A stretch of 64,000 nt of DNA from Spirochaetota bacterium (GTDB taxonomy: Bacteria; Spirochaetota; UBA12135; COTS27; CBDBHE01). The stretch spans positions 96,001-160,000 of the forward strand of contig CBDBHE010000002.1 of the NCBI GenBank assembly GCA_965205605.1, read 5' to 3'. The position numbers and the translations under genes were made by a program. This document shows, piece by piece, positions 1-64,000 of the stretch (its first letter is position 1; each line of letters begins with the position of its first letter). The notes below the pieces were generated by a model. That model was not told the DNA's origin. It searched no databases and worked only from the letters and a program-made list of their open reading frames with translations.

Positions 1-134
1 TAAAAAAAGCTAAAAAATATTTAAAAATTTGTCATTATTTTTATAATAAACGTTTTATTAAAGTAGTAAAAGAAGTATCTGCTTTATTAAATAATGCTTC
101 CATAAAAAAAAACATCTGGGAGGAGAGGTGTTTA

Positions 135-338
135 GTGCTTTTATATCGTTCTTTAGGAGAAATTGCAAAAAGAGCAACATCAAAAAATAATCCGTATACC
201 CATTTTGTTTATCGTTATAAAGGTTATTTTTATTTGGATCACACAAAGAAAAGTATCATTTCAAGTGACCTTGTATTAAAGCAATTGATATCATTGAATA
301 GAAATAGTGTTTTTTTACCTTATTTCCTTAGTTTTTAA
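135..338 (+). CDS. small hypothetical protein (67 aa)
   Basis: GTG start preceded by a strong Shine-Dalgarno-like GGAGGAGAGG; same strand as xseB; no recognisable motif. Confidence 0.4.
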   Translation: MLLYRSLGEIAKRATSKNNPYTHFVYRYKGYFYLDHTKKSIISSDLVLKQLISLNRNSVFLPYFLSF

Positions 339-436
339 CTGAGGTTATAATAATTTGTTTTACATCTAGTGATGAATTATGAAGTTTGAATTTAGTTGCC
401 AAGAATAGTTAAAAAAAAATACTTATTATAAATAAA

Positions 437-682
437 ATGAAGAAAAAGGAAGAAACTGAATTAAAAATTGAAGATTCACTTGAAGAACTTTCTAAAATTT
501 TAGATTTATTAGAAACAGAGAAACTGGATTTAGATAAAGCTTTTGTGTTGTATGAAAAAGCAGTGCATTTATCTAGAAATTTAAAAACAAAGCTGGATTT
601 TTATGAAAAAAAAATTAAAATTTTTTCAGAAGAATCATTAAAAGAATATTCTATTAAAATGGAAGATAAAAAAGATAGTTAA
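437..682 (+). CDS. xseB: exodeoxyribonuclease VII small subunit
   Basis: 81 aa with the XseB pattern IEDSLEELSKILDLLETEKLDLDKAFVLYEKAVHL. Confidence 0.85.
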   Translation: MKKKEETELKIEDSLEELSKILDLLETEKLDLDKAFVLYEKAVHLSRNLKTKLDFYEKKIKIFSEESLKEYSIKMEDKKDS

Positions 683-698
683 TTTTAGTAAAAGAAAT

Positions 699-726
699 TA
701 ATATAATGCTATGGGAATTCCGATAT
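699..726 (+). promoter_or_regulatory. candidate sigma28 (FliA) promoter upstream of fliS
   Basis: TAAT-N16-TCCGATAT resembles the TAAA-N15/16-GCCGATAA consensus; an overlapping TATAAT lies at 702-707. Confidence 0.4.
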
Positions 727-770
727 TGATTATACAAGTCATTAAGGTAATAGTATTTTTATTTTAAAGG

Positions 771-1217
771 GTGAAAAGTATGATTTATGGAAATAACGAA
801 GATTATAAAAAATATCTTTCTAATCAAATTCAAACAGCAAATTCTGGACAACTAATTGTTTTGCTTTATGAAGGAGCTATAAAATCAATTAATATTGCTA
901 TTGATAACATGAATTATAAAACTTATGACAAAGTTAATGAACATGCTATAAAAGCTATTAATATTCTTGATGAACTTCAAAAATCTTTAGATATGAAAGC
1001 AGGGGAAATCGCAGAGAGATTGGACTCAATTTATGAATATTTATTAAGAGAGTTGAAAAAAGCAAATATAGAAAAAGATTCCAAACTTTTAGAACAAGTA
1101 AAAAAAATTTTATTAGATTTATTAGCATCTTGGAAAGCTGTTTCTAAACAATCTGATCAAAAACAAATAAAAAAAGATAGAAAAAACTATAGTAGTGGTT
1201 TTGAAATTTTAGGGTGA
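771..1217 (+). CDS. fliS: flagellin export chaperone FliS
   Basis: IQTANSGQLIVLLYEGAI ... ELQKSLDMKAGEIAERLDSIYEYL ... W signature of FliS. Confidence 0.95.
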   Translation: MKSMIYGNNEDYKKYLSNQIQTANSGQLIVLLYEGAIKSINIAIDNMNYKTYDKVNEHAIKAINILDELQKSLDMKAGEIAERLDSIYEYLLRELKKANIEKDSKLLEQVKKILLDLLASWKAVSKQSDQKQIKKDRKNYSSGFEILG

Positions 1218-1471
1218 TATCAAAAGCTTTAAGAGAAGCTTTCTTTTTAGTTTCTTATCAAAAAAAACTAATAGAAGAAAATAAATTTTCTCTTTACCCG
1301 AGGTCAATCTTTTTTTTAAAAGATTGTTTATTAAAGCTTTTTTCTGATAAATCTTTTTTTAAGACAAATGCTTACTTGAAATTAAAAGAAGAAATTTTTT
1401 TTAATAAAAAGCTTCTTAGTAAAAAACATTTTCAAATGAAAGATTATTTGAGTTCTCTTAAACCTTTATAA
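1214..1471 (+). CDS. hypothetical protein, translationally coupled to fliS (FliT/FlgN position)
   Basis: GTGA overlap with the fliS stop; 85 aa, basic, probably helical; no motif recognised. Confidence 0.45.
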   Translation: MISKALREAFFLVSYQKKLIEENKFSLYPRSIFFLKDCLLKLFSDKSFFKTNAYLKLKEEIFFNKKLLSKKHFQMKDYLSSLKPL

Positions 1472-1475
1472 TTAT

Positions 1476-2102
1476 TTATAAAAAATAAATATATTTTAAA
1501 ATAGCTTTTTTATTAAAAAGAGTATAGAAAAGAAGAAGGCTTAAAAAGTAATAGCAGTTTATTATCATTAATAATGATAATGTTGTTTTTTCTTTTTCAA
1601 TGTCACTGCTTTCTAAAAATAATAGTTTCACATTATAGTGTGTCGTTAAATAATATAAAAAGCTGAAAGAAAAATAAAAACAATAATGATGATACATATT
1701 AATTTCAACTTTGTGATAATAAGAATAAATAAGGATACTATAGTACAGTACTAAGGTTAAGAAAGGACTCATTGGAAATAAATAAGGTGCTAATCTAATA
1801 ATGGTATTTGTTTTACTGGTTTTAATGTAACCAAAATCTCTTGTTACTTTAAATTCTTTTACTTTTCCTGAATAAAGTAACACAAAAAAAGCATGGGAGC
1901 ACTCATGAAAAAAAATATAAATTAATTTTGGTATTTTTGTACATTTAACCATCATTAAACTAAATGCAATACCAAATAGAAAAATAATTATTTCAATTAA
2001 GTGAAAGTAATTACTTTTAAAAAAAACAAGCGTTAAATGTAAATTAAAAGGGAATATAAAAATAAGAAAAAAAGAATAGAACCAATAAAAAAATGAATTC
2101 AA
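1476..2102 (-). CDS. M50-like membrane metallopeptidase
   Basis: Several hydrophobic segments; HExxH motif (FFHECSH) followed by G-rich strands and LAPY, typical of Peptidase_M50B-like proteins. Confidence 0.7.
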   Translation of the reverse strand: MNSFFYWFYSFFLIFIFPFNLHLTLVFFKSNYFHLIEIIIFLFGIAFSLMMVKCTKIPKLIYIFFHECSHAFFVLLYSGKVKEFKVTRDFGYIKTSKTNTIIRLAPYLFPMSPFLTLVLYYSILIYSYYHKVEINMYHHYCFYFSFSFLYYLTTHYNVKLLFLESSDIEKEKTTLSLLMIINCYYFLSLLLFYTLFNKKAILKYIYFL

Positions 2103-2105
2103 TTT

Positions 2106-2534
2106 TTAATTAATTTTTTTTTCTATTTCATTTAGTCGTTGTTTAGAAAGAGTTTTAGCAGGTAAAATATCAGCATAATCTCTGATGACTTTATTAAAAA
2201 ACTGACTTGCTAATTTATAACGTTTTTGTATTAGATAACAAAAGCCAATTTCATAATGAGCCCATGCCAAATTTTTTTTATAAAGATCTTTTTTATGGGA
2301 AAATTTTTCTATAATTTTTTTATTTTCTTTGATAGTTTTAGAATACGCTTTGTGATTATAGTAATATTTTGCTTTTTCTTCATACAAACTTGGTGTTTTT
2401 TCATTAATGTAGCTACTTTTCTCTATTTTTGGAGACTTGATAGTTGTACAGTTTTGGTGAAAAAAAGCAAAAACTAATATAAAAAAAAAATTAGTTTGAA
2501 GAAGAGCTTTCATCCCCATAAGAATAAACTTCAT
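2106..2534 (-). CDS. TPR-repeat lipoprotein
   Basis: Hydrophobic N-terminus ending in a Cys (HQNC); TPR motif WAHYEIGFCYLIQKRYKLASQFFNKVI; the true start may be a downstream Met. Confidence 0.7.
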   Translation of the reverse strand: MKFILMGMKALLQTNFFFILVFAFFHQNCTTIKSPKIEKSSYINEKTPSLYEEKAKYYYNHKAYSKTIKENKKIIEKFSHKKDLYKKNLAWAHYEIGFCYLIQKRYKLASQFFNKVIRDYADILPAKTLSKQRLNEIEKKIN

Positions 2535-2790
2535 CTTTTATTGGCAAGCTTTTTCTAAGCTCTCTAATATATTCTTTTTCATCATCTCCCATGGGCTCAT
2601 AAGAATTACAAAAATCAATACTTCGTCTAGCTGCTGTAAAATATTTATAATATTTAATTTCACCTATTTTTTTTTTCCATTTATCTTTTTGGCAATGAAT
2701 TCGAAGTAAATACTGATTGCTAATAATAGCTGATTTTCTAACGACTAAACAATTTTTGCAATTAGAACAAAATATTTTATCTGCAGGCAT
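2491..2790 (-). CDS. Cys-rich conserved hypothetical protein (possible Zn-binding)
   Basis: CSNCKNC ... C ... C; resembles from memory a small protein conserved in spirochetes (LR.RC...WKKK.GE.K.YKYFT.ARR). Confidence 0.7.
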   Translation of the reverse strand: MPADKIFCSNCKNCLVVRKSAIISNQYLLRIHCQKDKWKKKIGEIKYYKYFTAARRSIDFCNSYEPMGDDEKEYIRELRKSLPIKDEVYSYGDESSSSN

Positions 2791-2863
2791 TTTAATTCCT
2801 ATTTAATTAATTTTAATAAAGTATTATACAAGTAAAAAAAATAATTGTCAAAATATATCTTTT

Positions 2864-4537
2864 TTAAGAGTCAAGAAAATCTTGTGCCATTTGTTTGCTT
2901 TTTTCATCAAATTCTTTTCCGGTAAGCATTCTTGCTATTTCTATTATTTTTTGATTTTCATCTAAGATATTAATATTAGTATTAGTTTTATTATTTTCTG
3001 TTTTTTTACTAATTTTAAAATGAGTGTTAGCAAACTTAGCAATTTGAGCTAAATGAGTAATGACTAATACTTGTCTATAATGACTAATATTAGAAAGCTT
3101 GTTTCCTATATGAAGAGCGGTTGCTCCTCCAATTCCAGCATCAATTTCATCAAAAATCATCACAGGAATGTCTTCTTTTTCGTTTAAAAGTGATTTTAAA
3201 GAAAGCATAATACGAGAGATTTCTCCCCCTGAGGCTATTTCTTTAAGTCTTCTAAAGGGAGCTTCTGGGGCTGCTTGATATAAAAACTCAATATAATCGA
3301 TTCCATTTTCATTTAAGATTGGTTTAGGTTCATTGGCTTCATGAGAGTTTAGATCGATAGCTAATTTAGAGGTTGTCATTCCTAAAAAACTAATTTCTTC
3401 TTGAATTTTTTTTTCAAAAGTATCTTTTCCATTTTTTCTTCTTTTGTGAAGTTCTTGAGCTAAAGAAAAGACTTCATTTTCTAGTTTTATTTTTTCCTTT
3501 TCAAATTTTTCTTTTTCGATATGACTATCTTCTAAAAATAAAAGTTTTTTTTTAGATTCTTCAAGTTTTTTTTGAAGCTCCAAGAGGCTTAAAGCATACT
3601 TGCGTCTTAAGCTTTCAGCTTTAGCTAACTTGTTGTTAAGTTGGTCGATAGATAGGCTTTGATTGTCAAGGGTATGTGAGAATTTTTTTTCTTCTTGATT
3701 TTCTATTTCTTCAAGTAAATCGATAGCTTGTAAATATTGTGTTTTCAGATTTTTCAATTTTTCGTTAGAGGTGTTAAGAGCTTCGATTGAATTTTTTTGT
3801 TTGTAAAGTTTGGGTAAAATTTCATTTTTTAAAACAAAATAGTTTTCTTGTAAAATTTGATCAAAATTTTCTTTTTGTTCTAATTTTTTAAGCTGATCTT
3901 TAAAAGAATTGTATTCTTCTTCACTAATTAGATTGCCTTCTAGTTCTTTAATATTAAAAAGAAGGAGCTCTTTTTCTTCTTGAATTTTTTTTTCTTTTTT
4001 TTGTATGGCTTCGATTTGATAATTGATCAACTTATAATCTTGGTAATTTTTTTGGAAAATTTTGTTTAAATTATCTAGATTGAGGAATTTATCATAGAGT
4101 TCAATATGAGCATTAATATTAAAAAGACGTTGGTTTTGATGTTGGGCATGAATATCAATAAGATTATAAGCGATCTGTTTTAAAGTTTTAATATTGGTTA
4201 AATGATCATTAATAAAACATTTTGATTTACCTTCTCGGTTCATTTCTCTTCTAAGAGAAAGTTGATGATTCTTAATTTTTATTTTTAATAATTTTTCAAC
4301 TTTTTGTTTAATATTAGAAAGTGGTTTTAGATCAAAAGTTGAAATAACTTTTAAAAAATTTTTTCCTGGTTGAATAAAATCAATGGAAATTCTTTCTCCT
4401 AAAGTTGTATTTAAAGCTCCTAAAAATATAGACTTTCCTGCCCCTGTTTCTCCTGAAATAACATTGAGTCCTTTTGATAGTTGAATCACTTCTTCTTCAA
4501 TAAAGATAAAATTGTAAATAGCAATTTGGTTTAGCAT
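2864..4537 (-). CDS. recN: DNA repair protein RecN
   Basis: Walker A SGETGAGKS, coiled coil, signature ASGGEISRIML, Walker B IFDEIDAG, ITHLAQIA. Confidence 0.97.
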   Translation of the reverse strand: MLNQIAIYNFIFIEEEVIQLSKGLNVISGETGAGKSIFLGALNTTLGERISIDFIQPGKNFLKVISTFDLKPLSNIKQKVEKLLKIKIKNHQLSLRREMNREGKSKCFINDHLTNIKTLKQIAYNLIDIHAQHQNQRLFNINAHIELYDKFLNLDNLNKIFQKNYQDYKLINYQIEAIQKKEKKIQEEKELLLFNIKELEGNLISEEEYNSFKDQLKKLEQKENFDQILQENYFVLKNEILPKLYKQKNSIEALNTSNEKLKNLKTQYLQAIDLLEEIENQEEKKFSHTLDNQSLSIDQLNNKLAKAESLRRKYALSLLELQKKLEESKKKLLFLEDSHIEKEKFEKEKIKLENEVFSLAQELHKRRKNGKDTFEKKIQEEISFLGMTTSKLAIDLNSHEANEPKPILNENGIDYIEFLYQAAPEAPFRRLKEIASGGEISRIMLSLKSLLNEKEDIPVMIFDEIDAGIGGATALHIGNKLSNISHYRQVLVITHLAQIAKFANTHFKISKKTENNKTNTNINILDENQKIIEIARMLTGKEFDEKSKQMAQDFLDS

Positions 4538-4543
4538 CGCTAA

Positions 4544-5800
4544 TTATATTTTTAAAAAAAATTTTCTTAATAATTCGATATTGTGTTTGTGCCCTGTTTT
4601 ATTAGCGGTAACCTTACAACGAAAAGGGTGCTTACTTAGAGAAAAATCACCTATAATGTCTAAAATCTTATGTCTTGCAAATTCCTTTTCAAACCTCAAA
4701 TTAGTATTAACTACTTTAGCTTTATCAATTAAAAGAGAATTATCAAGACTAGCTCCTTGTGCTAGTCCAATAGCTTGAAGAGTTTTGGTTTCTTCTAAAA
4801 ATCCAAAAGTTCTTGCAGGAGCAATTTCTTTTTTAAATACTTTAGGTGCTTCTTTACTAAGGTCAACTTTATAAATTTGATCTTTTTGAATTTTGTTAGG
4901 GTAAGAAAAAGTATATTCGATTTTAAAACCATCATAAGGTTCAATACGAATCCATTTTGTGTTATCTTTAGGATCTTTGTATTCGTAAGTTTTTTTTATT
5001 TCAATGGTTTTTAAGGTGTCTTCTTGTTCAACGATGCCTGTTTTTTCTAAAAGATCACACCACTGGATTGAAGAACCATCTAAAATAGGAATTTCTTCAT
5101 TGACTTTAATACAAATGTTACAAACCCCATAAACTTGAAGTGTGGCTAAAAGGTGTTCGACACAAGAAATAGAAAAATTTTTATTTTTGAGAGTGGTTGC
5201 TTGATTTGTTGAGATGACATTTTCAAAAGAAGCTTTTAATGATTTACCAGATGAGATTTCTTCAAAAATAATGCCACTATTGATAGGAAGTGGGATTAAA
5301 ATCACCCCTGTATTATTTCCTTTGTGAATTCCTTTTCCAGTAATAACAGCATTTTTAGCGATTGTTTTTTGCTTAATGGGAGTTTTTTTTATAGGGATGG
5401 TTTGATAATTGATTGATTTTGATGAGTGGGTGTTTTGATTAGTTTGTAAGTGTTCTGAAATTTTAAATAAAAGAGATTCTCTACTGAATGGTTTTTCTAA
5501 AAAATCGTTGGCTCCATTTTTGGTAACTTCAATTGTTGAGTTTGTGTTAATGTGACCTGAGATAATAATAATAGGGATATGGGCCCATTTTTTTTTAATT
5601 TCTTTTAATACTTGAAGTCCATCTTTTTCTGGCATCCAAATATCTAAGAAAATCAAATCTATTTGATGAGGATTAATTATCGAATCAATTTTTAAAGGAT
5701 TAGTACAATGAATGCTTTCATATTCAGAGCCTTTTAAAATATTAGCGATTGATTTTTGAATTAATTGTTCATCATCTATAATTAAAATTTTTTTTTTCAT
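4544..5800 (-). CDS. lpxC: response-regulator receiver domain fused to UDP-3-O-acyl-N-acetylglucosamine deacetylase LpxC
   Basis: N-terminal REC domain (IIDDE, FLDIWMP, IISGH, LEKPF); C-terminal LpxC (QKTI..GKGIH, VEHLLA, PILDGSS, IAPARTFGF, RHKILDIIGD, TGH). Confidence 0.92.
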   Translation of the reverse strand: MKKKILIIDDEQLIQKSIANILKGSEYESIHCTNPLKIDSIINPHQIDLIFLDIWMPEKDGLQVLKEIKKKWAHIPIIIISGHINTNSTIEVTKNGANDFLEKPFSRESLLFKISEHLQTNQNTHSSKSINYQTIPIKKTPIKQKTIAKNAVITGKGIHKGNNTGVILIPLPINSGIIFEEISSGKSLKASFENVISTNQATTLKNKNFSISCVEHLLATLQVYGVCNICIKVNEEIPILDGSSIQWCDLLEKTGIVEQEDTLKTIEIKKTYEYKDPKDNTKWIRIEPYDGFKIEYTFSYPNKIQKDQIYKVDLSKEAPKVFKKEIAPARTFGFLEETKTLQAIGLAQGASLDNSLLIDKAKVVNTNLRFEKEFARHKILDIIGDFSLSKHPFRCKVTANKTGHKHNIELLRKFFLKI

Positions 5801-5864
5801 TTTGTTTATCTAATTCACTAAAAAAACTTTACTTGATTTATAAGGGTAAACTTGTGCTTTTAGT

Positions 5865-6548
5865 TTGCTCTTTCATTGTTTCCAAACTAATAATATAATG
5901 AGAAGTATTTTTATGGTAAGCTTACAAATATCTTTTTTGAAAATTCCTATTAAATTAATTTCAGAAAATGATTTAATGAATATCATTAAAAAATCTATTA
6001 AAAATAAAAAAAAAATTTCATTATACCCTCTTTATTTTAAAAATATCATCCCCTTTTTGTTTTTTAAAAATTATAGAAACTATCTTAGTTCTTTAGATAT
6101 TATTTATTCGGCGAGTTCTTTTTTATCTTTTTTGATTTTAATTTTTTTTAAAAAAAAATTTTCTTCAATTAATCCAACTCAATTAATGCTTAATACTATT
6201 GAAACTTTAATTCCTAAAAAAGCTTCTTTTTTTTTTGTTGGCATTAGTTCTAGTCAATATAAAAGTTTACAACATTATTTAAAAATATTTTTTCCTGAAA
6301 TATTTTTAAAAGGTTCTATTGATTATCGACTTTTAAAAAGTCGTTTATCAGATTCAATTGAACTCATTAAAAAAATGCAACCAACTGTTCTTTTTGTAAG
6401 TGGACAATTCCCTTCCAAGTGTGCTAAGGATGTTCAAAAAGAATTGATTTTAGATAAAAAAAAAGAACCTACAGTTATTTCTTTTTGTTCAAAAGGTTTA
6501 GAAAGATATAGTAAAATTAAAACGAAAAATAAGAAAAAATTTTTTTAA
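5865..6548 (+). CDS. WecB/TagA/CpsF-like glycosyltransferase (divergent)
   Basis: Loose match to the TagA/WecG layout (YRNYLSSLDIIY, SFFFVG, IKKMQPTVLFV); true start probably ATG 5898 or 5913. Confidence 0.5.
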   Translation: MLFHCFQTNNIMRSIFMVSLQISFLKIPIKLISENDLMNIIKKSIKNKKKISLYPLYFKNIIPFLFFKNYRNYLSSLDIIYSASSFLSFLILIFFKKKFSSINPTQLMLNTIETLIPKKASFFFVGISSSQYKSLQHYLKIFFPEIFLKGSIDYRLLKSRLSDSIELIKKMQPTVLFVSGQFPSKCAKDVQKELILDKKKEPTVISFCSKGLERYSKIKTKNKKKFF

Positions 6549-6591
6549 AAAAAGCTCACTCAATTTTTAATAGAAAAATACTTAAAAAACA

Positions 6592-7497
6592 ATGTTAACT
6601 AATTTTTTGGATTTTTATCAAAATCTTCCCAATCGGGTTAACCCTTCTATTATTAGCTTTTATGGCTTTGAGCTTCGTTGGTATAGCCTAGGCTATATTT
6701 TCTCATTTCTTTTGTTTTGGGCTCTTATTTCTTATCGAATAAAGAAAAATGAAGCTGCTTTTAAAATTACGCTTAAAGATATTGAAGATTCTATGTTTTA
6801 TCTTTTTTTAGGGGTTATTTTAGGGGGGAGATTGGGGTATGTTATCTTTTATGATTTTTCTTATTATATTAAAAATCCTATTTCTGTTATTTTTCCTTTT
6901 AGTTTTGAAAATGGGTTTAAATTTACGGGGATTTCGGGAATGTCTTATCATGGGGGTGTTTTAGGGGTTATCGTTTCGATATTACTTTTTTGTAAAAAGA
7001 AACAAAAGTTTTTTTTCGATGTGATGGATTTTTACTTGCCTTGTATTCCAATAGGTTATTTTTTTGGTAGACTTGGTAATTTTATGAATGGTGAACTTTA
7101 TGGAAGAATTACTGAAAGTCCTTGGGGAATGTATTTTTATACACAATATATTATTGATGATCAAAAAATCAAAAAAGTTTTTACAGAATTAAGACACCCA
7201 AGTCAATTATATGAAGCTTTTTTTGAAGGATTAGTTTTGTTTTTCTTTCTCTGGTTAATTAGAAATAATAAGAAATTAAGGAAAAGTTTTATTTCTGCTT
7301 TTTATCTAATCGGTTATGGGTCCTTTCGTTTTTTCATTGAATTTTATAGAGAGCCTGATAAACAATTTGTAAATCATGGACAAGAAATTGGGACTGCTTT
7401 TTGGTTTTTAACAATGGGACAAATTTTATGTTTTTTTATGGTTTTTATTGGTCTTTTCTTAATTTTTTTTAGGTTAAAAAAAGCTAAAACAATATGA
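6592..7497 (+). CDS. lgt: prolipoprotein diacylglyceryl transferase
   Basis: LRWYSLGY, LGGRLGYVIFY, GMSYHGG, GRLGNFMNGELYGR, HPSQLYE, RFFIEFYREPD, TMGQIL. Confidence 0.97.
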   Translation: MLTNFLDFYQNLPNRVNPSIISFYGFELRWYSLGYIFSFLLFWALISYRIKKNEAAFKITLKDIEDSMFYLFLGVILGGRLGYVIFYDFSYYIKNPISVIFPFSFENGFKFTGISGMSYHGGVLGVIVSILLFCKKKQKFFFDVMDFYLPCIPIGYFFGRLGNFMNGELYGRITESPWGMYFYTQYIIDDQKIKKVFTELRHPSQLYEAFFEGLVLFFFLWLIRNNKKLRKSFISAFYLIGYGSFRFFIEFYREPDKQFVNHGQEIGTAFWFLTMGQILCFFMVFIGLFLIFFRLKKAKTI

Positions 7498-9239
7498 GAA
7501 AAATTATTTTTTTTACCTGCTTTTTTATGTTTTTTTATGCTCAAGGGTGGTCGTTAGTTGAGTTTATCGAAGCTAGGAAATTAAAAAAAAATATGATTCT
7601 TGTTGGCAAAACAAGAATCGCTGGTAATAAAATGATAGAATTTAAGTTAAAAATTTTATCAGTTTTATTAGGCTCTTCTCCTGGAGAAGATTCCATTTTA
7701 GCTGAAATAGACAATGATTTTTTTAAAGAAACAGGGGTTTTAGCAGGAATGAGTGGTTCTCCTGTTTATTATGATAATAGATTAGTTGGTGCTATTGCTA
7801 CCTCGGTTACATTTTCGAAAAAGCCGATTGTGGGGATTACTCCTATTAAAAATATGTTAAGAATCATTGATTATAGTTTTAAAGAAAAAAAAACTGATTA
7901 TTTATCATCAAAAAATTTTCATGGAATGAAGCCGATTAATATTCCCATAGAAATTTCAGGAGGATTTTATTTAAATAATCAATTTTTTAAAGAAATTTTA
8001 GGGTATTCTTCTGATGTTTTAATCACACCTCAAGGGACAAGGGGACAATTAAAAAGTAAAACAAAATTACAAAATAATGAAGATTCAATTGATTCTAAAA
8101 TAAAATTACAAGCAGGTGATGCTTGTGGTATTAATTTAGTTAGAGGAGATCTAAATATATCCGCTTCAGGAACAGTTACCTATGTTAGTAATAATTTTAT
8201 TTTAGCTATGGGCCATCCTATTAATCTTGCTGGAAAAATTAAGTGGCCACTTCATAAACATTATGTTGATGCTGTTGTACCAAGATTAAATGTTTCTTAT
8301 AAAATAGGTTCTTTAGGGGAAGAGGTTGGAGCTTTTTTAGAAGATAGATCAACGGGTATATTGGGAAAAATAGGAGAAAAAGCTCCACGAATTCCTTTAA
8401 AAGTTACTTTAAAAAGTCCTCTTCAAAAAAAACATTTTTCTTATGAAATAGTAGATGATAAAAATTATTTTGTTAATCTGGCAACAGTAGTTCTTTTAAA
8501 TAGCTTTACTTATTATGAAAATCTTCATGAAGATAGCAGTTTGTTGTACACCATTAAATTATATACAGATTATCAAGATAAAGTCATTACTTTAAAAGAC
8601 ATGGCTTCTGGTTTTTCAAGTCAAAAAACGTTGCGATCTTTTTCTTATTTTTTTCAATCAGTCCTTAATGATCTTTTTAAAAATAGATTTTTAGAGATTA
8701 ATATAAAAAAAATAGAAGTCTTATTAGAATCAAAACAAAGTATTCACCATTCTTTAATCAATAATTTTCAGTCAGATAAGCAAGTCTATCATCCAGGTGA
8801 AACCATTTATTTAAAAGCACAACTTGATCCTTACAAAAGAAAAAAATATTGGAAAGATTTTTCAATAAAAATTCCAAAAAATACTAAGGAAGGTTATTAT
8901 AAAGTTAATATTTCTAGTGGCCGTCATTTTCTTTTTCGTGATTCTTCATCTTTTCCTAAAAAATATAAAGCACAATCTATTGAACATTTATTCAAGATAC
9001 TTAATTTACATATTTCTTCTCAAACATTAATGGTTTGGATCCATATGAATTCTCTTGGGATTTTTGTTAAAGATAAAGAATATAAACGTCTTCCATATTT
9101 TCAAAGAAAATTAATTCAATCTTCACGTCAATCAAAAAAATCTTCTTCAGGTGAATTTTTAGTAGAGTATGAAGAAATCGATGAAGTTGTTCTTGGATCT
9201 AGTTTTATCGAAATTGAGGTAATTAAAAATAAATTTTAA
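7494..9239 (+). CDS. SpoIVB-like peptidase S55 domain protein, secreted
   Basis: Signal peptide; GVLAGMSGSPVY catalytic Ser motif; GTVTYV..LAMGHP; no PDZ domain evident. Confidence 0.85.
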   Translation: MRKIIFFTCFFMFFYAQGWSLVEFIEARKLKKNMILVGKTRIAGNKMIEFKLKILSVLLGSSPGEDSILAEIDNDFFKETGVLAGMSGSPVYYDNRLVGAIATSVTFSKKPIVGITPIKNMLRIIDYSFKEKKTDYLSSKNFHGMKPINIPIEISGGFYLNNQFFKEILGYSSDVLITPQGTRGQLKSKTKLQNNEDSIDSKIKLQAGDACGINLVRGDLNISASGTVTYVSNNFILAMGHPINLAGKIKWPLHKHYVDAVVPRLNVSYKIGSLGEEVGAFLEDRSTGILGKIGEKAPRIPLKVTLKSPLQKKHFSYEIVDDKNYFVNLATVVLLNSFTYYENLHEDSSLLYTIKLYTDYQDKVITLKDMASGFSSQKTLRSFSYFFQSVLNDLFKNRFLEINIKKIEVLLESKQSIHHSLINNFQSDKQVYHPGETIYLKAQLDPYKRKKYWKDFSIKIPKNTKEGYYKVNISSGRHFLFRDSSSFPKKYKAQSIEHLFKILNLHISSQTLMVWIHMNSLGIFVKDKEYKRLPYFQRKLIQSSRQSKKSSSGEFLVEYEEIDEVVLGSSFIEIEVIKNKF

Positions 9240-9243
9240 ACCA

Positions 9244-11304
9244 ATGTCTTTTAAAAAAAAACTTTCTTTTTTATTGTTGCTTTTTCAGTTTATTTCTTTG
9301 TTAGTTGCTCAAAAAACAAAATTTTTTGAAATTTCAAATGAAAATACTTTTAATAAAGGGCAATTTAGTAATGCTTATTTAATTAATGATCATTTCCTAT
9401 CGTTAGCTCCAAAGTGTGAGTTGTTTACAACTGTTAATGAAGTTATTCTTTGGAATATTTTAAAAACTAAAACCCATCTTTTAGTTGCAACAGGTCATGA
9501 TGGGCTTGTTTATTTGGTTGATCAAAAAGGCAAATTAAATAAAAAACTTAAAATAGGTTCTCAATCAGAAATTACTGGTTTTTTACAAGGGCCTAAAAAT
9601 ACAATTTTTGTTTCTTCTGCTCCTGAAGGTCGTATTTATAAAATTTCTTCTGATTATAAAAAAGTGACTCTTTTTGTGACTTTACCAGAGCAATTCATTT
9701 GGTCGATGGCTCATAATGGAAAAAATTTATATGTAGCTTGTGGGGGCAATGGAGGGATCTATAAAGTTGATCTTGCATCTGGAAAATGGGAAAAATTTTT
9801 TCAATCTACTGAGAATAATATTTTAAAAATTAAAATTAATAAAGAAACTCTTTACGCTTCTACCTCTGGACAGGGGTACCTCTATCAAATCTCAAAAAAA
9901 GGAAAAGCTAAAGTACTCTATGATGCTGGTGGAAGAGATATTAATGATTTCATTTTTTATAAAAATAATATTCTTTTGGGAACAACAGGGAAATCGATTC
10001 AATCTTTTGTTAACTTGGGTACCAATAAAAAACAAATGAATATTAATAAAAGAAAAATGAATACCAATAAAAAACAAATGAAACAAAACTATATTGTTAA
10101 AATTGGAAATAATGGTCACTTATCAATACTTGCAACATTTGAAAACGAATTGATTTCTTCTTTAGTCCTGGATGAAAAAAAAGAACATTTATATGTAGCT
10201 GCTTCTAAAGATAATGGGAAAAAACAAAAAGGTTTTATTTATTTAATTGATTTAAAAAAACATTCTCTTAAAAAAATATTTTTTGCGTCAGATTTTTCTA
10301 TTTCTTCTTTTTCAAAATATGAAGATGATATTTTTTTTGCTTGTGGTAATAAAGGTTTTGTTTATAAATTAAATCTTTATTACCCTGAGAAAGGTTCTTA
10401 TTTTTCAGATGTTTTAGATGCTTTTGAAACAGTAAAATGGGGAAAATTATATTATATATTATATAGTCCTGAAAGTTTTAAAAAAAATCTTGACTCTTAT
10501 ATCAATGTACTTGTTCGTTCTGGTAATACATTTTCTCCTGCAGTTGAAGATGGGTGGTCTCAGTGGCAGCCCTTAAAAAATAAGTTAATTCAAAATAAAG
10601 CTTCTCGTTTTTTGCAATTTAAGCTTATTTTAAATTCTTTTTCTAAAAAAGTCTCACCTCTTTTATCTGATATTCGCATTTATTATGCCAGAGCTAATAA
10701 GCCTCATTTTATTCATAATGTTCATTTACAAAATACTATCTCTGCTAAAAAATATAAAAAATTAAAGCTCAAGCCTTATGAATTAATTTTACTTTGGGAA
10801 ACTTATAATCATGATAAAGATTTGCTTTCTTACTCAATTTACTTTAAACATGAAGGAGCACAAAATGATTGGACGCTTTTAAAAAAAAACGTTAAAAAAG
10901 ACTATATTATTTTGAATAAAAAAAATTTTGTTGAAGGCAGGTATCAATTTAAAATCATTGCTGATGATTTTTTAAGTAATGGTTTTGATAATAGATGTAT
11001 TGATGAAAGAGTTACTAGAAATTACTTAATTGATAATACAAATCCAAAAATTAATTTTGAAGTAAAAGGCAAAGAGAAAATTTTAGTGAAAGCTAAAGAT
11101 GATTTTTCTAGAATAAAAAATTTCAAATATTCTTTTAATGAACAAGAATACGTTGAGATATCTCCGGAAGATGGAATTTTTGATAGTTTAGAAGAGTCTT
11201 TTTTAATTAAAAGTATTAAAGAAAATCATGCCAAGATTTATATTAAAGTTGAAGATGAAAACAAAAATTTTGCTTTTAAAACTATCGAACTAAAAAATAA
11301 TTAA
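9244..11304 (+). CDS. secreted beta-propeller protein with C-terminal Ig/FN3-like domains
   Basis: Signal peptide; repeated blades (LLVATGHDGLVY, IFVSSAPEGRIY, LYVACGGNGGIY, LYASTSGQGYLY); RSGNT....WSQW; EGRYQFKIIADD; IDNTNP; SPEDGIFDSLEESF. Confidence 0.75.
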   Translation: MSFKKKLSFLLLLFQFISLLVAQKTKFFEISNENTFNKGQFSNAYLINDHFLSLAPKCELFTTVNEVILWNILKTKTHLLVATGHDGLVYLVDQKGKLNKKLKIGSQSEITGFLQGPKNTIFVSSAPEGRIYKISSDYKKVTLFVTLPEQFIWSMAHNGKNLYVACGGNGGIYKVDLASGKWEKFFQSTENNILKIKINKETLYASTSGQGYLYQISKKGKAKVLYDAGGRDINDFIFYKNNILLGTTGKSIQSFVNLGTNKKQMNINKRKMNTNKKQMKQNYIVKIGNNGHLSILATFENELISSLVLDEKKEHLYVAASKDNGKKQKGFIYLIDLKKHSLKKIFFASDFSISSFSKYEDDIFFACGNKGFVYKLNLYYPEKGSYFSDVLDAFETVKWGKLYYILYSPESFKKNLDSYINVLVRSGNTFSPAVEDGWSQWQPLKNKLIQNKASRFLQFKLILNSFSKKVSPLLSDIRIYYARANKPHFIHNVHLQNTISAKKYKKLKLKPYELILLWETYNHDKDLLSYSIYFKHEGAQNDWTLLKKNVKKDYIILNKKNFVEGRYQFKIIADDFLSNGFDNRCIDERVTRNYLIDNTNPKINFEVKGKEKILVKAKDDFSRIKNFKYSFNEQEYVEISPEDGIFDSLEESFLIKSIKENHAKIYIKVEDENKNFAFKTIELKNN
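10021..10083 (+). repeat. 3 x 21-bp in-frame tandem repeat (TNKKQMN/INKRKMN/TNKKQMK)
   Basis: accaataaaaaacaaatgaat, attaataaaagaaaaatgaat, accaataaaaaacaaatgaaa. Confidence 0.85.
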
Positions 11305-11327
11305 TACAAAAAAATTAACATCTTAAA

Positions 11328-11879
11328 TTAATTTTTTTTCCTAATTTTGTTCTTAAATAAAAAAGTGACAAAAATATCGATCACTTGAAATAATAGAAAT
11401 ACAAATGGAGCTAAAAGACCATTGATAATAATTTGACCAACTACATATTGTTTGAAATAACTTGATGCTGAAAAAAAATCTATTAAAATAATGATTAGAA
11501 TTATCTCTATTGTTTCTTTGATAATAGAAATTGTTAAAACAATCAGGACAAATAAAGGAATAGGAATGGTACTAAAATTCTTTTTGAAAAAAGTAGAAAA
11601 AATTAAACTAACGTAAAAAGAAAGACTATAAAATCCAAAATATCCATTTGAAATTAAATCAATACAAATAATAGCAAAGATGCTGATAATAGAAGCTGTT
11701 TTAATGGAAGTAAAGCAATAAAGGCCAATTAAAAAAACATAAATGTAATTAGGCTTAATGTCAGAAAATATAGGCCAATTATTGTTACTTGGGAAAGTTT
11801 GAATGAATAAAAGAATAAAAGCGGAAATAAAATAAATTAAAAATTTAATTATTCTTAGTCTTTTTGATGATAAAAACAT
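11328..11879 (-). CDS. mreD: rod shape-determining protein MreD
   Basis: Hydrophobic 183 aa directly after mreC; KPN, IDLIS..FG, NGLLAP motifs. Confidence 0.8.
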   Translation of the reverse strand: MFLSSKRLRIIKFLIYFISAFILLFIQTFPSNNNWPIFSDIKPNYIYVFLIGLYCFTSIKTASIISIFAIICIDLISNGYFGFYSLSFYVSLIFSTFFKKNFSTIPIPLFVLIVLTISIIKETIEIILIIILIDFFSASSYFKQYVVGQIIINGLLAPFVFLLFQVIDIFVTFLFKNKIRKKN

Positions 11880-12687
11880 GTTCTATTTTAAAAAAATTAA
11901 TATTTGGTTTTACAATGAGTTTTTGAAAAAGACCGTATCTGTTTTTATTAACACCAATAATGGTTCCAATAAAAATACCTTTTGGGTATTTATCACTATA
12001 ACCAGATGTTACAATCGACTTTTTTTCTAAATTTTCTAACTTGATATCAATATAGTCAATAATTGTTTTATCTTTTATAGGCGATTGTCCTTTCATAAGC
12101 CCAATATCTCTAGTTTCGTCAATAATAACACTAACATGACAACGATGATCTAAAATCGTTAAAATTTTACTTGAATGAGGCCCTATGTTATAAATATAAC
12201 CCACTAAACCACTCATTTCTTTATTAAAACCAATAACAGGCATGTTGACTTTTATTCCATCATTGCTTCCTTTATTGATAATAATGGTATTGAAGAGATT
12301 TTGAGGGTCTTTGGAAATAATGTTAGCTGGAATAATTTCTTTTTTTTTGGTGTAACTTAAATTGTTTAAAATATTCTTAATATTTTGATTTTCTTTTTTT
12401 AAAACTAATTTTAATTGTTCATTCATATTTTTGTAATGTAAGAGTTGTTTTTGTGTTTCAATAAGTTCAAATTGAAACTTTTCGGCTTTTTCAAATTTTT
12501 GATTTAAATATAAAGTTTTTTCTAAAATTTTTATTGAATAGGTTTGAAATGGAAGAATTGTAATATGGTATATTTTTTTGATATAATGATCACCGCTTAA
12601 ATAAGTGATATTTAAAACTAAAATAATAACAGTAATAGTAATGGAAGTAAAAACTAACTTCCTATATCTCTTATAAGTTGAACTCAT
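11845..12687 (-). CDS. mreC: rod shape-determining protein MreC
   Basis: N-terminal TM segment and coiled coil; IIINKGSNDGIKVNMPVI, GLVG, VTSG...YPKGIFIG. Confidence 0.93.
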   Translation of the reverse strand: MSSTYKRYRKLVFTSITITVIILVLNITYLSGDHYIKKIYHITILPFQTYSIKILEKTLYLNQKFEKAEKFQFELIETQKQLLHYKNMNEQLKLVLKKENQNIKNILNNLSYTKKKEIIPANIISKDPQNLFNTIIINKGSNDGIKVNMPVIGFNKEMSGLVGYIYNIGPHSSKILTILDHRCHVSVIIDETRDIGLMKGQSPIKDKTIIDYIDIKLENLEKKSIVTSGYSDKYPKGIFIGTIIGVNKNRYGLFQKLIVKPNINFFKIEHVFIIKKTKNN

Positions 12688-13699
12688 TTAGCTTATTTTT
12701 TGATTTGTAGTTTTTTAAATAAATGCTGGCACCTTTAACTACACAACTTAAGGGGTCTTCTGCTGTAATGACAGGAGTGCCGACTTGATGACTTAGCAAA
12801 TGTTTAAACCCTTTCATTAAAGCCCCTCCTCCAGAAAGAACGATTCCTCTTTCCATAATATCAGCTGCAAGTTCAGGAGGAGTTTTATCTAAAACCATTT
12901 TTATTTCTGAAATAATAACTTCAATGGCCTCATCTACAAATTCTTTTGTTTCTGACTTAGAAACCTTTTGGACTCTTGGAAGCCCTGTAATGCTGTCTCT
13001 ACCTCTAATATCATAGCTTTCTCTAGATTTCACATTCCAAACATCTAAAAAATTAATTTTAATGTCTTCAGCAGTTCTTTCTCCAATAATTAAGTTGTAG
13101 TTTCGTTTCATAAAGTTAACAATTGATCGATCAACCCCATCTCCCCCAATACGAATACTGCTTTCAATAACGATATCCCCTAGTGAAATAATAGCAATTT
13201 CAGTTGTTCCCCCACCAATATCAATAATCATATTTCCAGCTGGATCATCTATTGGCATGTTAGCTCCAATGGCGGCAGCTAGGGGTTCTTCAATGATAAA
13301 CACCTCCCTAGCTCCTGCTTGTTCGCAAGATTCTTGCACAGCCCTTCTTTCAACTGGGGTGATACTAGAAGGGACTCCAATGGCGATTCGAGGTTTAAAA
13401 AGGCTTTTTTTTTTTGAAACTTTAGAAATAAAATGACGAATCATTTTCTCTACCATTTCAAAATCTGCAATGACTCCATCTTTCATGGGTCTAATTGCTG
13501 TTATTTTTCCAGGTGTTTTTCCTAGCATCTTTTTAGCTTCTTTTCCGACAGCTAAAATTTTATTCGTTGCTTTTTGTATAGCAACCACACTGGGTTCTCT
13601 TAAAATGACCCCTTCACCTTCTATATAAATTAGAGTGTTAGCGGTGCCTAAATCAATGGCAAAATCTTTTGTAAAGACACTAAATAATTTCCCAAACAT
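12671..13699 (-). CDS. mreB: rod shape-determining protein MreB
   Basis: AIDLGTANT, EPSVVA, RPMKDGVIADF, DIGGGTTE, TPPELAADI, LSGGGA. Confidence 0.98.
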   Translation of the reverse strand: MFGKLFSVFTKDFAIDLGTANTLIYIEGEGVILREPSVVAIQKATNKILAVGKEAKKMLGKTPGKITAIRPMKDGVIADFEMVEKMIRHFISKVSKKKSLFKPRIAIGVPSSITPVERRAVQESCEQAGAREVFIIEEPLAAAIGANMPIDDPAGNMIIDIGGGTTEIAIISLGDIVIESSIRIGGDGVDRSIVNFMKRNYNLIIGERTAEDIKINFLDVWNVKSRESYDIRGRDSITGLPRVQKVSKSETKEFVDEAIEVIISEIKMVLDKTPPELAADIMERGIVLSGGGALMKGFKHLLSHQVGTPVITAEDPLSCVVKGASIYLKNYKSKNKLNEFNL

Positions 13700-13743
13700 A
13701 TATTAATTTCAATATTTGATATCTTTATGATTTTAAAGAGTCA

Positions 13744-14562
13744 TTATTGTAAAGAAGAAAAATCTTCATTATTTCCCATAGTGATTTGTTTTTCTCTTTG
13801 CTCGTTCTTAATAGAAAGATAACTCTTAACAAATTTACTTTTTTCTTTAAGCCCTAATTTTTTATAGAGTAAATTTACAAGTACGTCTCCAGCTTCTTGT
13901 ATTTCTTTAGAATAATCTTTATTATAAACAATTGTTTCTAATATTTTTTTAGCTTCTAAAATCTCCCCATTATGAATCATGCATTTGGCTATGCGGATAC
14001 TCCATTTATCGTTATTTGGATAATGCTTTGATATTTTTAAAGCAATTTCTTGTGCTTTTTTAATATCATTATTATGGAGATTAATTTGATAAATAATTTC
14101 ATAAACATTAAGATCGATTTTATTAACTTTATTAAGATATTTTCTTAAGTATTGATTAGCTAAGTAATAATAATTTTCATTTAAATTAAAATAACTTTTT
14201 CCTATTTCTTTGTAAATTTTTTTTTTCACAAAAAAAGAATGATTAATTAAATAATTACAAATTCTTATAATTTCAACTTTATTATTTAAGCTTTTTTTTC
14301 TTTCTTCTTTTTTTAATAATAAGGATAAATAAGAATATAAGATTTTTTTTTTATTTCCATATATTGAAAATTGTCTTTTAAGATTTTTTTGTGTTCCTTC
14401 TAATTTTCCTGATTCTAGTAAAATTTGATTATAATCTAAGTCATTTGAATACTTAGAAAAGGAAATAATTTTGTAAATAATAAAAGGAAAGAAAATAAAA
14501 AATAAAATTATGTAAATAATAACCTGTAAACTAATTTTCTTTCTAACGGTAATGCGTTCCAT
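13744..14562 (-). CDS. membrane-anchored TPR-like protein
   Basis: One N-terminal TM helix followed by TPR-like helical repeats (IGKSYF...YYYLANQYL). Confidence 0.6.
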   Translation of the reverse strand: MERITVRKKISLQVIIYIILFFIFFPFIIYKIISFSKYSNDLDYNQILLESGKLEGTQKNLKRQFSIYGNKKKILYSYLSLLLKKEERKKSLNNKVEIIRICNYLINHSFFVKKKIYKEIGKSYFNLNENYYYLANQYLRKYLNKVNKIDLNVYEIIYQINLHNNDIKKAQEIALKISKHYPNNDKWSIRIAKCMIHNGEILEAKKILETIVYNKDYSKEIQEAGDVLVNLLYKKLGLKEKSKFVKSYLSIKNEQREKQITMGNNEDFSSLQ

Positions 14563-14605
14563 TTACTTAAAACTCAATATGGCAATTCCAAGATAAATTA
14601 TAGCA

Positions 14606-15781
14606 TTATATATAATAAGATTTCAATGGAGGAAGCCCATTGAAATTAATCGAACTATACGAATCAGTATAAGCCCCAGAAGATAAAATGTAAATAAAAT
14701 CACCTATTTTTAAATTTTTAGGGAGTTTATATAGATGCTTTTCATATAAAATGTCCATACTATCACAAGTGGGTCCTGCTAGAGTATATTTTTGATAAGA
14801 GTTACTTGTTTTAGAGGTCCAAATTGGATATTTAATGGATTCATTTAATGTTTCTATGAGTCCATTAAAAAGGCCAACATCTAAATAAAGCCAATTTTTT
14901 TTTTTGTTTTTTTGAGTTTTTAGAATAATTTCACTAATAATAATACCAGTATTGCCCACAATTGCTCTACCAGGTTCAATAAAAATTTCAGGCAGATCAT
15001 TTCCAAAATTCTTATGTAAATAAAATTTGATGTTTTTTAAGTATTTTTCTATAGGTTTGTTTACTTCGAGGTATTCACTTGGAAAGCCTCCTCCCAAATT
15101 AATTGCTTTAAGGTTTATATTTTTTTTTCTTAAAGCATTAAATAAACGGTAACAACTAAGTATCGATTTTTTCCATTGATTAATTTTGTTTTGTTGACTC
15201 CCTACATGAAAAGAAAGGCCATAAGCAATAAGATTTTTTTGTTTACACCCAAGGATTAATTGGTAAATTCTTTTTGGTGAAGTCCCAAATTTTTTAGAAA
15301 GAGGCCAGTCAGAGCCTTTACATTTTGTATAAAGTCTAAAAAAAATTTTAGAACCAGGGGCTCCATTTGAGATTTTGTTTAATTCTTCTATCGAATCACA
15401 AGTGAAAAATCGAATGCCTTTAGAAAAGGCTTTTTTAATATCGATTTCTTTTTTGATGGTATTGCCATAACTGATCTTATTAGGCTTTACTCCTAATTTT
15501 AAAACTTTTTCAAGCTCATAAATAGAAGCAACATCAAAATTTGAATCTAAATCTTTTAATACTTTTAACACTTCATTTGCTGGATTGGCCTTCACTGAAT
15601 AAAAAACAGTGCTATTTTCAAAAATAGTATTTTTAATTTTTTTATATTGAGTTTTTATTTCTTCTAAATTAATCACTAAAAAAGGCGTTTTCTTTCCTTT
15701 AATAAAAGATTCAAAACGCTCCCAATACCCATTTTGAACATACTGCTCAATGATTGTTGCTGTTTTTTTAAGGCTGTTCAC
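14606..15781 (-). CDS. ornithine/lysine decarboxylase (fold-type III PLP enzyme)
   Basis: FYSVKANP (PLP Lys), FDVASIYE, WPLSKKFG, SFHVGSQ, NLGGGF, EPGR, GPTCDSMD, GAYT. Confidence 0.92.
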   Translation of the reverse strand: MNSLKKTATIIEQYVQNGYWERFESFIKGKKTPFLVINLEEIKTQYKKIKNTIFENSTVFYSVKANPANEVLKVLKDLDSNFDVASIYELEKVLKLGVKPNKISYGNTIKKEIDIKKAFSKGIRFFTCDSIEELNKISNGAPGSKIFFRLYTKCKGSDWPLSKKFGTSPKRIYQLILGCKQKNLIAYGLSFHVGSQQNKINQWKKSILSCYRLFNALRKKNINLKAINLGGGFPSEYLEVNKPIEKYLKNIKFYLHKNFGNDLPEIFIEPGRAIVGNTGIIISEIILKTQKNKKKNWLYLDVGLFNGLIETLNESIKYPIWTSKTSNSYQKYTLAGPTCDSMDILYEKHLYKLPKNLKIGDFIYILSSGAYTDSYSSINFNGLPPLKSYYI

Positions 15782-15847
15782 ACAAATTTAATGGAAGAGG
15801 TTAAATAATATTAATTTTATTTCTTATTTATGAAGGTTTGTTAAATT

Positions 15848-17213
15848 TTAGTTTGTTTTTTCAGGTGTATAGTTATCAAATCTAGGGTAATTAGAATGGA
15901 AAAAGAGGTCAATATCTCCTGTTTGCCCGTGTCTATTTTTTGAAACAATAATTTGTCCAATATTAGTAAGAGTTTCATTGTCTGGTTCATAATAAGCTGG
16001 ACGGTGAACAAAAAAAAACTAAATCGGCATCTTGTTCGATAGCTCCTGATTCACGAATATCGGATAAAAGAGGACGCTTATTATGACGTGCTTCGGTAGC
16101 TCTGTTAAGCTGAGTTAAAGCTACCATTGGGATGCATAGCTCTCTTGCCATTGCTTTTAATCTTCTAGAAATATTGGCGATGTGTTGTTCTCTATTAATT
16201 TTAAGGTCTGTTTGACCCATCAGTTGTAAATAGTCAATGAAAATAATTTTCGCACCCTCTTGGACCATTTTTCTTGCTTTTGCTGATAATTCATTAATTG
16301 TAATCGATGGTGTATCGTCAATAAAAATAGGGGCTTTTGTTAATTTTTCTCCTGCTTTGATTATTTTTTCCCAGTCAGATTCGATAAGTGTATTTTTTCG
16401 AAATTTATCCCCATTAAGTTTGGCTTCTGCACATAAAAGTCGAACACAAATCTCTGATTTAGACATTTCTAAAGAAAAAAATCCGATAGGGATTGAATTG
16501 ATCTTAGAAGAAATAGATATATTTTGAATGATACTAAGAGCAAACGCAGTTTTTCCCATAGCAGGCCTTCCTCCAATAATGATTAAATTTTCATTATGAA
16601 ATCCACCTATAATGTTATCAAGGTGACGATATCCACTTTGAATACCAATAACACTTCCTTTGTTTTTATAATTTTCTTCAATGACTTCTAAAGTTGAAAT
16701 AAAAACATCTCTTAGTTTTTCATATTCTCTATAGTTTGATTTGGAGATGTCAAAGAGCTCTTGTTGTGATTTTTCTATAATTTCAGAAGAATTCATCTCT
16801 CCAGAAAAAATATTAATAAAGTTATTATTAAAAATATCAATAACTTGTCTTAAAATTGATTTTTCTTTAATAATATTTGAGTAATAACTTGTATTGGTAG
16901 AAGAGGGGACAGAATCAATTAATTTAGTGATATATTCCACACCACCTGCTTTTTGGAGAAGGTCTTTTTCTTCTAAAATATTTTTTAGAGTTAAAATATC
17001 AATAGGAGCATAGCCATTTTTTTCGCGATATTCTAAGATAGCTTTAACAATAATTTGATTTCGCTCATCATAAAAATCATCTGTTTTTAAAGAAGAAAAA
17101 ATTTGATCAATGAGCTTGTTTTTAATTAAAATGGCTCCGATACAAGCTGTTTCAGCGTCTAGATTATTAGGAAATTTTTCTTTAGAAGAGCTTTTAAGGT
17201 TGGGAATACCCAT
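15848..17213 (-). CDS. dnaB: replicative DNA helicase DnaB (one extra base in the A-run at 16010-16018)
   Basis: GRPAMGKT, FSLEM, IDYLQLM, QLNR, RESGAIEQDAD; removing one base restores VHRPAYY...VSKNRHGQTG...RFDNY to a stop at 15848-15850. Confidence 0.95.
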
Positions 17214-17221
17214 TTAATTTT

Positions 17222-17677
17222 TTATGTTTCGAGTTTTGAAAGTTTGATCTTTAATTGAGTTTTGAAATCTTTGTTTAATTGAATTAGCACTGAATAGTCC
17301 CCTAAGGCTTTTAAGGGAGTTGAGATAATAATATTTTTTTTTTCTAAATTAATCTTATGTTTTTCTTTTAATTCTTTTGAAATCATTTGAGTAGTGACGG
17401 TGCCATAGATTTTACCTTCACCCCTTACTTTTACTTGAATGTCTAAGCAATCAATTTTTTTAAACCCATCAATAATTTGAGTATGTTTTTCTTTTTGCTT
17501 TATGATTTGCTTTTGAAATTCTTTTTTTTGCTTTTTTAGTATTTCCAAGCTAACTTTGCTTTTTAAAACAGCTTTTTTTTGAGGAAATAAGTAATTACGT
17601 GCATAACCATTTTTAACTTGGACAATATCCCCCGGGTTGCCAAGATTAGGCATTTCTTTAATTAAGATAACCTCCAT
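17222..17677 (-). CDS. rplI: 50S ribosomal protein L9
   Basis: MEVILIKEMPNLG..GDIVQVKNGYARNYLFP; GKIYGTVT. Confidence 0.97.
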   Translation of the reverse strand: MEVILIKEMPNLGNPGDIVQVKNGYARNYLFPQKKAVLKSKVSLEILKKQKKEFQKQIIKQKEKHTQIIDGFKKIDCLDIQVKVRGEGKIYGTVTTQMISKELKEKHKINLEKKNIIISTPLKALGDYSVLIQLNKDFKTQLKIKLSKLET

Positions 17678-17692
17678 TCTATACTTTAAAAA

Positions 17693-18133
17693 TTAAAAAG
17701 GGACTCCATCATCATCGTTTATATTGGTGTCTGGATATTGCTCAAACTGGATATCATCTTTGTTTGAAGTACTTGTACTTGTACTTGTACTTGTGTTTGT
17801 TTTGCCTTCAGAGCGAGAACCCAAAAATTGTATATTATTAGCTACAATTTCTACTTGACTTTTATTTTGACCTGATTTATCTTGATAACGATTTTGTTTA
17901 AGACGACCTTCAATAATTGTTTGACTTCCTTTTTTAAGGTAATTAGAGCAATTTGTTGCTAATTTATTCCAAGTAACAATATTAAAAAAACTTACGTCTT
18001 CTTGCCCATTATTTGAAGAGCGATTATTTGCAATTGAAAATTTACAAATAGGTGTTTGATTACTAGTGTATGAAAGCTCAGGATCTCTTGTTAAGCGACC
18101 TACTAAAATTATTTGATTAATATCCCAGGCCAT
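17693..18133 (-). CDS. ssb: single-stranded DNA-binding protein
   Basis: INQIILVGRLTRDPEL OB fold; acidic tail DDDGVPF. Confidence 0.97.
   Translation of the reverse strand: MAWDINQIILVGRLTRDPELSYTSNQTPICKFSIANNRSSNNGQEDVSFFNIVTWNKLATNCSNYLKKGSQTIIEGRLKQNRYQDKSGQNKSQVEIVANNIQFLGSRSEGKTNTSTSTSTSTSNKDDIQFEQYPDTNINDDDGVPF
17769..17792. repeat. (GTACTT)x4 hexamer repeat encoding a Thr-Ser tract in the SSB linker
   Basis: gtactt repeated four times; protein reads NTSTSTSTSTSN. Confidence 0.85.
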
Positions 18134-18459
18134 TAACTTTTAATTTTCTCTTTTTTCTTTAAAACTTCAAGAGCATTTTTATCTAAATAAGTAAAAAGAA
18201 ACCTTAAAATAGTTTCTTGCATTTTAATTTCTTTATTGAGCTTATTAATATGTAATCCATTGGCTTCAATATGATAATTATAATAATGCCCTTGTTTGTT
18301 TTTTTTTATTTCGTGACCAAATTCTTTTATACCCATATCGGTTTCTTTTTTGATCACAACGTTGTGTTCTTTAAATAATTCTTCTATTTTTTTTTTACTT
18401 TCTTTATAGAGAGATTCATCTTGATTATAGATAAAAAGTCCTTCGTAATCTTTATTCAT
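18133..18459 (-). CDS. rpsF: 30S ribosomal protein S6
   Basis: YEGLFI, MGIKEFGHEIKK..QGHY, ILRFL; sits upstream of ssb. Confidence 0.9.
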   Translation of the reverse strand: MNKDYEGLFIYNQDESLYKESKKKIEELFKEHNVVIKKETDMGIKEFGHEIKKNKQGHYYNYHIEANGLHINKLNKEIKMQETILRFLFTYLDKNALEVLKKKEKIKS

Positions 18460-18733
18460 AGTTTATTTTTAATTTTTACTCAATAAGTTTGTGTGCATTA
18501 TAGCATTTTTCTTTAGTGTAAGCTTTTATTTTTTTAATTTATTCATTTTTTTTTTAAAAATAAAAAATTTATGATTGTTGCTAATGGTATTTATTTAAAT
18601 CATATTTTTATTGATTTTTTTAAAGTAGAAATAACTTATTATGTTGCCCGATTAGTTGTTATGAAGTGTTTTTTTTATACTATTTTATATAGTATAATGG
18701 CATTTATAAATTTTTTAATTAAAAGGGAAATAA

Positions 18734-20065
18734 ATGAAAATAGCAGTTATTGGGACAGGTTATGTAGGCTTAGTAGCTGGGACTTGTTTTTCGGAGATAG
18801 GAAACGAAGTTATTTGCATTGATATTAACAAAGAAAAAATAGATGCTTTAAATCGAATTGAAATCCCTATTTATGAGCCAGGTTTAGAAGATTTAATTAG
18901 ACAAAACAAAGAAAAAAAACGGCTTTTTTTTTCAACAAAAATTGAAGAAGCTATTAAAAAATCACTCATTATTTTTATTGCTGTAGGGACACCACCGGGA
19001 GAAGATGGATCGGCTGATTTAAAACATGTGTTAAGTGTTGCAAGAACTATTGGGGAAAATCTAAATAATTATAAAGTTATTGTCAATAAGTCAACAGTCC
19101 CTATTGGGACAGGAGAGAAAGTTGAAAATTTAATTAAATCGGTTAATTCAACCCCTTTTGAAATTGTTAGTAACCCTGAGTTTTTAAAAGAAGGGACAGC
19201 TGTTAATAATTTTTTAAAACCCGATCGAGTGATTATTGGTACCAAGAGTGAGAAAGCTTGGAAATTAATGAAGCAACTATATTCTCCGTTTGTTCGTAAT
19301 TTAAATCCGATTATTCGTATGGAAGTCAAAAGTGCTGAAATGACAAAATATGCTTGTAATGCGATGCTAGCAACTCGTATTTCTTTTATGAATGAAATGG
19401 CTAATTTATGTGAATTCGTTGGAGCTAATATCTCCGATGTGCGTTTAGGTATGCAAAGTGATCCAAGAATTGGAAAAGAATTTCTTTATCCAGGCATTGG
19501 TTATGGAGGTTCTTGTTTTCCAAAGGATGTCAAAGCTATTATTTCAACAGCAAAACAGTTTGATTTAGAGTTTGGTCTTCTTAAACAAGTTGAAAACGTT
19601 AATGAAAATCAAAAAACTCTTTTAGTCAATAAAATTAAAAAACACTTTGGCGATAGATTAGAAGGCTTTTCTTTTGGCATATGGGGGCTTTCTTTTAAAC
19701 CTAAAACAGATGATATAAGAGAAGCGCCTGCAATTGCGCTCATTGATTCTCTGCTTTCACTTGGGGCTTCTTTAAGAGTGCATGATCCTAAGGCGACTGA
19801 GGAAGCTAAGAAAATTTTTGGTCAAAATAAAAATGTCGAATTTTTTACGGATCATTACCAGCTTTTAAAAGAAGTTGATGCTCTTATTTTATGTACCGAA
19901 TGGAATGAATACAAACTAGTCGATTTCGAAAAAATGAAAACTTTAATGAAAAATCCTGTTTTGTTTGATGGAAGAAATATTTGGGTTAATGCTCCTATTG
20001 AAAATCAATTTGAGTGGTATGGGATTGGTTATGCAAAAAAACATTCAATTAATTTTAATTATTGA
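18734..20065 (+). CDS. ugd: UDP-glucose 6-dehydrogenase
   Basis: IGTGYVGL, PIYEPGL, KSTVPIGT, SNPEFLKEG, GYGGSCFPKD, FKPKTDDIRE, DGRN. Confidence 0.96.
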   Translation: MKIAVIGTGYVGLVAGTCFSEIGNEVICIDINKEKIDALNRIEIPIYEPGLEDLIRQNKEKKRLFFSTKIEEAIKKSLIIFIAVGTPPGEDGSADLKHVLSVARTIGENLNNYKVIVNKSTVPIGTGEKVENLIKSVNSTPFEIVSNPEFLKEGTAVNNFLKPDRVIIGTKSEKAWKLMKQLYSPFVRNLNPIIRMEVKSAEMTKYACNAMLATRISFMNEMANLCEFVGANISDVRLGMQSDPRIGKEFLYPGIGYGGSCFPKDVKAIISTAKQFDLEFGLLKQVENVNENQKTLLVNKIKKHFGDRLEGFSFGIWGLSFKPKTDDIREAPAIALIDSLLSLGASLRVHDPKATEEAKKIFGQNKNVEFFTDHYQLLKEVDALILCTEWNEYKLVDFEKMKTLMKNPVLFDGRNIWVNAPIENQFEWYGIGYAKKHSINFNY

Positions 20066-20072
20066 AATTTTT

Positions 20073-21224
20073 TTGAAACTCAAAAATACTTTATTAGATT
20101 GGATTTCTCAACAATTAATTAATTGGTTTCAAATTAATAAAAGAGATCTTCCCTGGCGAAAAAAAAGAAATCCTTACTCTGTTTGGATTTCTGAAATTAT
20201 GTTACAACAAACTCAAGTGGTAACGGTAATCCCTTATTATCTTAAGTGGATAAAATCTCTGCCTTCAATAGAATCGGTTTCAAAAGCCGATGAAGATTTC
20301 CTTCTCAAGCTTTGGCAAGGGCTTGGTTATTATTCTAGAGTGCGTAATATTCATAAAGCAGCAAAATGGATGGTTTTAAATCATCAAGGACAATTTCCAA
20401 AAGATTATCAACAGATAATCAATCTGCCAGGAATAGGAAATTATACAGCAGGTGCGATTAGTAGTATTGCTTTTGGAAAAAGAGTAGTGTTTGTGGATGG
20501 AAATGTTGAGCGAGTTCTTGCTCGGTTTTTTGCTTTAGAAGAACCTATTGAACAACTAAGAAGTCAAAAAATTATTTGGAATCTCGCTGAAAAATTGCTT
20601 CCTAAAAAAAATATCGATGATTTTAATGAATCTCTTATGGAGCTTGGAGCAACTTTGTGTACTCCCACTAAAGGATTTTGCACAGAGTGTCCTCTCGGTC
20701 AAAAATGCCTTGCTTTTAAGAAAAATAAAGTTAACAAGATTCCTTTTCGTCAAAAAAAAATTAAAACAATTAAAAGAACAGCTGTGAGTTTTGTGCTTTA
20801 TCAAAATAACTTTGATCCACTAAAAAAAGAAACAAAGTACTTGCTTTACCGTAGAAGAAAAAATGAAATCATGGGAGGACTTTTTGAATTCCCAACAATT
20901 GATCAAGATGAATTTAAAAAAATAAATAAATTACTCTTTAAAAAAAAAGAAATTCTAGAAGATCTTTTTAAAAAAAAATATGGCTTTATGATTAAAATTA
21001 AAGACTCTTTTTTTTCTTTAAAGCATTCCTATACTAAGTATCGCGTTGATTTAGAAGTTTTTTTTGCTTTTTTTAAAGCAGATGAAAAAAATAATTATCT
21101 TTTTAATGAAATGAATTCTAATTTATGTTGGGTTAATAGGGTTGAGTTTGAGCGTTGCCCCATGAATTCTTCAGGTGCTAAAATTGCCAAAAAACTTTTT
21201 TCATTACAAAAAAAATTTAACTAA
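20073..21224 (+). CDS. mutY: A/G-specific adenine glycosylase
   Basis: RDLPWR, WISEIMLQQTQV, WQGLGYYSR, LPGIGNYTAGAI, VDGNVERV, 4Fe-4S motif C-X6-C-X2-C-X5-C, C-terminal NUDIX-like domain; start uncertain (TTG 20073 or ATG 20031). Confidence 0.95.
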   Translation: MKLKNTLLDWISQQLINWFQINKRDLPWRKKRNPYSVWISEIMLQQTQVVTVIPYYLKWIKSLPSIESVSKADEDFLLKLWQGLGYYSRVRNIHKAAKWMVLNHQGQFPKDYQQIINLPGIGNYTAGAISSIAFGKRVVFVDGNVERVLARFFALEEPIEQLRSQKIIWNLAEKLLPKKNIDDFNESLMELGATLCTPTKGFCTECPLGQKCLAFKKNKVNKIPFRQKKIKTIKRTAVSFVLYQNNFDPLKKETKYLLYRRRKNEIMGGLFEFPTIDQDEFKKINKLLFKKKEILEDLFKKKYGFMIKIKDSFFSLKHSYTKYRVDLEVFFAFFKADEKNNYLFNEMNSNLCWVNRVEFERCPMNSSGAKIAKKLFSLQKKFN

Positions 21225-21307
21225 TCTTTTATCAATAAAACCCTCTTTTGAACCTTCTTTTTTTAATGTAATGTTATGATATTTTCATCTTTTCAAAATT
21301 AAAACCA

Positions 21308-22977
21308 TTGAAAAAATACTCTCCTTCTTTTTTTCCCAAAGTGAGTTTAGCTTTAATTGCCTTTGCAATGGGAGCAAGTGGACTTGCTTATGAATACACA
21401 TTTAGTAAGTTAAGCTCGGATTTACTTGGATTTTCAGCAAAGCAGTGGGCGTTTGTCATTGCTTTAATGATGCTTTTTATGGGGATTGGTTCGGACTTAC
21501 AAAAACATTTAAAAGATAAATTTCTTTTTGAAAAATTTATTTTAATGGAAATTATTCTTAGTCTTGTAGGAGGATTCGCTCCTATAATATTGCTTTATCT
21601 TTTTGGAGCACAAAGAGATTTTTTTGTTTTGTTTCAATTTCTTTTTATTGCTTTAGTAGGTTTATTAGTGGGAACGGAAATTCCTATTATGATTCGTTTG
21701 AATGCTCAGTATGAAAAAAAATTGAAAGTTAATTTAAGTGGGATTCTTCGTATGGATTATATTGGGGGATTTTTTGGAGCTCTTTTTTGGTTATATCTTT
21801 TGATTCGTTTTAGAAATATTTCTCAAATAGGGCTTGTTTTTGGTATTTTTAATTTAATGGCGACTTTTTGGGCTTTTTATTATTTTAGGACTCTTACAAG
21901 ATATACGTTTGTTTTTTTGTTGACGATTGTTTTAGTTTTAAGTATTTGTTTTTGTTCTCTTTTTTTTATTCCTAAATGGACTCTTTTTTTTGAACAGCAG
22001 CTTTTTAGAAATCAAGTCGTTTTTTCAAAAACAACTCCCTATCAGCATATTGTGCTTACAAAGTCGTCTTCAGGAATTTTTTATTGTTATATTAATGGAA
22101 ATACACAATTTTCTAGTTTTGATGAACACATCTATCATGAAATGTTGGTACACCCAGCGATGTTAGCTGCTAAAAGCCATGCGAATATTTTGATTTTAGG
22201 GGGAGGAGATGGGCTGGCTTTAAGAGAAATTTTAAAGTATAAAACTGTTGAAAAAGTTACTTTAGTTGATATTGATCCTCAAATGACGGAGTTTGCTAGA
22301 ACAAACCCTTATTTTCTTAAACTCAATCAAGGAAGTTTGAATCATGAAAAAGTCACAATTATCTCTAATAAAGAAATTACTAATAAAGAAAAAACAGCTT
22401 TTTATCTCCCCGATAGACGCTCGAGACCGATTGGTTTAGAAAAAAAAATGGGGGAAGTTTTTTTAATTCATATGGATGCGGCGGCTTACATTGATCAAGT
22501 AAAAGATTTTTATGATGTTATTATTTTGGATTTTCCTGACCCTAATCAATTGGGACTTGTGAAATTGTATTCACTTAGTTTTTATAAAAAATTACAAGAA
22601 AAATTAAGGCCTTATGGGATTATTGCTCAACAAGCCACTTCATCTGTTTATTCTAAAGAAACTTTTTTGTGTATAGGCAGGACTCTTAAAAAAGCAGGGT
22701 TTAGTGCTAAAGGGTATCATGAAGTAGTGCCTACTTTTGGAGACTGGGGGATTTTGGCTTGCCACTGCTAAACAAGATGCATCTGAAGAAATGATTGAGA
22801 AAAAACTTTTATCAATAAAAAAGATCCCTGTTGAGACAAAATATTTTTTCTGCACCTGTTTTAGGGCGTTCTTTAATTTTTGGGAAAGATTTTTTTAAAA
22901 CTGAAAAAGAGGGTTACAATACACTTTTAAATCATTTGATTTTTTATCTGTATCAAGAAGAAATTAAAAAATTTTAA
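21308..22977 (+). CDS. speE: membrane-bound polyamine aminopropyltransferase (long spermidine synthase-like, multi-TM N-terminus); two extra bases near the 3' end
   Basis: TM domain (SGLAYE, GIGS, GTEIP, DYIG); TPYQHI, QFSSFDEHIYHEMLVHP, LGGGDG, VDIDP, DFPDP; removing one G (22746-22750) and one T (22844-22849) restores FGDWGF...LIFGKD...NTL to a stop at 22975-22977. Confidence 0.88.
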
Positions 22978-23033
22978 GATTCAATTTTTAGCTAATTCGT
23001 TTAAATTTCTTTATATTTTAAATTAATTTTAAT

Positions 23034-23067
23034 TTGCAATAGCTTATTTATGTTATAATGAGCTCAT
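23034..23067 (+). promoter_or_regulatory. candidate extended -10 promoter with overlapping palindrome
   Basis: TGtTATAAT at 23051-23059, TTGCAA at 23034-23039, perfect palindrome ATGAGCTCAT at 23058-23067. Confidence 0.4.
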
Positions 23068-23068
23068 A

Positions 23069-23941
23069 ATGCATTTGCACCCTAGCTTTCTTTTTTTATT
23101 AACAGGTTTTTTATTTATATGGACTTGTGGGACTTGCTCAAAGGCTATTAGTAATCAGCAAAAAGTAAGTCAAGGGGGGCGTCATTTTAAAACATCCCTT
23201 TCAGAAGAAGCCTCAAAAGGTCTTGATTTAGAATCTCTTGTGGGAATTGTAAAAGAAGTCAAAACAGCAGAAGAGTTTGAGTCAACTCTTAATCAACCAA
23301 ATGGGATTAATAATCTTGATCTTAATGGAGATGGGAAAGTTGATTATATTAATGTAACAGAGTATGGCAGTAAAGCCAAAGCCAGTAAAGCGTATGGATT
23401 TTCGTTAACAACAGAAGTCGAAAAAGGTGAAGTCCAAGAATTAGCTACTGTTGAAATGACGAGTTCTGGAAATCAAGTGGATGTTCAAGTGGGAGGAAAT
23501 GAACAGATTTATGGGAGAGGTTCTTATTATAATTCGTATTTTCCTGTTAGTTCTTTTTTACTGTGGTCTTATTTGTTAACACCACATCCTTTTTATGCCT
23601 CTCCTTGGGGATATGGTTATTATCCGGGTTCTTATTATCCGTATTCGCGTGTGCCTTACGGGGCTTATTCTTCAAGAACAGAGCAGTATAAAAGAAATAC
23701 AGGGGTGCAAAAAACATCTTCGTTAAAAAATACAGGTCTTAATAATCCCAATAGAGGTAAAAGAGCCGATTCTGGGATTAGAAGAAGTCTTAAAAATCCA
23801 ACGACTTCTCAAAAAAGTTTTCAAAGTAGGAATGTTAATCGACGTGCCTCTAGTGGAGGTTTTGGGAGACGCTCTAGTTCGTTTAGAAGTGCTAGGGGTA
23901 TTAATTCTTCATCGAGAAGTTTCGGTGGATTTGGGAAGTAA
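23069..23941 (+). CDS. exported (possible lipoprotein) hypothetical protein with EF-hand-like loop and Arg/Ser/Gly-rich tail
   Basis: Hydrophobic N-terminus with Cys; DLNGDGKVDY; Tyr/Pro-rich segment; C-terminal SSRSFGGFGK. Confidence 0.8.
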   Translation: MHLHPSFLFLLTGFLFIWTCGTCSKAISNQQKVSQGGRHFKTSLSEEASKGLDLESLVGIVKEVKTAEEFESTLNQPNGINNLDLNGDGKVDYINVTEYGSKAKASKAYGFSLTTEVEKGEVQELATVEMTSSGNQVDVQVGGNEQIYGRGSYYNSYFPVSSFLLWSYLLTPHPFYASPWGYGYYPGSYYPYSRVPYGAYSSRTEQYKRNTGVQKTSSLKNTGLNNPNRGKRADSGIRRSLKNPTTSQKSFQSRNVNRRASSGGFGRRSSSFRSARGINSSSRSFGGFGK

Positions 23942-23946
23942 TTTTA

Positions 23947-24846
23947 TTGATGTTTGAATTATTAAAAAACACCATTATTCAAGATTATTTGGTTTTTGAT
24001 GTTGCGTTTGAGTATATTCACTGGGAATCTTTAATTTTTGTTTTAGAGGCTTTTGTTTTACTTTATTTAGGCAAGTTGCTCCATGGTTTTTTTTCTCCTT
24101 ATAAAGCAAATGAACAACTTGTTAAGTTAGATAATAAAGCGTTTTCGGTTTCTTTTTCAGGTTACATAATGGGAATTGGTTTAATTATTTTTAGTGTGAT
24201 TAAAGAAGGGGAGACTTTTTCATTATATTTTGATTTATTTGAAGTTGCTTTTTGGAGTTTTGTTGGGATTTTACTTCTTAATTTATCAAGATTTATTAAT
24301 GATCGATTGATTCTTTACAAATTTGATAATGTTAAAGAGATTTTAAAAGATAAAAATATTGGTACAGGAGCTGTTCAATTTGGAAGCTATTTTGGTTCGG
24401 CGATTGTTTTAAGTGCCTTGATTTCTCAACCAGCAAGTGATCCTTTTTTAATAGATGTTTTTAATACGATTATTTATTTTTTTATCACGCAACTCTTTTT
24501 TGTTTTATTTGGTTTTATTTATCAAAAAATAACAGTTTATGATTTTCATGAAGAAATTGAAAGAGATAACGCAGCAGCAGGAGTTAGTTTTGGCTTAACC
24601 CTTGTGGCTATAGGCATTGTCATAGCGCATCCTTTAAAGAGTAGTTATGGTATTGTTTCTTTTTTCATTTGGTTTGTTAATGGAGTAGTTCTTTTAGCTT
24701 TATCACGTTTTTTAATTGATAAAGTAATGATTAGAGGGGTATCCTTAGAGGATGAAATTAAAAATGACCAAAATTGGGGTGTTGCTCTTTTAGAAGGTGG
24801 GATTGCGATTACGGTTGCTTTTATACTGCAGGCTTCTTTTACGTAA
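23947..24846 (+). CDS. tandem DUF350 (YjfL-like) membrane protein
   Basis: Repeated motif EQLVKLDNKAFS / EILKDKNIGTG / EEIERDNAAAG / EIKNDQNWGVA between TM helices, typical of duplicated DUF350. Confidence 0.85.
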   Translation: MMFELLKNTIIQDYLVFDVAFEYIHWESLIFVLEAFVLLYLGKLLHGFFSPYKANEQLVKLDNKAFSVSFSGYIMGIGLIIFSVIKEGETFSLYFDLFEVAFWSFVGILLLNLSRFINDRLILYKFDNVKEILKDKNIGTGAVQFGSYFGSAIVLSALISQPASDPFLIDVFNTIIYFFITQLFFVLFGFIYQKITVYDFHEEIERDNAAAGVSFGLTLVAIGIVIAHPLKSSYGIVSFFIWFVNGVVLLALSRFLIDKVMIRGVSLEDEIKNDQNWGVALLEGGIAITVAFILQASFT

Positions 24847-24909
24847 TAAATAGTATTATCAAAAATTGATATATAAATAAGAGTGTAATTAAAAATTAAT
24901 TTTAATTTT

Positions 24910-25701
24910 ATGGCTTTTTTTCTTGATACTAATCAAAAAAAGCAATTCGCTGGAATTTTTTTATTAGAAAAAATTATTAATGAAAAAAAAGCTTTTGATA
25001 TTTTTTTAGAGAACAATGATAAAGATTTAGAGCCCGTTTTTGAGTACCTCATGATGCATTCGTATATAAAAATTAAAAATGAGAAATTTTACATAGAAAC
25101 AGAAAAAGGAAACGATTTACTTAAAAAATTTGCACTTCGTTATAGAGATTTTCTAAGATTTTTTGATATTTATAATGCAGTGGATTTAGCAGAAGGTGCT
25201 TTTGCTTTTGAGTCTTACTTTGACTTTGAAGTAGATCAACAGTGGCAGATTTTTTTACAAGATCAAAGATGGGAGGATCTTAGAATTGCTGTTGCTGTTT
25301 TTAAAAAAATTAATCCAATTGAAATTGTTTTTATGAGTTTTATTCGAGAAAAGCGTTTTGGATTTACAGAGAAGTCTGGATGGCAATTTGATCTTCTTTT
25401 AGGTTCGGTTTGGGAAGAAATTTTAGATATTTGTAATACCGCTTTAAAAATGGAAGAGTTAGCTTATTTTGATGAAGAAATAAAGACGAATGTTAGTGGA
25501 GAAGAGGTTATTAAAGATATTATTATCCAAGGAGCTCAGTTGAATAAAAAACTGTTTCAAAAAGAAGGAGAGAGAGACAATCAATTAAATGGTTTTTGTG
25601 GTTCTTTAGAAGAGATTAGAGAAAATATTTTAAAAACATATGATAATTACTTAAATCCGTATTATCTTCCTGATTATTGGAAGGGAGGAATTTTAAATTA
25701 G
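24910..25701 (+). CDS. hypothetical cytoplasmic protein with possible N-terminal winged-helix fold
   Basis: LEPVFEYLMMHSYIKIKNEKFYIETEKGNDLL resembles a wHTH wing followed by the TEKG helix; acidic, aromatic-rich C-terminal domain. Confidence 0.7.
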   Translation: MAFFLDTNQKKQFAGIFLLEKIINEKKAFDIFLENNDKDLEPVFEYLMMHSYIKIKNEKFYIETEKGNDLLKKFALRYRDFLRFFDIYNAVDLAEGAFAFESYFDFEVDQQWQIFLQDQRWEDLRIAVAVFKKINPIEIVFMSFIREKRFGFTEKSGWQFDLLLGSVWEEILDICNTALKMEELAYFDEEIKTNVSGEEVIKDIIIQGAQLNKKLFQKEGERDNQLNGFCGSLEEIRENILKTYDNYLNPYYLPDYWKGGILN

Positions 25702-25707
25702 AGGTAA

Positions 25708-26133
25708 ATGATGACAGAAAATTTTGATCAAGTGTGTGTAAGATCTAAAAAAGAAGATGGACTTGTTGATTTTTTAAGAGAAAGAGATTTTCAAGTAGAA
25801 ATATTACAAGAAGATTTATTAAAGGTTTCTAGTCCAGAAATTATTGATGTGTATATTCACATTAAAAACCAATCACTTTTTTTTGAAATAGAAATAGGGA
25901 TCATAGAAAATTTTGCTAGTGAAGAACTGTATAAAAAATTACTTGATTTAAATACAGAGATTCTTCCTGTCAGTTTGGGCTTGGATACAACTTCATCAGA
26001 GAAGCCAAGACTTGTGATTGTTGAAAGCAGAGAAATCAAAAATTTAGATGAAAATGAGATTCTTTGTGTTTTTGAAGCTTTTGAAATTGCTTCTGCTAAA
26101 GTAGAAGTTATTTTAAGCCAGTATATTAAATAA
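25708..26133 (+). CDS. CesT/YbjN/YjfI (DUF2170)-like chaperone-fold protein
   Basis: 141 aa, acidic; LFFEIEIG ... LYKKLLDLNTEILPVSLGLD ... NLDENEI, a type III chaperone-like pattern; directly upstream of pspA. Confidence 0.7.
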   Translation: MMTENFDQVCVRSKKEDGLVDFLRERDFQVEILQEDLLKVSSPEIIDVYIHIKNQSLFFEIEIGIIENFASEELYKKLLDLNTEILPVSLGLDTTSSEKPRLVIVESREIKNLDENEILCVFEAFEIASAKVEVILSQYIK

Positions 26134-26147
26134 AAAAGGAGATTTTT

Positions 26148-26828
26148 ATGGGTGTTTTTTCTCGTTTGTTGAAAGTAGGTCAAGCAAAAGCAAATCAAAT
26201 TGTTGATAATTTAGAAAAACCTGAAATTATGTTAGAACAAGCAATTTTAGATCAGGAAAAACAAATTAGGCAAGCTAAGGCTAATGTACAACAAGTCATT
26301 GCTACAGAAAGGCAAACAAAAGCTCTTTTAGATAAAGAAGGTAATGAAAAAACTAATTGGGAAGAAAGAGCTAAAGCTGCTCTTAAGGCAAATGAAGAAA
26401 CTCTTGCTACTAAAGCCCTTCAGCGTTCAGAAGAACATGAAAAAAAAATGATCGCTTTACAACCCACTTGGGAAGTACAAAGAAAAGATGTGGAAAGCTT
26501 AAAGCAAGATATCCAAAAAATGGAAAATGAACTTGCAGAATTAAAGCGAGATAAAGATATTATTGTCGCTCAATCAAAAGCAGCTGAAGTTAAAAAAACA
26601 ATTTATGAAGCAAAAGCTAAAATCGGTAAAAATTCTACAGCCGATTTAATCGCTAGAATGAAAGCGAAATCTGAAAGACAAAATTTTGAAGCTCAAGCAG
26701 CTAAAGAACTTTTAGACGTTGGAGGAGACTCTTTAGAAAAAGACTTTGAAAAAATTGAAAGAAGTGCTACAACCAATCAATCGATTCAAAATAAATTAGA
26801 ATCTATGAAAAAAGAAATTGAGGGATAA
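26148..26828 (+). CDS. pspA: PspA/IM30 family protein (bacterial ESCRT-III homolog)
   Basis: MGVFSRL amphipathic N-terminus, LEKPEIMLEQAI, WEERAKAAL..E.LA..AL, coiled coil; RBS AGGAG. Confidence 0.95.
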   Translation: MGVFSRLLKVGQAKANQIVDNLEKPEIMLEQAILDQEKQIRQAKANVQQVIATERQTKALLDKEGNEKTNWEERAKAALKANEETLATKALQRSEEHEKKMIALQPTWEVQRKDVESLKQDIQKMENELAELKRDKDIIVAQSKAAEVKKTIYEAKAKIGKNSTADLIARMKAKSERQNFEAQAAKELLDVGGDSLEKDFEKIERSATTNQSIQNKLESMKKEIEG

Positions 26829-26842
26829 TGATTCTTTTCCAA

Positions 26843-27403
26843 TTATTTTTTTTCTTCTTCTTTTTCATATTTGATATAAATAGAAACTACAATACCAGAG
26901 ATAGCTCCAAACAAATGTTCTTCCCAGGAAATCCATTGATTAATAGGTAAAATACCAGATAATAAAGTCCCTCCATATAAAAAAGTAATTAGAAGACTAA
27001 TAAATATTTTTCCAAATTGTTTATGTAACCATCCTGAAATAGCAAGAAATGTAATTAACCCGTAAACAACTCCACTAATGCCAATATGAGAACCATTTCT
27101 TCCAATGATCCAAACAAAAATTCCAGTGATCAACATAATAATAAAAAAAACTTTCCAAAAAAAATCTTTATAAAAAGAAATTAAAAAAAAAGACAAAATA
27201 AACAAAGAGATCGAATTACTTAAAAGATGTGCAAAATTTCCGTGAATAAAAGGAGAAGAGAAAATACCTATTAAACCTAGTTTGGTTCGAGGAATGAGTC
27301 CATATTGTTTAAAATTAACCATTGGCAAAAGTGCGTCAATAATGAAAATGCCCCAGATAAAAATGATCAGGTAGGTTGATTTTTTTAAATTGTTGTAAAT
27401 CAT
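26843..27403 (-). CDS. rhomboid family intramembrane serine protease
   Basis: GLIPR, SPFIHGNFAHLLSNS, HIGISGVVYG (GxSG), SWEEHLFG. Confidence 0.93.
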   Translation of the reverse strand: MIYNNLKKSTYLIIFIWGIFIIDALLPMVNFKQYGLIPRTKLGLIGIFSSPFIHGNFAHLLSNSISLFILSFFLISFYKDFFWKVFFIIMLITGIFVWIIGRNGSHIGISGVVYGLITFLAISGWLHKQFGKIFISLLITFLYGGTLLSGILPINQWISWEEHLFGAISGIVVSIYIKYEKEEEKK

Positions 27404-27494
27404 ATTGGTTTCTCTTAAAATGAAAATAAATTTTTATTATTATATAATACGATGAATAGTTTTTATTTTTTTCAAATCAAAATAAATAAGTCTA

Positions 27495-28142
27495 ATGAAA
27501 TTTTTAATGATTAATCAATTATTATTAGTTAATTTAAAAATAAAAAAAATTACTTTACTTTTTTTTCTTACCTTTTTTTTACAATTGCTTGCTATCGAAA
27601 TTCGATTAAAATCACCAGAACGCGTTTATTTAAAAAAAAATCGGATTTGTGTTGATTTAGAAACCACTGATAATATTTTGTCGGATGAAATTATAGAGTA
27701 TTTGACTTACGGTATCCCTGTTTACTTTAATTATTTTATTTATTTTTATGAGAAAAAATCTTTTTTTGATAAAATTTTAGTAAAAGTAGTGATTAGAAAG
27801 AAAGTGGAATATGATATTTGGTCAAAAACTTATTTTATTCGATGTAAAAAAATTAAAGGATACCCTAAAAAAATAAAAAATATTCATGACTTACAACAGG
27901 AAGTCGTTGCCTTAAAAGGAGTTTCAGTTATTGATCAATCTGTTTTATCAAGAAAATCTAAATATTATTTTAAAACTAAAATGGGACTTATTATTAAGCG
28001 CTCTTTTTCTCCTTTCTATCAAATTTTTTTTAGTTTTTTTTCAGTTTTTAAATATAAAACTACTTTTTTTGATAGCATTCCTTATTCTTTTAATGAATTA
28101 AAAAATTTTTCAAAAAATAAAGTGAATTTAAACAAAAAATAA
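27495..28142 (+). CDS. DUF4390-like periplasmic protein
   Basis: Hydrophobic N-terminus; EIIEYLTYGIPVYFNY...VEYDIWSKTY pattern. Confidence 0.6.
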   Translation: MKFLMINQLLLVNLKIKKITLLFFLTFFLQLLAIEIRLKSPERVYLKKNRICVDLETTDNILSDEIIEYLTYGIPVYFNYFIYFYEKKSFFDKILVKVVIRKKVEYDIWSKTYFIRCKKIKGYPKKIKNIHDLQQEVVALKGVSVIDQSVLSRKSKYYFKTKMGLIIKRSFSPFYQIFFSFFSVFKYKTTFFDSIPYSFNELKNFSKNKVNLNKK

Positions 28143-28152
28143 AATTTTATTT

Positions 28153-29184
28153 TTAAACATCTCTTACACAACGAAAACTTAAGTTACAACTAGAAGAATT
28201 AGGTGTATTTGAGGCTCTCGCACCAACACGGTAGCGATAACAATAAGATGCATGGCAAAGATACGATCCTCCTTTAATGACCTTTAAATTATTTTTTTTA
28301 ATTCCTAAAGGGTTTTTTGAAGAAGAGTTTGTGTGATAATTTCGGTCCCACCAATCATAGCACCATTCCCAAACATTTCCTGCTATATTATAAAGCCCAA
28401 AACCATTAGGTTCATAACTATCGACTGGAGCGGTTACTAAAAAGCCATCTTCTTTTTTGTTTTTTAAGGGAAACTGACCTTCCCAAATATTACACATCAG
28501 TTGGTTGTTTTTTTTAAATTGATTTCCCCAAGCATAACGTTTTTGTTCCAGGTTTCCTCTGGCAGCACACTCCCATTCGGCTTCTGTAGGCAGGCGTTTT
28601 TTAGCCCACTTACAGTATCTCAGAGCATCATTATAAGAAATATGGACTACAGGATGATTCATTCTAGTTTTTATAGTGGATTTAGGGCCTTCAGGATGGT
28701 CCCAACAAGCTCTATTAACTTTAATCCACCATTCTTGTCCAGAGACAATATTTGAATTGTTATAAGCTTCTTTCATTTGTTTTTTTGATAAAAGCATCCA
28801 GAAAACAAACGAAGACCCCAATCTTTCTGCTTCTGTTAGATAATGAGTGGCTTTAACAAATTCACTAAATTTTTCATTACTAACAACATATTTGTCAATA
28901 TAAAAGGGATTTACATATACTTTTCTAGCAGGGCCTTCCCCGTCGCTTGGGTGAGTGTATTTTTCGTTACTACCCATATAAAAAGTAGTATCTTTAATGA
29001 AGACCATTTCTTTGGTGCAACCTTTATTGATACGATGCAGTTTTTCTTTGTTGCCAATAAAATTTAATTGAGCACAGGAAGAAAAAGATAAAGCAATTGT
29101 AGAATAGCCTAAAGAAGTTAAAAATTTTCTTCTATTAATATTATTAGTGTTAAAGAGAGGATTTTTTTTAGGAGGAAAAGGCAT
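28153..29184 (-). CDS. formylglycine-generating enzyme (SUMF1/FGE) with Tat/lipoprotein-type signal
   Basis: FYMGS, DGEGP, HPVVHISYNDA, RLPTEAEWE, GNVWEW, catalytic GGSYLCHASYCYRYR; N-terminal NRRKFL ... FSSC. Confidence 0.93.
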   Translation of the reverse strand: MPFPPKKNPLFNTNNINRRKFLTSLGYSTIALSFSSCAQLNFIGNKEKLHRINKGCTKEMVFIKDTTFYMGSNEKYTHPSDGEGPARKVYVNPFYIDKYVVSNEKFSEFVKATHYLTEAERLGSSFVFWMLLSKKQMKEAYNNSNIVSGQEWWIKVNRACWDHPEGPKSTIKTRMNHPVVHISYNDALRYCKWAKKRLPTEAEWECAARGNLEQKRYAWGNQFKKNNQLMCNIWEGQFPLKNKKEDGFLVTAPVDSYEPNGFGLYNIAGNVWEWCYDWWDRNYHTNSSSKNPLGIKKNNLKVIKGGSYLCHASYCYRYRVGARASNTPNSSSCNLSFRCVRDV

Positions 29185-29264
29185 TTTAAAGGTATTTTAG
29201 TATAAAAAAGCACTTAAAACTTTAAAAGATAGCCATCTTTTAAAAAATAATAAAAATGATAACT

Positions 29265-31568
29265 TCAATTATTCCTTAATTCTTTAGCAGCACTAACCAT
29301 ATTATTTAAAGCTTCTTTTACCTCAAGCCACTGCCTTGTTTTAAGACCACAATCAGGGTTGACCCAAATGTTTTCGGCAGGAAGTACGTCAGTTGCCTTT
29401 TTTAATAAAGTGGTCATTTCTTTTAAAGAAGGGACTCGAGAAGAATGCACATCATAAACTCCAGGGCCGATTTCATTTGGGTATTTAAAATTTGCAAAAA
29501 CTTTTAAAAGCTCCATTTGAGATCTAGAAGTTTCAATAGAAATCACATCAGCATCTAAATCAGCAATCGCTTGAATAATGTCATTAAACTCTGCATAGCA
29601 CATATGGGTGTGAATTTGTGTGGTGTCTTTTACATTGGTATAGCTTAATTTGAAAGCTTTCACAGACCATTTTAAGTAACTTTCCCAGTCTTCTTTCCTA
29701 AGAGGTAGGCCTTCTCTTAAAGCAGGTTCGTCAATTTGAATAATCGTAATCCCTTCTTTTTCTAAATCAAGGACTTCATCTTTTAAAGCCAGAGCAATTT
29801 GTTTAGCTGTTTTTTCTCTTGCTTGATCATCTCGTACAAAGCTCCATTGAAGCATTGTAATGGGTCCCGTTAACATGCCTTTAATAGGGCTTTTAGTTAA
29901 AGATTGTGCAAAAGTAGACCACTTTACGGTCATTGATTTGGTTCTTGAAACATCTCCGTATAAAACAGGGGGTTTGACACATCGACTACCATAGCTTTGC
30001 ACCCATCCATTTTCTGTAAAAGTATATCCTTTGAGTTGTTCTCCAAAGTATTCAACCATATCGTTTCTCTCTGCTTCTCCATGAACAAGTACATCAAGCC
30101 CAATATTCTCTTGTTCTTTGATAACATTTTTGATTTCTTGTTGCATAAATGATTCATATGCTTCTTTAGAAACTTCATTTTTTTTAAATTGTCTTCTTAT
30201 TTTTCTAATTTCTTTTGTTTGAGGAAAAGACCCAATGGTGGTGGTTGGGAAAAGGGGAAGGTTGTATTTTTCTTTTTGACTTTTTTGTCTTTTAATAAAA
30301 TTAGAAATTCTACCTGTTTGGTTTGCTTCATCAGAATGGAGTCTTTTTTGAACCTCTTTATTATGAATAAGATAGCTTTTTTTTCTAGATAAATTATTTT
30401 TTTTATTTTCTTCTAAATCTTCTTTAAAAGAGTTTTCTTCTTTCGCCAAAGAAGAAAGGCAGATGACTTCTTTTAATTTTTCTTCTGAAAAAGAAAGCCA
30501 ATTTTTAATCTCTTTATTAATTTTATTTTCGTGTCTAAGGGTCACAGGAGAGTGCAATAAAGAGCAAGAAGGAGCTATCATTAATTGTTCTTTTGGAATG
30601 ATGCTTGCTATTTTATTAATGATGTTTAAAGAGCTTACAAAGTTATTTTTCCAAATATTTCTCCCATCAACTACTCCAATTGACAGTTTTTTATCTTTTG
30701 GAAAGTGACGGCTAATGGTTTCCAATTCTCCTAATCCACGTACTAAATCAACATGAAAAGCGTTAACAGGTAAGGAAAAAAATGCTTCTTTATTATTTTT
30801 TAAAGGACCAAAATAATTGGCTATTAATAAGTTTGTTTGGTTTACAGCTTGATTAAATTTTCCGTAAGTTTTTAAAAATAAGTTTTTTATTTTTTCATTT
30901 AAATTAAGAGAAAAAATTGGTTCGTCAAATTGAATCCATTCACAGTCTAGGTTTTCTAATTTTTTAATGATTTCTAGGTACGTTTGTGTTAGTTGGTCTA
31001 AAAGCTCAAATGAATCAAAAGAAGTGTCGTTATTTTCATTTTTACCTAAAAACAAATAAGTTAAAGGACCAATTAAAACTACTTTACTAGAAATACTTTG
31101 ATTTTTAGCTTCTTTAAATTCGTCAAAAACTTTATCAGAGGCTATTTTAAATTTTCTTTTTTGATTAAATTCGGGAAGAATATAGTGATAATTTGTATCA
31201 AACCATTTACTCATTTCAGAAGCAAAGGTTGCCTTTTTTTCTTCACCTTTTTTTGAAAACCCTCTGGCAATGGTAAACGATAAATCTAAATTAGTTTGAT
31301 TTTTATCCCAAGAAAAACGAGAAGGAATATTTCCAAGAAGACAAGTCATATCAAGTACTTGATCATAAAAACTAAAATCATTAGAAGGAATAAGGCTTAT
31401 TCCAATATTTTTTTGAAATGCCCAGTTTTTATTTCTAATTTCTTTACCTACTTGTTGTACTTGATCAATCGTTGTCTCTCCTTTCCAGTAGGATTCGACT
31501 ATTTTTTTGATTTCTCTTTTTTCTCCTATTCTAGGGTAACCCAAGTTATGAGTAATAAATGACGCCAT
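29265..31568 (-). CDS. metE: cobalamin-independent methionine synthase
   Basis: LGYPRIG, KWFDTNYHY, DGRNIW, PTTTIGSFPQT, HGEAERNDMVEYF, HTHMCY, WVNPDCGLKTR. Confidence 0.98.
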   Translation of the reverse strand: MASFITHNLGYPRIGEKREIKKIVESYWKGETTIDQVQQVGKEIRNKNWAFQKNIGISLIPSNDFSFYDQVLDMTCLLGNIPSRFSWDKNQTNLDLSFTIARGFSKKGEEKKATFASEMSKWFDTNYHYILPEFNQKRKFKIASDKVFDEFKEAKNQSISSKVVLIGPLTYLFLGKNENNDTSFDSFELLDQLTQTYLEIIKKLENLDCEWIQFDEPIFSLNLNEKIKNLFLKTYGKFNQAVNQTNLLIANYFGPLKNNKEAFFSLPVNAFHVDLVRGLGELETISRHFPKDKKLSIGVVDGRNIWKNNFVSSLNIINKIASIIPKEQLMIAPSCSLLHSPVTLRHENKINKEIKNWLSFSEEKLKEVICLSSLAKEENSFKEDLEENKKNNLSRKKSYLIHNKEVQKRLHSDEANQTGRISNFIKRQKSQKEKYNLPLFPTTTIGSFPQTKEIRKIRRQFKKNEVSKEAYESFMQQEIKNVIKEQENIGLDVLVHGEAERNDMVEYFGEQLKGYTFTENGWVQSYGSRCVKPPVLYGDVSRTKSMTVKWSTFAQSLTKSPIKGMLTGPITMLQWSFVRDDQAREKTAKQIALALKDEVLDLEKEGITIIQIDEPALREGLPLRKEDWESYLKWSVKAFKLSYTNVKDTTQIHTHMCYAEFNDIIQAIADLDADVISIETSRSQMELLKVFANFKYPNEIGPGVYDVHSSRVPSLKEMTTLLKKATDVLPAENIWVNPDCGLKTRQWLEVKEALNNMVSAAKELRNN

Positions 31569-31665
31569 TTTTTTTTCCTTAAATTAATACATTATCATAT
31601 AATGATACAATAATATGATTTTTTTGCTTAAAAAAACTATTTATTTTTAGCAAGAATTTTTTGAG

Positions 31666-31692
31666 AAACAATCGTATTGCCGATTGTTTTTT
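31666..31692. terminator. terminator-like hairpin
   Basis: AAACAATCG-tattgc-CGATTGTTT; T-tract follows on the + strand, only a weak UUUCUC tail in the metE direction. Confidence 0.5.
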
Positions 31693-31764
31693 GTAAGCCG
31701 CAAGTCGTTGCTTTCCTCCAAATTTGAGGGAGGTTTCGAAACTGTCTTCCTTCAACGAATGCTT
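31666..31764 (-). ncRNA. candidate structured cis-regulatory RNA in the metE leader
   Basis: GC-enriched island with nested complementary segments: AAGC/GCTT, TCGTTG/CAACGA, CCTCC/GGAGG, GTTTCGAAAC, plus a 9-bp hairpin. Confidence 0.45.
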
Positions 31765-31926
31765 TGAATGTAGTTTAATACTCAGAATTAGTTATAATAG
31801 TAAAGCTAGTTTTATATGACTAATAAAATAAATAAGCTTCTTAAATTTTTTGATATTATTAAGGGCTATTCACAAAAAATCTATGAAAAAGGAAAAAAAT
31901 ACAAGAAAAGCTCTTCTCTTTAGAAG

Positions 31927-31958
31927 TTGACTTGGTAATTAAATGATATAATACCAAG
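31927..31958 (+). promoter_or_regulatory. extended -10 promoter of the sulfatase, flanked by an inverted repeat
   Basis: TGaTATAAT at 31944-31952; TTGACT at 31927-31932; CTTGGTA-N14-TACCAAG at 31931-31958. Confidence 0.5.
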
Positions 31959-31989
31959 AGGCTTAAAATATTTTTTAAATGAAGCAGCG

Positions 31990-33412
31990 GTGAAAGTATT
32001 TATTTTTTCTATTTTTTTTACTACTTATTTATTTCAAGCAGCGATGGCAAAGCATCATCGTGAAAAAAATAACAAACCTAATATTATTGTTATCATGGCA
32101 GATGACTTTAGTTATGAATATCTAAGTCTTTATCAAGACAAAGTTGCTCGCACCCCTAATCTAGATAAAATGGGAAGAAAAGGATTGCAATTCACTGAAT
32201 TTCATGTGGCTCCTTTATGCACCCCTACAAGAAACAGAATCATGACAGGAAAAAATAATTATAAGACTTATTTAGGGTTTGGTATGCTGGACCCCTAAAC
32301 AAAAAACTTTTGGCCATTATATGAAAAAACTAGGCTATAAAACATGCATCGCTGGAAAGTGGCAACTAGGTAGAAGTTTAAAAATGGTTAAGCAACTGGG
32401 TTTTGATTCTTATTTTTTGTGGCACTTACTTTATAAGGCCAGAGATCGTTATTTCAATTCAAAAGCCTTCTTTAAAAATGGTGTTGAGTTGGATCAAAGC
32501 AAAAATGTATTTACCCCTGATTTAATAGCTGACTATGTTATCAATTTTATTGAAACTAATAAAGATAAGCCCTTCTTTTGTTATTACCCTATGATGCTCC
32601 CCCATAATCCCTATATTGATGTCCCTGATGGCAAACAAGCTACCACAGAAAGTGAAAAAATTGTCGAAATGATTCAACACATTGACAAAGTTGTAGGACG
32701 TATTAATAAAAAGCTAAGGGATTTGAAAATCGATGAAAAAACAGTTGTTATGTTTTTAGGAGATAATGGGGGAGCTCGTTTTGTTCGTAAGGGAAAGGGA
32801 GCAATTAATTATTATGGGACTCACAGCCCTCTCCTTGTTTCTTGGCCAAAGACGATTAAGCCAAAAATACATTTTGATTTAATTGATGTTGCTGATATTT
32901 TACCCACCATTGTAGGTTTAGCAGGTGGTAAAATAAAAGACACCGAAATTGATGGCAAAAGTTTTTTAGGTCTTATTGATAAAAGTAAAAAATACACAAA
33001 AAGAGAGTATCTCTATATTGATTACTTTAAAAATCAACCTTTTAGGTTTCGATTAAAAGGAGAACTTGTTTATCCTGCTCAAATGATTTATGATGGCAAC
33101 TATTTTTTTGCAAAGTCTGATAAAGCCAATAAAGATAATAAACCTATTTATTATTTGCATAAAATTAAAAAAGGTTCTTTTAACAAGAGCGCTAATTTAG
33201 CCAATCAAAATAATAAAACCATAAAAAAAGTAATGACTAAATATAAAAAAATAATTGCTATAAAAGAAAAAGATATTCGCCATTATAATAAAAAATTAAT
33301 GAAGACAGATTTTCATTATTTACCAATGTCATCCCAAAATAATAGATTGATGAAAAAACTTATCAAATACCAACTAAAGACCAAAGCAAAGTTTCTAGTA
33401 CCCCTTCCTTAA
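31990..33412 (+). CDS. Cys-type (FGly) sulfatase, secreted; one extra C at 32292-32295
   Basis: Sec signal (AAMA/K), KPNIIVIMADD, RTPNLD, CTPTR motif, AGKWQLG, PH, GDNG; removing one C joins the two ORFs (LDPKQKTFGH). Confidence 0.9.
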
Positions 33413-34586
33413 TAGTTTCAAAAATTGTCTTGGTGATTTTAGAGAGTGGTTTTGGAAGAATAAAAGCAAGGATTTTTTTGAAAGGACCTTTTAAAAAAAG
33501 AAAGGTTGGGGAATGGCTTCGATATAGTTGATTCCCGAGTTGACAGGGAGAATTTTATTTGAGATAGAGAAAAGAGTTGGGGAAGTAGTTGGATGAATGA
33601 TTTGAGGAAAGATAGAGGTGGTTGAAGATTCAGCGGTGCTTCTAATTACGAATATAGTTATGAATGCCTGATTGTATTCTAGTTGCTTGATTACGTACTT
33701 TGTGACCGATTAAAATTTTTAAGTTAGTACTAAAAACAACAGAGAAATTTTCAAGTCTAAAAAATTCATTTGGATAATTCTCTGTGTTATCAGGGTTAGG
33801 ATTGATAAAAAGGCTTACTGAAGGTCCATTATGAATCATTTAAAATATAATGATTGGTGTTTGCTAGATGGATTTGAGAAGAAGGGTAACCTGTCCAATT
33901 TTAAGGAAAGTTAATGGAATGAAATCCGGGCGTTGTTCTTCCAAGATTAATATTTCTTTCTAAAGAATCTTGTGCTTGATTAATGTTAATAAGTTTCAGT
34001 GATCCATCAAAATAACCTCAAGTACTTTTATGGCTGCAAGGAGCAGAAATAGTAGGACTTAAAGTAGCATTTTCATAAAAATTAACTGAAAATGGATATT
34101 ATTCTCCAAGGTTTTCAGTGGTTTCTGTATCATTGACGATTCAAAGAGAGATTTTCACTTTGTTCTCGATTCCCTGCTATTTGAGTGCTTGCTTGAGGAG
34201 CAAAATCGGCAAAGTTTCGATAAATTTCAAATCCAAAAGGAGTTGCTTCTGAAACAGAATATTCATTAGTCAGCATAATTGTACGACCTACTCAAAAGCC
34301 ATTATAGTTGATAATTAGGACAGAAAATAGCGTTTGTATAAGGGCTTCCTTAGATTTCCAAACGACTGTTTCTCGTTTGTATTCTAGAAGAAAAATGAAG
34401 ATTGGTTTTCGTGGGTATCCCTTCTTTAGAATAAAACCAATCTTCCCATTCACTTTTTAAACTATTAAAGCTATTGGAATAAAAAAAAGAAATAGAGAAC
34501 AGTAAATGAGTAGGAATGCTGATTAGTAATAGTAGAAATAAAGATTTTAGAGAACAACCTAATTTGAAGAAAAATAAAAATTTCAT
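33413..34586 (-). pseudogene. decayed gene for a probable secreted protein
   Basis: Signal-peptide-like ORF 34350-34586 and ORF 33642-33839 on the same strand, linked by protein-like stretches (e.g. SEATPFGFEIYRNFADF, LKLDRLPFFSNP) broken by many stops and frame changes. Confidence 0.5.
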
Positions 34587-34668
34587 CTCTTTTCAATGTT
34601 AATAAAAAAAGATGGAATTGTTTTTTTTAAGTTTTATAAATTTTTTTTTAAAAAAACAAAAATAATGT

Positions 34669-34694
34669 TAAAGGTTTCAAAAAAAAATCGATAA
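34669..34694 (+). promoter_or_regulatory. possible sigma28-type promoter upstream of fliF
   Basis: TAAAGGTT-N10-ATCGATAA; spacing is one base short of canonical and spans an A-run. Confidence 0.3.
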
Positions 34695-34750
34695 TTTAAA
34701 AGACTATTAGTATAAATTATTTATTGAAATAGTTTTTTTATGGGGGGTAA

Positions 34751-36460
34751 ATGAATCGATTATTAAAATATTTTAGAAAATTTCAAAATTCTTTTAAAAA
34801 AATATCTAATACTCAAAAAATAATTGTTATAGGAACTATTTTTGTTGTTGCTATTGCTTTAGTCATTACACTTAAAACATCTGGAAAACCAGTAGTTTCT
34901 TATCTTTTCAAAAGAGCCTTAACGTCAGAAGAGCTTGGAATCATTACCGCTGAGCTTGAACGAATGAATTATTGGTATGATACCAAAGGTGACAAATTTA
35001 TCTTAGTCAAAGATGAAGAAATAGGTAGAAAAATTAGAATTAAACTGGCTCAAGAAAACAAACTCCCTACAGGTATTAAAGGTTGGGAAATTTTTGATAT
35101 GAAAAGTTGGACGACAACGGAGTTTGATCGAAATGTCAAGCTTCATCGAGCTATCGAAGGAGAAATGAGAAGGCATTTAGAAGCTTTAGAATGGATTGAA
35201 ATGGCGAAAGTTTCTATTTCTTATCCCAACAAACCTACTTTATATACCGATAGAGAAAAAGCAGTTGGTGCAGCGGTTTCGATTTTACCTGCTGAAGGAT
35301 TTCATTCTTCTTTAAAGAAAAAAAATTATATTAAAGGGATTGAAAATATTATTGTTAAAACAATTGATGGCATTAGTCGAGAGAATATTACAATTACAGA
35401 TCCGAATGGAGAACAAATCAATAATTTTTCTGATGAGGATTACGAACACACTATTAAAAGAGCTATTGAAGAAGAAAAAATTATTAGTAAAAAAAGAAAA
35501 CAAATTGAAGAAAAAGTGAAGCAACATTTATCGGGAATTCTTTCAGAAGATCGGTACAAAGTGTCTGTTGATATAGAGCTTAATTTTGATAGAAAGAGTT
35601 ATGATCAAAAAGAAATTTTACCGATTGTTGTTAAAAGTCGGACTCCAGGTTTGCCTTATGATGATAGTGTGATAAAAGAAAATATTAAAGTTAGTAGTAA
35701 AAAAAGTGAAGAAAATTTTAAAGGACAGGGTTTTATTCCAGAAGGTCCTCCGGGACAAGAGCCTAATATTCCTCCTGGTTATAAAGAAAATGTTGATAAA
35801 TGGAATGTTTATAACAAAAATGAAAATATCGAAAATTTTTTAAATGGAGAAAAAAACACCAAGCACAAAAATGATGCTTATGATATTGTAAGAAAATCAG
35901 TTGCGGTGACCGTTGATGGGACTTGGAAAAAAGAAATTGATGAAAAAGGAAAGTTTATTTTTGAAAATGATCATTTTAAAAGATTGTATACTCCTTATCC
36001 AGAAAATGATCTTAAGAAATTAATCAATCTTGTACAAGCGGCGATTAATTACAACACCAAAAGAGGGGATGCTGTTGTAGTGAGAACTGTTTCTTTTGAT
36101 CGTACAAAACAATTTATTTTAGAAGATAAAAATTATATTAAAGCTAAAAATTTAAGAAGAACCATTATTTTTGGATTTATTGTTTTAATTTTGCTTTTTA
36201 TTGGGTCCATTTTTTACCGATTTATTATGAATGAGCTTGCTGAAAGAAGACGTATTAAAGAAAGAGAAGCTGCTAGATTAAGGCAACTACAAAGAGAAGA
36301 AGCTCTTAGATCTTTAGAAAATCAAGCAACTGGACAAGAATATCAGTTATCTGAAGAAGATAGACAGCGGGTAGAACTTCAAGATAGAGTTGAAAAAATT
36401 GCTTCAGAACGTCCTGAAGATGTTGCTAAAGTCATTAAGACTTGGTTAGTTGGAGATTAA
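34751..36460 (+). CDS. fliF: flagellar MS-ring protein FliF
   Basis: Two TM segments; GWEIFDMKSWTTTEFDRNV..RAIEGE; spirochete-style PEGPPGQE and VDGTW; PEDVAKVIKTWL C-terminus. Confidence 0.96.
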   Translation: MNRLLKYFRKFQNSFKKISNTQKIIVIGTIFVVAIALVITLKTSGKPVVSYLFKRALTSEELGIITAELERMNYWYDTKGDKFILVKDEEIGRKIRIKLAQENKLPTGIKGWEIFDMKSWTTTEFDRNVKLHRAIEGEMRRHLEALEWIEMAKVSISYPNKPTLYTDREKAVGAAVSILPAEGFHSSLKKKNYIKGIENIIVKTIDGISRENITITDPNGEQINNFSDEDYEHTIKRAIEEEKIISKKRKQIEEKVKQHLSGILSEDRYKVSVDIELNFDRKSYDQKEILPIVVKSRTPGLPYDDSVIKENIKVSSKKSEENFKGQGFIPEGPPGQEPNIPPGYKENVDKWNVYNKNENIENFLNGEKNTKHKNDAYDIVRKSVAVTVDGTWKKEIDEKGKFIFENDHFKRLYTPYPENDLKKLINLVQAAINYNTKRGDAVVVRTVSFDRTKQFILEDKNYIKAKNLRRTIIFGFIVLILLFIGSIFYRFIMNELAERRRIKEREAARLRQLQREEALRSLENQATGQEYQLSEEDRQRVELQDRVEKIASERPEDVAKVIKTWLVGD

Positions 36461-36499
36461 TTGTTAAAAAAGTTACAATTAAAGAAAAGGATTTAGAAA

Positions 36500-37519
36500 A
36501 TGTCAACAAAAAAGGAAGTTAAAAAACTTACGGGGCGTCAAAAAGCGGCTATTTTTATTATTTGTTTGGGTTCTGATAGAGCGTCTGATGTGATGAAACA
36601 TTTAAAAGATGAAGAGGTAGAATCACTTACTTTTGAAATCTCTCGCTTAAATAACGTACAACCAGATCAAAAGGATCAAATTTTAAAAGAATTTCACGAA
36701 CTTATTGTTGCACAAGATTTTATTTTAAATGGGGGCATTGATTATGCTCGAGAAGTTTTAGAGCGCTCTTTAGGGTCTCAAAAAGCAATGGACATTGTTA
36801 ATCGTATGACTTCTTCGCTTCAAGTGCGGCCTTTTGATCTTATTAGAAGAACAGATCCTCAACATTTAGTCAATTTCATCCAATCTGAGCATCCTCAAAC
36901 AATCGCTTTAGTCCTTTCTTACTTAGACCCTAAAAAAGCTTCTGAAATTTTGGCCCAATTAAATGTTGATATTCAAGCTGATGTTGCCAAAAGAATTGCA
37001 AAAATGGATAGAACGACACCAGAAGTTTTACGAGAAGTGGAAAGGGTTTTAGAAAGAAAATTATCAACTCTTTCTTCAGAAGATTTTAGTTCTGCTGGGG
37101 GAATTGATGCTACAGTAGAAATTTTAAATATGGCAGATCGATCTACAGAAAAAACAATTATAGAATCTTTAGAAGAAGAAGACCCTGAACTAGCTGAAGA
37201 AATTAAAAAACGAATGTTTGTTTTTGAAGATATTGTTTTACTTGATGATAAGTCAATTCAAAAAGTATTGAGGGAAGTTGACTCTTCAGATGTGCCTAAA
37301 GCTCTTAAAGCCGTTGATGATGAAGTGAAGGATAAGCTCTTTAGAAATATGAGTAAAAGAGGAGCTCAACTTTTAAAAGAAGATATGGAGTTTATGGGTC
37401 CTATTCGTCTTCACGATGTTGAAGAAGCTCAGCAAAGAATTGTAGCAACTATTAGAAAATTAGAGGATGATGGAGAGGTGATTATTGCAAGAGCTGGTGA
37501 AGAGGAGATGATTGTTTAA
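36500..37519 (+). CDS. fliG: flagellar motor switch protein FliG
   Basis: LTGRQKAAI, GGIDYAREVL, EHPQTIALVLSYL, MFVFEDI, NMSKRGA, MGPIRL.DVEEAQ. Confidence 0.98.
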   Translation: MSTKKEVKKLTGRQKAAIFIICLGSDRASDVMKHLKDEEVESLTFEISRLNNVQPDQKDQILKEFHELIVAQDFILNGGIDYAREVLERSLGSQKAMDIVNRMTSSLQVRPFDLIRRTDPQHLVNFIQSEHPQTIALVLSYLDPKKASEILAQLNVDIQADVAKRIAKMDRTTPEVLREVERVLERKLSTLSSEDFSSAGGIDATVEILNMADRSTEKTIIESLEEEDPELAEEIKKRMFVFEDIVLLDDKSIQKVLREVDSSDVPKALKAVDDEVKDKLFRNMSKRGAQLLKEDMEFMGPIRLHDVEEAQQRIVATIRKLEDDGEVIIARAGEEEMIV

Positions 37520-37539
37520 CAGGGAGATAACTTTACAAA

Positions 37540-38517
37540 ATGCCTGAAAAAATTTATAAACCATCTAGTTTTAAAGAAAACAAAGAAAAATTCTTAGTTA
37601 AGACCCCTGTTTTTAGAGGAAAGAAAAAGCAAAAATCGACCTTTAGTTCATCTCAAGATGTTGCTAATAAAAATCAAGCTGGTAATAAAGATAATTTTAC
37701 TGAGCTTGACAATAAAGTTGAAGAAGATGTTAATGATGAATTTGTTTATCAAGAAAAAATAAAAGAACTTGAAAATGAAAAAATAAAGATTCAAAGTGAA
37801 TATAAAGAAACCATTAAAAAAGCTGAGGAAGAATCAGAAAAAATTATTGAATTTGCTGAGATAGGGGCTTTTAAAAGAATTAAAAATGCAAATGAAGAGT
37901 TTAAGCGAATCATTGACATTGCTAATGAAGAAAGCGAAAATGTATTAAATGCTTCTAAAGTAAAATCAGACGATATCCTTAAGGAAACTGAAGATAAGAA
38001 AGAAGAAATTATAAAAAAAGCTTACAAAGAAGGGTTTGATAAAGGCCATCAAGATAGTTTTGATAGTTATAAACCAATTCTAGAAAAAACACTCGCTAAA
38101 TTAGAGCAAATCATTAGCCAAGCTATTAATAAACGCAATGAAATTATTGAAAGTAGTGAAAAACAATTAAGTGATATTTCTATTACGATTGCTAAAAAAA
38201 TTATTAAATCTATTTCTGAAAGTGATCAAAGTATCATTATTAGAAATGTAACTGAATCGATACGAAAAATCAAAGGAAAAACTCGTATTACCATTAGAGT
38301 TAATATCAATGACTTAGAGCTTATTACGCATCATAAAGATGAGTTTTACCAAATGCTAAACAATATTGAACAAGTCAATATTTTAGAAGATCCTAATATT
38401 GAAAGGGGAGGTTGTGTTATTGAAACTGATTTTGGTGAAATCGATGCTCGAATCTCTTCTCAGTTTAATAAAATTGAATCAGCTATTAAAAGAGCACAAC
38501 CAATAACAGAGCTTTAA
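37540..38517 (+). CDS. fliH: flagellar assembly protein FliH
   Basis: Coiled coil, AYKEGFDKG repeat, IRVN..DL, GGCVIETDFGEIDARI. Confidence 0.93.
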   Translation: MPEKIYKPSSFKENKEKFLVKTPVFRGKKKQKSTFSSSQDVANKNQAGNKDNFTELDNKVEEDVNDEFVYQEKIKELENEKIKIQSEYKETIKKAEEESEKIIEFAEIGAFKRIKNANEEFKRIIDIANEESENVLNASKVKSDDILKETEDKKEEIIKKAYKEGFDKGHQDSFDSYKPILEKTLAKLEQIISQAINKRNEIIESSEKQLSDISITIAKKIIKSISESDQSIIIRNVTESIRKIKGKTRITIRVNINDLELITHHKDEFYQMLNNIEQVNILEDPNIERGGCVIETDFGEIDARISSQFNKIESAIKRAQPITEL

Positions 38518-38520
38518 AAA

Positions 38521-39891
38521 ATGAGTTCATTTAATTTTGATGATATTAATGTACTTGATAAGTATACTTCTATTCTAGAAGATATCGATCCAATAAAAAC
38601 TCAAGGAGTTGTTGTTTCCGTTAAAGGGCTCTTGATTGAGTCACTCGGCCCTATCACAAAGGTTGGAGATATTTGTGATATTATTTTAACAAATGGCAAA
38701 ACTGTTTGTGCAGAAGTGATTGGTTTTAGAAATAACTATATTCAACTGATGACTATGGGTAATATGGAGGGGATTATTAATGGGAGTAGGGTTATTTCAA
38801 AGCATTCTAGTTTATCGATTCCTGTTTCTGAAGAGTTTATTGGTAGAGTTGTGAATGCTTTAGGTGAGCCAGCAGATGGTCGTTCTTTTAGGTCTCATTC
38901 TGAAAAAAGAAGTGTTTTCGCAGAATCTCCAAACTATTATGAGCGTAAGTCAATAACGGAAGTTTTGTCTGTAGGGGTACAAGCTATTGATGGTCTTTTA
39001 ACAGTTGGTAAGGGACAAAGAATTGGTATTTTTTCTGGCTCGGGAGTTGGTAAATCGACTTTATTAGCAATGATAGCAAAAAATACACAAGCCGATATTA
39101 ATGTAGTGGCTTTAACGGGGGAAAGAGGAAGAGAAGTTAATGAATTTATTAAAAATGATCTTGGAGAAGAAGGGATGAAAAAAACAATTGTTGTTGTTGC
39201 CACTTCAGATCAATCTCCTCTATCTAAAGTACGCTCTGTTTATACAGCAACTACCATAGCAGAATACTTTAGAGATAAAGGAAAGCATGTTTTGCTAATG
39301 ATTGATTCTATTACCCGTTTAGCTTTAGCTCAAAGAGAAATCGGCTCTTCTTTAGGTGAACCTCCAACAACTAGAGCTTATACGCCTTCAGTTTTTAATA
39401 TTCTTCCTAAAATTACTGAAAGAGCAGGGGTTAGTGATAAAGGAAGCATTACTGCTTTTTATACAATTTTAAGTGAAGGAGATGATATCGATGAGCCCAT
39501 TTCGGATTTTATGAGGGGAATTTTAGATGGGCATATTATTCTTTCTAGAAAAAAAGCCAATAAAAACCATTACCCTTCTATCGAAGTTAACCAATCTATT
39601 AGTCGCCTTTCTATTAATGTTTGTTCTGAAAAGCATTATGCCGCTATTGGAAAAATGAAAGAATATTTGTCAGCCTATGAAGAAGTAGAAGATTTAATTC
39701 AAATAGGGGCTTATACTCGAGGAAGTAATCCATCCGCTGATATAGCCATTAGCAAAATAGACCAAATTAATCAATTTTTAAAACAATCGATTCATGAAAA
39801 ACCTTCTTTTGAAGAAAGTGTCGAGCAATTATTAATTATTTTGGGAATGGAGAAAAATTCAAGTTCTCAACTAGCTTCGCTTTTTGAGTAG
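38521..39891 (+). CDS. fliI: flagellum-specific ATPase FliI
   Basis: GQRIGIFSGSGVGKS, GERGREV, DSITRLALAQREIG, GILDGHIILSR. Confidence 0.97.
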   Translation: MSSFNFDDINVLDKYTSILEDIDPIKTQGVVVSVKGLLIESLGPITKVGDICDIILTNGKTVCAEVIGFRNNYIQLMTMGNMEGIINGSRVISKHSSLSIPVSEEFIGRVVNALGEPADGRSFRSHSEKRSVFAESPNYYERKSITEVLSVGVQAIDGLLTVGKGQRIGIFSGSGVGKSTLLAMIAKNTQADINVVALTGERGREVNEFIKNDLGEEGMKKTIVVVATSDQSPLSKVRSVYTATTIAEYFRDKGKHVLLMIDSITRLALAQREIGSSLGEPPTTRAYTPSVFNILPKITERAGVSDKGSITAFYTILSEGDDIDEPISDFMRGILDGHIILSRKKANKNHYPSIEVNQSISRLSINVCSEKHYAAIGKMKEYLSAYEEVEDLIQIGAYTRGSNPSADIAISKIDQINQFLKQSIHEKPSFEESVEQLLIILGMEKNSSSQLASLFE

Positions 39892-39986
39892 CTTTTTTAC
39901 TTTATTTTTTTAAAAAAAATAAAGTTATTTTCTTTAAGAATTTTTGACGATCTTATAAGAAGAGAAACAATTATTTGGCCTAAATA

Positions 39987-42611
39987 ATGGAAAAAAAAGA
40001 TTTAGATTTAGCTGGAGCAGTTATAACCAGTTTAGAGCAAGGCGAGCTTCCATCCGTTGTTACTCCTGATCTTTTAGAAAGTTTTAAAGAAAAAATACCT
40101 CAAGATAAACTTAAGGAAAGTGTTGAAAAATATATAAATCCATCTGATGTAAAACAAGAAAAAACAGAAATTTTTGAAGATCCAGAACTTTTAAAATCTT
40201 TACATGACAAAGAACAAAAAAAGGAAACTCCTGTTGATCAAGAGCAAGCTGAAAAAAGTACTCAAGGTGAGTTTGATGATTTATTTTCGGGTATAGATGA
40301 TGATTTTTCAATTGAAGATGATTCGATTCCTAAAGAACCTGCTGAACCAACAGAAACCCAAGAGATAGAAGAACCTCTAAAAGATTCGATTCCTAAAGAA
40401 TCTGTTGAACCAGCAGTTCTTGAAAAAGAACTAAATTTTAATGATTTAGAGAAAAGCTTATCTTCTTATTTAGAAGAAGATGTGGGGACTTTAGAAGAGG
40501 TAGTCTCTTCAGTTGAAAAAGATAGTGAAGCCATTAAAGCCATTAAATCTATTTCAGAATTTGGAGACTTAAAAGATCCTTTAGATAAAGAGCTGGAGGC
40601 TCCTTTTACTGAAGAGGAAGTTGATTCAGAAGATCTTTTTCAACCGCCTAAGCAAGAAGCTAGCAGACAAGATGATGATGATCATAAAAAAGCTTTAACT
40701 ATTTTACAAGGATACACGGAGCTTAATCAAAAAATTATTTATAAATCAATTGTTGAAAGTAGCGTTAGTAAAGGTGAAATAGAAATCATTGAGAAAATGA
40801 TTCTCGGTGGTACTAATGAAGAAGATGTCGTTAAAAGTCTTTTTAATTTTTTAAAAGATAAAAAAGATGCTGTTTTAATAGATACGAAGCTTCAAAGGCA
40901 AGCTTATTATAAATCAACAGGAAAAGAACTTTTAGCCACTAATTTATTTCCTTTAATTAGAATGTTTGCTATTGGTATTGTTGTCTTGATAGGTATTTTT
41001 TTTCTTTATCAATATGCTAATAAATATATTCGAGCTAATCAGTTTTATGAGAAAGGACTTGATTTTATAGAAGAAGATGCTTATTTAGAATCTAACGATA
41101 TGTATCAAAAAGCGGTTAACCTTTGGCCTAATATTGAGAAAATAAATGAATATGCTAATAAGTATATATCTTTGGGGCGTTTTTATGATGCACAAAAAAA
41201 GTATGAAGATGCTCTTAAATTAAAACCTAATCATTATTTAACAAAACTTAATTTTGCTAAGATGTATGTGATTAAAAAAGACTACCAAATTGCTGAAGAT
41301 CGATTTAAAAAAATGACTGAAAGGCACCCTAAAAAAATAAAAATTTTAGAGGAAATGGGAGAATTGTATTTAGATTGGGGTAATGAAGATAGGTCTAAAT
41401 TTAGAAATGCAGATGCAACTTACAATTTAATCATGGCAAATAAAGGGCCTCATGCCAAGTATTTTGTTAAAAAAATGCATCTGGAAGCAAAAAGAAATAA
41501 TTATTTAAAAGCTAAAATTTATTATAACAATGCTTTAATTTTAGATCCTAAATTTATTAATTTGAAATCACATGGCATTTGGGTAGATTATCTTCAAAAT
41601 ATTTATAACAATTTTTTTGAGCCTAAAAATGCCCACCGCTCTAAATATGATCAAGAACAACTTTTTATCGTTAGAACAATTAATGAATTAACTGAAAAAA
41701 TTTATCAAAAAGATCAAGATCATTTTTTAAATTATTACTATGCTGCAAGATGGAATATGTCAGTTGATTCTTTAAATAAAGCCGAGAAATTTGCTAAGAA
41801 AGGAGTAGAATTATTTGAAAAAAAAGGAGGTTTTCTTCGTTTTGATGCTTCTAAACTATACAATATATTAGGAATGACTCAATATAAAAAAAATAATATT
41901 ATTGAAGCTGTTAATGCTTTTCAAACTTCTTTGGATTTAAATCCAAGTACTTCTTTACCTAATTACTATATGGGGCATATTAGTTTTCATAAATTAGGTA
42001 ATTTTGAAAAAGCAAAAGAGTATTTTAATACAGCTAAATTGTATTGGAAAGAAGAAAAAAACCATTATTATGATGAGCTTTTATATAGTTTAGGTTATGT
42101 TTATTATCAAGAAGGTCTTGATAATAAAAATTTTTCTAGTGAAAGTTATCGAGAAGCTTTTAATTATTGGCAAGAGCTTTCGGATCGATACCCTAATAAT
42201 TATTTATCTTCGTATGTTTCTGGTTTGGCTTATTTGTCTTTAAAAGAGTATGATTTAGCAGAAGCTCAATTTCGAGTTACTTTTGATTTATTAAAGCGAT
42301 ACATTAATGTTTATAAAGAAAATGGAGGCAGTGTTGCCAAGGAAATTAAACAAAAAGTTGAAGTATTAACAGATCTTTATAATAATATTGCGATTGCTCA
42401 AATGGGTAAATCTTATCAAAATATTAGACCGGTTTATAATAGACAAAAATCTTTAAAAAATTTAATTAATGCGATTAGCTTGAAAGATCAAATGGGACTT
42501 ACAAAAGGAATCCCTATTGCAAATTATAATTTAATTAATCATTCAAAAAATACCAGTATTAACAATTTTATTATTGCTAATAATTTTTTACCTAAAGTTT
42601 TTAATAATTAA
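39987..42611 (+). CDS. flcA: FlcA-like periplasmic flagellar collar protein (acidic N-terminus, one TM segment, TPR repeats)
   Basis: About 320-aa acidic low-complexity region, TM helix (PLIRMFAIGIVVLIGIFFLY), long TPR array; same architecture as Borrelia FlcA; follows fliI. Confidence 0.65.
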   Translation: MEKKDLDLAGAVITSLEQGELPSVVTPDLLESFKEKIPQDKLKESVEKYINPSDVKQEKTEIFEDPELLKSLHDKEQKKETPVDQEQAEKSTQGEFDDLFSGIDDDFSIEDDSIPKEPAEPTETQEIEEPLKDSIPKESVEPAVLEKELNFNDLEKSLSSYLEEDVGTLEEVVSSVEKDSEAIKAIKSISEFGDLKDPLDKELEAPFTEEEVDSEDLFQPPKQEASRQDDDDHKKALTILQGYTELNQKIIYKSIVESSVSKGEIEIIEKMILGGTNEEDVVKSLFNFLKDKKDAVLIDTKLQRQAYYKSTGKELLATNLFPLIRMFAIGIVVLIGIFFLYQYANKYIRANQFYEKGLDFIEEDAYLESNDMYQKAVNLWPNIEKINEYANKYISLGRFYDAQKKYEDALKLKPNHYLTKLNFAKMYVIKKDYQIAEDRFKKMTERHPKKIKILEEMGELYLDWGNEDRSKFRNADATYNLIMANKGPHAKYFVKKMHLEAKRNNYLKAKIYYNNALILDPKFINLKSHGIWVDYLQNIYNNFFEPKNAHRSKYDQEQLFIVRTINELTEKIYQKDQDHFLNYYYAARWNMSVDSLNKAEKFAKKGVELFEKKGGFLRFDASKLYNILGMTQYKKNNIIEAVNAFQTSLDLNPSTSLPNYYMGHISFHKLGNFEKAKEYFNTAKLYWKEEKNHYYDELLYSLGYVYYQEGLDNKNFSSESYREAFNYWQELSDRYPNNYLSSYVSGLAYLSLKEYDLAEAQFRVTFDLLKRYINVYKENGGSVAKEIKQKVEVLTDLYNNIAIAQMGKSYQNIRPVYNRQKSLKNLINAISLKDQMGLTKGIPIANYNLINHSKNTSINNFIIANNFLPKVFNN
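40320..40412 (+). repeat. 30-bp in-frame direct repeat, 63 bp apart (DSIPKEPAEP / DSIPKESVEP)
   Basis: gattcgattcctaaagaacctgctgaacca at 40320-40349 versus gattcgattcctaaagaatctgttgaacca at 40383-40412. Confidence 0.8.
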
Positions 42612-42626
42612 TGCTAATTAATTATT

Positions 42627-44333
42627 TTAGTTAATTTTTAAAATTTTCTCTATTTTTTTAAGAGTTGAAACGTTTAGGGCTTTTTTTGCTATTTGTTTGG
42701 CTTCTTTTGTTGAAATTTTTTTAATGGCTCGTTGAATATTAATCATTTTTTTAGGGTTAACAATGAGTTTTCTAAGTCCAATTCCAATTAAAAAAGAAAG
42801 ATAATCAGTATTTTCAGTCATATTCCCACAAATAGATATTTCTACATTATTTTTATTGGCTATAGAAACCATATGAAAGAGGCTTCTTAAAATAGCTGGA
42901 TGATGGGGAATGTACAGATCAGCAACTTTTTCATTTGTACGATCAACAGCTAAGGTGTATTGAATCAAATCATTGGCTCCTATAGAAAAAAAATCTACAT
43001 ATTGACATAATTCTTCCATAATATGCACCACGGAAGGGATTTCAAGCATAATGCCTATTTTGGGCGATTGGTTATATTTTATTTTTTCTTTTTTTAAATC
43101 TGAAAGACAAAGTGTAATGATTGCTTTACAAGCTAAAAATTCTTCAATTGATGAAATCAAAGGAAAAATAATATAAAGAGGGTAATCAACCCCGGCTCTT
43201 AAAATAGCTCTTATTTGTTTGATAAAAATATCTTGATATTTAATGGTAAATCGTGATGATCTAAACCCTAAAAAAGGATTGTTTTCTTTAATGGGGTAAT
43301 AAGGCAAAAATTTATCTCCACCAATATCTAAAGTCCTTATAGTAATAGGTTTATTTTTCATAGGGCCAAAAAATTTTTTATAAATATTGTATTGCTCTTC
43401 CTCTGAAGGGATTGAATTTCTAAAAATAAAAGCAAATTCACTACGATAAAGGCCGATGCCGCTAGCTTTTAGTTTGACAGAAAGGTTAAAATCACTAATT
43501 AAATTGACACTTGTCATTAAATCAATGTTTTCTTTATTTTTTGTTTCTGTTGTTTCAAAAATTTTTTCGTTATTTTTGGATTTTGATTCTTTTCTTTGAG
43601 TTTTTTTTTCTACTGCTTTAATGATGTCTTTACTTGGTTTTATATAAATTTGACTGCTATTAGCTTCTATTAAAATAGGGGTTTGATTTTTTAAAAACAA
43701 AATATTTTTATCTGTTGTGATAATAGCAGGCAATTTAAGGGATTGAATTAAGATTGAAATATGAGAAGTAGCACCTCCACCAACAATGATAATTCCTTTA
43801 ATATTTTCAGAAGCTAATTTTAAAATATCTGATGGAAAAATTTCTTTGATAATAACAATTTTATTTTGATTAATTGAAAAATTTCTTTTCTTTTGAACAA
43901 GATTTTCTAAAATATGAAGTGCTACATCTTCCAAATCTTGTTTTTTTTCTTGAATCAAATAGCTTTCACTATTACCAATAGCTTCAAGATATTCTTTAAC
44001 AATAGTGATAAGAGCAATAGGAGGATTAATATTTTTTTCAATTAAACCGATAACTTTTTTTTTGAAGACTTGATCTTGAAGGATTAAAAGATGGCCTTGA
44101 AAAATAATAGAAGCCGATTCAGTTAATTTTTCTTCAATATTTTTTTTGAGAGATTTTAGTTGAATTTCAGCATTTTCTAATGCTTTTAAAAAATTATTAA
44201 TTGTATAGTGTTCATCATAAGTTGTGTATAAATAATGTTCTAAAGAAAGTCTTTGGTTTAAAATCAAGGCTTCACCCAAGGCGAATCCATCGGAGAGTTT
44301 TTTTCCTTTTAAAATAGTTTTATTGTTATGCAT
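42627..44333 (-). CDS. ptsI: phosphoenolpyruvate-protein phosphotransferase (PTS enzyme I, no GAF domain)
   Basis: GGGATSH phospho-His motif, GIGLYRSEF, RTLDIGGDK, NPFLG, MLEIPS, DFFSIGANDLIQY, ICG. Confidence 0.93.
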   Translation of the reverse strand: MHNNKTILKGKKLSDGFALGEALILNQRLSLEHYLYTTYDEHYTINNFLKALENAEIQLKSLKKNIEEKLTESASIIFQGHLLILQDQVFKKKVIGLIEKNINPPIALITIVKEYLEAIGNSESYLIQEKKQDLEDVALHILENLVQKKRNFSINQNKIVIIKEIFPSDILKLASENIKGIIIVGGGATSHISILIQSLKLPAIITTDKNILFLKNQTPILIEANSSQIYIKPSKDIIKAVEKKTQRKESKSKNNEKIFETTETKNKENIDLMTSVNLISDFNLSVKLKASGIGLYRSEFAFIFRNSIPSEEEQYNIYKKFFGPMKNKPITIRTLDIGGDKFLPYYPIKENNPFLGFRSSRFTIKYQDIFIKQIRAILRAGVDYPLYIIFPLISSIEEFLACKAIITLCLSDLKKEKIKYNQSPKIGIMLEIPSVVHIMEELCQYVDFFSIGANDLIQYTLAVDRTNEKVADLYIPHHPAILRSLFHMVSIANKNNVEISICGNMTENTDYLSFLIGIGLRKLIVNPKKMINIQRAIKKISTKEAKQIAKKALNVSTLKKIEKILKIN

Positions 44334-44594
44334 TTTTTTGGGTAAATTTTTTTTTTTTTCAATTGGCTTTACTTAAAATTAAAAAACATGTAAAACTTTA
44401 CACTTTCTTAAAAGGGATTTTATTTACTTATTTTATAATGATAAGGTATTTAGATCACATAAAGTGAAAATGAGATTATAAAAAAAGTTTCACTTAAATT
44501 ATAAAATAAAAAAATTAAAATATAGAGAATATAAATAAATTTGTTATTTTTTTTTGATAATATTTTACTTTATTTAAAATTAATTTTTTAATCG

Positions 44595-45290
44595 ATGTTA
44601 AGAGTTTCTCTTTTTACTTCTTTCTTTTATTTACTACTTTTTATTTCTTGTACTAAAAATAGTACGTTGCGTTTTTATTTAGATATTCGTTCTGCTTACG
44701 ATCAGTGGGATCTAAGTGATGTTGATCGCTTATTTGAAGTTTCTTTACAAAATAATAGAGATTTAACAGCAGCCAGTGTTTATTATTTAGGACTTTGTTT
44801 GCGTGATTTATCTTTAGGCAAAGGCACAACAAAAAGAAATCTAAAATTAAACACAAAAGAAAAAAAAACATTTATTTTAAAAATCAAAAATCATTTAAAA
44901 AGACTTTATTCTATTAATAATGATTTTAATATTCGAAATTTATGTGTTGTGAGTATTGCTTATCATCAAGATCAAGAAACGATAGATTTTTTGAATAAAA
45001 ATCTATCGTCCCATTTAGAAGAAAGCACTATCGAAGTTGCTCTTAAATCTTTAAGAGATTTTATTTTAGATAAAAAACATGATACTTCAAAAACAATTCT
45101 TTCAACTCTTAAATTAATTTCAAAAGAAAACAATGCTCTTTTCCATCAAGCTCTTTATAACCTTACTTTATACCCCCCTAATGAACAAATTGATAATGGG
45201 CTTGCAAATTACTTAAAGATTAATGAAGGGACTTACCGTAGCTTGTTTGTCAAAAAAGCTATGGATAATAGAAAAAAAGATTTACAATAA
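44595..45290 (+). CDS. hypothetical lipoprotein (helical, HEAT-like)
   Basis: Spirochete-type lipobox LLFISC; alpha-helical repeats. Confidence 0.7.
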   Translation: MLRVSLFTSFFYLLLFISCTKNSTLRFYLDIRSAYDQWDLSDVDRLFEVSLQNNRDLTAASVYYLGLCLRDLSLGKGTTKRNLKLNTKEKKTFILKIKNHLKRLYSINNDFNIRNLCVVSIAYHQDQETIDFLNKNLSSHLEESTIEVALKSLRDFILDKKHDTSKTILSTLKLISKENNALFHQALYNLTLYPPNEQIDNGLANYLKINEGTYRSLFVKKAMDNRKKDLQ

Positions 45291-45297
45291 GTTTGTT

Positions 45298-45984
45298 ATG
45301 AAGTTTCTTTTTTTACTTTTATTTTCTTTTATGCTTGTTGCTTGTCAAACTTTTGTTGTCAAAAAAGAAATTAAAGGTGTAAAGAATATTGTATTTTTTT
45401 CTTTTGAAATGAATCATGAAGATTTTAAAAAAGAAGCGAATGTTAATTACCCTAATATTAGCTTTATTGCCCATTCTTTTTGTAAAAAGTTTGTTAAAGA
45501 ATTTAATAACAATAAATTTGGGGTTAAACTTATTTTTTTAAATGAACAAATATTTAAAAAAGCAGGGCTTGATCCAAGTAAAAAAGTAAGCTTGATCAGA
45601 GATCAAGTGAATTTTCCTTGGACTTTTAATGAAAAAAATTTTAGTCAATATGAAATAAAAGCTTTATTAAAAGCAGCTTCTTCACAAGGGTATTTAATCT
45701 TGGATTTAGAAGCCTCTGTTTGGTCTCAGCTGATGAAGGGGAGCTTGAAAATTAAGTCTGAAAAAAGTCGTTTGGTTATTAATAAATCTGTTAGAGAACA
45801 GTCGACTTATATTATTCAAGATGAGAATTCCCCTTATGTTTTTGATTTTGATAAGCTTTTTGATCAATTAGAATTGAAGGCAAATCACAAAAAAGAGATT
45901 ATTAAAATTTATGATGAGATAGCAGTTAATTTAGCAAATAGAATTAAAAAAAAAATCGAGAAAAAACTAGAAAATAAAATTTAA
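45298..45984 (+). CDS. hypothetical lipoprotein
   Basis: MKFLFLLLFSFMLVAC lipobox when started at ATG 45298, 7 bp after the previous stop. Confidence 0.75.
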   Translation: MKFLFLLLFSFMLVACQTFVVKKEIKGVKNIVFFSFEMNHEDFKKEANVNYPNISFIAHSFCKKFVKEFNNNKFGVKLIFLNEQIFKKAGLDPSKKVSLIRDQVNFPWTFNEKNFSQYEIKALLKAASSQGYLILDLEASVWSQLMKGSLKIKSEKSRLVINKSVREQSTYIIQDENSPYVFDFDKLFDQLELKANHKKEIIKIYDEIAVNLANRIKKKIEKKLENKI

Positions 45985-46035
45985 TTAGTTGGACTTACTA
46001 ATCTTTTAAAACAATATTACAATAAGGGAAGGACG

Positions 46036-47508
46036 ATGGAAAATTTTAATTTTAAAGAAGGTCTAACATATGATGATTTTTTAATAGAGCCATCTGACTC
46101 GAGTATTTTACCTCATGAAGTTGATTTAACAACTCAATTAACAAAAAACATTACGATTAAATTGCCTTTAATTTCAGCTCCAATGGATACCGTAACAGAA
46201 TCTACTTTAGCGATTGCAATTGCTCATTTAGGAGGCATTGGGATTATTCACAAAAATCTAAGTATTAAAGATCAAGTTAAAGAAGTCGCCATTGTCAAAA
46301 GATCTGCTAATGGATTTATTTATGATCCAGCAACACTTTCTTTAGATACTCTTTTAGGAGATGCCATAGAAATAATGAAATCTCTTTCAGTAAGTGGGTT
46401 TCCAATTATCAGTGATAAAAAAGTAGTTGGTATTTTGACTAATCGAGATTTACATTTTGAAAGTGACTTAAAAAAATCAGTTTCTAGTTTAATGACTAAA
46501 AAAGTCATTACAGCTCCAAAAGGGACATCTCTTAAAGAAGCTAAAGAAATTATGAGAAAAAACAAAATTGAAAAATTACCTATTGTTGATGAAAAAAATG
46601 TTCTTATAGGGCTTGTTTGTATTAAAGATATATTAAGTAGTATTAATTTTTCAGATGCAACGAAAGATAAAGAAGGACGACTGCGAGTGGGGGCTGCTTG
46701 TGGGATTTCGTCAAAAGAAAAAGAAAGAGTAAGGGCTTTAATAGAAGCTGGAATTGATTTAATTACCATTGATAGTGCTCATGGGCATCATAAAAATGTT
46801 TTAGAAATGATTAGTTGGGTTAAGAAAAAATATTCTTCGATGCAAGTGATTGGAGGGAATATTGCAACAGTAGAGGGTTGTAAAGCGATCATTGATGCCG
46901 GAGCGGATGCGGTTAAAGTAGGGGTTGGACCTGGTTCTATTTGTACGACACGTATTATTTCTGGAGTTGGTGTTCCTCAAGCAACAGCTGTTTTAAATGC
47001 AGCTTTATATGCAAAAAAAAATAAAATCCCTGTTATTGCAGATGGGGGGATTAAATTTTCTGGAGATATTGCTAAGGCTTTGGCTTTGGGGGCTTCTTCT
47101 GTGATGTTAGGGTCTCTTTTTGCAGGGACTGAAGAGGCTCCTGGTGAAAAAATTTATCATAATGGGCGTTCGTATAAAACTTATCGAGGAATGGGAAGTA
47201 TTTCTGCCATGGAATCAGGATCAGATGATCGGTATCTTTTTAGTAAAGAAGTAGGCACTAAGAATTATTCTAAAAAATTAGTCCCTGAGGGAGTTGAAGG
47301 AGCTGTTTTATTTAGAGGTGCTCTTACTGATTTAATTTTTCAGTTAAGTGGTGGACTTAGGAGTGCGATGGGTTATTGTGGAGCTAATAATCTAAAGAAA
47401 CTTTCTGAGAAAGCAAAATTTATTCGCATTACGAGTTCTGGTTTAAAGGAATCTCATGTTCATAATGTAGTTGTTACAAAAGAGACTCCAAATTATATTG
47501 CAACTTAA
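46036..47508 (+). CDS. guaB: inosine-5'-monophosphate dehydrogenase
   Basis: [14 protein letters not shown], two CBS domains, [29 protein letters not shown]. Confidence 0.98.
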
Positions 47509-47519
47509 AGGTTTTAAAA

Positions 47520-48404
47520 ATGCAAGGTATTTTTACAGCTCTTATTACCCCTTTTCGTAAAAATAAAATTGATTATGACTCTTTATCAAAGCTCATCGAA
47601 TTTCAAATCAAGTCTGGTATTAACGGTATCCTTCCTTGTGGCACCACCGGTGAATCCCCTACCTTATCTACTGAAGAGCACAATGATTTGATCAAATTTG
47701 TTGTCGAAAAAGTCGCTAAACGAGTTAAAATTTTAGCAAATACAGGTAGTAATTCTACAACAGAATCTATTTATTTTTCTCAACATGCTAAAGAAATAGG
47801 AGCTGATGCTTGTATGCTTGTTTCTCCTTATTACAACAAACCAACTCAAGAAGGTTTGTATCAACACTTTAAAACAATTGCTAGGGAAGTAAACATAGAT
47901 TTTATTATTTATAACATTCCTTCTAGAACAAGTGTTTTTATTGAAAATAAAACCTTTTTTCGTTTAAAAGAAGTAAAAAATATTATAGGAATTAAAGATG
48001 CGGTTGATGATATTAATTATACAAGTCAATTTTTAAATAATTTTCAAGATCGTTTTATTGTTTTTTCTGGTAATGACACTATGAATTATCCAATTTTTCT
48101 CTTAGGGGGTAAAGGCTCGATTTCAGTGCTTTCAAATCTTTTTCCAAAAGAAGTTGTCGCTTGTTTTAAAGCTTTTAAAGCAGGTAATATCAATTTGGCT
48201 AAAGAAATGCACTTTAAAGTTTACTCTCTTACAAAAGCTCTTTTTATAAAAACAAATCCAATCCCTGTTAAAGAAGCTTGTTATTTAGAACACTTAATCG
48301 ATTCTCCAGAAATTAGACTTCCTTTGACAAGACTTGATAAAAGCGACGTTGCTTTTTTAACAAATGAAATAAAGCTTTTTAAAAAAAATTTTAATTTGTC
48401 ATAA
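47520..48404 (+). CDS. dapA: 4-hydroxy-tetrahydrodipicolinate synthase
   Basis: TALITPF, CGTTGESPTL, PYYNKPTQEG, YNIPSRT, GIKDA, TNPIPVK. Confidence 0.97.
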   Translation: MQGIFTALITPFRKNKIDYDSLSKLIEFQIKSGINGILPCGTTGESPTLSTEEHNDLIKFVVEKVAKRVKILANTGSNSTTESIYFSQHAKEIGADACMLVSPYYNKPTQEGLYQHFKTIAREVNIDFIIYNIPSRTSVFIENKTFFRLKEVKNIIGIKDAVDDINYTSQFLNNFQDRFIVFSGNDTMNYPIFLLGGKGSISVLSNLFPKEVVACFKAFKAGNINLAKEMHFKVYSLTKALFIKTNPIPVKEACYLEHLIDSPEIRLPLTRLDKSDVAFLTNEIKLFKKNFNLS

Positions 48405-48436
48405 TTTTTTTTAACTTACTAATAAGTTTAATTTTT

Positions 48437-50159
48437 GTGAAAAGATCTCAATTTTTTATTCCAACTCTAAAAGAAATTCCTTCTGAAGCTTCATTACCTT
48501 CTCATGTTTTAATGTTGAGAGCAGGGCTTATTCGAAAGCTTTCGTCTGGTTTTTATATTTATTTACCTTTGGGTTTAAAGGTTTTAAAAAAAATTGAAAA
48601 TATAATACGTCAAGAGATGGACGCAAGTGGAGCGAATGAATTTAGCTTTCCACTTGTCCTTCCAAAAGTTCTTTTGGAAAAAACAGATCGTTGGGATTTA
48701 TTTAAAAAAGAACTTTTTCGCCTAAAAGATCGTGATGAAAATGATTTCTCCCTCGCTTCCACTCAAGAAGAAGCTTTTACGATGTTGGCTAAACAAGAAA
48801 TTAATTCTTATAAAGCTTTTCCTTTTAATTTTTATCAAATTCATACCAAGTTTCGAGATGAAATTAGACCTCGTTTTGGAGTGATGAGAAGTCGAGAATT
48901 TATTATGAAAGATGCTTATTCTTTTCATCTGAGTGTTGCATGTCTTGAAAAAATGTATTCGAAAATGATTGAAGTTTATAAAAGAATTTTTAAACGATTT
49001 CAGCTCGATTTTTTAAATGTAAAAGCAGATAGTGGGGCTATGGGAGGTAGTGGATCTGAAGAGTTTGTAGTTAAAAGTGAAGTCGGAGAGGAAACTATTT
49101 TGGCTTGTTCTTCATGTGGCTATGTAGCAAATATAGAAACAGCTGAAGAGTTAATTTTTCCTATTAATAAAACAATAAACTCTCTTCTAAGTCTAGAAAA
49201 AATAGCAACTCCAAAAATTAAAACAATTAAAGAACTAAGTGACTTTTTAAAAGTAAATCCTCATCAATTGATAAAGTCTTATGTTTGTTCTGTCAATGAT
49301 GCTCAAGAAAAAAAAAATAGTGCTTATTTTGATTCGAGGAGATTATGAAGTTAATGAGAAAAAGCTAGCGAATCTTTTTCCAAATAAAGAAATTTTATTT
49401 GCTAGTGATAAACTTATAAAAAAATTTTTCAATGCTTCCCCTGGTTATTTAGGACCTGTAAACCTATCTAAGGAAATTGAAATCATAGCAGACACAAGTA
49501 TTCAGGGGTTTTCTCATGCGATTGTTGGAGCCAATGAAGAGGGATTTCATTATAAAAATGCTTGTCTTAATAGAGATTTTTTACCGACTCGTTATGTAGA
49601 TTTATATCAAGCAAGAGAAAATGGAAAATGTATTTTGTGTGATTCAAGCCTTAAAGTGTTTAGAGGTATTGAAATAGGCCATGTCTTTAAACTAGGAAAA
49701 AAATACACTAAAGCTTTTGATTTTTCTGTTTTAGACGAAAACGGAAATCAAAAAACACCTATTATGGGTTGCTATGGGATTGGTCTTAATAGGACAGTAG
49801 CGGCTATTATTGAACAGCATCATGATAAAGATGGTATTTGTTGGCCTAAGGGTATTGCCCCATATCAGATCTGTCTTTTGAGTTTGGATATGAAAGACTC
49901 ATCTATTATTAAAGCTTCAGAAAATTTGTATCAAAAGTTAAAAAAAAAATCTTATTGTGTTCTTTGGGATGATCGCTTTGAAAGACCAGGAGTAAAATTT
50001 AAAGATGCTGATCTTTTAGGGATTCCTCTTCAAATAGTTGTTGGTAAAAAAAATATCACTAAGAAAGTATTTGGGCTTAAAATAAGAAAACTAAAACAAT
50101 CTTTTGAATATGAAGAAGGTGAGCTTTTAGCTCAAATAGAAAGTTATTTTAAGTCTTAA
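48437..50159 (+). CDS. proS: proline--tRNA ligase with editing domain (one extra A at 49308-49317)
   Basis: SHVLMLRAG, KFRDEIRPRFG, REFIMKDAYSF, GIEIGHVFKLG, MGCYGIG, PGVKFKDADLLG; removing one A joins ORFs 48437-49348 and 49281-50159. Confidence 0.96.
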
Positions 50160-50177
50160 GGCTAAGATAGTATTTTT

Positions 50178-51446
50178 ATGAAAGAAACCAATTCTTTTTT
50201 TTTGACAAAGCAACAAGCTATCTTTTTAGAGCAACAATATCAAACTCCTCTTTTTGTTTATGATGAAATGAGGTTAGAAGAAAATGCTAAAAAACTGCTT
50301 AGTTTTCCTAACGCTTTTGGACTAACCGTTCGCTATGCAATTAAAGCTAATAGCAATCGAAATTTAATAAAGCTTTTTGATACTTTAGGGATTTATTTTG
50401 ATGCGAGCTCAGTTTATGAAGTCAAACGACTTTTGCATATTGGCATTAAAGCTGAAAAAATTTCTTTAACAACTCAAGAACTCACTCCTGGATTTGAAGT
50501 CATCATTAAAAAAGGTGTTTTTTTTCATGCTAGTTCTTTATATCAATTAGAAACTTTTGGAAAAAAATTTCCAAACCAATCTATTGGACTTCGTTTTAAT
50601 CCTGGCATTGGTTCTGGAGGGCACCATAAAACAGATGTTGGGGGGGTGGGTTCTAGTTTTGGTATTTGGCATCAAGAAATAAAGCAAGTTAAAAACCTTA
50701 TTAAAAAATATGACTTAAAGGTTGGATGCGTTCATACGCATATTGGTTCGGGGGGAGATCCTAAAATTTGGAAAAAAGCGACTAAAATTACTTTTAGAAT
50801 CTTAGAAAATTTTCCACAAGCAACTTGCATGAATTTAGGAGGAGGATTTAGAGTCAAGCGAATGCCTTTTGAAAAAGAAACTAATTTAACAGAGCTGGGT
50901 CTTGAAGTAAAGAAAAGAACATTTGTCTTTTTTAAAAAAACAAAACGAAAAATTCATTTAGAAATAGAACCGGGTGCGATGTTGATTGCTAATACAGCTA
51001 ATTTGCTTAGTAAGGTACAAGATAAAGTTTGCACAGGTAAAAGAGGTTATGTTTTTTTAAAGCTTAATGTAGGAATGGATAATTTTTTGAGGACTTCTCT
51101 TTATGGAGCTTTACACCCTTTTAAAGGGTTTGCTTTAAGTCAAGATAAATCGCATCAAAAAAAATCTTATCTTGTTGTTGGGCATTGTTGTGAGTCGGGA
51201 GATTTGTTTACTTCAAAAAAAGGAAAACCAAATGAATTGATGCCTCGAAAAATGGAAAAACTTGAAATTGGAGATTTGTTTTTAATTGGTGCAGTAGGGG
51301 CTTATTGTGCTTCGATGGCGGCTAAAAATTATAATTCTTTCCCGCAGCCTCCAGAATACTTAAAAAGAAAAAATGGTCAATTTAAGATCATTAAAAATCG
51401 TCAAAGTATTGAACAAATGATTCAAAATGAAAAAAAAATTTTATAA
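50178..51446 (+). CDS. lysA: diaminopimelate decarboxylase
   Basis: TPLFVYD, RYAIKAN, HTHIGSG, NLGGG, EPG, HCCESGD, GAYCASM..NYNS; near dapA. Confidence 0.9.
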   Translation: MKETNSFFLTKQQAIFLEQQYQTPLFVYDEMRLEENAKKLLSFPNAFGLTVRYAIKANSNRNLIKLFDTLGIYFDASSVYEVKRLLHIGIKAEKISLTTQELTPGFEVIIKKGVFFHASSLYQLETFGKKFPNQSIGLRFNPGIGSGGHHKTDVGGVGSSFGIWHQEIKQVKNLIKKYDLKVGCVHTHIGSGGDPKIWKKATKITFRILENFPQATCMNLGGGFRVKRMPFEKETNLTELGLEVKKRTFVFFKKTKRKIHLEIEPGAMLIANTANLLSKVQDKVCTGKRGYVFLKLNVGMDNFLRTSLYGALHPFKGFALSQDKSHQKKSYLVVGHCCESGDLFTSKKGKPNELMPRKMEKLEIGDLFLIGAVGAYCASMAAKNYNSFPQPPEYLKRKNGQFKIIKNRQSIEQMIQNEKKIL

Positions 51447-51542
51447 GAAGGAGTTGATTTATTTTTGAAAAAAAAGTATTTTAAAAGGAAGTGAATATTT
51501 TTTAAAAACTTTATTAATATTATTATTTACTTAAATCTATTT

Positions 51543-52211
51543 ATGCGAGTTTCAATCATGTTTATTTTATTTTATATTTTATCAAAAAAAAAAATTATAA
51601 AGCAATTTATTTTAATAGGATTTTTAATGACTAGTTTATTTTCAGCGTCTGTTACAGACAAATTAGACCAACTTCCTGATGGTCTTTATGGTCAAATTGA
51701 TACCTCTAAAGGAATCATTTTAGTGAAATTTTTTCATAAAGAAGCCCCACTAACGGTGGCTAATTTTATTGGTCTTGCGGAAGGAACAAAAGAATCTACA
51801 CGTGGTAGAAGGGTTCGTTATTATGATGGTCTTGTTTTTCATCGAGTCATTGACAACTTTATGATTCAAGGAGGCGATCCTCAAGGCACAGGTCGAGGAG
51901 GACCGGGTTATTATTTTGAAGATGAGTTTCACCCAAAGCTGATTCATAACAAACCTGGTATATTATCGATGGCAAATGCAGGTCCCAACACAAATGGAAG
52001 TCAATTTTTTATCACTCATGTCCCGACCCCTTGGTTAGATGGAAAGCACGCTATTTTTGGTGAAGTGGTTTTAGGAATCGAAGTTGTTAACACTATCAAA
52101 CAAGGAGATTTGATTAAAACTCTGATCATTCATCGAAAAGGAAAATCGTTACGAAATTACAAAATTACTCAGGAAAAATTTGATTCTCTTAGAAAAAAAC
52201 TAAGAAAATAA
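51543..52211 (+). CDS. cyclophilin-type peptidyl-prolyl cis-trans isomerase
   Basis: [51 protein letters not shown]; hydrophobic N-terminus; start uncertain. Confidence 0.95.
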
Positions 52212-52233
52212 TCATTTTATTTTTCTAAATTAA

Positions 52234-52992
52234 ATGATTACTTCTTTAGAAGCCGTTATGGCTTTTTTAAAACAAAGTCTTTTATTACATCCTGTTCCAG
52301 ATGTCGCTATTAATGGTTTACAAGTTGAAAATAGTGGAAAAATTAAAAAAATAGCTACAGCCGTTGATACGTCTTTAATGCTTTTAAACAAAGTTATTAA
52401 AGATAATTGTGATGCTATTCTAGTTCATCATGGTATTTTTTGGAAAAACCCTTTTCCCATAACAGGTCGTTATTATCAAATTTTAAAAAAGCTCATTGAG
52501 AACGATATTGCTTTAATTGCTTTTCATTTACCACTTGATGTCCATCCCGTTTATGGAAACAATAGAATGCTTGTTAAACGTTTGGGGTTGAAATTTTTAA
52601 AAACCTTTGGAGATTATAAAGGGATTGAAATTTTAATAGCAGCTTTAAATGAAACAAAAGAAGGTTTGCAATCTTTTTTAAATCGCTTTTCAAAAATGAT
52701 TGGTGAGCCCATTTGTGTTGTTGAGGGAGGAAAGCATCAAGTTGAAAAAATAGGTATTTGTTCTGGAGGAGGAATTTTTGGTATTGAAAAAGCTAAGGAA
52801 ATAGGTTGTGATACGTACATTACAGGAGATGCCGACCATAATGCTTTCCATCTTTGTAAAGAGATTGGCATTCACCTTATTTCAGGAGGGCATTATAATA
52901 CTGAAATTTGGGGAGTTAAAGAATTAGGAAAAATCTTAAAAAAAAATTTTTCTGTTCAAGTAAATTTTTACGATCTCCCAACAGGAATTTAA
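52234..52992 (+). CDS. Nif3-like dinuclear metal center protein (YbgI family)
   Basis: NGLQVE, LVHHGIFW, HLPLD.H...GNN, ICSGGG, YITGD, GGHYNTE.WG. Confidence 0.95.
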   Translation: MITSLEAVMAFLKQSLLLHPVPDVAINGLQVENSGKIKKIATAVDTSLMLLNKVIKDNCDAILVHHGIFWKNPFPITGRYYQILKKLIENDIALIAFHLPLDVHPVYGNNRMLVKRLGLKFLKTFGDYKGIEILIAALNETKEGLQSFLNRFSKMIGEPICVVEGGKHQVEKIGICSGGGIFGIEKAKEIGCDTYITGDADHNAFHLCKEIGIHLISGGHYNTEIWGVKELGKILKKNFSVQVNFYDLPTGI

Positions 52993-53014
52993 CTCTTTTT
53001 AGTTTAATGTAAAA

Positions 53015-54568
53015 ATGGATGTTTTAATTATTGGTTCTGGTTTGGCGGGACTTTCGGCAGCTGCAATGGCAGCTGCAAAAGGTGAGCAAGTTACTCTTGT
53101 CACTAAACAATCTTTTTTATTAGATTCTGCTTCTTTCTTGGCACAAGGGGGGATTGTTTATAGAGGCAAAGGAGATTCCCCTACGCTTTTGTTAAATGAT
53201 ATACAAAAAGCCGCTCAAGGACTGACTCTTGAAAAAACAGCAAAATGGATTAGTAATCAAGGTATTGATATTATTGAAGATTTTTTAATTAATACAGTTA
53301 AAGTCCCTTTTAATAAACAACAAGATCAACTCGCTCTTACAGGCGAAGCCGCTCATAGTAAAAAAAGAATCCTTTATGCAAAAGATCATACAGGAAAAAT
53401 CATTATTGAAAGTATTGAAAAATATTTAAGCCATCTTTCTAATGTTTCTATTTTTACAAATTACATGACCATCGAATTAATTACAATCCCTCATCATTCT
53501 ATAGATCCTATGAGTGTTTATGAAAAAACACGTTGTTTGGGCACGTATGTGATGGATATCAAAAATAGGCAAATTAAAAAAATTTTTGCAGATAAAATAA
53601 TTTTGGCTACGGGGGGTATTGGAAAAATTTATGAGCATTCAACCAACCCTTCTTTTGCTTCAGGAGATGGTGTCGCCTTAGGGTATCGTGCTGGAGCTAG
53701 AATCGTTAATATGGAATTTACCCAATTTCACCCAACAACTTTAGCCATTGAAAAAGCTAATCATTTTCTTCTTTCTGAAGCAATTCGAGGAGAAGGAGGA
53801 GTTATTGTTAATCAAAAAAATGAGGATATTATTAAAAAATATGATTCTAGAGGATCGTTGGCTCCAAGAGATGTCGTTTCAAGATATATTGTAAAAGAGC
53901 TCATCAAAACAGGTGAAAACTGTTTGTATCTTAGTTTGAAAAACTGTAAAGAGATTGATATCAAAAAAAGATTCCCTTCTATTTATCAAAAATGTTTGCA
54001 ACATAAAATCGATATTACTAAAGAAAAAATCCCTATTACTCCTGCTTTCCATTTTTCTTGTGGAGGTATTTTAACAGATATGAATGCTAAAACAACCGTT
54101 AAAAACTTATTTGCTATTGGAGAAACCGCTTGCACAGGTCTTCATGGAGCCAATCGATTGGCTTCGATGTCTTTACTAGAGTGCGTTGCTTTCGCTAAAC
54201 AAGCCGTTGAATGTAATGCTAAAAAAAAAGTTTATAAACAATTTGAAAATAGTATCTCTGATTGGAAAAAACCACTTAAAAATAAAGAAGTTGATATTGT
54301 TTGGATTCGTCAAAAATGGAAAACAATTCGTTCTATTATGTGGAATTATGTGGGTATTGTAAGAAAACATTCTTATTTAGTTAGAGCTTTAGAAGAACTT
54401 ACTTATCATAGTAATCTTATTGATAATTTTTATAGAGAGTATCGATTGACTAAAAACCTTGTTGAACTTAGAAATGGAGTTCAAACAGCAATTTTAGTGA
54501 CTAATAGTGCTATTAAAAATCCTATTTCTAGAGGGTGTCATTATCTTCAAGAAGAAAGCAAAAAATAA
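53015..54568 (+). CDS. nadB: L-aspartate oxidase
   Basis: IGSGLAG, AQGGI, EAAHS..RI, LATGG, EFTQFHPT, LSEAIRGEG, LAPRDVV, GLHGANRLAS.SLLE, SRGCH. Confidence 0.96.
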   Translation: MDVLIIGSGLAGLSAAAMAAAKGEQVTLVTKQSFLLDSASFLAQGGIVYRGKGDSPTLLLNDIQKAAQGLTLEKTAKWISNQGIDIIEDFLINTVKVPFNKQQDQLALTGEAAHSKKRILYAKDHTGKIIIESIEKYLSHLSNVSIFTNYMTIELITIPHHSIDPMSVYEKTRCLGTYVMDIKNRQIKKIFADKIILATGGIGKIYEHSTNPSFASGDGVALGYRAGARIVNMEFTQFHPTTLAIEKANHFLLSEAIRGEGGVIVNQKNEDIIKKYDSRGSLAPRDVVSRYIVKELIKTGENCLYLSLKNCKEIDIKKRFPSIYQKCLQHKIDITKEKIPITPAFHFSCGGILTDMNAKTTVKNLFAIGETACTGLHGANRLASMSLLECVAFAKQAVECNAKKKVYKQFENSISDWKKPLKNKEVDIVWIRQKWKTIRSIMWNYVGIVRKHSYLVRALEELTYHSNLIDNFYREYRLTKNLVELRNGVQTAILVTNSAIKNPISRGCHYLQEESKK

Positions 54569-54576
54569 TTTTTTAA

Positions 54577-57570
54577 ATGTTGAAAATTCCTTTTTTTATT
54601 TTTTTATTCTTTTGTTTTTCTCTTTTTTCAAAGTCTTTAGAAAAAACAAATTTATCAGAAGAGCCAATTCTTTTATCTAATTTGCCACCTGATGAAACGA
54701 TAAAAAAAAAACGTAGTCAAAATCTCATTATTCCCTTTGAAAGCTTAGAAAATCTTTCAAAAGGAGGTTTTTATATTATCAATGATTTGGATATTAAATC
54801 AAAAAAAGAATGGTCTTTTAATTTTAGAGAACTTGTCATTAATATGGTCAAGCAAACTAACCAAGGAGTTCTTAAAAATTTAGCAAATTCTTTAAGTCTT
54901 TCTTATTCTAATGATACAGATCTCCTTGCTCTTCAATCAAAAATTTTAAACCATCTTGAAGCTTCTGATTCTTCTAAAAAAGAAAGTATTCAAAAGAAAA
55001 AAATTTTTCCAAATATTCCCAACTCGGGCATTATTTTAAAGAATGCCGATATTTTAGAAAGCTATGGAGAAAAAGTAGAAAACTCTGAAGAAAAAATTAT
55101 TAAATTATTTGGTAATATAGAAATTTTTTTTCAAGAATCTACTATTTATGCTAACCAAGCTATTTTAAATACCTCTTCTAAACAAATTTTTTTTCAAGAC
55201 CAAGTTTTTTTACATGCTAATCAAATAAATGCTCATGCAGATCGCTTGATTTTAGATATTGAAAAAAAGACGGGGTTTGCTCTTAAGATTAAAGGAAATA
55301 TAGATAGTAATTATTACACAGGTGAACTTTTGAAAATTAATAGTGATGCTCATGTCACTGTTGAAAAAGCTGCCATTACATTTACTTCTAACAAAAATCC
55401 TGAATATGTAATTACGGCCGATAGTTTTGACTACTTTGGAAATCAAAATATGATTTTAGAAAATATCATTATGTATGTTCATAATCAACCTTTTTTTTAT
55501 TTTCCGTTTTTTATGCAAGATCCTTTTGGGACAGGTGTTGAGATGTATTTTGGAAATACTCGTAGAGAAGGTTATTACTTGTTAATGAGTTTGTCTTTAA
55601 AAATTCCTCTGTTCAAGCAGTTGGATTTGGAATTTAATACTTATGAAAAAATAGGGACTTACTTTAGAATTAAAAATTCAAATGACTTCTTATGGAGTTA
55701 TTATGAACTCGATTTTGCTTTTTCAAGATATCTTTTTAATGAAAATATCCCCTCTGCTACTCTTTTAAGATATACCTTCCATACAACTGATAGGTTAGAT
55801 CAAGATGTCCGCTATCGTTATAAAATAAATTATAACCATAAATTATCTTTACAAGATCCAGACCAGTCTCTTTTGAAAAATACTCTTTATTGGGATATTA
55901 ATTATAGTTCTGACCCTTTTTTTACTTCTGATTTGGAGAGAAATTTACCTAAACTTGATTTATTTGATTTAATTGGCTCTTCTACACAAGAAGGTTTTTA
56001 TGTGAATACTCCTTATAATAGAAGGCGTTATTTAGTAGAGTATCATATTGGTATAAAGCAATTTGGGTTTCAACTAAGAAATCAATGGGAATATGCTAAT
56101 AGAGAAAATAAATCTGTTTTAGATAAAGCGTCTTATGAAAGATGGGATAACGCTTTGGACTATGTGGTTTTACCTTATATGAAATTTACTTATCAAGATA
56201 CAATTGACCCTGTTCCAAGTGATGATGAAAAGAGAAAAAGAGGTTTTGGTTATCTAAATCTTAATTATAATCTATCAGCAGATGTTTCTATTAGAGAATA
56301 TTATGAAAGAGTGCTTCCTTATAATTTTGAAAGAAATGAAAATGATTTTAATTTTTTAGGGGCTTTGTCTAGAAGATGGCTTTGGAATACACAAGGAGAT
56401 GCTTTTCCTATTTTTGATTTTCAATATTTTTCTACTTTTCAATTTAATTATAAAAAAAAATGGGGAGGTGAAGAATTAGGAGAGGTTTATATTAATCAAA
56501 ATAAAGATAACACTTATTATCAAGTGGCGTTTAATCAAGAAGCTGTCTTTAATTTCCCAACAACAAAAATAAAGAAAAAATGGCATAAAAGTTATGAAAT
56601 TGACTCTATGTTCCCGACTCTTAATTTCAAATTTAACCACCGTATTAAAAAAAGAAGTGTTCTTAAAAATAAAGAAGTCCTTGATTTTAATTTTAGTGAA
56701 TTTGCAGATCATAATTTTAGAGCTTCTAGTACAGTGGTTTGGCCTTGGTATGGTTTGTTTTTAATTCCTTATTTAAATGGTTCTCATATAGGAAATGTGA
56801 CTTTGAATTACAATTTGATTCCTGATCTTCAAGATTCTACTTTTTCAGATTTTTTTAATGAAAGTCGTTTTATTAATATTAATGGTAGTTGGGTTTATCG
56901 AGGAGCTTACCGAAATCTTTGGGTTTATTCTTCAGAGTTACTTGTTGATTTTTATGACGAAAAAGAAAGCAAAGTTTATACTCAAATAACGCAAAATTCT
57001 TTTTCAACTACTTTTAAATTTGAAGATTTTTTTAAAGAAATGAAAGACTTTTTACTTTTAGATCAATTACACGCTACTTATACTTGGAATTATTACTTTG
57101 AAAATATTAATTACCTTTTAGATACGATGACCTTTCAATGGTTGTTTCGATTTAATGTGGTAAAATATTGGCAATTTGATGTGGCTTTTAATAGTTTAAA
57201 TAATCAAGCGTTTCTTTATTTTAAAGAAAAATCAAATGAATTTGGCGTCAATCAAGTCAATTTTTTTCAAGATATTGCTGCTTCACTTGGATTTTTAGGT
57301 TCCGATCAATTAAAAAGTAGTCTTTTTAAAATTCAGCGAATTAATTTTTCATTGGTTCATGACTTGGAAAGTTGGTATGTGAGGTTAGATTATTCTGTTT
57401 ATCCGGTTGTGTTGCCCTCTCAATCAGGGGCTTTAAAAGGCTTTTATTTTGATCAAAAAATTTCTTTTGAAATCAATTTTAAACCAGAACATTATCCTAA
57501 TAAACAAAATTCTCAATTATTTAGTCCTTGGAATAGAGATGTTAGGCCATCTGTTTTTGAAAATTTTTAA
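54577..57570 (+). CDS. lptD: LPS-assembly outer-membrane protein LptD (spirochete type)
   Basis: Signal peptide, OstA-like beta-jellyroll (LFGNIEI, PFFYFPF), large aromatic-rich beta-barrel, HDLESW near the C-terminus. Confidence 0.75.
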   Translation: MLKIPFFIFLFFCFSLFSKSLEKTNLSEEPILLSNLPPDETIKKKRSQNLIIPFESLENLSKGGFYIINDLDIKSKKEWSFNFRELVINMVKQTNQGVLKNLANSLSLSYSNDTDLLALQSKILNHLEASDSSKKESIQKKKIFPNIPNSGIILKNADILESYGEKVENSEEKIIKLFGNIEIFFQESTIYANQAILNTSSKQIFFQDQVFLHANQINAHADRLILDIEKKTGFALKIKGNIDSNYYTGELLKINSDAHVTVEKAAITFTSNKNPEYVITADSFDYFGNQNMILENIIMYVHNQPFFYFPFFMQDPFGTGVEMYFGNTRREGYYLLMSLSLKIPLFKQLDLEFNTYEKIGTYFRIKNSNDFLWSYYELDFAFSRYLFNENIPSATLLRYTFHTTDRLDQDVRYRYKINYNHKLSLQDPDQSLLKNTLYWDINYSSDPFFTSDLERNLPKLDLFDLIGSSTQEGFYVNTPYNRRRYLVEYHIGIKQFGFQLRNQWEYANRENKSVLDKASYERWDNALDYVVLPYMKFTYQDTIDPVPSDDEKRKRGFGYLNLNYNLSADVSIREYYERVLPYNFERNENDFNFLGALSRRWLWNTQGDAFPIFDFQYFSTFQFNYKKKWGGEELGEVYINQNKDNTYYQVAFNQEAVFNFPTTKIKKKWHKSYEIDSMFPTLNFKFNHRIKKRSVLKNKEVLDFNFSEFADHNFRASSTVVWPWYGLFLIPYLNGSHIGNVTLNYNLIPDLQDSTFSDFFNESRFININGSWVYRGAYRNLWVYSSELLVDFYDEKESKVYTQITQNSFSTTFKFEDFFKEMKDFLLLDQLHATYTWNYYFENINYLLDTMTFQWLFRFNVVKYWQFDVAFNSLNNQAFLYFKEKSNEFGVNQVNFFQDIAASLGFLGSDQLKSSLFKIQRINFSLVHDLESWYVRLDYSVYPVVLPSQSGALKGFYFDQKISFEINFKPEHYPNKQNSQLFSPWNRDVRPSVFENF

Positions 57571-57593
57571 TGAGTTGGTTATAATAAAAACTA

Positions 57594-58528
57594 ATGAAAC
57601 GAATTTTGATTTCAGGTGGAGCTGGTTTTATTGGTTCTAATTTGTGTCTTCAACTTTTAAAAGCAGGTCATGAAGTTATTGTCCTTGACAATTTTTTGAC
57701 TTCTCGTAAAAAAAATATTCTCTCTTTCTATGAATATCCTCTTTTTGAATTAATAAGACATGACCTAATAAATCCTATTATGATTGAGGTTGATGAAATT
57801 TATCATTTAGCTTGTCCTGCTTCTCCTATTCACTATCAAAAAAACCCTATTAAAACCATTAAAACAAATATTTTAGGCACGATGAATATGTTGGGTTTAG
57901 CCAGACGTATTCAGGCAAAAATTTTATTTGCCTCTACTTCAGAAATTTATGGAGACCCTATAGAGCATCCTCAAAAAGAATCTTACTGGGGAAATGTCAA
58001 TCCTATTGGATGGCGTTCTTGTTATGATGAAGGTAAACGAGTCGCTGAATCTTTATGTTTCAACTATCACTACTCTAATAAAATTGAAGTTAAAATCCCA
58101 CGTATTTTTAATACGTATGGTCCTTGTATGAATTCTTTTGATGGACGAGTGATTAGCAATTTTATTATTCAAGCACTTAAAAACGAATCGATCCATCTTT
58201 ATGGAGATGGCTCTCAAACAAGATCCTTTTTGTTATGTTGATGATCTTGTACGTGCTTTAATCAGTATGATGGGACATAAAGATATTTTGCTCGGTCCTA
58301 TTAATTTGGGTAACCCTGAAGAATATTCTATTAAACAAATTGCTTCTAAAGTCACTCAGATGACAGAAAGTTCTTCTAAAATAGTTTGTAAGGAATCACT
58401 TCCAGATGATCCTAAAAGGCGTTGCCCTGATATTAGTTTGGCAATTGAAAAGCTTAATTGGAAACCAAAAATTTTTTTGGAAGAGGGGTCTTAGAAAAAC
58501 AATCGATTATTTTAAAAAAAATATTTAA
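57594..58528 (+). CDS. UDP-glucuronic acid decarboxylase (UXS-like SDR); two extra bases (58227-58231, 58485-58488)
   Basis: [60 protein letters not shown]; corrections restore SFCYVDDL and [11 protein letters not shown]. Confidence 0.93.
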
Positions 58529-58626
58529 CTAGTTTTTGAAATGTTTTTATATTATTCTTTCTTAAAGAGTCTATACTATAATTAAAAAAACTTTCAAATG
58601 ATAAATATAGCTTAAGGGTAGGTTTT

Positions 58627-59799
58627 ATGAGTGATGATGTTTTATTTCAAATAAAAGAAAAATCTTTAGACACAGGTTTAAGAGGGGTTCCAGTTGGCCA
58701 TTGTCCTACAAGTCAAGTAGACCCTCAAAAAGGACTGACCTATCGAGGTTATCCGATTATGAATTTGGCTTATAAAGATCCAGAAGAAATTATTTATTTG
58801 CTGCTCCATAGCCATTTGCCAAATGTTAATGAGCTTAAATCTTTTAAAAAAAAACTAGTTGCTTTGGTTGGTTTACACGATGGAGTTTTTGAGCATATCA
58901 AGTCATTGCCCAAAAAAGCTCATCCTATGAAATGTTTTATTTCTTCGCTTAATGCAATCGGAATGTATCATGCTAAAGGAAATTATGAAGAAGATGGACT
59001 TTTTGCAATTGCTAATTTGCCGAGTATGGTAGCTGCTTTGTTTCGTGTTCATTTGGGGTGGGGTGATGTTATTGAAAGTAAAGCTGATTTGGGTTATATT
59101 GAAAATTTCGTGCATATGTTAAAGCCACCTAAGGAAAATAAAAATTTAATTGATTTGCTCAGAGTTTTTGAAATTTTACATTTTGATCATGGAGGAGGAA
59201 ACCTTTCTACTTTTGTTGGTAAAGCAATTGCTTCTGCTCAGGCTGATATTTATGAATCCTTAATAGGAGCTATGGCAGGATTAGCAGGTCCTTTACATGG
59301 AAAAGCAAATCAAGAGTGTCTTTTGTTTTTAAAAGAAGCTTTGGGAGTTATAAAAAATCCAAATGATAAAAATAAAATTCAAAATTTTTTAGAAGATATT
59401 TGGGCTCAAGGAAAAAAAGTTTATGGCTTCGGTCATGCGGTGTTACGAGTAGAAGATCCTAGAGCAACGATACAATATCAATTAGGTGAAAAAATAGCTT
59501 CTAATGATCCTATTTATATTTTAGCTAAAAATTTGAGAGAAATAGCCTCTGTCTTTTTAAGTAAACAAAAAAAAGTATCTAATCCGTATCCTAATGTAGA
59601 TGCAGTCTCAGGATCCTTGCTTAATGCTTGTGGTCTTACCGATAGTTCTTATTATACAGTTTTTTTTGGAATGTCTAGATGTGTAGGGATTATTATTCAA
59701 ATCATTTACGAAAGAACAATAGCAAGGCAAGGCAAGGGCACTCCTATTGTAAGACCAAAATATCTTTATAATGGCCCCCAATTAAATAATAATTCTTAA
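58627..59799 (+). CDS. gltA: citrate synthase
   Basis: GLRG, GLTYRGY, DHGGGNLST, GLAGPLHGKANQE, GFGHAVLRVEDPR, YPNVDAVSG, RPK. Confidence 0.93.
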   Translation: MSDDVLFQIKEKSLDTGLRGVPVGHCPTSQVDPQKGLTYRGYPIMNLAYKDPEEIIYLLLHSHLPNVNELKSFKKKLVALVGLHDGVFEHIKSLPKKAHPMKCFISSLNAIGMYHAKGNYEEDGLFAIANLPSMVAALFRVHLGWGDVIESKADLGYIENFVHMLKPPKENKNLIDLLRVFEILHFDHGGGNLSTFVGKAIASAQADIYESLIGAMAGLAGPLHGKANQECLLFLKEALGVIKNPNDKNKIQNFLEDIWAQGKKVYGFGHAVLRVEDPRATIQYQLGEKIASNDPIYILAKNLREIASVFLSKQKKVSNPYPNVDAVSGSLLNACGLTDSSYYTVFFGMSRCVGIIIQIIYERTIARQGKGTPIVRPKYLYNGPQLNNNS

Positions 59800-60150
59800 T
59801 CTAAAAACAACTTATTTTTGATTTTAATCGATTTTTGTAAATTCTTTTTTTTGCGATAAAAATTCTTTTTATCGATTAAGAGAAACCCTTTGTTTTTTTT
59901 AAAAAAAGTTTAAAAATATTAAAAATCCTGTGGACAGACAACATTAGAAATGATAACCTATGTTTACTTTTTGTTTGAAAATTCTAATGTTTTTTTAAAA
60001 AAAATAAAGAATTTTTTAAATTTAATCAAATCTTTTCTCTTGATTGATTAAAAGATTTTTAACAAGTTTTTTTGATTTTGTGGGAGAAAATTAAAAATTT
60101 TCTTTTATTGTAATTATTAAAATTTAAAAGGTGGGTTTCTTAAAGCTTTA

Positions 60151-61240
60151 GTGTCTTCTAAAAAAAAAATCTTAATCGGTAATCGTACTTTCATTTTAGA
60201 TCAACAAAAAGCAGAAAAAGCTTTTGAGGCTAAGAAAATTATAAATGGAAAAAAAACAATTACTTTTAATTTACTTCCTTTAAAGTATCCTTGGGCATAT
60301 GATCTTTATAAAAAAATGAAAGCTAATCATTGGGAACCAGAAGATATTCCAATGAATAGAGATATTGAACAGTGGCGTGGTAATGCTATCAGTGATGTTG
60401 AAAGATGGATTGTTAAAATAGGGGTTGGTTATTTCTCTGCAGCAGAGGGGATTGTAGGAGATAATGTTATTCACGTTGTAAGAGAGCTCGTAACTGCTCC
60501 AGAATTAAAACTTGTTTTAGGTCGCCATGCTCACGAAGAAAATGTTCATTGCAGATTCTCTTTTGTACATGATCTCATCACTTGGCATTAATCCTCACGA
60601 AGCTGAAGCCATGTTTGAAGATATCGCTTCCATTGTTAAAAAAAATGAATTTGTTATGAAAACTTCCCAACAACTTAGAAGAGATTTAGACCTCACTGTT
60701 TTAGAAAATAAAAAACTTTTTGCAAAAAATCTTTTTGTTTTTGGTCAATGTATGGAAGGGACTCAATTTTATGGGCTTTTCGGTATGATTTTAGGTCTTT
60801 ATCGTCAAAATAAATTCCCAGGAATTGGTCAAATGTTTCGGTATACTTTAAGGGATGAGTCTAACCATATCGCTTTATTTAGAGATCTTTTCAATTACCT
60901 TGTTGAAGAAAACCCTGAAATCTGGACAAACGACTTTAAACAAGAATTAACTGATTTAATGTTAGAGGCAATTAAATATGAAAAAGAATTTATTACTGAT
61001 TGTTTGCCTGTCAATGCAATTGGTCTTGTTGTAGAAGATTTCCATCTTTACATTGATTATATTGCAGATAGAAGGCTTGAAAGTGTTAATTTAAAATCAA
61101 TCCAAGGCAAAATGACAAATCCTTTTCCTTGGCTTGCTGAAATGATGGATATTCAAAAAGAACAAAACTTTTTTGAAGGGAGAGTAACAGAGTATCAAAA
61201 ATCATCTTCTTTAATTATGGATCATGATGATGAATTATGA
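60151..61240 (+). CDS. nrdB: ribonucleotide reductase beta subunit, class Ic (Mn/Fe)-type; one extra T at 60549-60550
   Basis: NHWEPEDIPM, FSAAEGIVGDN, EENVHADSL after correction, MEGTQFY, LRDESNH, NPFPWL, EQNFFEGRVTEY. Confidence 0.93.
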
Positions 61241-61277
61241 TTTTTTTAAAATTTAAAATTAGGGAGAAATTTTAGAA

Positions 61278-64000
61278 GTGCATGAACAAAGTAAGGTTTT
61301 AAAAAGGGATATAGCTTTAAAAAAGTATATTTCTAGTAGAAATGGAGACAAATCAAAGTATCAATGGCATGAAATTTTTACTCAAAATAATACCTCTACT
61401 TTAGAAGTTAAAGATTCTTTAATTAAAATTATTCAATACGATCTTGAAGATGATTATAATTCTTATAAAATAGCTGAGAAAGTTGGTAGGGCTCTTACCA
61501 ATCTTTATATGTCTCTTTCAAAAAATGAAAATGAGATTTTTACTGAAAAAAACAAAGCCTTTGTTTACAAAGTTGTTAAAAAAGTATCTAGTACAATCTC
61601 TGAAATGAAGGAGGAGTATCTTAAAAACAATAAAAGTAAAGAAGGTGTTTCTTTTAGATTAAATATTAAAGATTTAAATTATCTTATAGAAAAGACCCTC
61701 GTTGATCTTAATGCTTATGATATTGCAACTAGTTTTCTTTTAGAACAATCTTTTGAAAAAAAAGAACAAGAAGAATCTCTTAAAGGTAAGGTAAGAGTTA
61801 TTAGAAGAAACAATCAAATTGTGCCTTGGAATTCTGCCAAAATTGAAGTGGCAGTTAGAAAAGCTTTTTTAAGCTTAGAGAAAAATTCTTCACCAGCCGT
61901 TGCAATTGTGGAGGCTGTTTGTAAATTTGTTGAGTCTGCAAAAATAAAATATATTCATATAGAAGAAATACAAGATTTGGTTCAAGAAGAAATCATGAAA
62001 GCCGGTCACTTTAAAGTAGCAGAAAACTACATTATTTATAGAACCCAAAGAAACTTTCATCGTGATTTAGAAAAAAAAGACAAGCAAGATTCACCTTCTA
62101 AAAAAAGCGCTTCTCAACTTAATTTGGTTTTGATTATTAAGGAAAATCAAAGTTCTTTTATGTGGGATGGGGAAGATTTGAAAAAACGAATCTCATACGC
62201 CATGATGGGGCTTGATTTGTGTTTGAATTTTGAAGAAATAGAAATAGAGCTACGGAGATCTATTTTTAATGGGATTACAGAAAAGGATATAAAAAAAACC
62301 ATTGTTTTAAACGCCAAAGCCTTGATTGAAAAAGATGCTGACTTTTCTCTTTTTAGTGGTAGAATCTTACTTTCTTATATTTATGAAGAAGTTCTTAATT
62401 GGGATATCGTTAGAAATGGAATTGGAAAATTAAAACAATTTCATGAAAAATTTTTCAAAAAATACCTTTTAAAAGGAATCGAAATTGGCATTTTAGATGA
62501 AAACCTTCTTTCATATAAACTTGAAAAACTGAGTAAAATGTTAGATCCTACCTCAGATATGGACTTTGATTATTTAGGCATCCAAACCCTTTATGATCGA
62601 TATCTACTTGTTGATAAAACAAAAAAACAACATAGACGAATTGAAACCCCTCAAATTTTTTGGATGCGTGTTGCCATGGGGATTTTTCTCAACGAAGAAA
62701 AGAAAAAAGAAGATTTTGTTATTGAGCTTTATTCTCTTTATAAATCAAGGCTTTTTTGTTCTTCCACACCCACCCTTTTTAACTCAGGGACAAAGCATTC
62801 TCAATTATCTTCTTGCTACTTATATTGGGTTGATGATTCTATTGAAGGAATTATGCAAAGAGGAATTGCAGAAAATGCTTATCTTTCAAAATGGGCTGGT
62901 GGGCTTGGTGGTAGTTGGACATCGGTTAGAGGGGTTGGTTCTTATATTAATGGGACTAATGGAGAAAGTCAGGGAGTGATTCCTTTTTTAAAGCTTCATA
63001 ATGATCAGCTTGTTGCTGTTAATCAAGGAGGAAAAAGAAAGGGTTCTGGCTGTGTTTATTTAGAAATTTGGCATAATGATTTAATGGAATTTTTAGAACT
63101 TAGAAGAAATACTGGTGATGATAGAAGGCGAACTCATGATATGAATACAGCAAATTGGATACCAGATTTATTTATGAAACGTCTTGAACTTAGAAAAAAT
63201 TGGACTTTGTTTCGTTCTAATGAAGTTCTTGATTTGCATCATATTTATGGAGAAAAATTTGAAAAACGTTATGTGGAATATGAAAAAAAAGCAGAAAAAG
63301 GGCTTATCTATAGCAAAGTAATGCCCGCTATCGAAATCTGGAAAAAAATATTACAAATGCTTTTTGAGACAGGACATCCTTGGATTACCTTTAAAGATGC
63401 TTGTAATATCAGAAACCCACAAAGTCATAAAGGGGTGATTCATAGTTCTAATTTATGTACCGAAATTACCTTAAATACAGGTAAAGATGAAACAGCTGTT
63501 TGTAATCTTGGTTCGATTGTTATTGACAACCATTTAGATGAATTTGGAAATATTGAGCATAAAAAACTTAAAGAAACAATTAGTATTGCTATTAGGGCTC
63601 TTGATAATATTATTGATATTAATTTTTATCCTACTAAACCAGCTAAAAATTCTAATGAAAGACATCGACCTATTGGTTTAGGTGCTATGGGGCTTCAGAA
63701 TGCTCTTTATAAAAAAAATATTTCCTTTGCTTCTAAAGAAGCAATTGAATTTAATGATGAATTTTTTGAATCGCTTTGTTATTATGCGTATGAAGCTTCA
63801 AGTGAATTAGCTAAAGAAAAAGGAGCTTACTCCTCATATAAGGGTTCAAAATGGTCTAAAGGGCTGCTCCCTTTAGATACAGCTAAAATTTTAGAAGAAA
63901 AAAGGCAAATTTCAATAGGAATTCCTCTTGAAAAAATCAAAATGAATTGGGATAATCTTAAAGAAAAAATTAAAAAACATGGAATGAGAAATAGTAATGT
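61278..64000 (+). CDS. nrdA: ribonucleotide reductase class I alpha subunit with N-terminal ATP-cones (truncated by window end)
   Basis: GTG start after AGGGAG; open frame to the window end; ATP-cone VIRRNNQIVPWNSAKIEVAVRKAF, GIQTLYDRY, ETPQ.FWMRVAMG, STPTLFNSG..QLSSCY, NQGGKRKG, SSNLCTEI, VCNLGS, RPIGLG. Confidence 0.96.
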   Translation, partial: MHEQSKVLKRDIALKKYISSRNGDKSKYQWHEIFTQNNTSTLEVKDSLIKIIQYDLEDDYNSYKIAEKVGRALTNLYMSLSKNENEIFTEKNKAFVYKVVKKVSSTISEMKEEYLKNNKSKEGVSFRLNIKDLNYLIEKTLVDLNAYDIATSFLLEQSFEKKEQEESLKGKVRVIRRNNQIVPWNSAKIEVAVRKAFLSLEKNSSPAVAIVEAVCKFVESAKIKYIHIEEIQDLVQEEIMKAGHFKVAENYIIYRTQRNFHRDLEKKDKQDSPSKKSASQLNLVLIIKENQSSFMWDGEDLKKRISYAMMGLDLCLNFEEIEIELRRSIFNGITEKDIKKTIVLNAKALIEKDADFSLFSGRILLSYIYEEVLNWDIVRNGIGKLKQFHEKFFKKYLLKGIEIGILDENLLSYKLEKLSKMLDPTSDMDFDYLGIQTLYDRYLLVDKTKKQHRRIETPQIFWMRVAMGIFLNEEKKKEDFVIELYSLYKSRLFCSSTPTLFNSGTKHSQLSSCYLYWVDDSIEGIMQRGIAENAYLSKWAGGLGGSWTSVRGVGSYINGTNGESQGVIPFLKLHNDQLVAVNQGGKRKGSGCVYLEIWHNDLMEFLELRRNTGDDRRRTHDMNTANWIPDLFMKRLELRKNWTLFRSNEVLDLHHIYGEKFEKRYVEYEKKAEKGLIYSKVMPAIEIWKKILQMLFETGHPWITFKDACNIRNPQSHKGVIHSSNLCTEITLNTGKDETAVCNLGSIVIDNHLDEFGNIEHKKLKETISIAIRALDNIIDINFYPTKPAKNSNERHRPIGLGAMGLQNALYKKNISFASKEAIEFNDEFFESLCYYAYEASSELAKEKGAYSSYKGSKWSKGLLPLDTAKILEEKRQISIGIPLEKIKMNWDNLKEKIKKHGMRNSN

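Follow-up and report, generated by a model that had tools for sequence, protein, structure and literature searches.

LpxC, an antibiotic target, carries out the committed step in the synthesis of lipid A. Enzymatic outputs occur in response regulators such as CheB, PleD/WspR and RpfG. What is known of LpxC control is mostly regulated proteolysis in enterobacteria, and a few other groups use different routes, according to a 2025 review on lipid A regulation (PMC12444477). These routes include NtrYX, which is reported to repress lpxC transcription in two alphaproteobacteria, Rhodobacter sphaeroides and Caulobacter crescentus, and to affect the amount of LPS. In Desulfovibrio vulgaris, lpxC is the single mapped target of the response regulator DVU2934 (PMC3333781). 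No paper on a receiver-LpxC fusion, or on LpxC as the output of a response regulator, turned up in a literature search restricted to main texts outside subscription journals, and the words receiver, fusion and fused do not occur in the review. The initial annotation of the present locus likewise knew of no functional study.

We analysed a gene for such a fusion in a window of 64,000 nt (C2:96001-160000) from a spirochaete genome of 1.69 Mb (~28% GC, 91% complete; Table 1). As in the NtrY/NtrX systems of alphaproteobacteria (Brucella, R. sphaeroides, C. crescentus), its receiver is NtrX-like with LDIWMP and SGH motifs, and an NtrY-type kinase is encoded upstream in 34 of 67 fusion loci; NtrX, however, is a DNA-binding REC-AAA+-HTH regulator of dozens of genes, whereas the fusion has the receiver on the enzyme itself. 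DVU2934 is also a case of two-component control directed at LpxC, but through a separate DNA-binding regulator at the promoter. CheB-type regulators similarly combine receiver, flexible linker and enzyme in one chain and provide a model for inhibition relieved or imposed by phosphorylation; the output of the fusion is instead a lipid A biosynthetic zinc deacetylase, and the likeness is one of candidate mechanism, not of homology. In E. coli, the committed step is controlled post-translationally by FtsH, LapB and PbgA proteolysis, a possible analogue for balancing LPS and phospholipid, but the control element proposed here is a built-in receiver. Finally, bifunctional LpxC/FabZ (NF009667) is another natural LpxC fusion, with a dehydratase rather than a signalling domain as partner. 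We propose that the sole LpxC of this organism is probably an enzymatic response regulator that would place lipid A synthesis under two-component control.

Table 1. Features of the fusion locus; positions refer to the window and aa to the fusion protein.
Feature	Position	Strand	Remarks
REC-LpxC fusion gene	4544..5800	-	single uninterrupted ORF, ATG start, 418 aa + stop codon 4544-4546
Receiver (REC) domain, NtrX/NtrC type	5462..5788	-	aa 5-113; PF00072 E 5.9e-27
Asp53 codon, predicted phospho-acceptor in FLDIWMP	5642..5644	-	read off sequence
Linker	5372..5461	-	aa 114-143, ~30 aa; low complexity, predicted disordered
LpxC deacetylase domain, complete	4559..5371	-	aa 144-414; PF03331 E 5e-83
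recN	2864..4537	-	6 nt downstream of fusion gene; ORF + SMC_N match
Intergenic region, presumed promoter region	5801..5864	.	between fusion gene and divergent ORF; ORF map
Weak WecG-like ORF	5865-6548	+	divergent from fusion gene; ORF map

The fusion gene and its product

The single open reading frame described in the initial annotation, which gave no strand, is confirmed and lies on the minus strand, and every motif named there is present. The fusion gene and recN, 6 nt apart on the same strand, are probably co-transcribed. A recN-like ORF, judged by position and N-terminal likeness, adjoins the fusion in 8/8 genomes of the same order, and a scan of positions 2400-6700 found no terminator-like sites. 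In DNA this AT-rich, a scan of this kind has little power to discriminate: 31 promoter-like sites were called against 21.5 expected.

The N-terminal part matches the Pfam model Response_reg (PF00072) with 94.5 bits (cut-off 30.2) over profile positions 1-109 of 111, and the AF2 model has the (beta-alpha)5 fold, with five strand-helix pairs in aa 3-118. That the receiver is of NtrX type, as first suggested, agrees with NtrX being the top NCBIfam receiver model and with 4d6x and 5m7n as the closest solved relatives. NtrX identity was rejected for the protein as a whole: the full-length model (NF051870) scores 87.4 bits against a cut-off of 600 and covers aa 3-131 only, and Pfam finds no AAA+ or HTH domain. 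The receiver motifs DD (9-10), FLDIWMP (51-57), IISGH (79-83) and EKP (102-104) supply the predicted phospho-site set of D9, D10, the acceptor D53, S81 and K103, with F100 as switch residue. Among 120 aligned homologues, D9, D10, D53, W55, S/T81, G82, H83, K103 and P104 are conserved in 119-120 and the aromatic F100 in 118; position 53 is Asp in 119, the remaining row being a gap.

The C-terminal part matches Pfam LpxC (PF03331) with 279.1 bits (cut-off 27) over profile positions 1-266 of 268, and TIGR00325 (lpxC) with 243.5 bits (cut-off 187.25). Neither domain match could plausibly arise by chance. The motifs EH (215-216), HKILD (377-381) and TGH (402-404) are in place, and E215, H216, T331, F332, H377, K378, D381, D385 and H404 are conserved in 119-120 of the 120 homologues. 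In an alignment with E. coli LpxC (4mdt), VEH, ARTFGF, RHK.LD, IGD and GH are all retained; in the E. coli enzyme, two His and one Asp that bind zinc, together with the catalytic Glu and His, are E78, H79, H238, D242 and H265. The AF2 model (mean pLDDT 89.2) has the two-domain LpxC fold, and Foldseek aligns it with solved LpxCs at TM 0.84-0.95 (target-normalised) and rmsd 1.5-2.4 A over ~280 columns. Taken together, the profile scores, the predicted zinc and catalytic residues and the modelled fold place the domain in the LpxC family. Assignment to bifunctional LpxC/FabZ was rejected, with 200 bits against 465 and a match to profile positions 3-298 of 464, the LpxC part only; the protein ends 4 residues past its LpxC match, with no FabZ dehydratase domain behind it.

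The initial annotation had advised a search for a second, stand-alone lpxC; there is none, as nothing but the fusion matches LpxC in this genome. Genes for LpxA and LpxB and two of WaaA type were identified, and LpxK was not found in this genome at its 91% completeness. A sole LpxC beside LpxA, LpxB and WaaA-type genes gives indirect support to the predicted activity, that of a deacetylase acting on UDP-3-O-acyl-GlcNAc.

Between the domains, aa 121-128 of the linker have pLDDT <50 in the AF2 model, and the stretch has no majority residue in the homologue consensus. Prediction of a complex between the receiver (aa 1-122) and LpxC (aa 140-418), run without controls, gave ipSAE of 0.10 and 0.09 against a mark of 0.32, values that speak neither for nor against docking. 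A linker that is disordered, as modelled, would provide no rigid coupling of REC to LpxC and counts against our proposal.

The C-terminus is also of interest. The C-terminal tail of E. coli LpxC is reportedly needed for degradation by FtsH, and the 4mdt alignment ends at residue 275 of the 305-residue chain, such that the LpxC domain stops ~30 residues short and lacks a counterpart of the tail. One alternative to our proposal is that the receiver governs the stability of LpxC, not its catalysis: a degradation signal or a surface for adaptor binding would be uncovered or masked on phosphorylation, a protease such as FtsH, Lon or ClpXP would set the level of the enzyme, and this control would take the place of the C-terminal degron in enterobacterial LpxC. 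In some other groups LpxC likewise has no C-terminal degron (PMC12444477). The genome has no match to the LapB zinc ribbon, and the disordered linker could be a site of protease engagement. No protease or adaptor is conserved beside the gene, however. Receiver-controlled proteolysis usually proceeds via separate adaptor proteins, and a receiver on the substrate itself would be an unusual route. We regard control of stability as unlikely.

Distribution and descent of the fusion

The expectation that similar fusions occur in other lineages was borne out: homologues there are annotated plainly as LpxC. The full-length fusion is present in 8/8 genomes of the same order and in 2 from a different spirochaete family, and both Pfam domains are found in all of the top 120 database homologues. 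Among 586 related loci, the best 80, which come from many phyla, are full-length without exception. In 5/5 fusion-bearing genomes of other phyla, the fusion is the sole LpxC.

This conservation is the decisive evidence against an assembly or frameshift artefact that joined two separate genes, a concern for which the initial annotation had advised checking reads across the linker. One kinase on the same contig (C2:69334-70262) is indeed broken across two frames. The same in-frame fusion, however, occurs in all 8 genomes of the order and in the 80 best-matching loci of other phyla, and positions 4300-6000 are covered in each of 30 bins by contig pieces from run X2 without insertion or deletion, including a piece (5348-5501) that crosses the linker DNA gap-free; run X2 may derive from the source sample and is not independent, and run X1 covers 3 of the 30 bins. 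An artefact is effectively refuted. In one genome (G009), receiver and LpxC are in two overlapping frames; this split, if real, would mean that the covalent link between REC and LpxC is dispensable.

In a tree of LpxC domains, the 64 fused domains make up one clade (SH-aLRT 98), with 18 spirochaete and 28 acidobacterial stand-alone LpxCs all outside it. These outgroups were drawn from genome searches, the homologue search for shorter proteins having returned only fragments of ≤228 aa that were unusable as stand-alone LpxCs. The protein described here has a drifted composition and a long terminal branch (0.63). Close to it in architecture are long forms of ~735 aa with REC, AAA+ and LpxC, known from database entries only (110 proteins; named sources Nitrospinota, Nitrospinae and Nitromaritima). 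Their LpxC domains fall inside the fused clade, and they share the receiver motifs and preserve the LpxC residues, but they retain an NtrX-like AAA+ module that is lacking in the short form; GAFTGA is found in 0/110, which is the NtrX pattern, and a Walker A-like motif in 107/110. In the free tree, the long forms are nested among the short forms, and a single short-form clade is not rejected by the AU test (p 0.198).

Candidate kinases

The absence of a cognate kinase from the surroundings, pointed out at the outset, holds: the 64-kb window has no histidine-kinase domain, the HisKA and HATPase_c matches on the contig being at 66-70 kb of C2, and no kinase lies beside the fusion in this genome or among the 8 same-order genomes. 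In other phyla, the fusion is often preceded by one. Adjacency was counted over the 67 loci with >2.3 kb of flank, and in the 34 positive ones a kinase with NtrY_N, HAMP, PAS, HisKA and HATPase domains is encoded directly upstream on the same strand. An adjacent kinase is absent in roughly half of the loci, including those of Thermoanaerobaculia and Holophagae. The fusion of receiver and enzyme suggests that the connection between NtrY and LpxC is old and widespread.

A receiver that no longer signals, retained from an NtrX-LpxC ancestor as a constitutive module for folding, dimerisation or localisation, would be in keeping with the lack of an adjacent kinase in this order and in about half of all loci, and with the drifted composition and long branch of the present protein. 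Such a relic would be expected to lose residues of the acceptor site, yet the acidic pair, Asp53, Ser/Thr81, Lys103 and Phe100 are all conserved to the extent given above, and NtrY-type kinases adjoin the other half of the loci. We find this explanation improbable.

An NtrY-like kinase elsewhere in the genome, a search also advised initially, was found in the form of an orphan of 589 aa (G000:C7:498365-500131) directly behind psd, the gene for phosphatidylserine decarboxylase. Its H-box, AWQEVAMKIAHEIKNPLTPLKLAT, is of NtrY type; the fusion-adjacent kinases (n=33) have in common the H-box AWREVARRIAHEIKNPLTPIQLSA. By tblastn with fusion-adjacent NtrY-type kinases, this C7 kinase and an NtrB-class kinase on C5 are near-equal (93-130 bits). 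The orthologue of the C5 kinase in G021 adjoins the orthologue of this genome's sigma-54 regulator, an arrangement that leaves the C7 kinase partnerless. Similarity over the whole receiver is 201-247 to partners of NtrY-type kinases versus 167-185 to partners of C5-type kinases, and leans weakly to the former. In two spirochaetes without the fusion (G029 and G015), orthologues of the C7-type kinase are paired with a GAFTGA sigma-54 regulator, so that in the present genome, too, a regulator other than REC-LpxC may be the partner of the C7 kinase. By elimination and by likeness of the H-box, the C7 kinase is the best candidate partner of REC-LpxC.

The flow of information could also be the reverse, with the LpxC domain reporting occupancy by substrate or product to the receiver, which would drain off or compete for phosphate and thereby tune how NtrY signals to a transcription factor encoded apart. 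In favour of this, the long form carries LpxC on an entire NtrX-like regulator, and the present genome has a sigma-54 regulator without an adjacent kinase. The short form, however, has no DNA-binding domain, and the enzyme is the obvious output, being the sole LpxC with its catalytic residues intact. Moreover, a second NtrC-family regulator lies within 8 kb in just 2 of the kinase-adjacent loci and is absent in 33 of ~35. We consider this reading very improbable.

Proposed control of lipid A synthesis

In the mechanism we favour, an NtrY-type membrane histidine kinase would phosphorylate Asp53 of REC-LpxC, and the phosphorylated receiver would alter cellular LpxC activity and so set the flux into lipid A. 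The likeliest mode would be catalytic: the receiver would inhibit the enzyme within the same chain and release it, as in CheB, or would act through its own dimerisation. The kinase is unlinked in this genome, with the C7 orphan as the best candidate. As to direction, our guess, by analogy with the repression of lpxC by NtrYX, is that phosphorylation might lower LpxC output. The initial suggestion that phosphorylation controls the activity or stability of LpxC is made more plausible by these findings.

All genomes searched in the order of this organism, and one further genome of its class, have the gene pair of psd and kinase, a hint that the signal has to do with the balance of membrane lipids. 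A more far-reaching and doubtful possibility is that an NtrY-type kinase and REC-LpxC make up a phosphorelay dedicated to keeping the synthesis of lipopolysaccharide in balance with that of phospholipid in several phyla, with the psd-linked kinase of this spirochaete class probably on one transcript with psd. Such a relay would be a two-component counterpart of the E. coli PbgA-LapB-FtsH circuit, and the alphaproteobacterial NtrYX-lpxC connection would be its descendant or a parallel.

In conclusion, the fusion represents a widespread, uncharacterised family in which, judging from domain architecture and gene neighbourhood, a sensor kinase probably controls outer-membrane synthesis directly. 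By Rosetta-stone logic, the presence of a receiver on the enzyme would couple two-component signalling directly to this committed step in many species of several phyla. The family may serve as a simple in-vitro system for post-translational control of LpxC, and since it is uncharacterised, any biochemical result would be new.

Architecture and authenticity of the fusion

The initial annotation described a single uninterrupted ORF encoding a response-regulator receiver fused to LpxC, and this reading frame was confirmed (see table). The motifs it had named were all found as well, in the receiver as DD (9–10), FLDIWMP (51–57, including Asp53, the predicted phospho-acceptor), IISGH (79–83) and EKP (102–104), and in LpxC as EH (215–216), HKILD (377–381) and TGH (402–404). 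Pfam places a receiver domain at aa 5–113 (E 5.9e-27) and LpxC at aa 144–414 (E 5e-83), and the NCBIfam lpxC equivalog scores 243.5 bits against a cut-off of 187.25. The top receiver-containing NCBIfam model, NtrX, reaches 87.4 bits at aa 3–131 only (cut-off 600). Identification as NtrX was rejected, as the score is below the cut-off and the AAA+ and HTH domains are lacking. An LpxC/FabZ fusion was likewise rejected from Pfam and NCBIfam. In alignment with Escherichia coli LpxC (4mdt), VEH, ARTFGF, RHK.LD, IGD and GH are identical at the aligned positions. The C-terminus aligns to residue 275 of the 305-residue 4mdt chain, such that nothing in the protein corresponds to the C-terminal tail of the enterobacterial enzyme.

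The AlphaFold2 model (36 homologues; mean pLDDT 89.2, pTM 0.71) comprises a (beta-alpha)5 receiver at aa 3–118, a linker with pLDDT <50 at aa 121–128, and an LpxC domain that resembles solved LpxCs with TM scores of 0.84–0.95 (target-normalised) and rmsd of 1.5–2.4 Å. The structure matches listed cover 277–288 alignment columns, roughly what the LpxC domain by itself would occupy, and therefore no solved chain appears to span both domains. Every LpxC and receiver-domain feature that could be tested is present in the protein.

Features of the fusion gene, its surroundings and candidate partners
Feature	Location	Strand	Remarks
recN	window 2864–4537		
REC-LpxC fusion gene	window 4544–5800	minus	one ORF, ATG start, 418 codons
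Divergent 227-aa ORF	window 5865–6548	plus	sub-threshold WecG/TagA/CpsF match
lgt	window 6592–7497		after the 227-aa ORF
C2 kinase	C2:69334–70262		split between two frames; ~26 kb before window start
C5 kinase	C5:69151–70329		393 aa; AtoS-like
C7 kinase	C7:498365–500131		589 aa; HAMP, HisKA, HATPase; best NCBIfam model LIC_11548 family
psd + C7 kinase pair	G000:C7:498365–500989 (L014:4363–6991)	minus	outside window
Sigma-54 regulator	C1:47084–48418		
929-aa protein	G000:C7:198667–201453		outside window
G009 split gene	L011 (G009:C718)	minus	receiver 2207–2719 (170-aa frame); LpxC 1477–2433 (318-aa frame)

A frameshift or stop in the linker had been raised as a concern. Contig pieces from sequencing run X2, possibly the source sample of the assembly, span the whole gene without indels, and one piece crosses the linker DNA. 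Comparative data provide the strongest evidence for a real fusion. Among 41 Spirochaetota genomes, the full-length fusion is found in the host genome (G000), in 8/8 further genomes of its order (relatives 42–51% identical) and in two of another family (G021 and G035, 36% identical). In twenty genomes the match is confined to the LpxC part (in two it contains in-frame stops), and in nine this part is unmatched. The remaining genome, G009, is the only one of the same class searched and has receiver and LpxC in two frames overlapping by ~227 nt. This fragmented MAG consists of 770 contigs and is 80% complete; the two frames reflect either one erroneous indel in its sequence or a fusion that has been divided naturally. 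We conclude that the window carries a real gene.

The host genome (1,686,894 bp, 8 contigs, 91% complete; window at C2:96001–160000, with GC of 24–32%) contains exactly one LpxC match, the fusion gene itself, which answers the earlier question of a second, stand-alone lpxC. The nearest named database proteins are labelled Spirochaetota. LpxA scores above cut-off, LpxB is adjoined by an LpxD-like hexapeptide gene, and there are two WaaA-type genes. LpxK (PF02606) gave no match at E 0.001 or better in this 91% complete genome, and may sit in the missing 9% or be too divergent for detection; the LapB zinc-ribbon had no match in G000. Directly downstream of the fusion is recN, in 9/9 genomes of the order. 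The divergent ORF on the other side has a weak match to WecG/TagA/CpsF glycosyltransferases (E 5.5e-4, 20.2 bits, cut-off 27.4) and is followed by lgt, and the neighbourhood is therefore envelope-related.

Distribution and ancestry of fused LpxCs

All of the best 120 database hits carry both Pfam domains and, where named, are annotated simply as LpxC; their named sources are Spirochaetota, Candidatus Binatia and Acidoferrales. In a MAFFT alignment, D9, D10, D53, W55, S/T81, G82, H83, K103 and P104 are kept in 119–120 of the 120, as are all nine LpxC residues checked, and F100 is kept in 118. Scanning one genome per species gave at least 590 pattern matches, 586 of those encoding a relative. 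The statement that such fusions occur in other lineages was borne out, in that the best 80 of at least 586 relatives are all full-length and come from many named phyla; the 506 further matches could include stand-alone LpxCs. Taxa among the best 80 loci include Binatia, ‘Deltaproteobacteria’ MAGs, Syntrophobacter, Syntrophorhabdaceae, Thermodesulfovibrionia, Nitrospirae, Thermoanaerobaculia, Holophagae, Aminicenantes, Margulisiibacteriota, Omnitrophota, Chrysiogenia and Bdellovibrionales. The fusion is the sole LpxC match in 5/5 fusion-bearing genomes of other phyla. In the phylum of one Thermoanaerobaculia genome (G043, bearing locus L060), 41 sampled genomes have one LpxC match apiece (40/40 without the unpublished G069, which enters this count only), mostly in open frames of stand-alone size; in four besides G043 the frame is 439–706 aa, a size compatible with fusion.

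A separate search revealed a long form of ~735 aa. Receiver, sigma-54-type AAA+ and LpxC are combined in 109 clusters (733–773 aa), some with an additional HTH_8 domain; those with names are Nitrospinota, and NtrX is the name given in some JGI entries. With one further protein, P0048, the set comprises 110 proteins with the domains in the order receiver, AAA+, LpxC. GAFTGA occurs in none of them, whereas a Walker A-like motif is present in 107 and the LpxC motifs EH and HK.LD in all. The long form holds most of an NtrX.

A tree of 110 LpxC domains (IQ-TREE ‘quick’) was built from 36 of 117 short database forms, 10 spirochaete fusions and 18 of 110 long forms, with 18 spirochaete and 28 acidobacterial stand-alone LpxCs as outgroups; the unpublished L144, the split G009 gene and loci L018–L097 were excluded. 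All 64 fused domains form one clade (SH-aLRT 98), separate from both stand-alone groups, and the spirochaete fusion is therefore not derived from the sampled stand-alone spirochaete LpxCs. It is part of a distinct fused lineage common to several phyla. A single origin of fused LpxCs is indicated by the tree, short of proof because the outgroups represent only two phyla. The G021/G035 pair splits off first, followed by the clade of the window's order (22 rows, support 99), and Binatia-type short forms are the sister group of the long forms (support 83). A tree constrained to a single clade of short forms is 12.85 log-likelihood units worse (p-AU 0.198); the short form may have arisen by reduction of an NtrX-LpxC, or the long form may be the derived one.

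Candidate kinases

In other phyla, NtrY-type kinases are encoded next to the fusion. ORF clustering around the 80 loci revealed a ~750-aa kinase whose gene immediately precedes the fusion in the same orientation, with the Pfam domains NtrY_N, HAMP, PAS, HisKA and HATPase_c at L018. By phmmer, such a kinase lies upstream in 34 of 67 other-phyla loci with >2.3 kb of upstream flank (31 by an automatic rule of <300 nt; L022, L032 and L041 added on inspection), so that gene-order coupling is seen in half of the loci examined. The rest of the 67, mostly Thermoanaerobaculia, Holophagae and other Acidobacteriota, have no adjacent kinase. Among 33 fusion-adjacent kinases the H-box shows almost no variation (AWREVARRIAHEIKNPLTPIQLSA). 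Of the loci with such a kinase, only L032 and L048 hold another NtrC-family regulator within 8 kb, each with its own small kinase. In ~20 of the best 80 loci, all from other phyla, yebC-ruvC-ruvA-ruvB precedes the kinase. DNA-repair genes flank the fusion in unrelated lineages, as recN here and as yebC-ruvC-ruvA-ruvB among L018–L048, which may be coincidence.

In G000 there are 7 receiver domains, along with 5 matches to HisKA, and three of its kinases have the NtrB-class H-box AHEIKNPL. In the NtrB-class kinase on contig C2, HisKA is in one frame and HATPase in the next. The search for an NtrY-like kinase in the genome led to the C7 kinase, whose H-box (AWQEVAMKIAHEIKNPLTPLKLAT) is the nearest of the three to the fusion-adjacent H-box and whose N-terminal part is, in our own reading, transmembrane. 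In G021, the C5-type kinase adjoins a GAFTGA regulator 50% identical to the G000 sigma-54 regulator on C1. On this basis we pair the C5 kinase with the C1 regulator, which leaves the C7 kinase partnerless in G000, and also in G021 and G035. Counting against a simple pairing of C7 kinase and fusion, its orthologues in two spirochaetes without the fusion (G029 and G015) are in a DUF4390-kinase-sigma-54 regulator arrangement. Binatia-type kinases used in tblastn did not separate C5 from C7, and whole-receiver similarity of the fusion leans weakly towards receivers partnering NtrY-type kinases. A new detail is the adjacency to psd (phosphatidylserine decarboxylase; PF02666, E 2e-58), which ends 2 nt before the C7 kinase start; by tblastn, psd is beside the orthologous kinase in 8/8 same-order genomes and G009, and not in G029 or G015. 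Elsewhere on C7, a 929-aa protein has a CheA-like kinase core followed by a 118-aa CheY-like receiver; its N-terminal half we take, by eye, to resemble an ammonium-transporter membrane domain.

Possible control of LpxC by phosphorylation

An intact receiver is joined to an intact, sole LpxC, and the phospho-site is strictly conserved. Enzymes are an established type of response-regulator output. In the proposed mechanism, the kinase would phosphorylate Asp53 and this would change LpxC output. We favour an effect on catalysis, which could involve CheB-like inhibition and relief or receiver dimerisation, both existing paradigms; none of the computations shows a contact between receiver and LpxC. 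The main rival is that phosphorylation controls the stability of LpxC instead of catalysis, a prospect raised by the missing enterobacterial degron. As to direction, our guess for the favoured phosphorylation of Asp53 is that it may lower LpxC output, by analogy with NtrYX. According to a 2025 lipid A regulation review, NtrYX acts as a repressor of lpxC transcription in R. sphaeroides and C. crescentus, and an R. sphaeroides NtrYX mutant has ~nine-fold more lpxC transcript and two-fold more LPS (PMC12444477). In that review, ‘receiver’, ‘fusion’ and ‘fused’ do not occur. In D. vulgaris, a regulator that targets lpxC only is a protein separate from LpxC (PMC3333781), whereas the receiver of the window is fused to it. 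The openly available literature searched held no description of LpxC as a response-regulator output. To this family the window contributes a spirochaete branch, an orphan NtrY-type kinase located behind psd and not linked to the fusion, and a conserved recN downstream.
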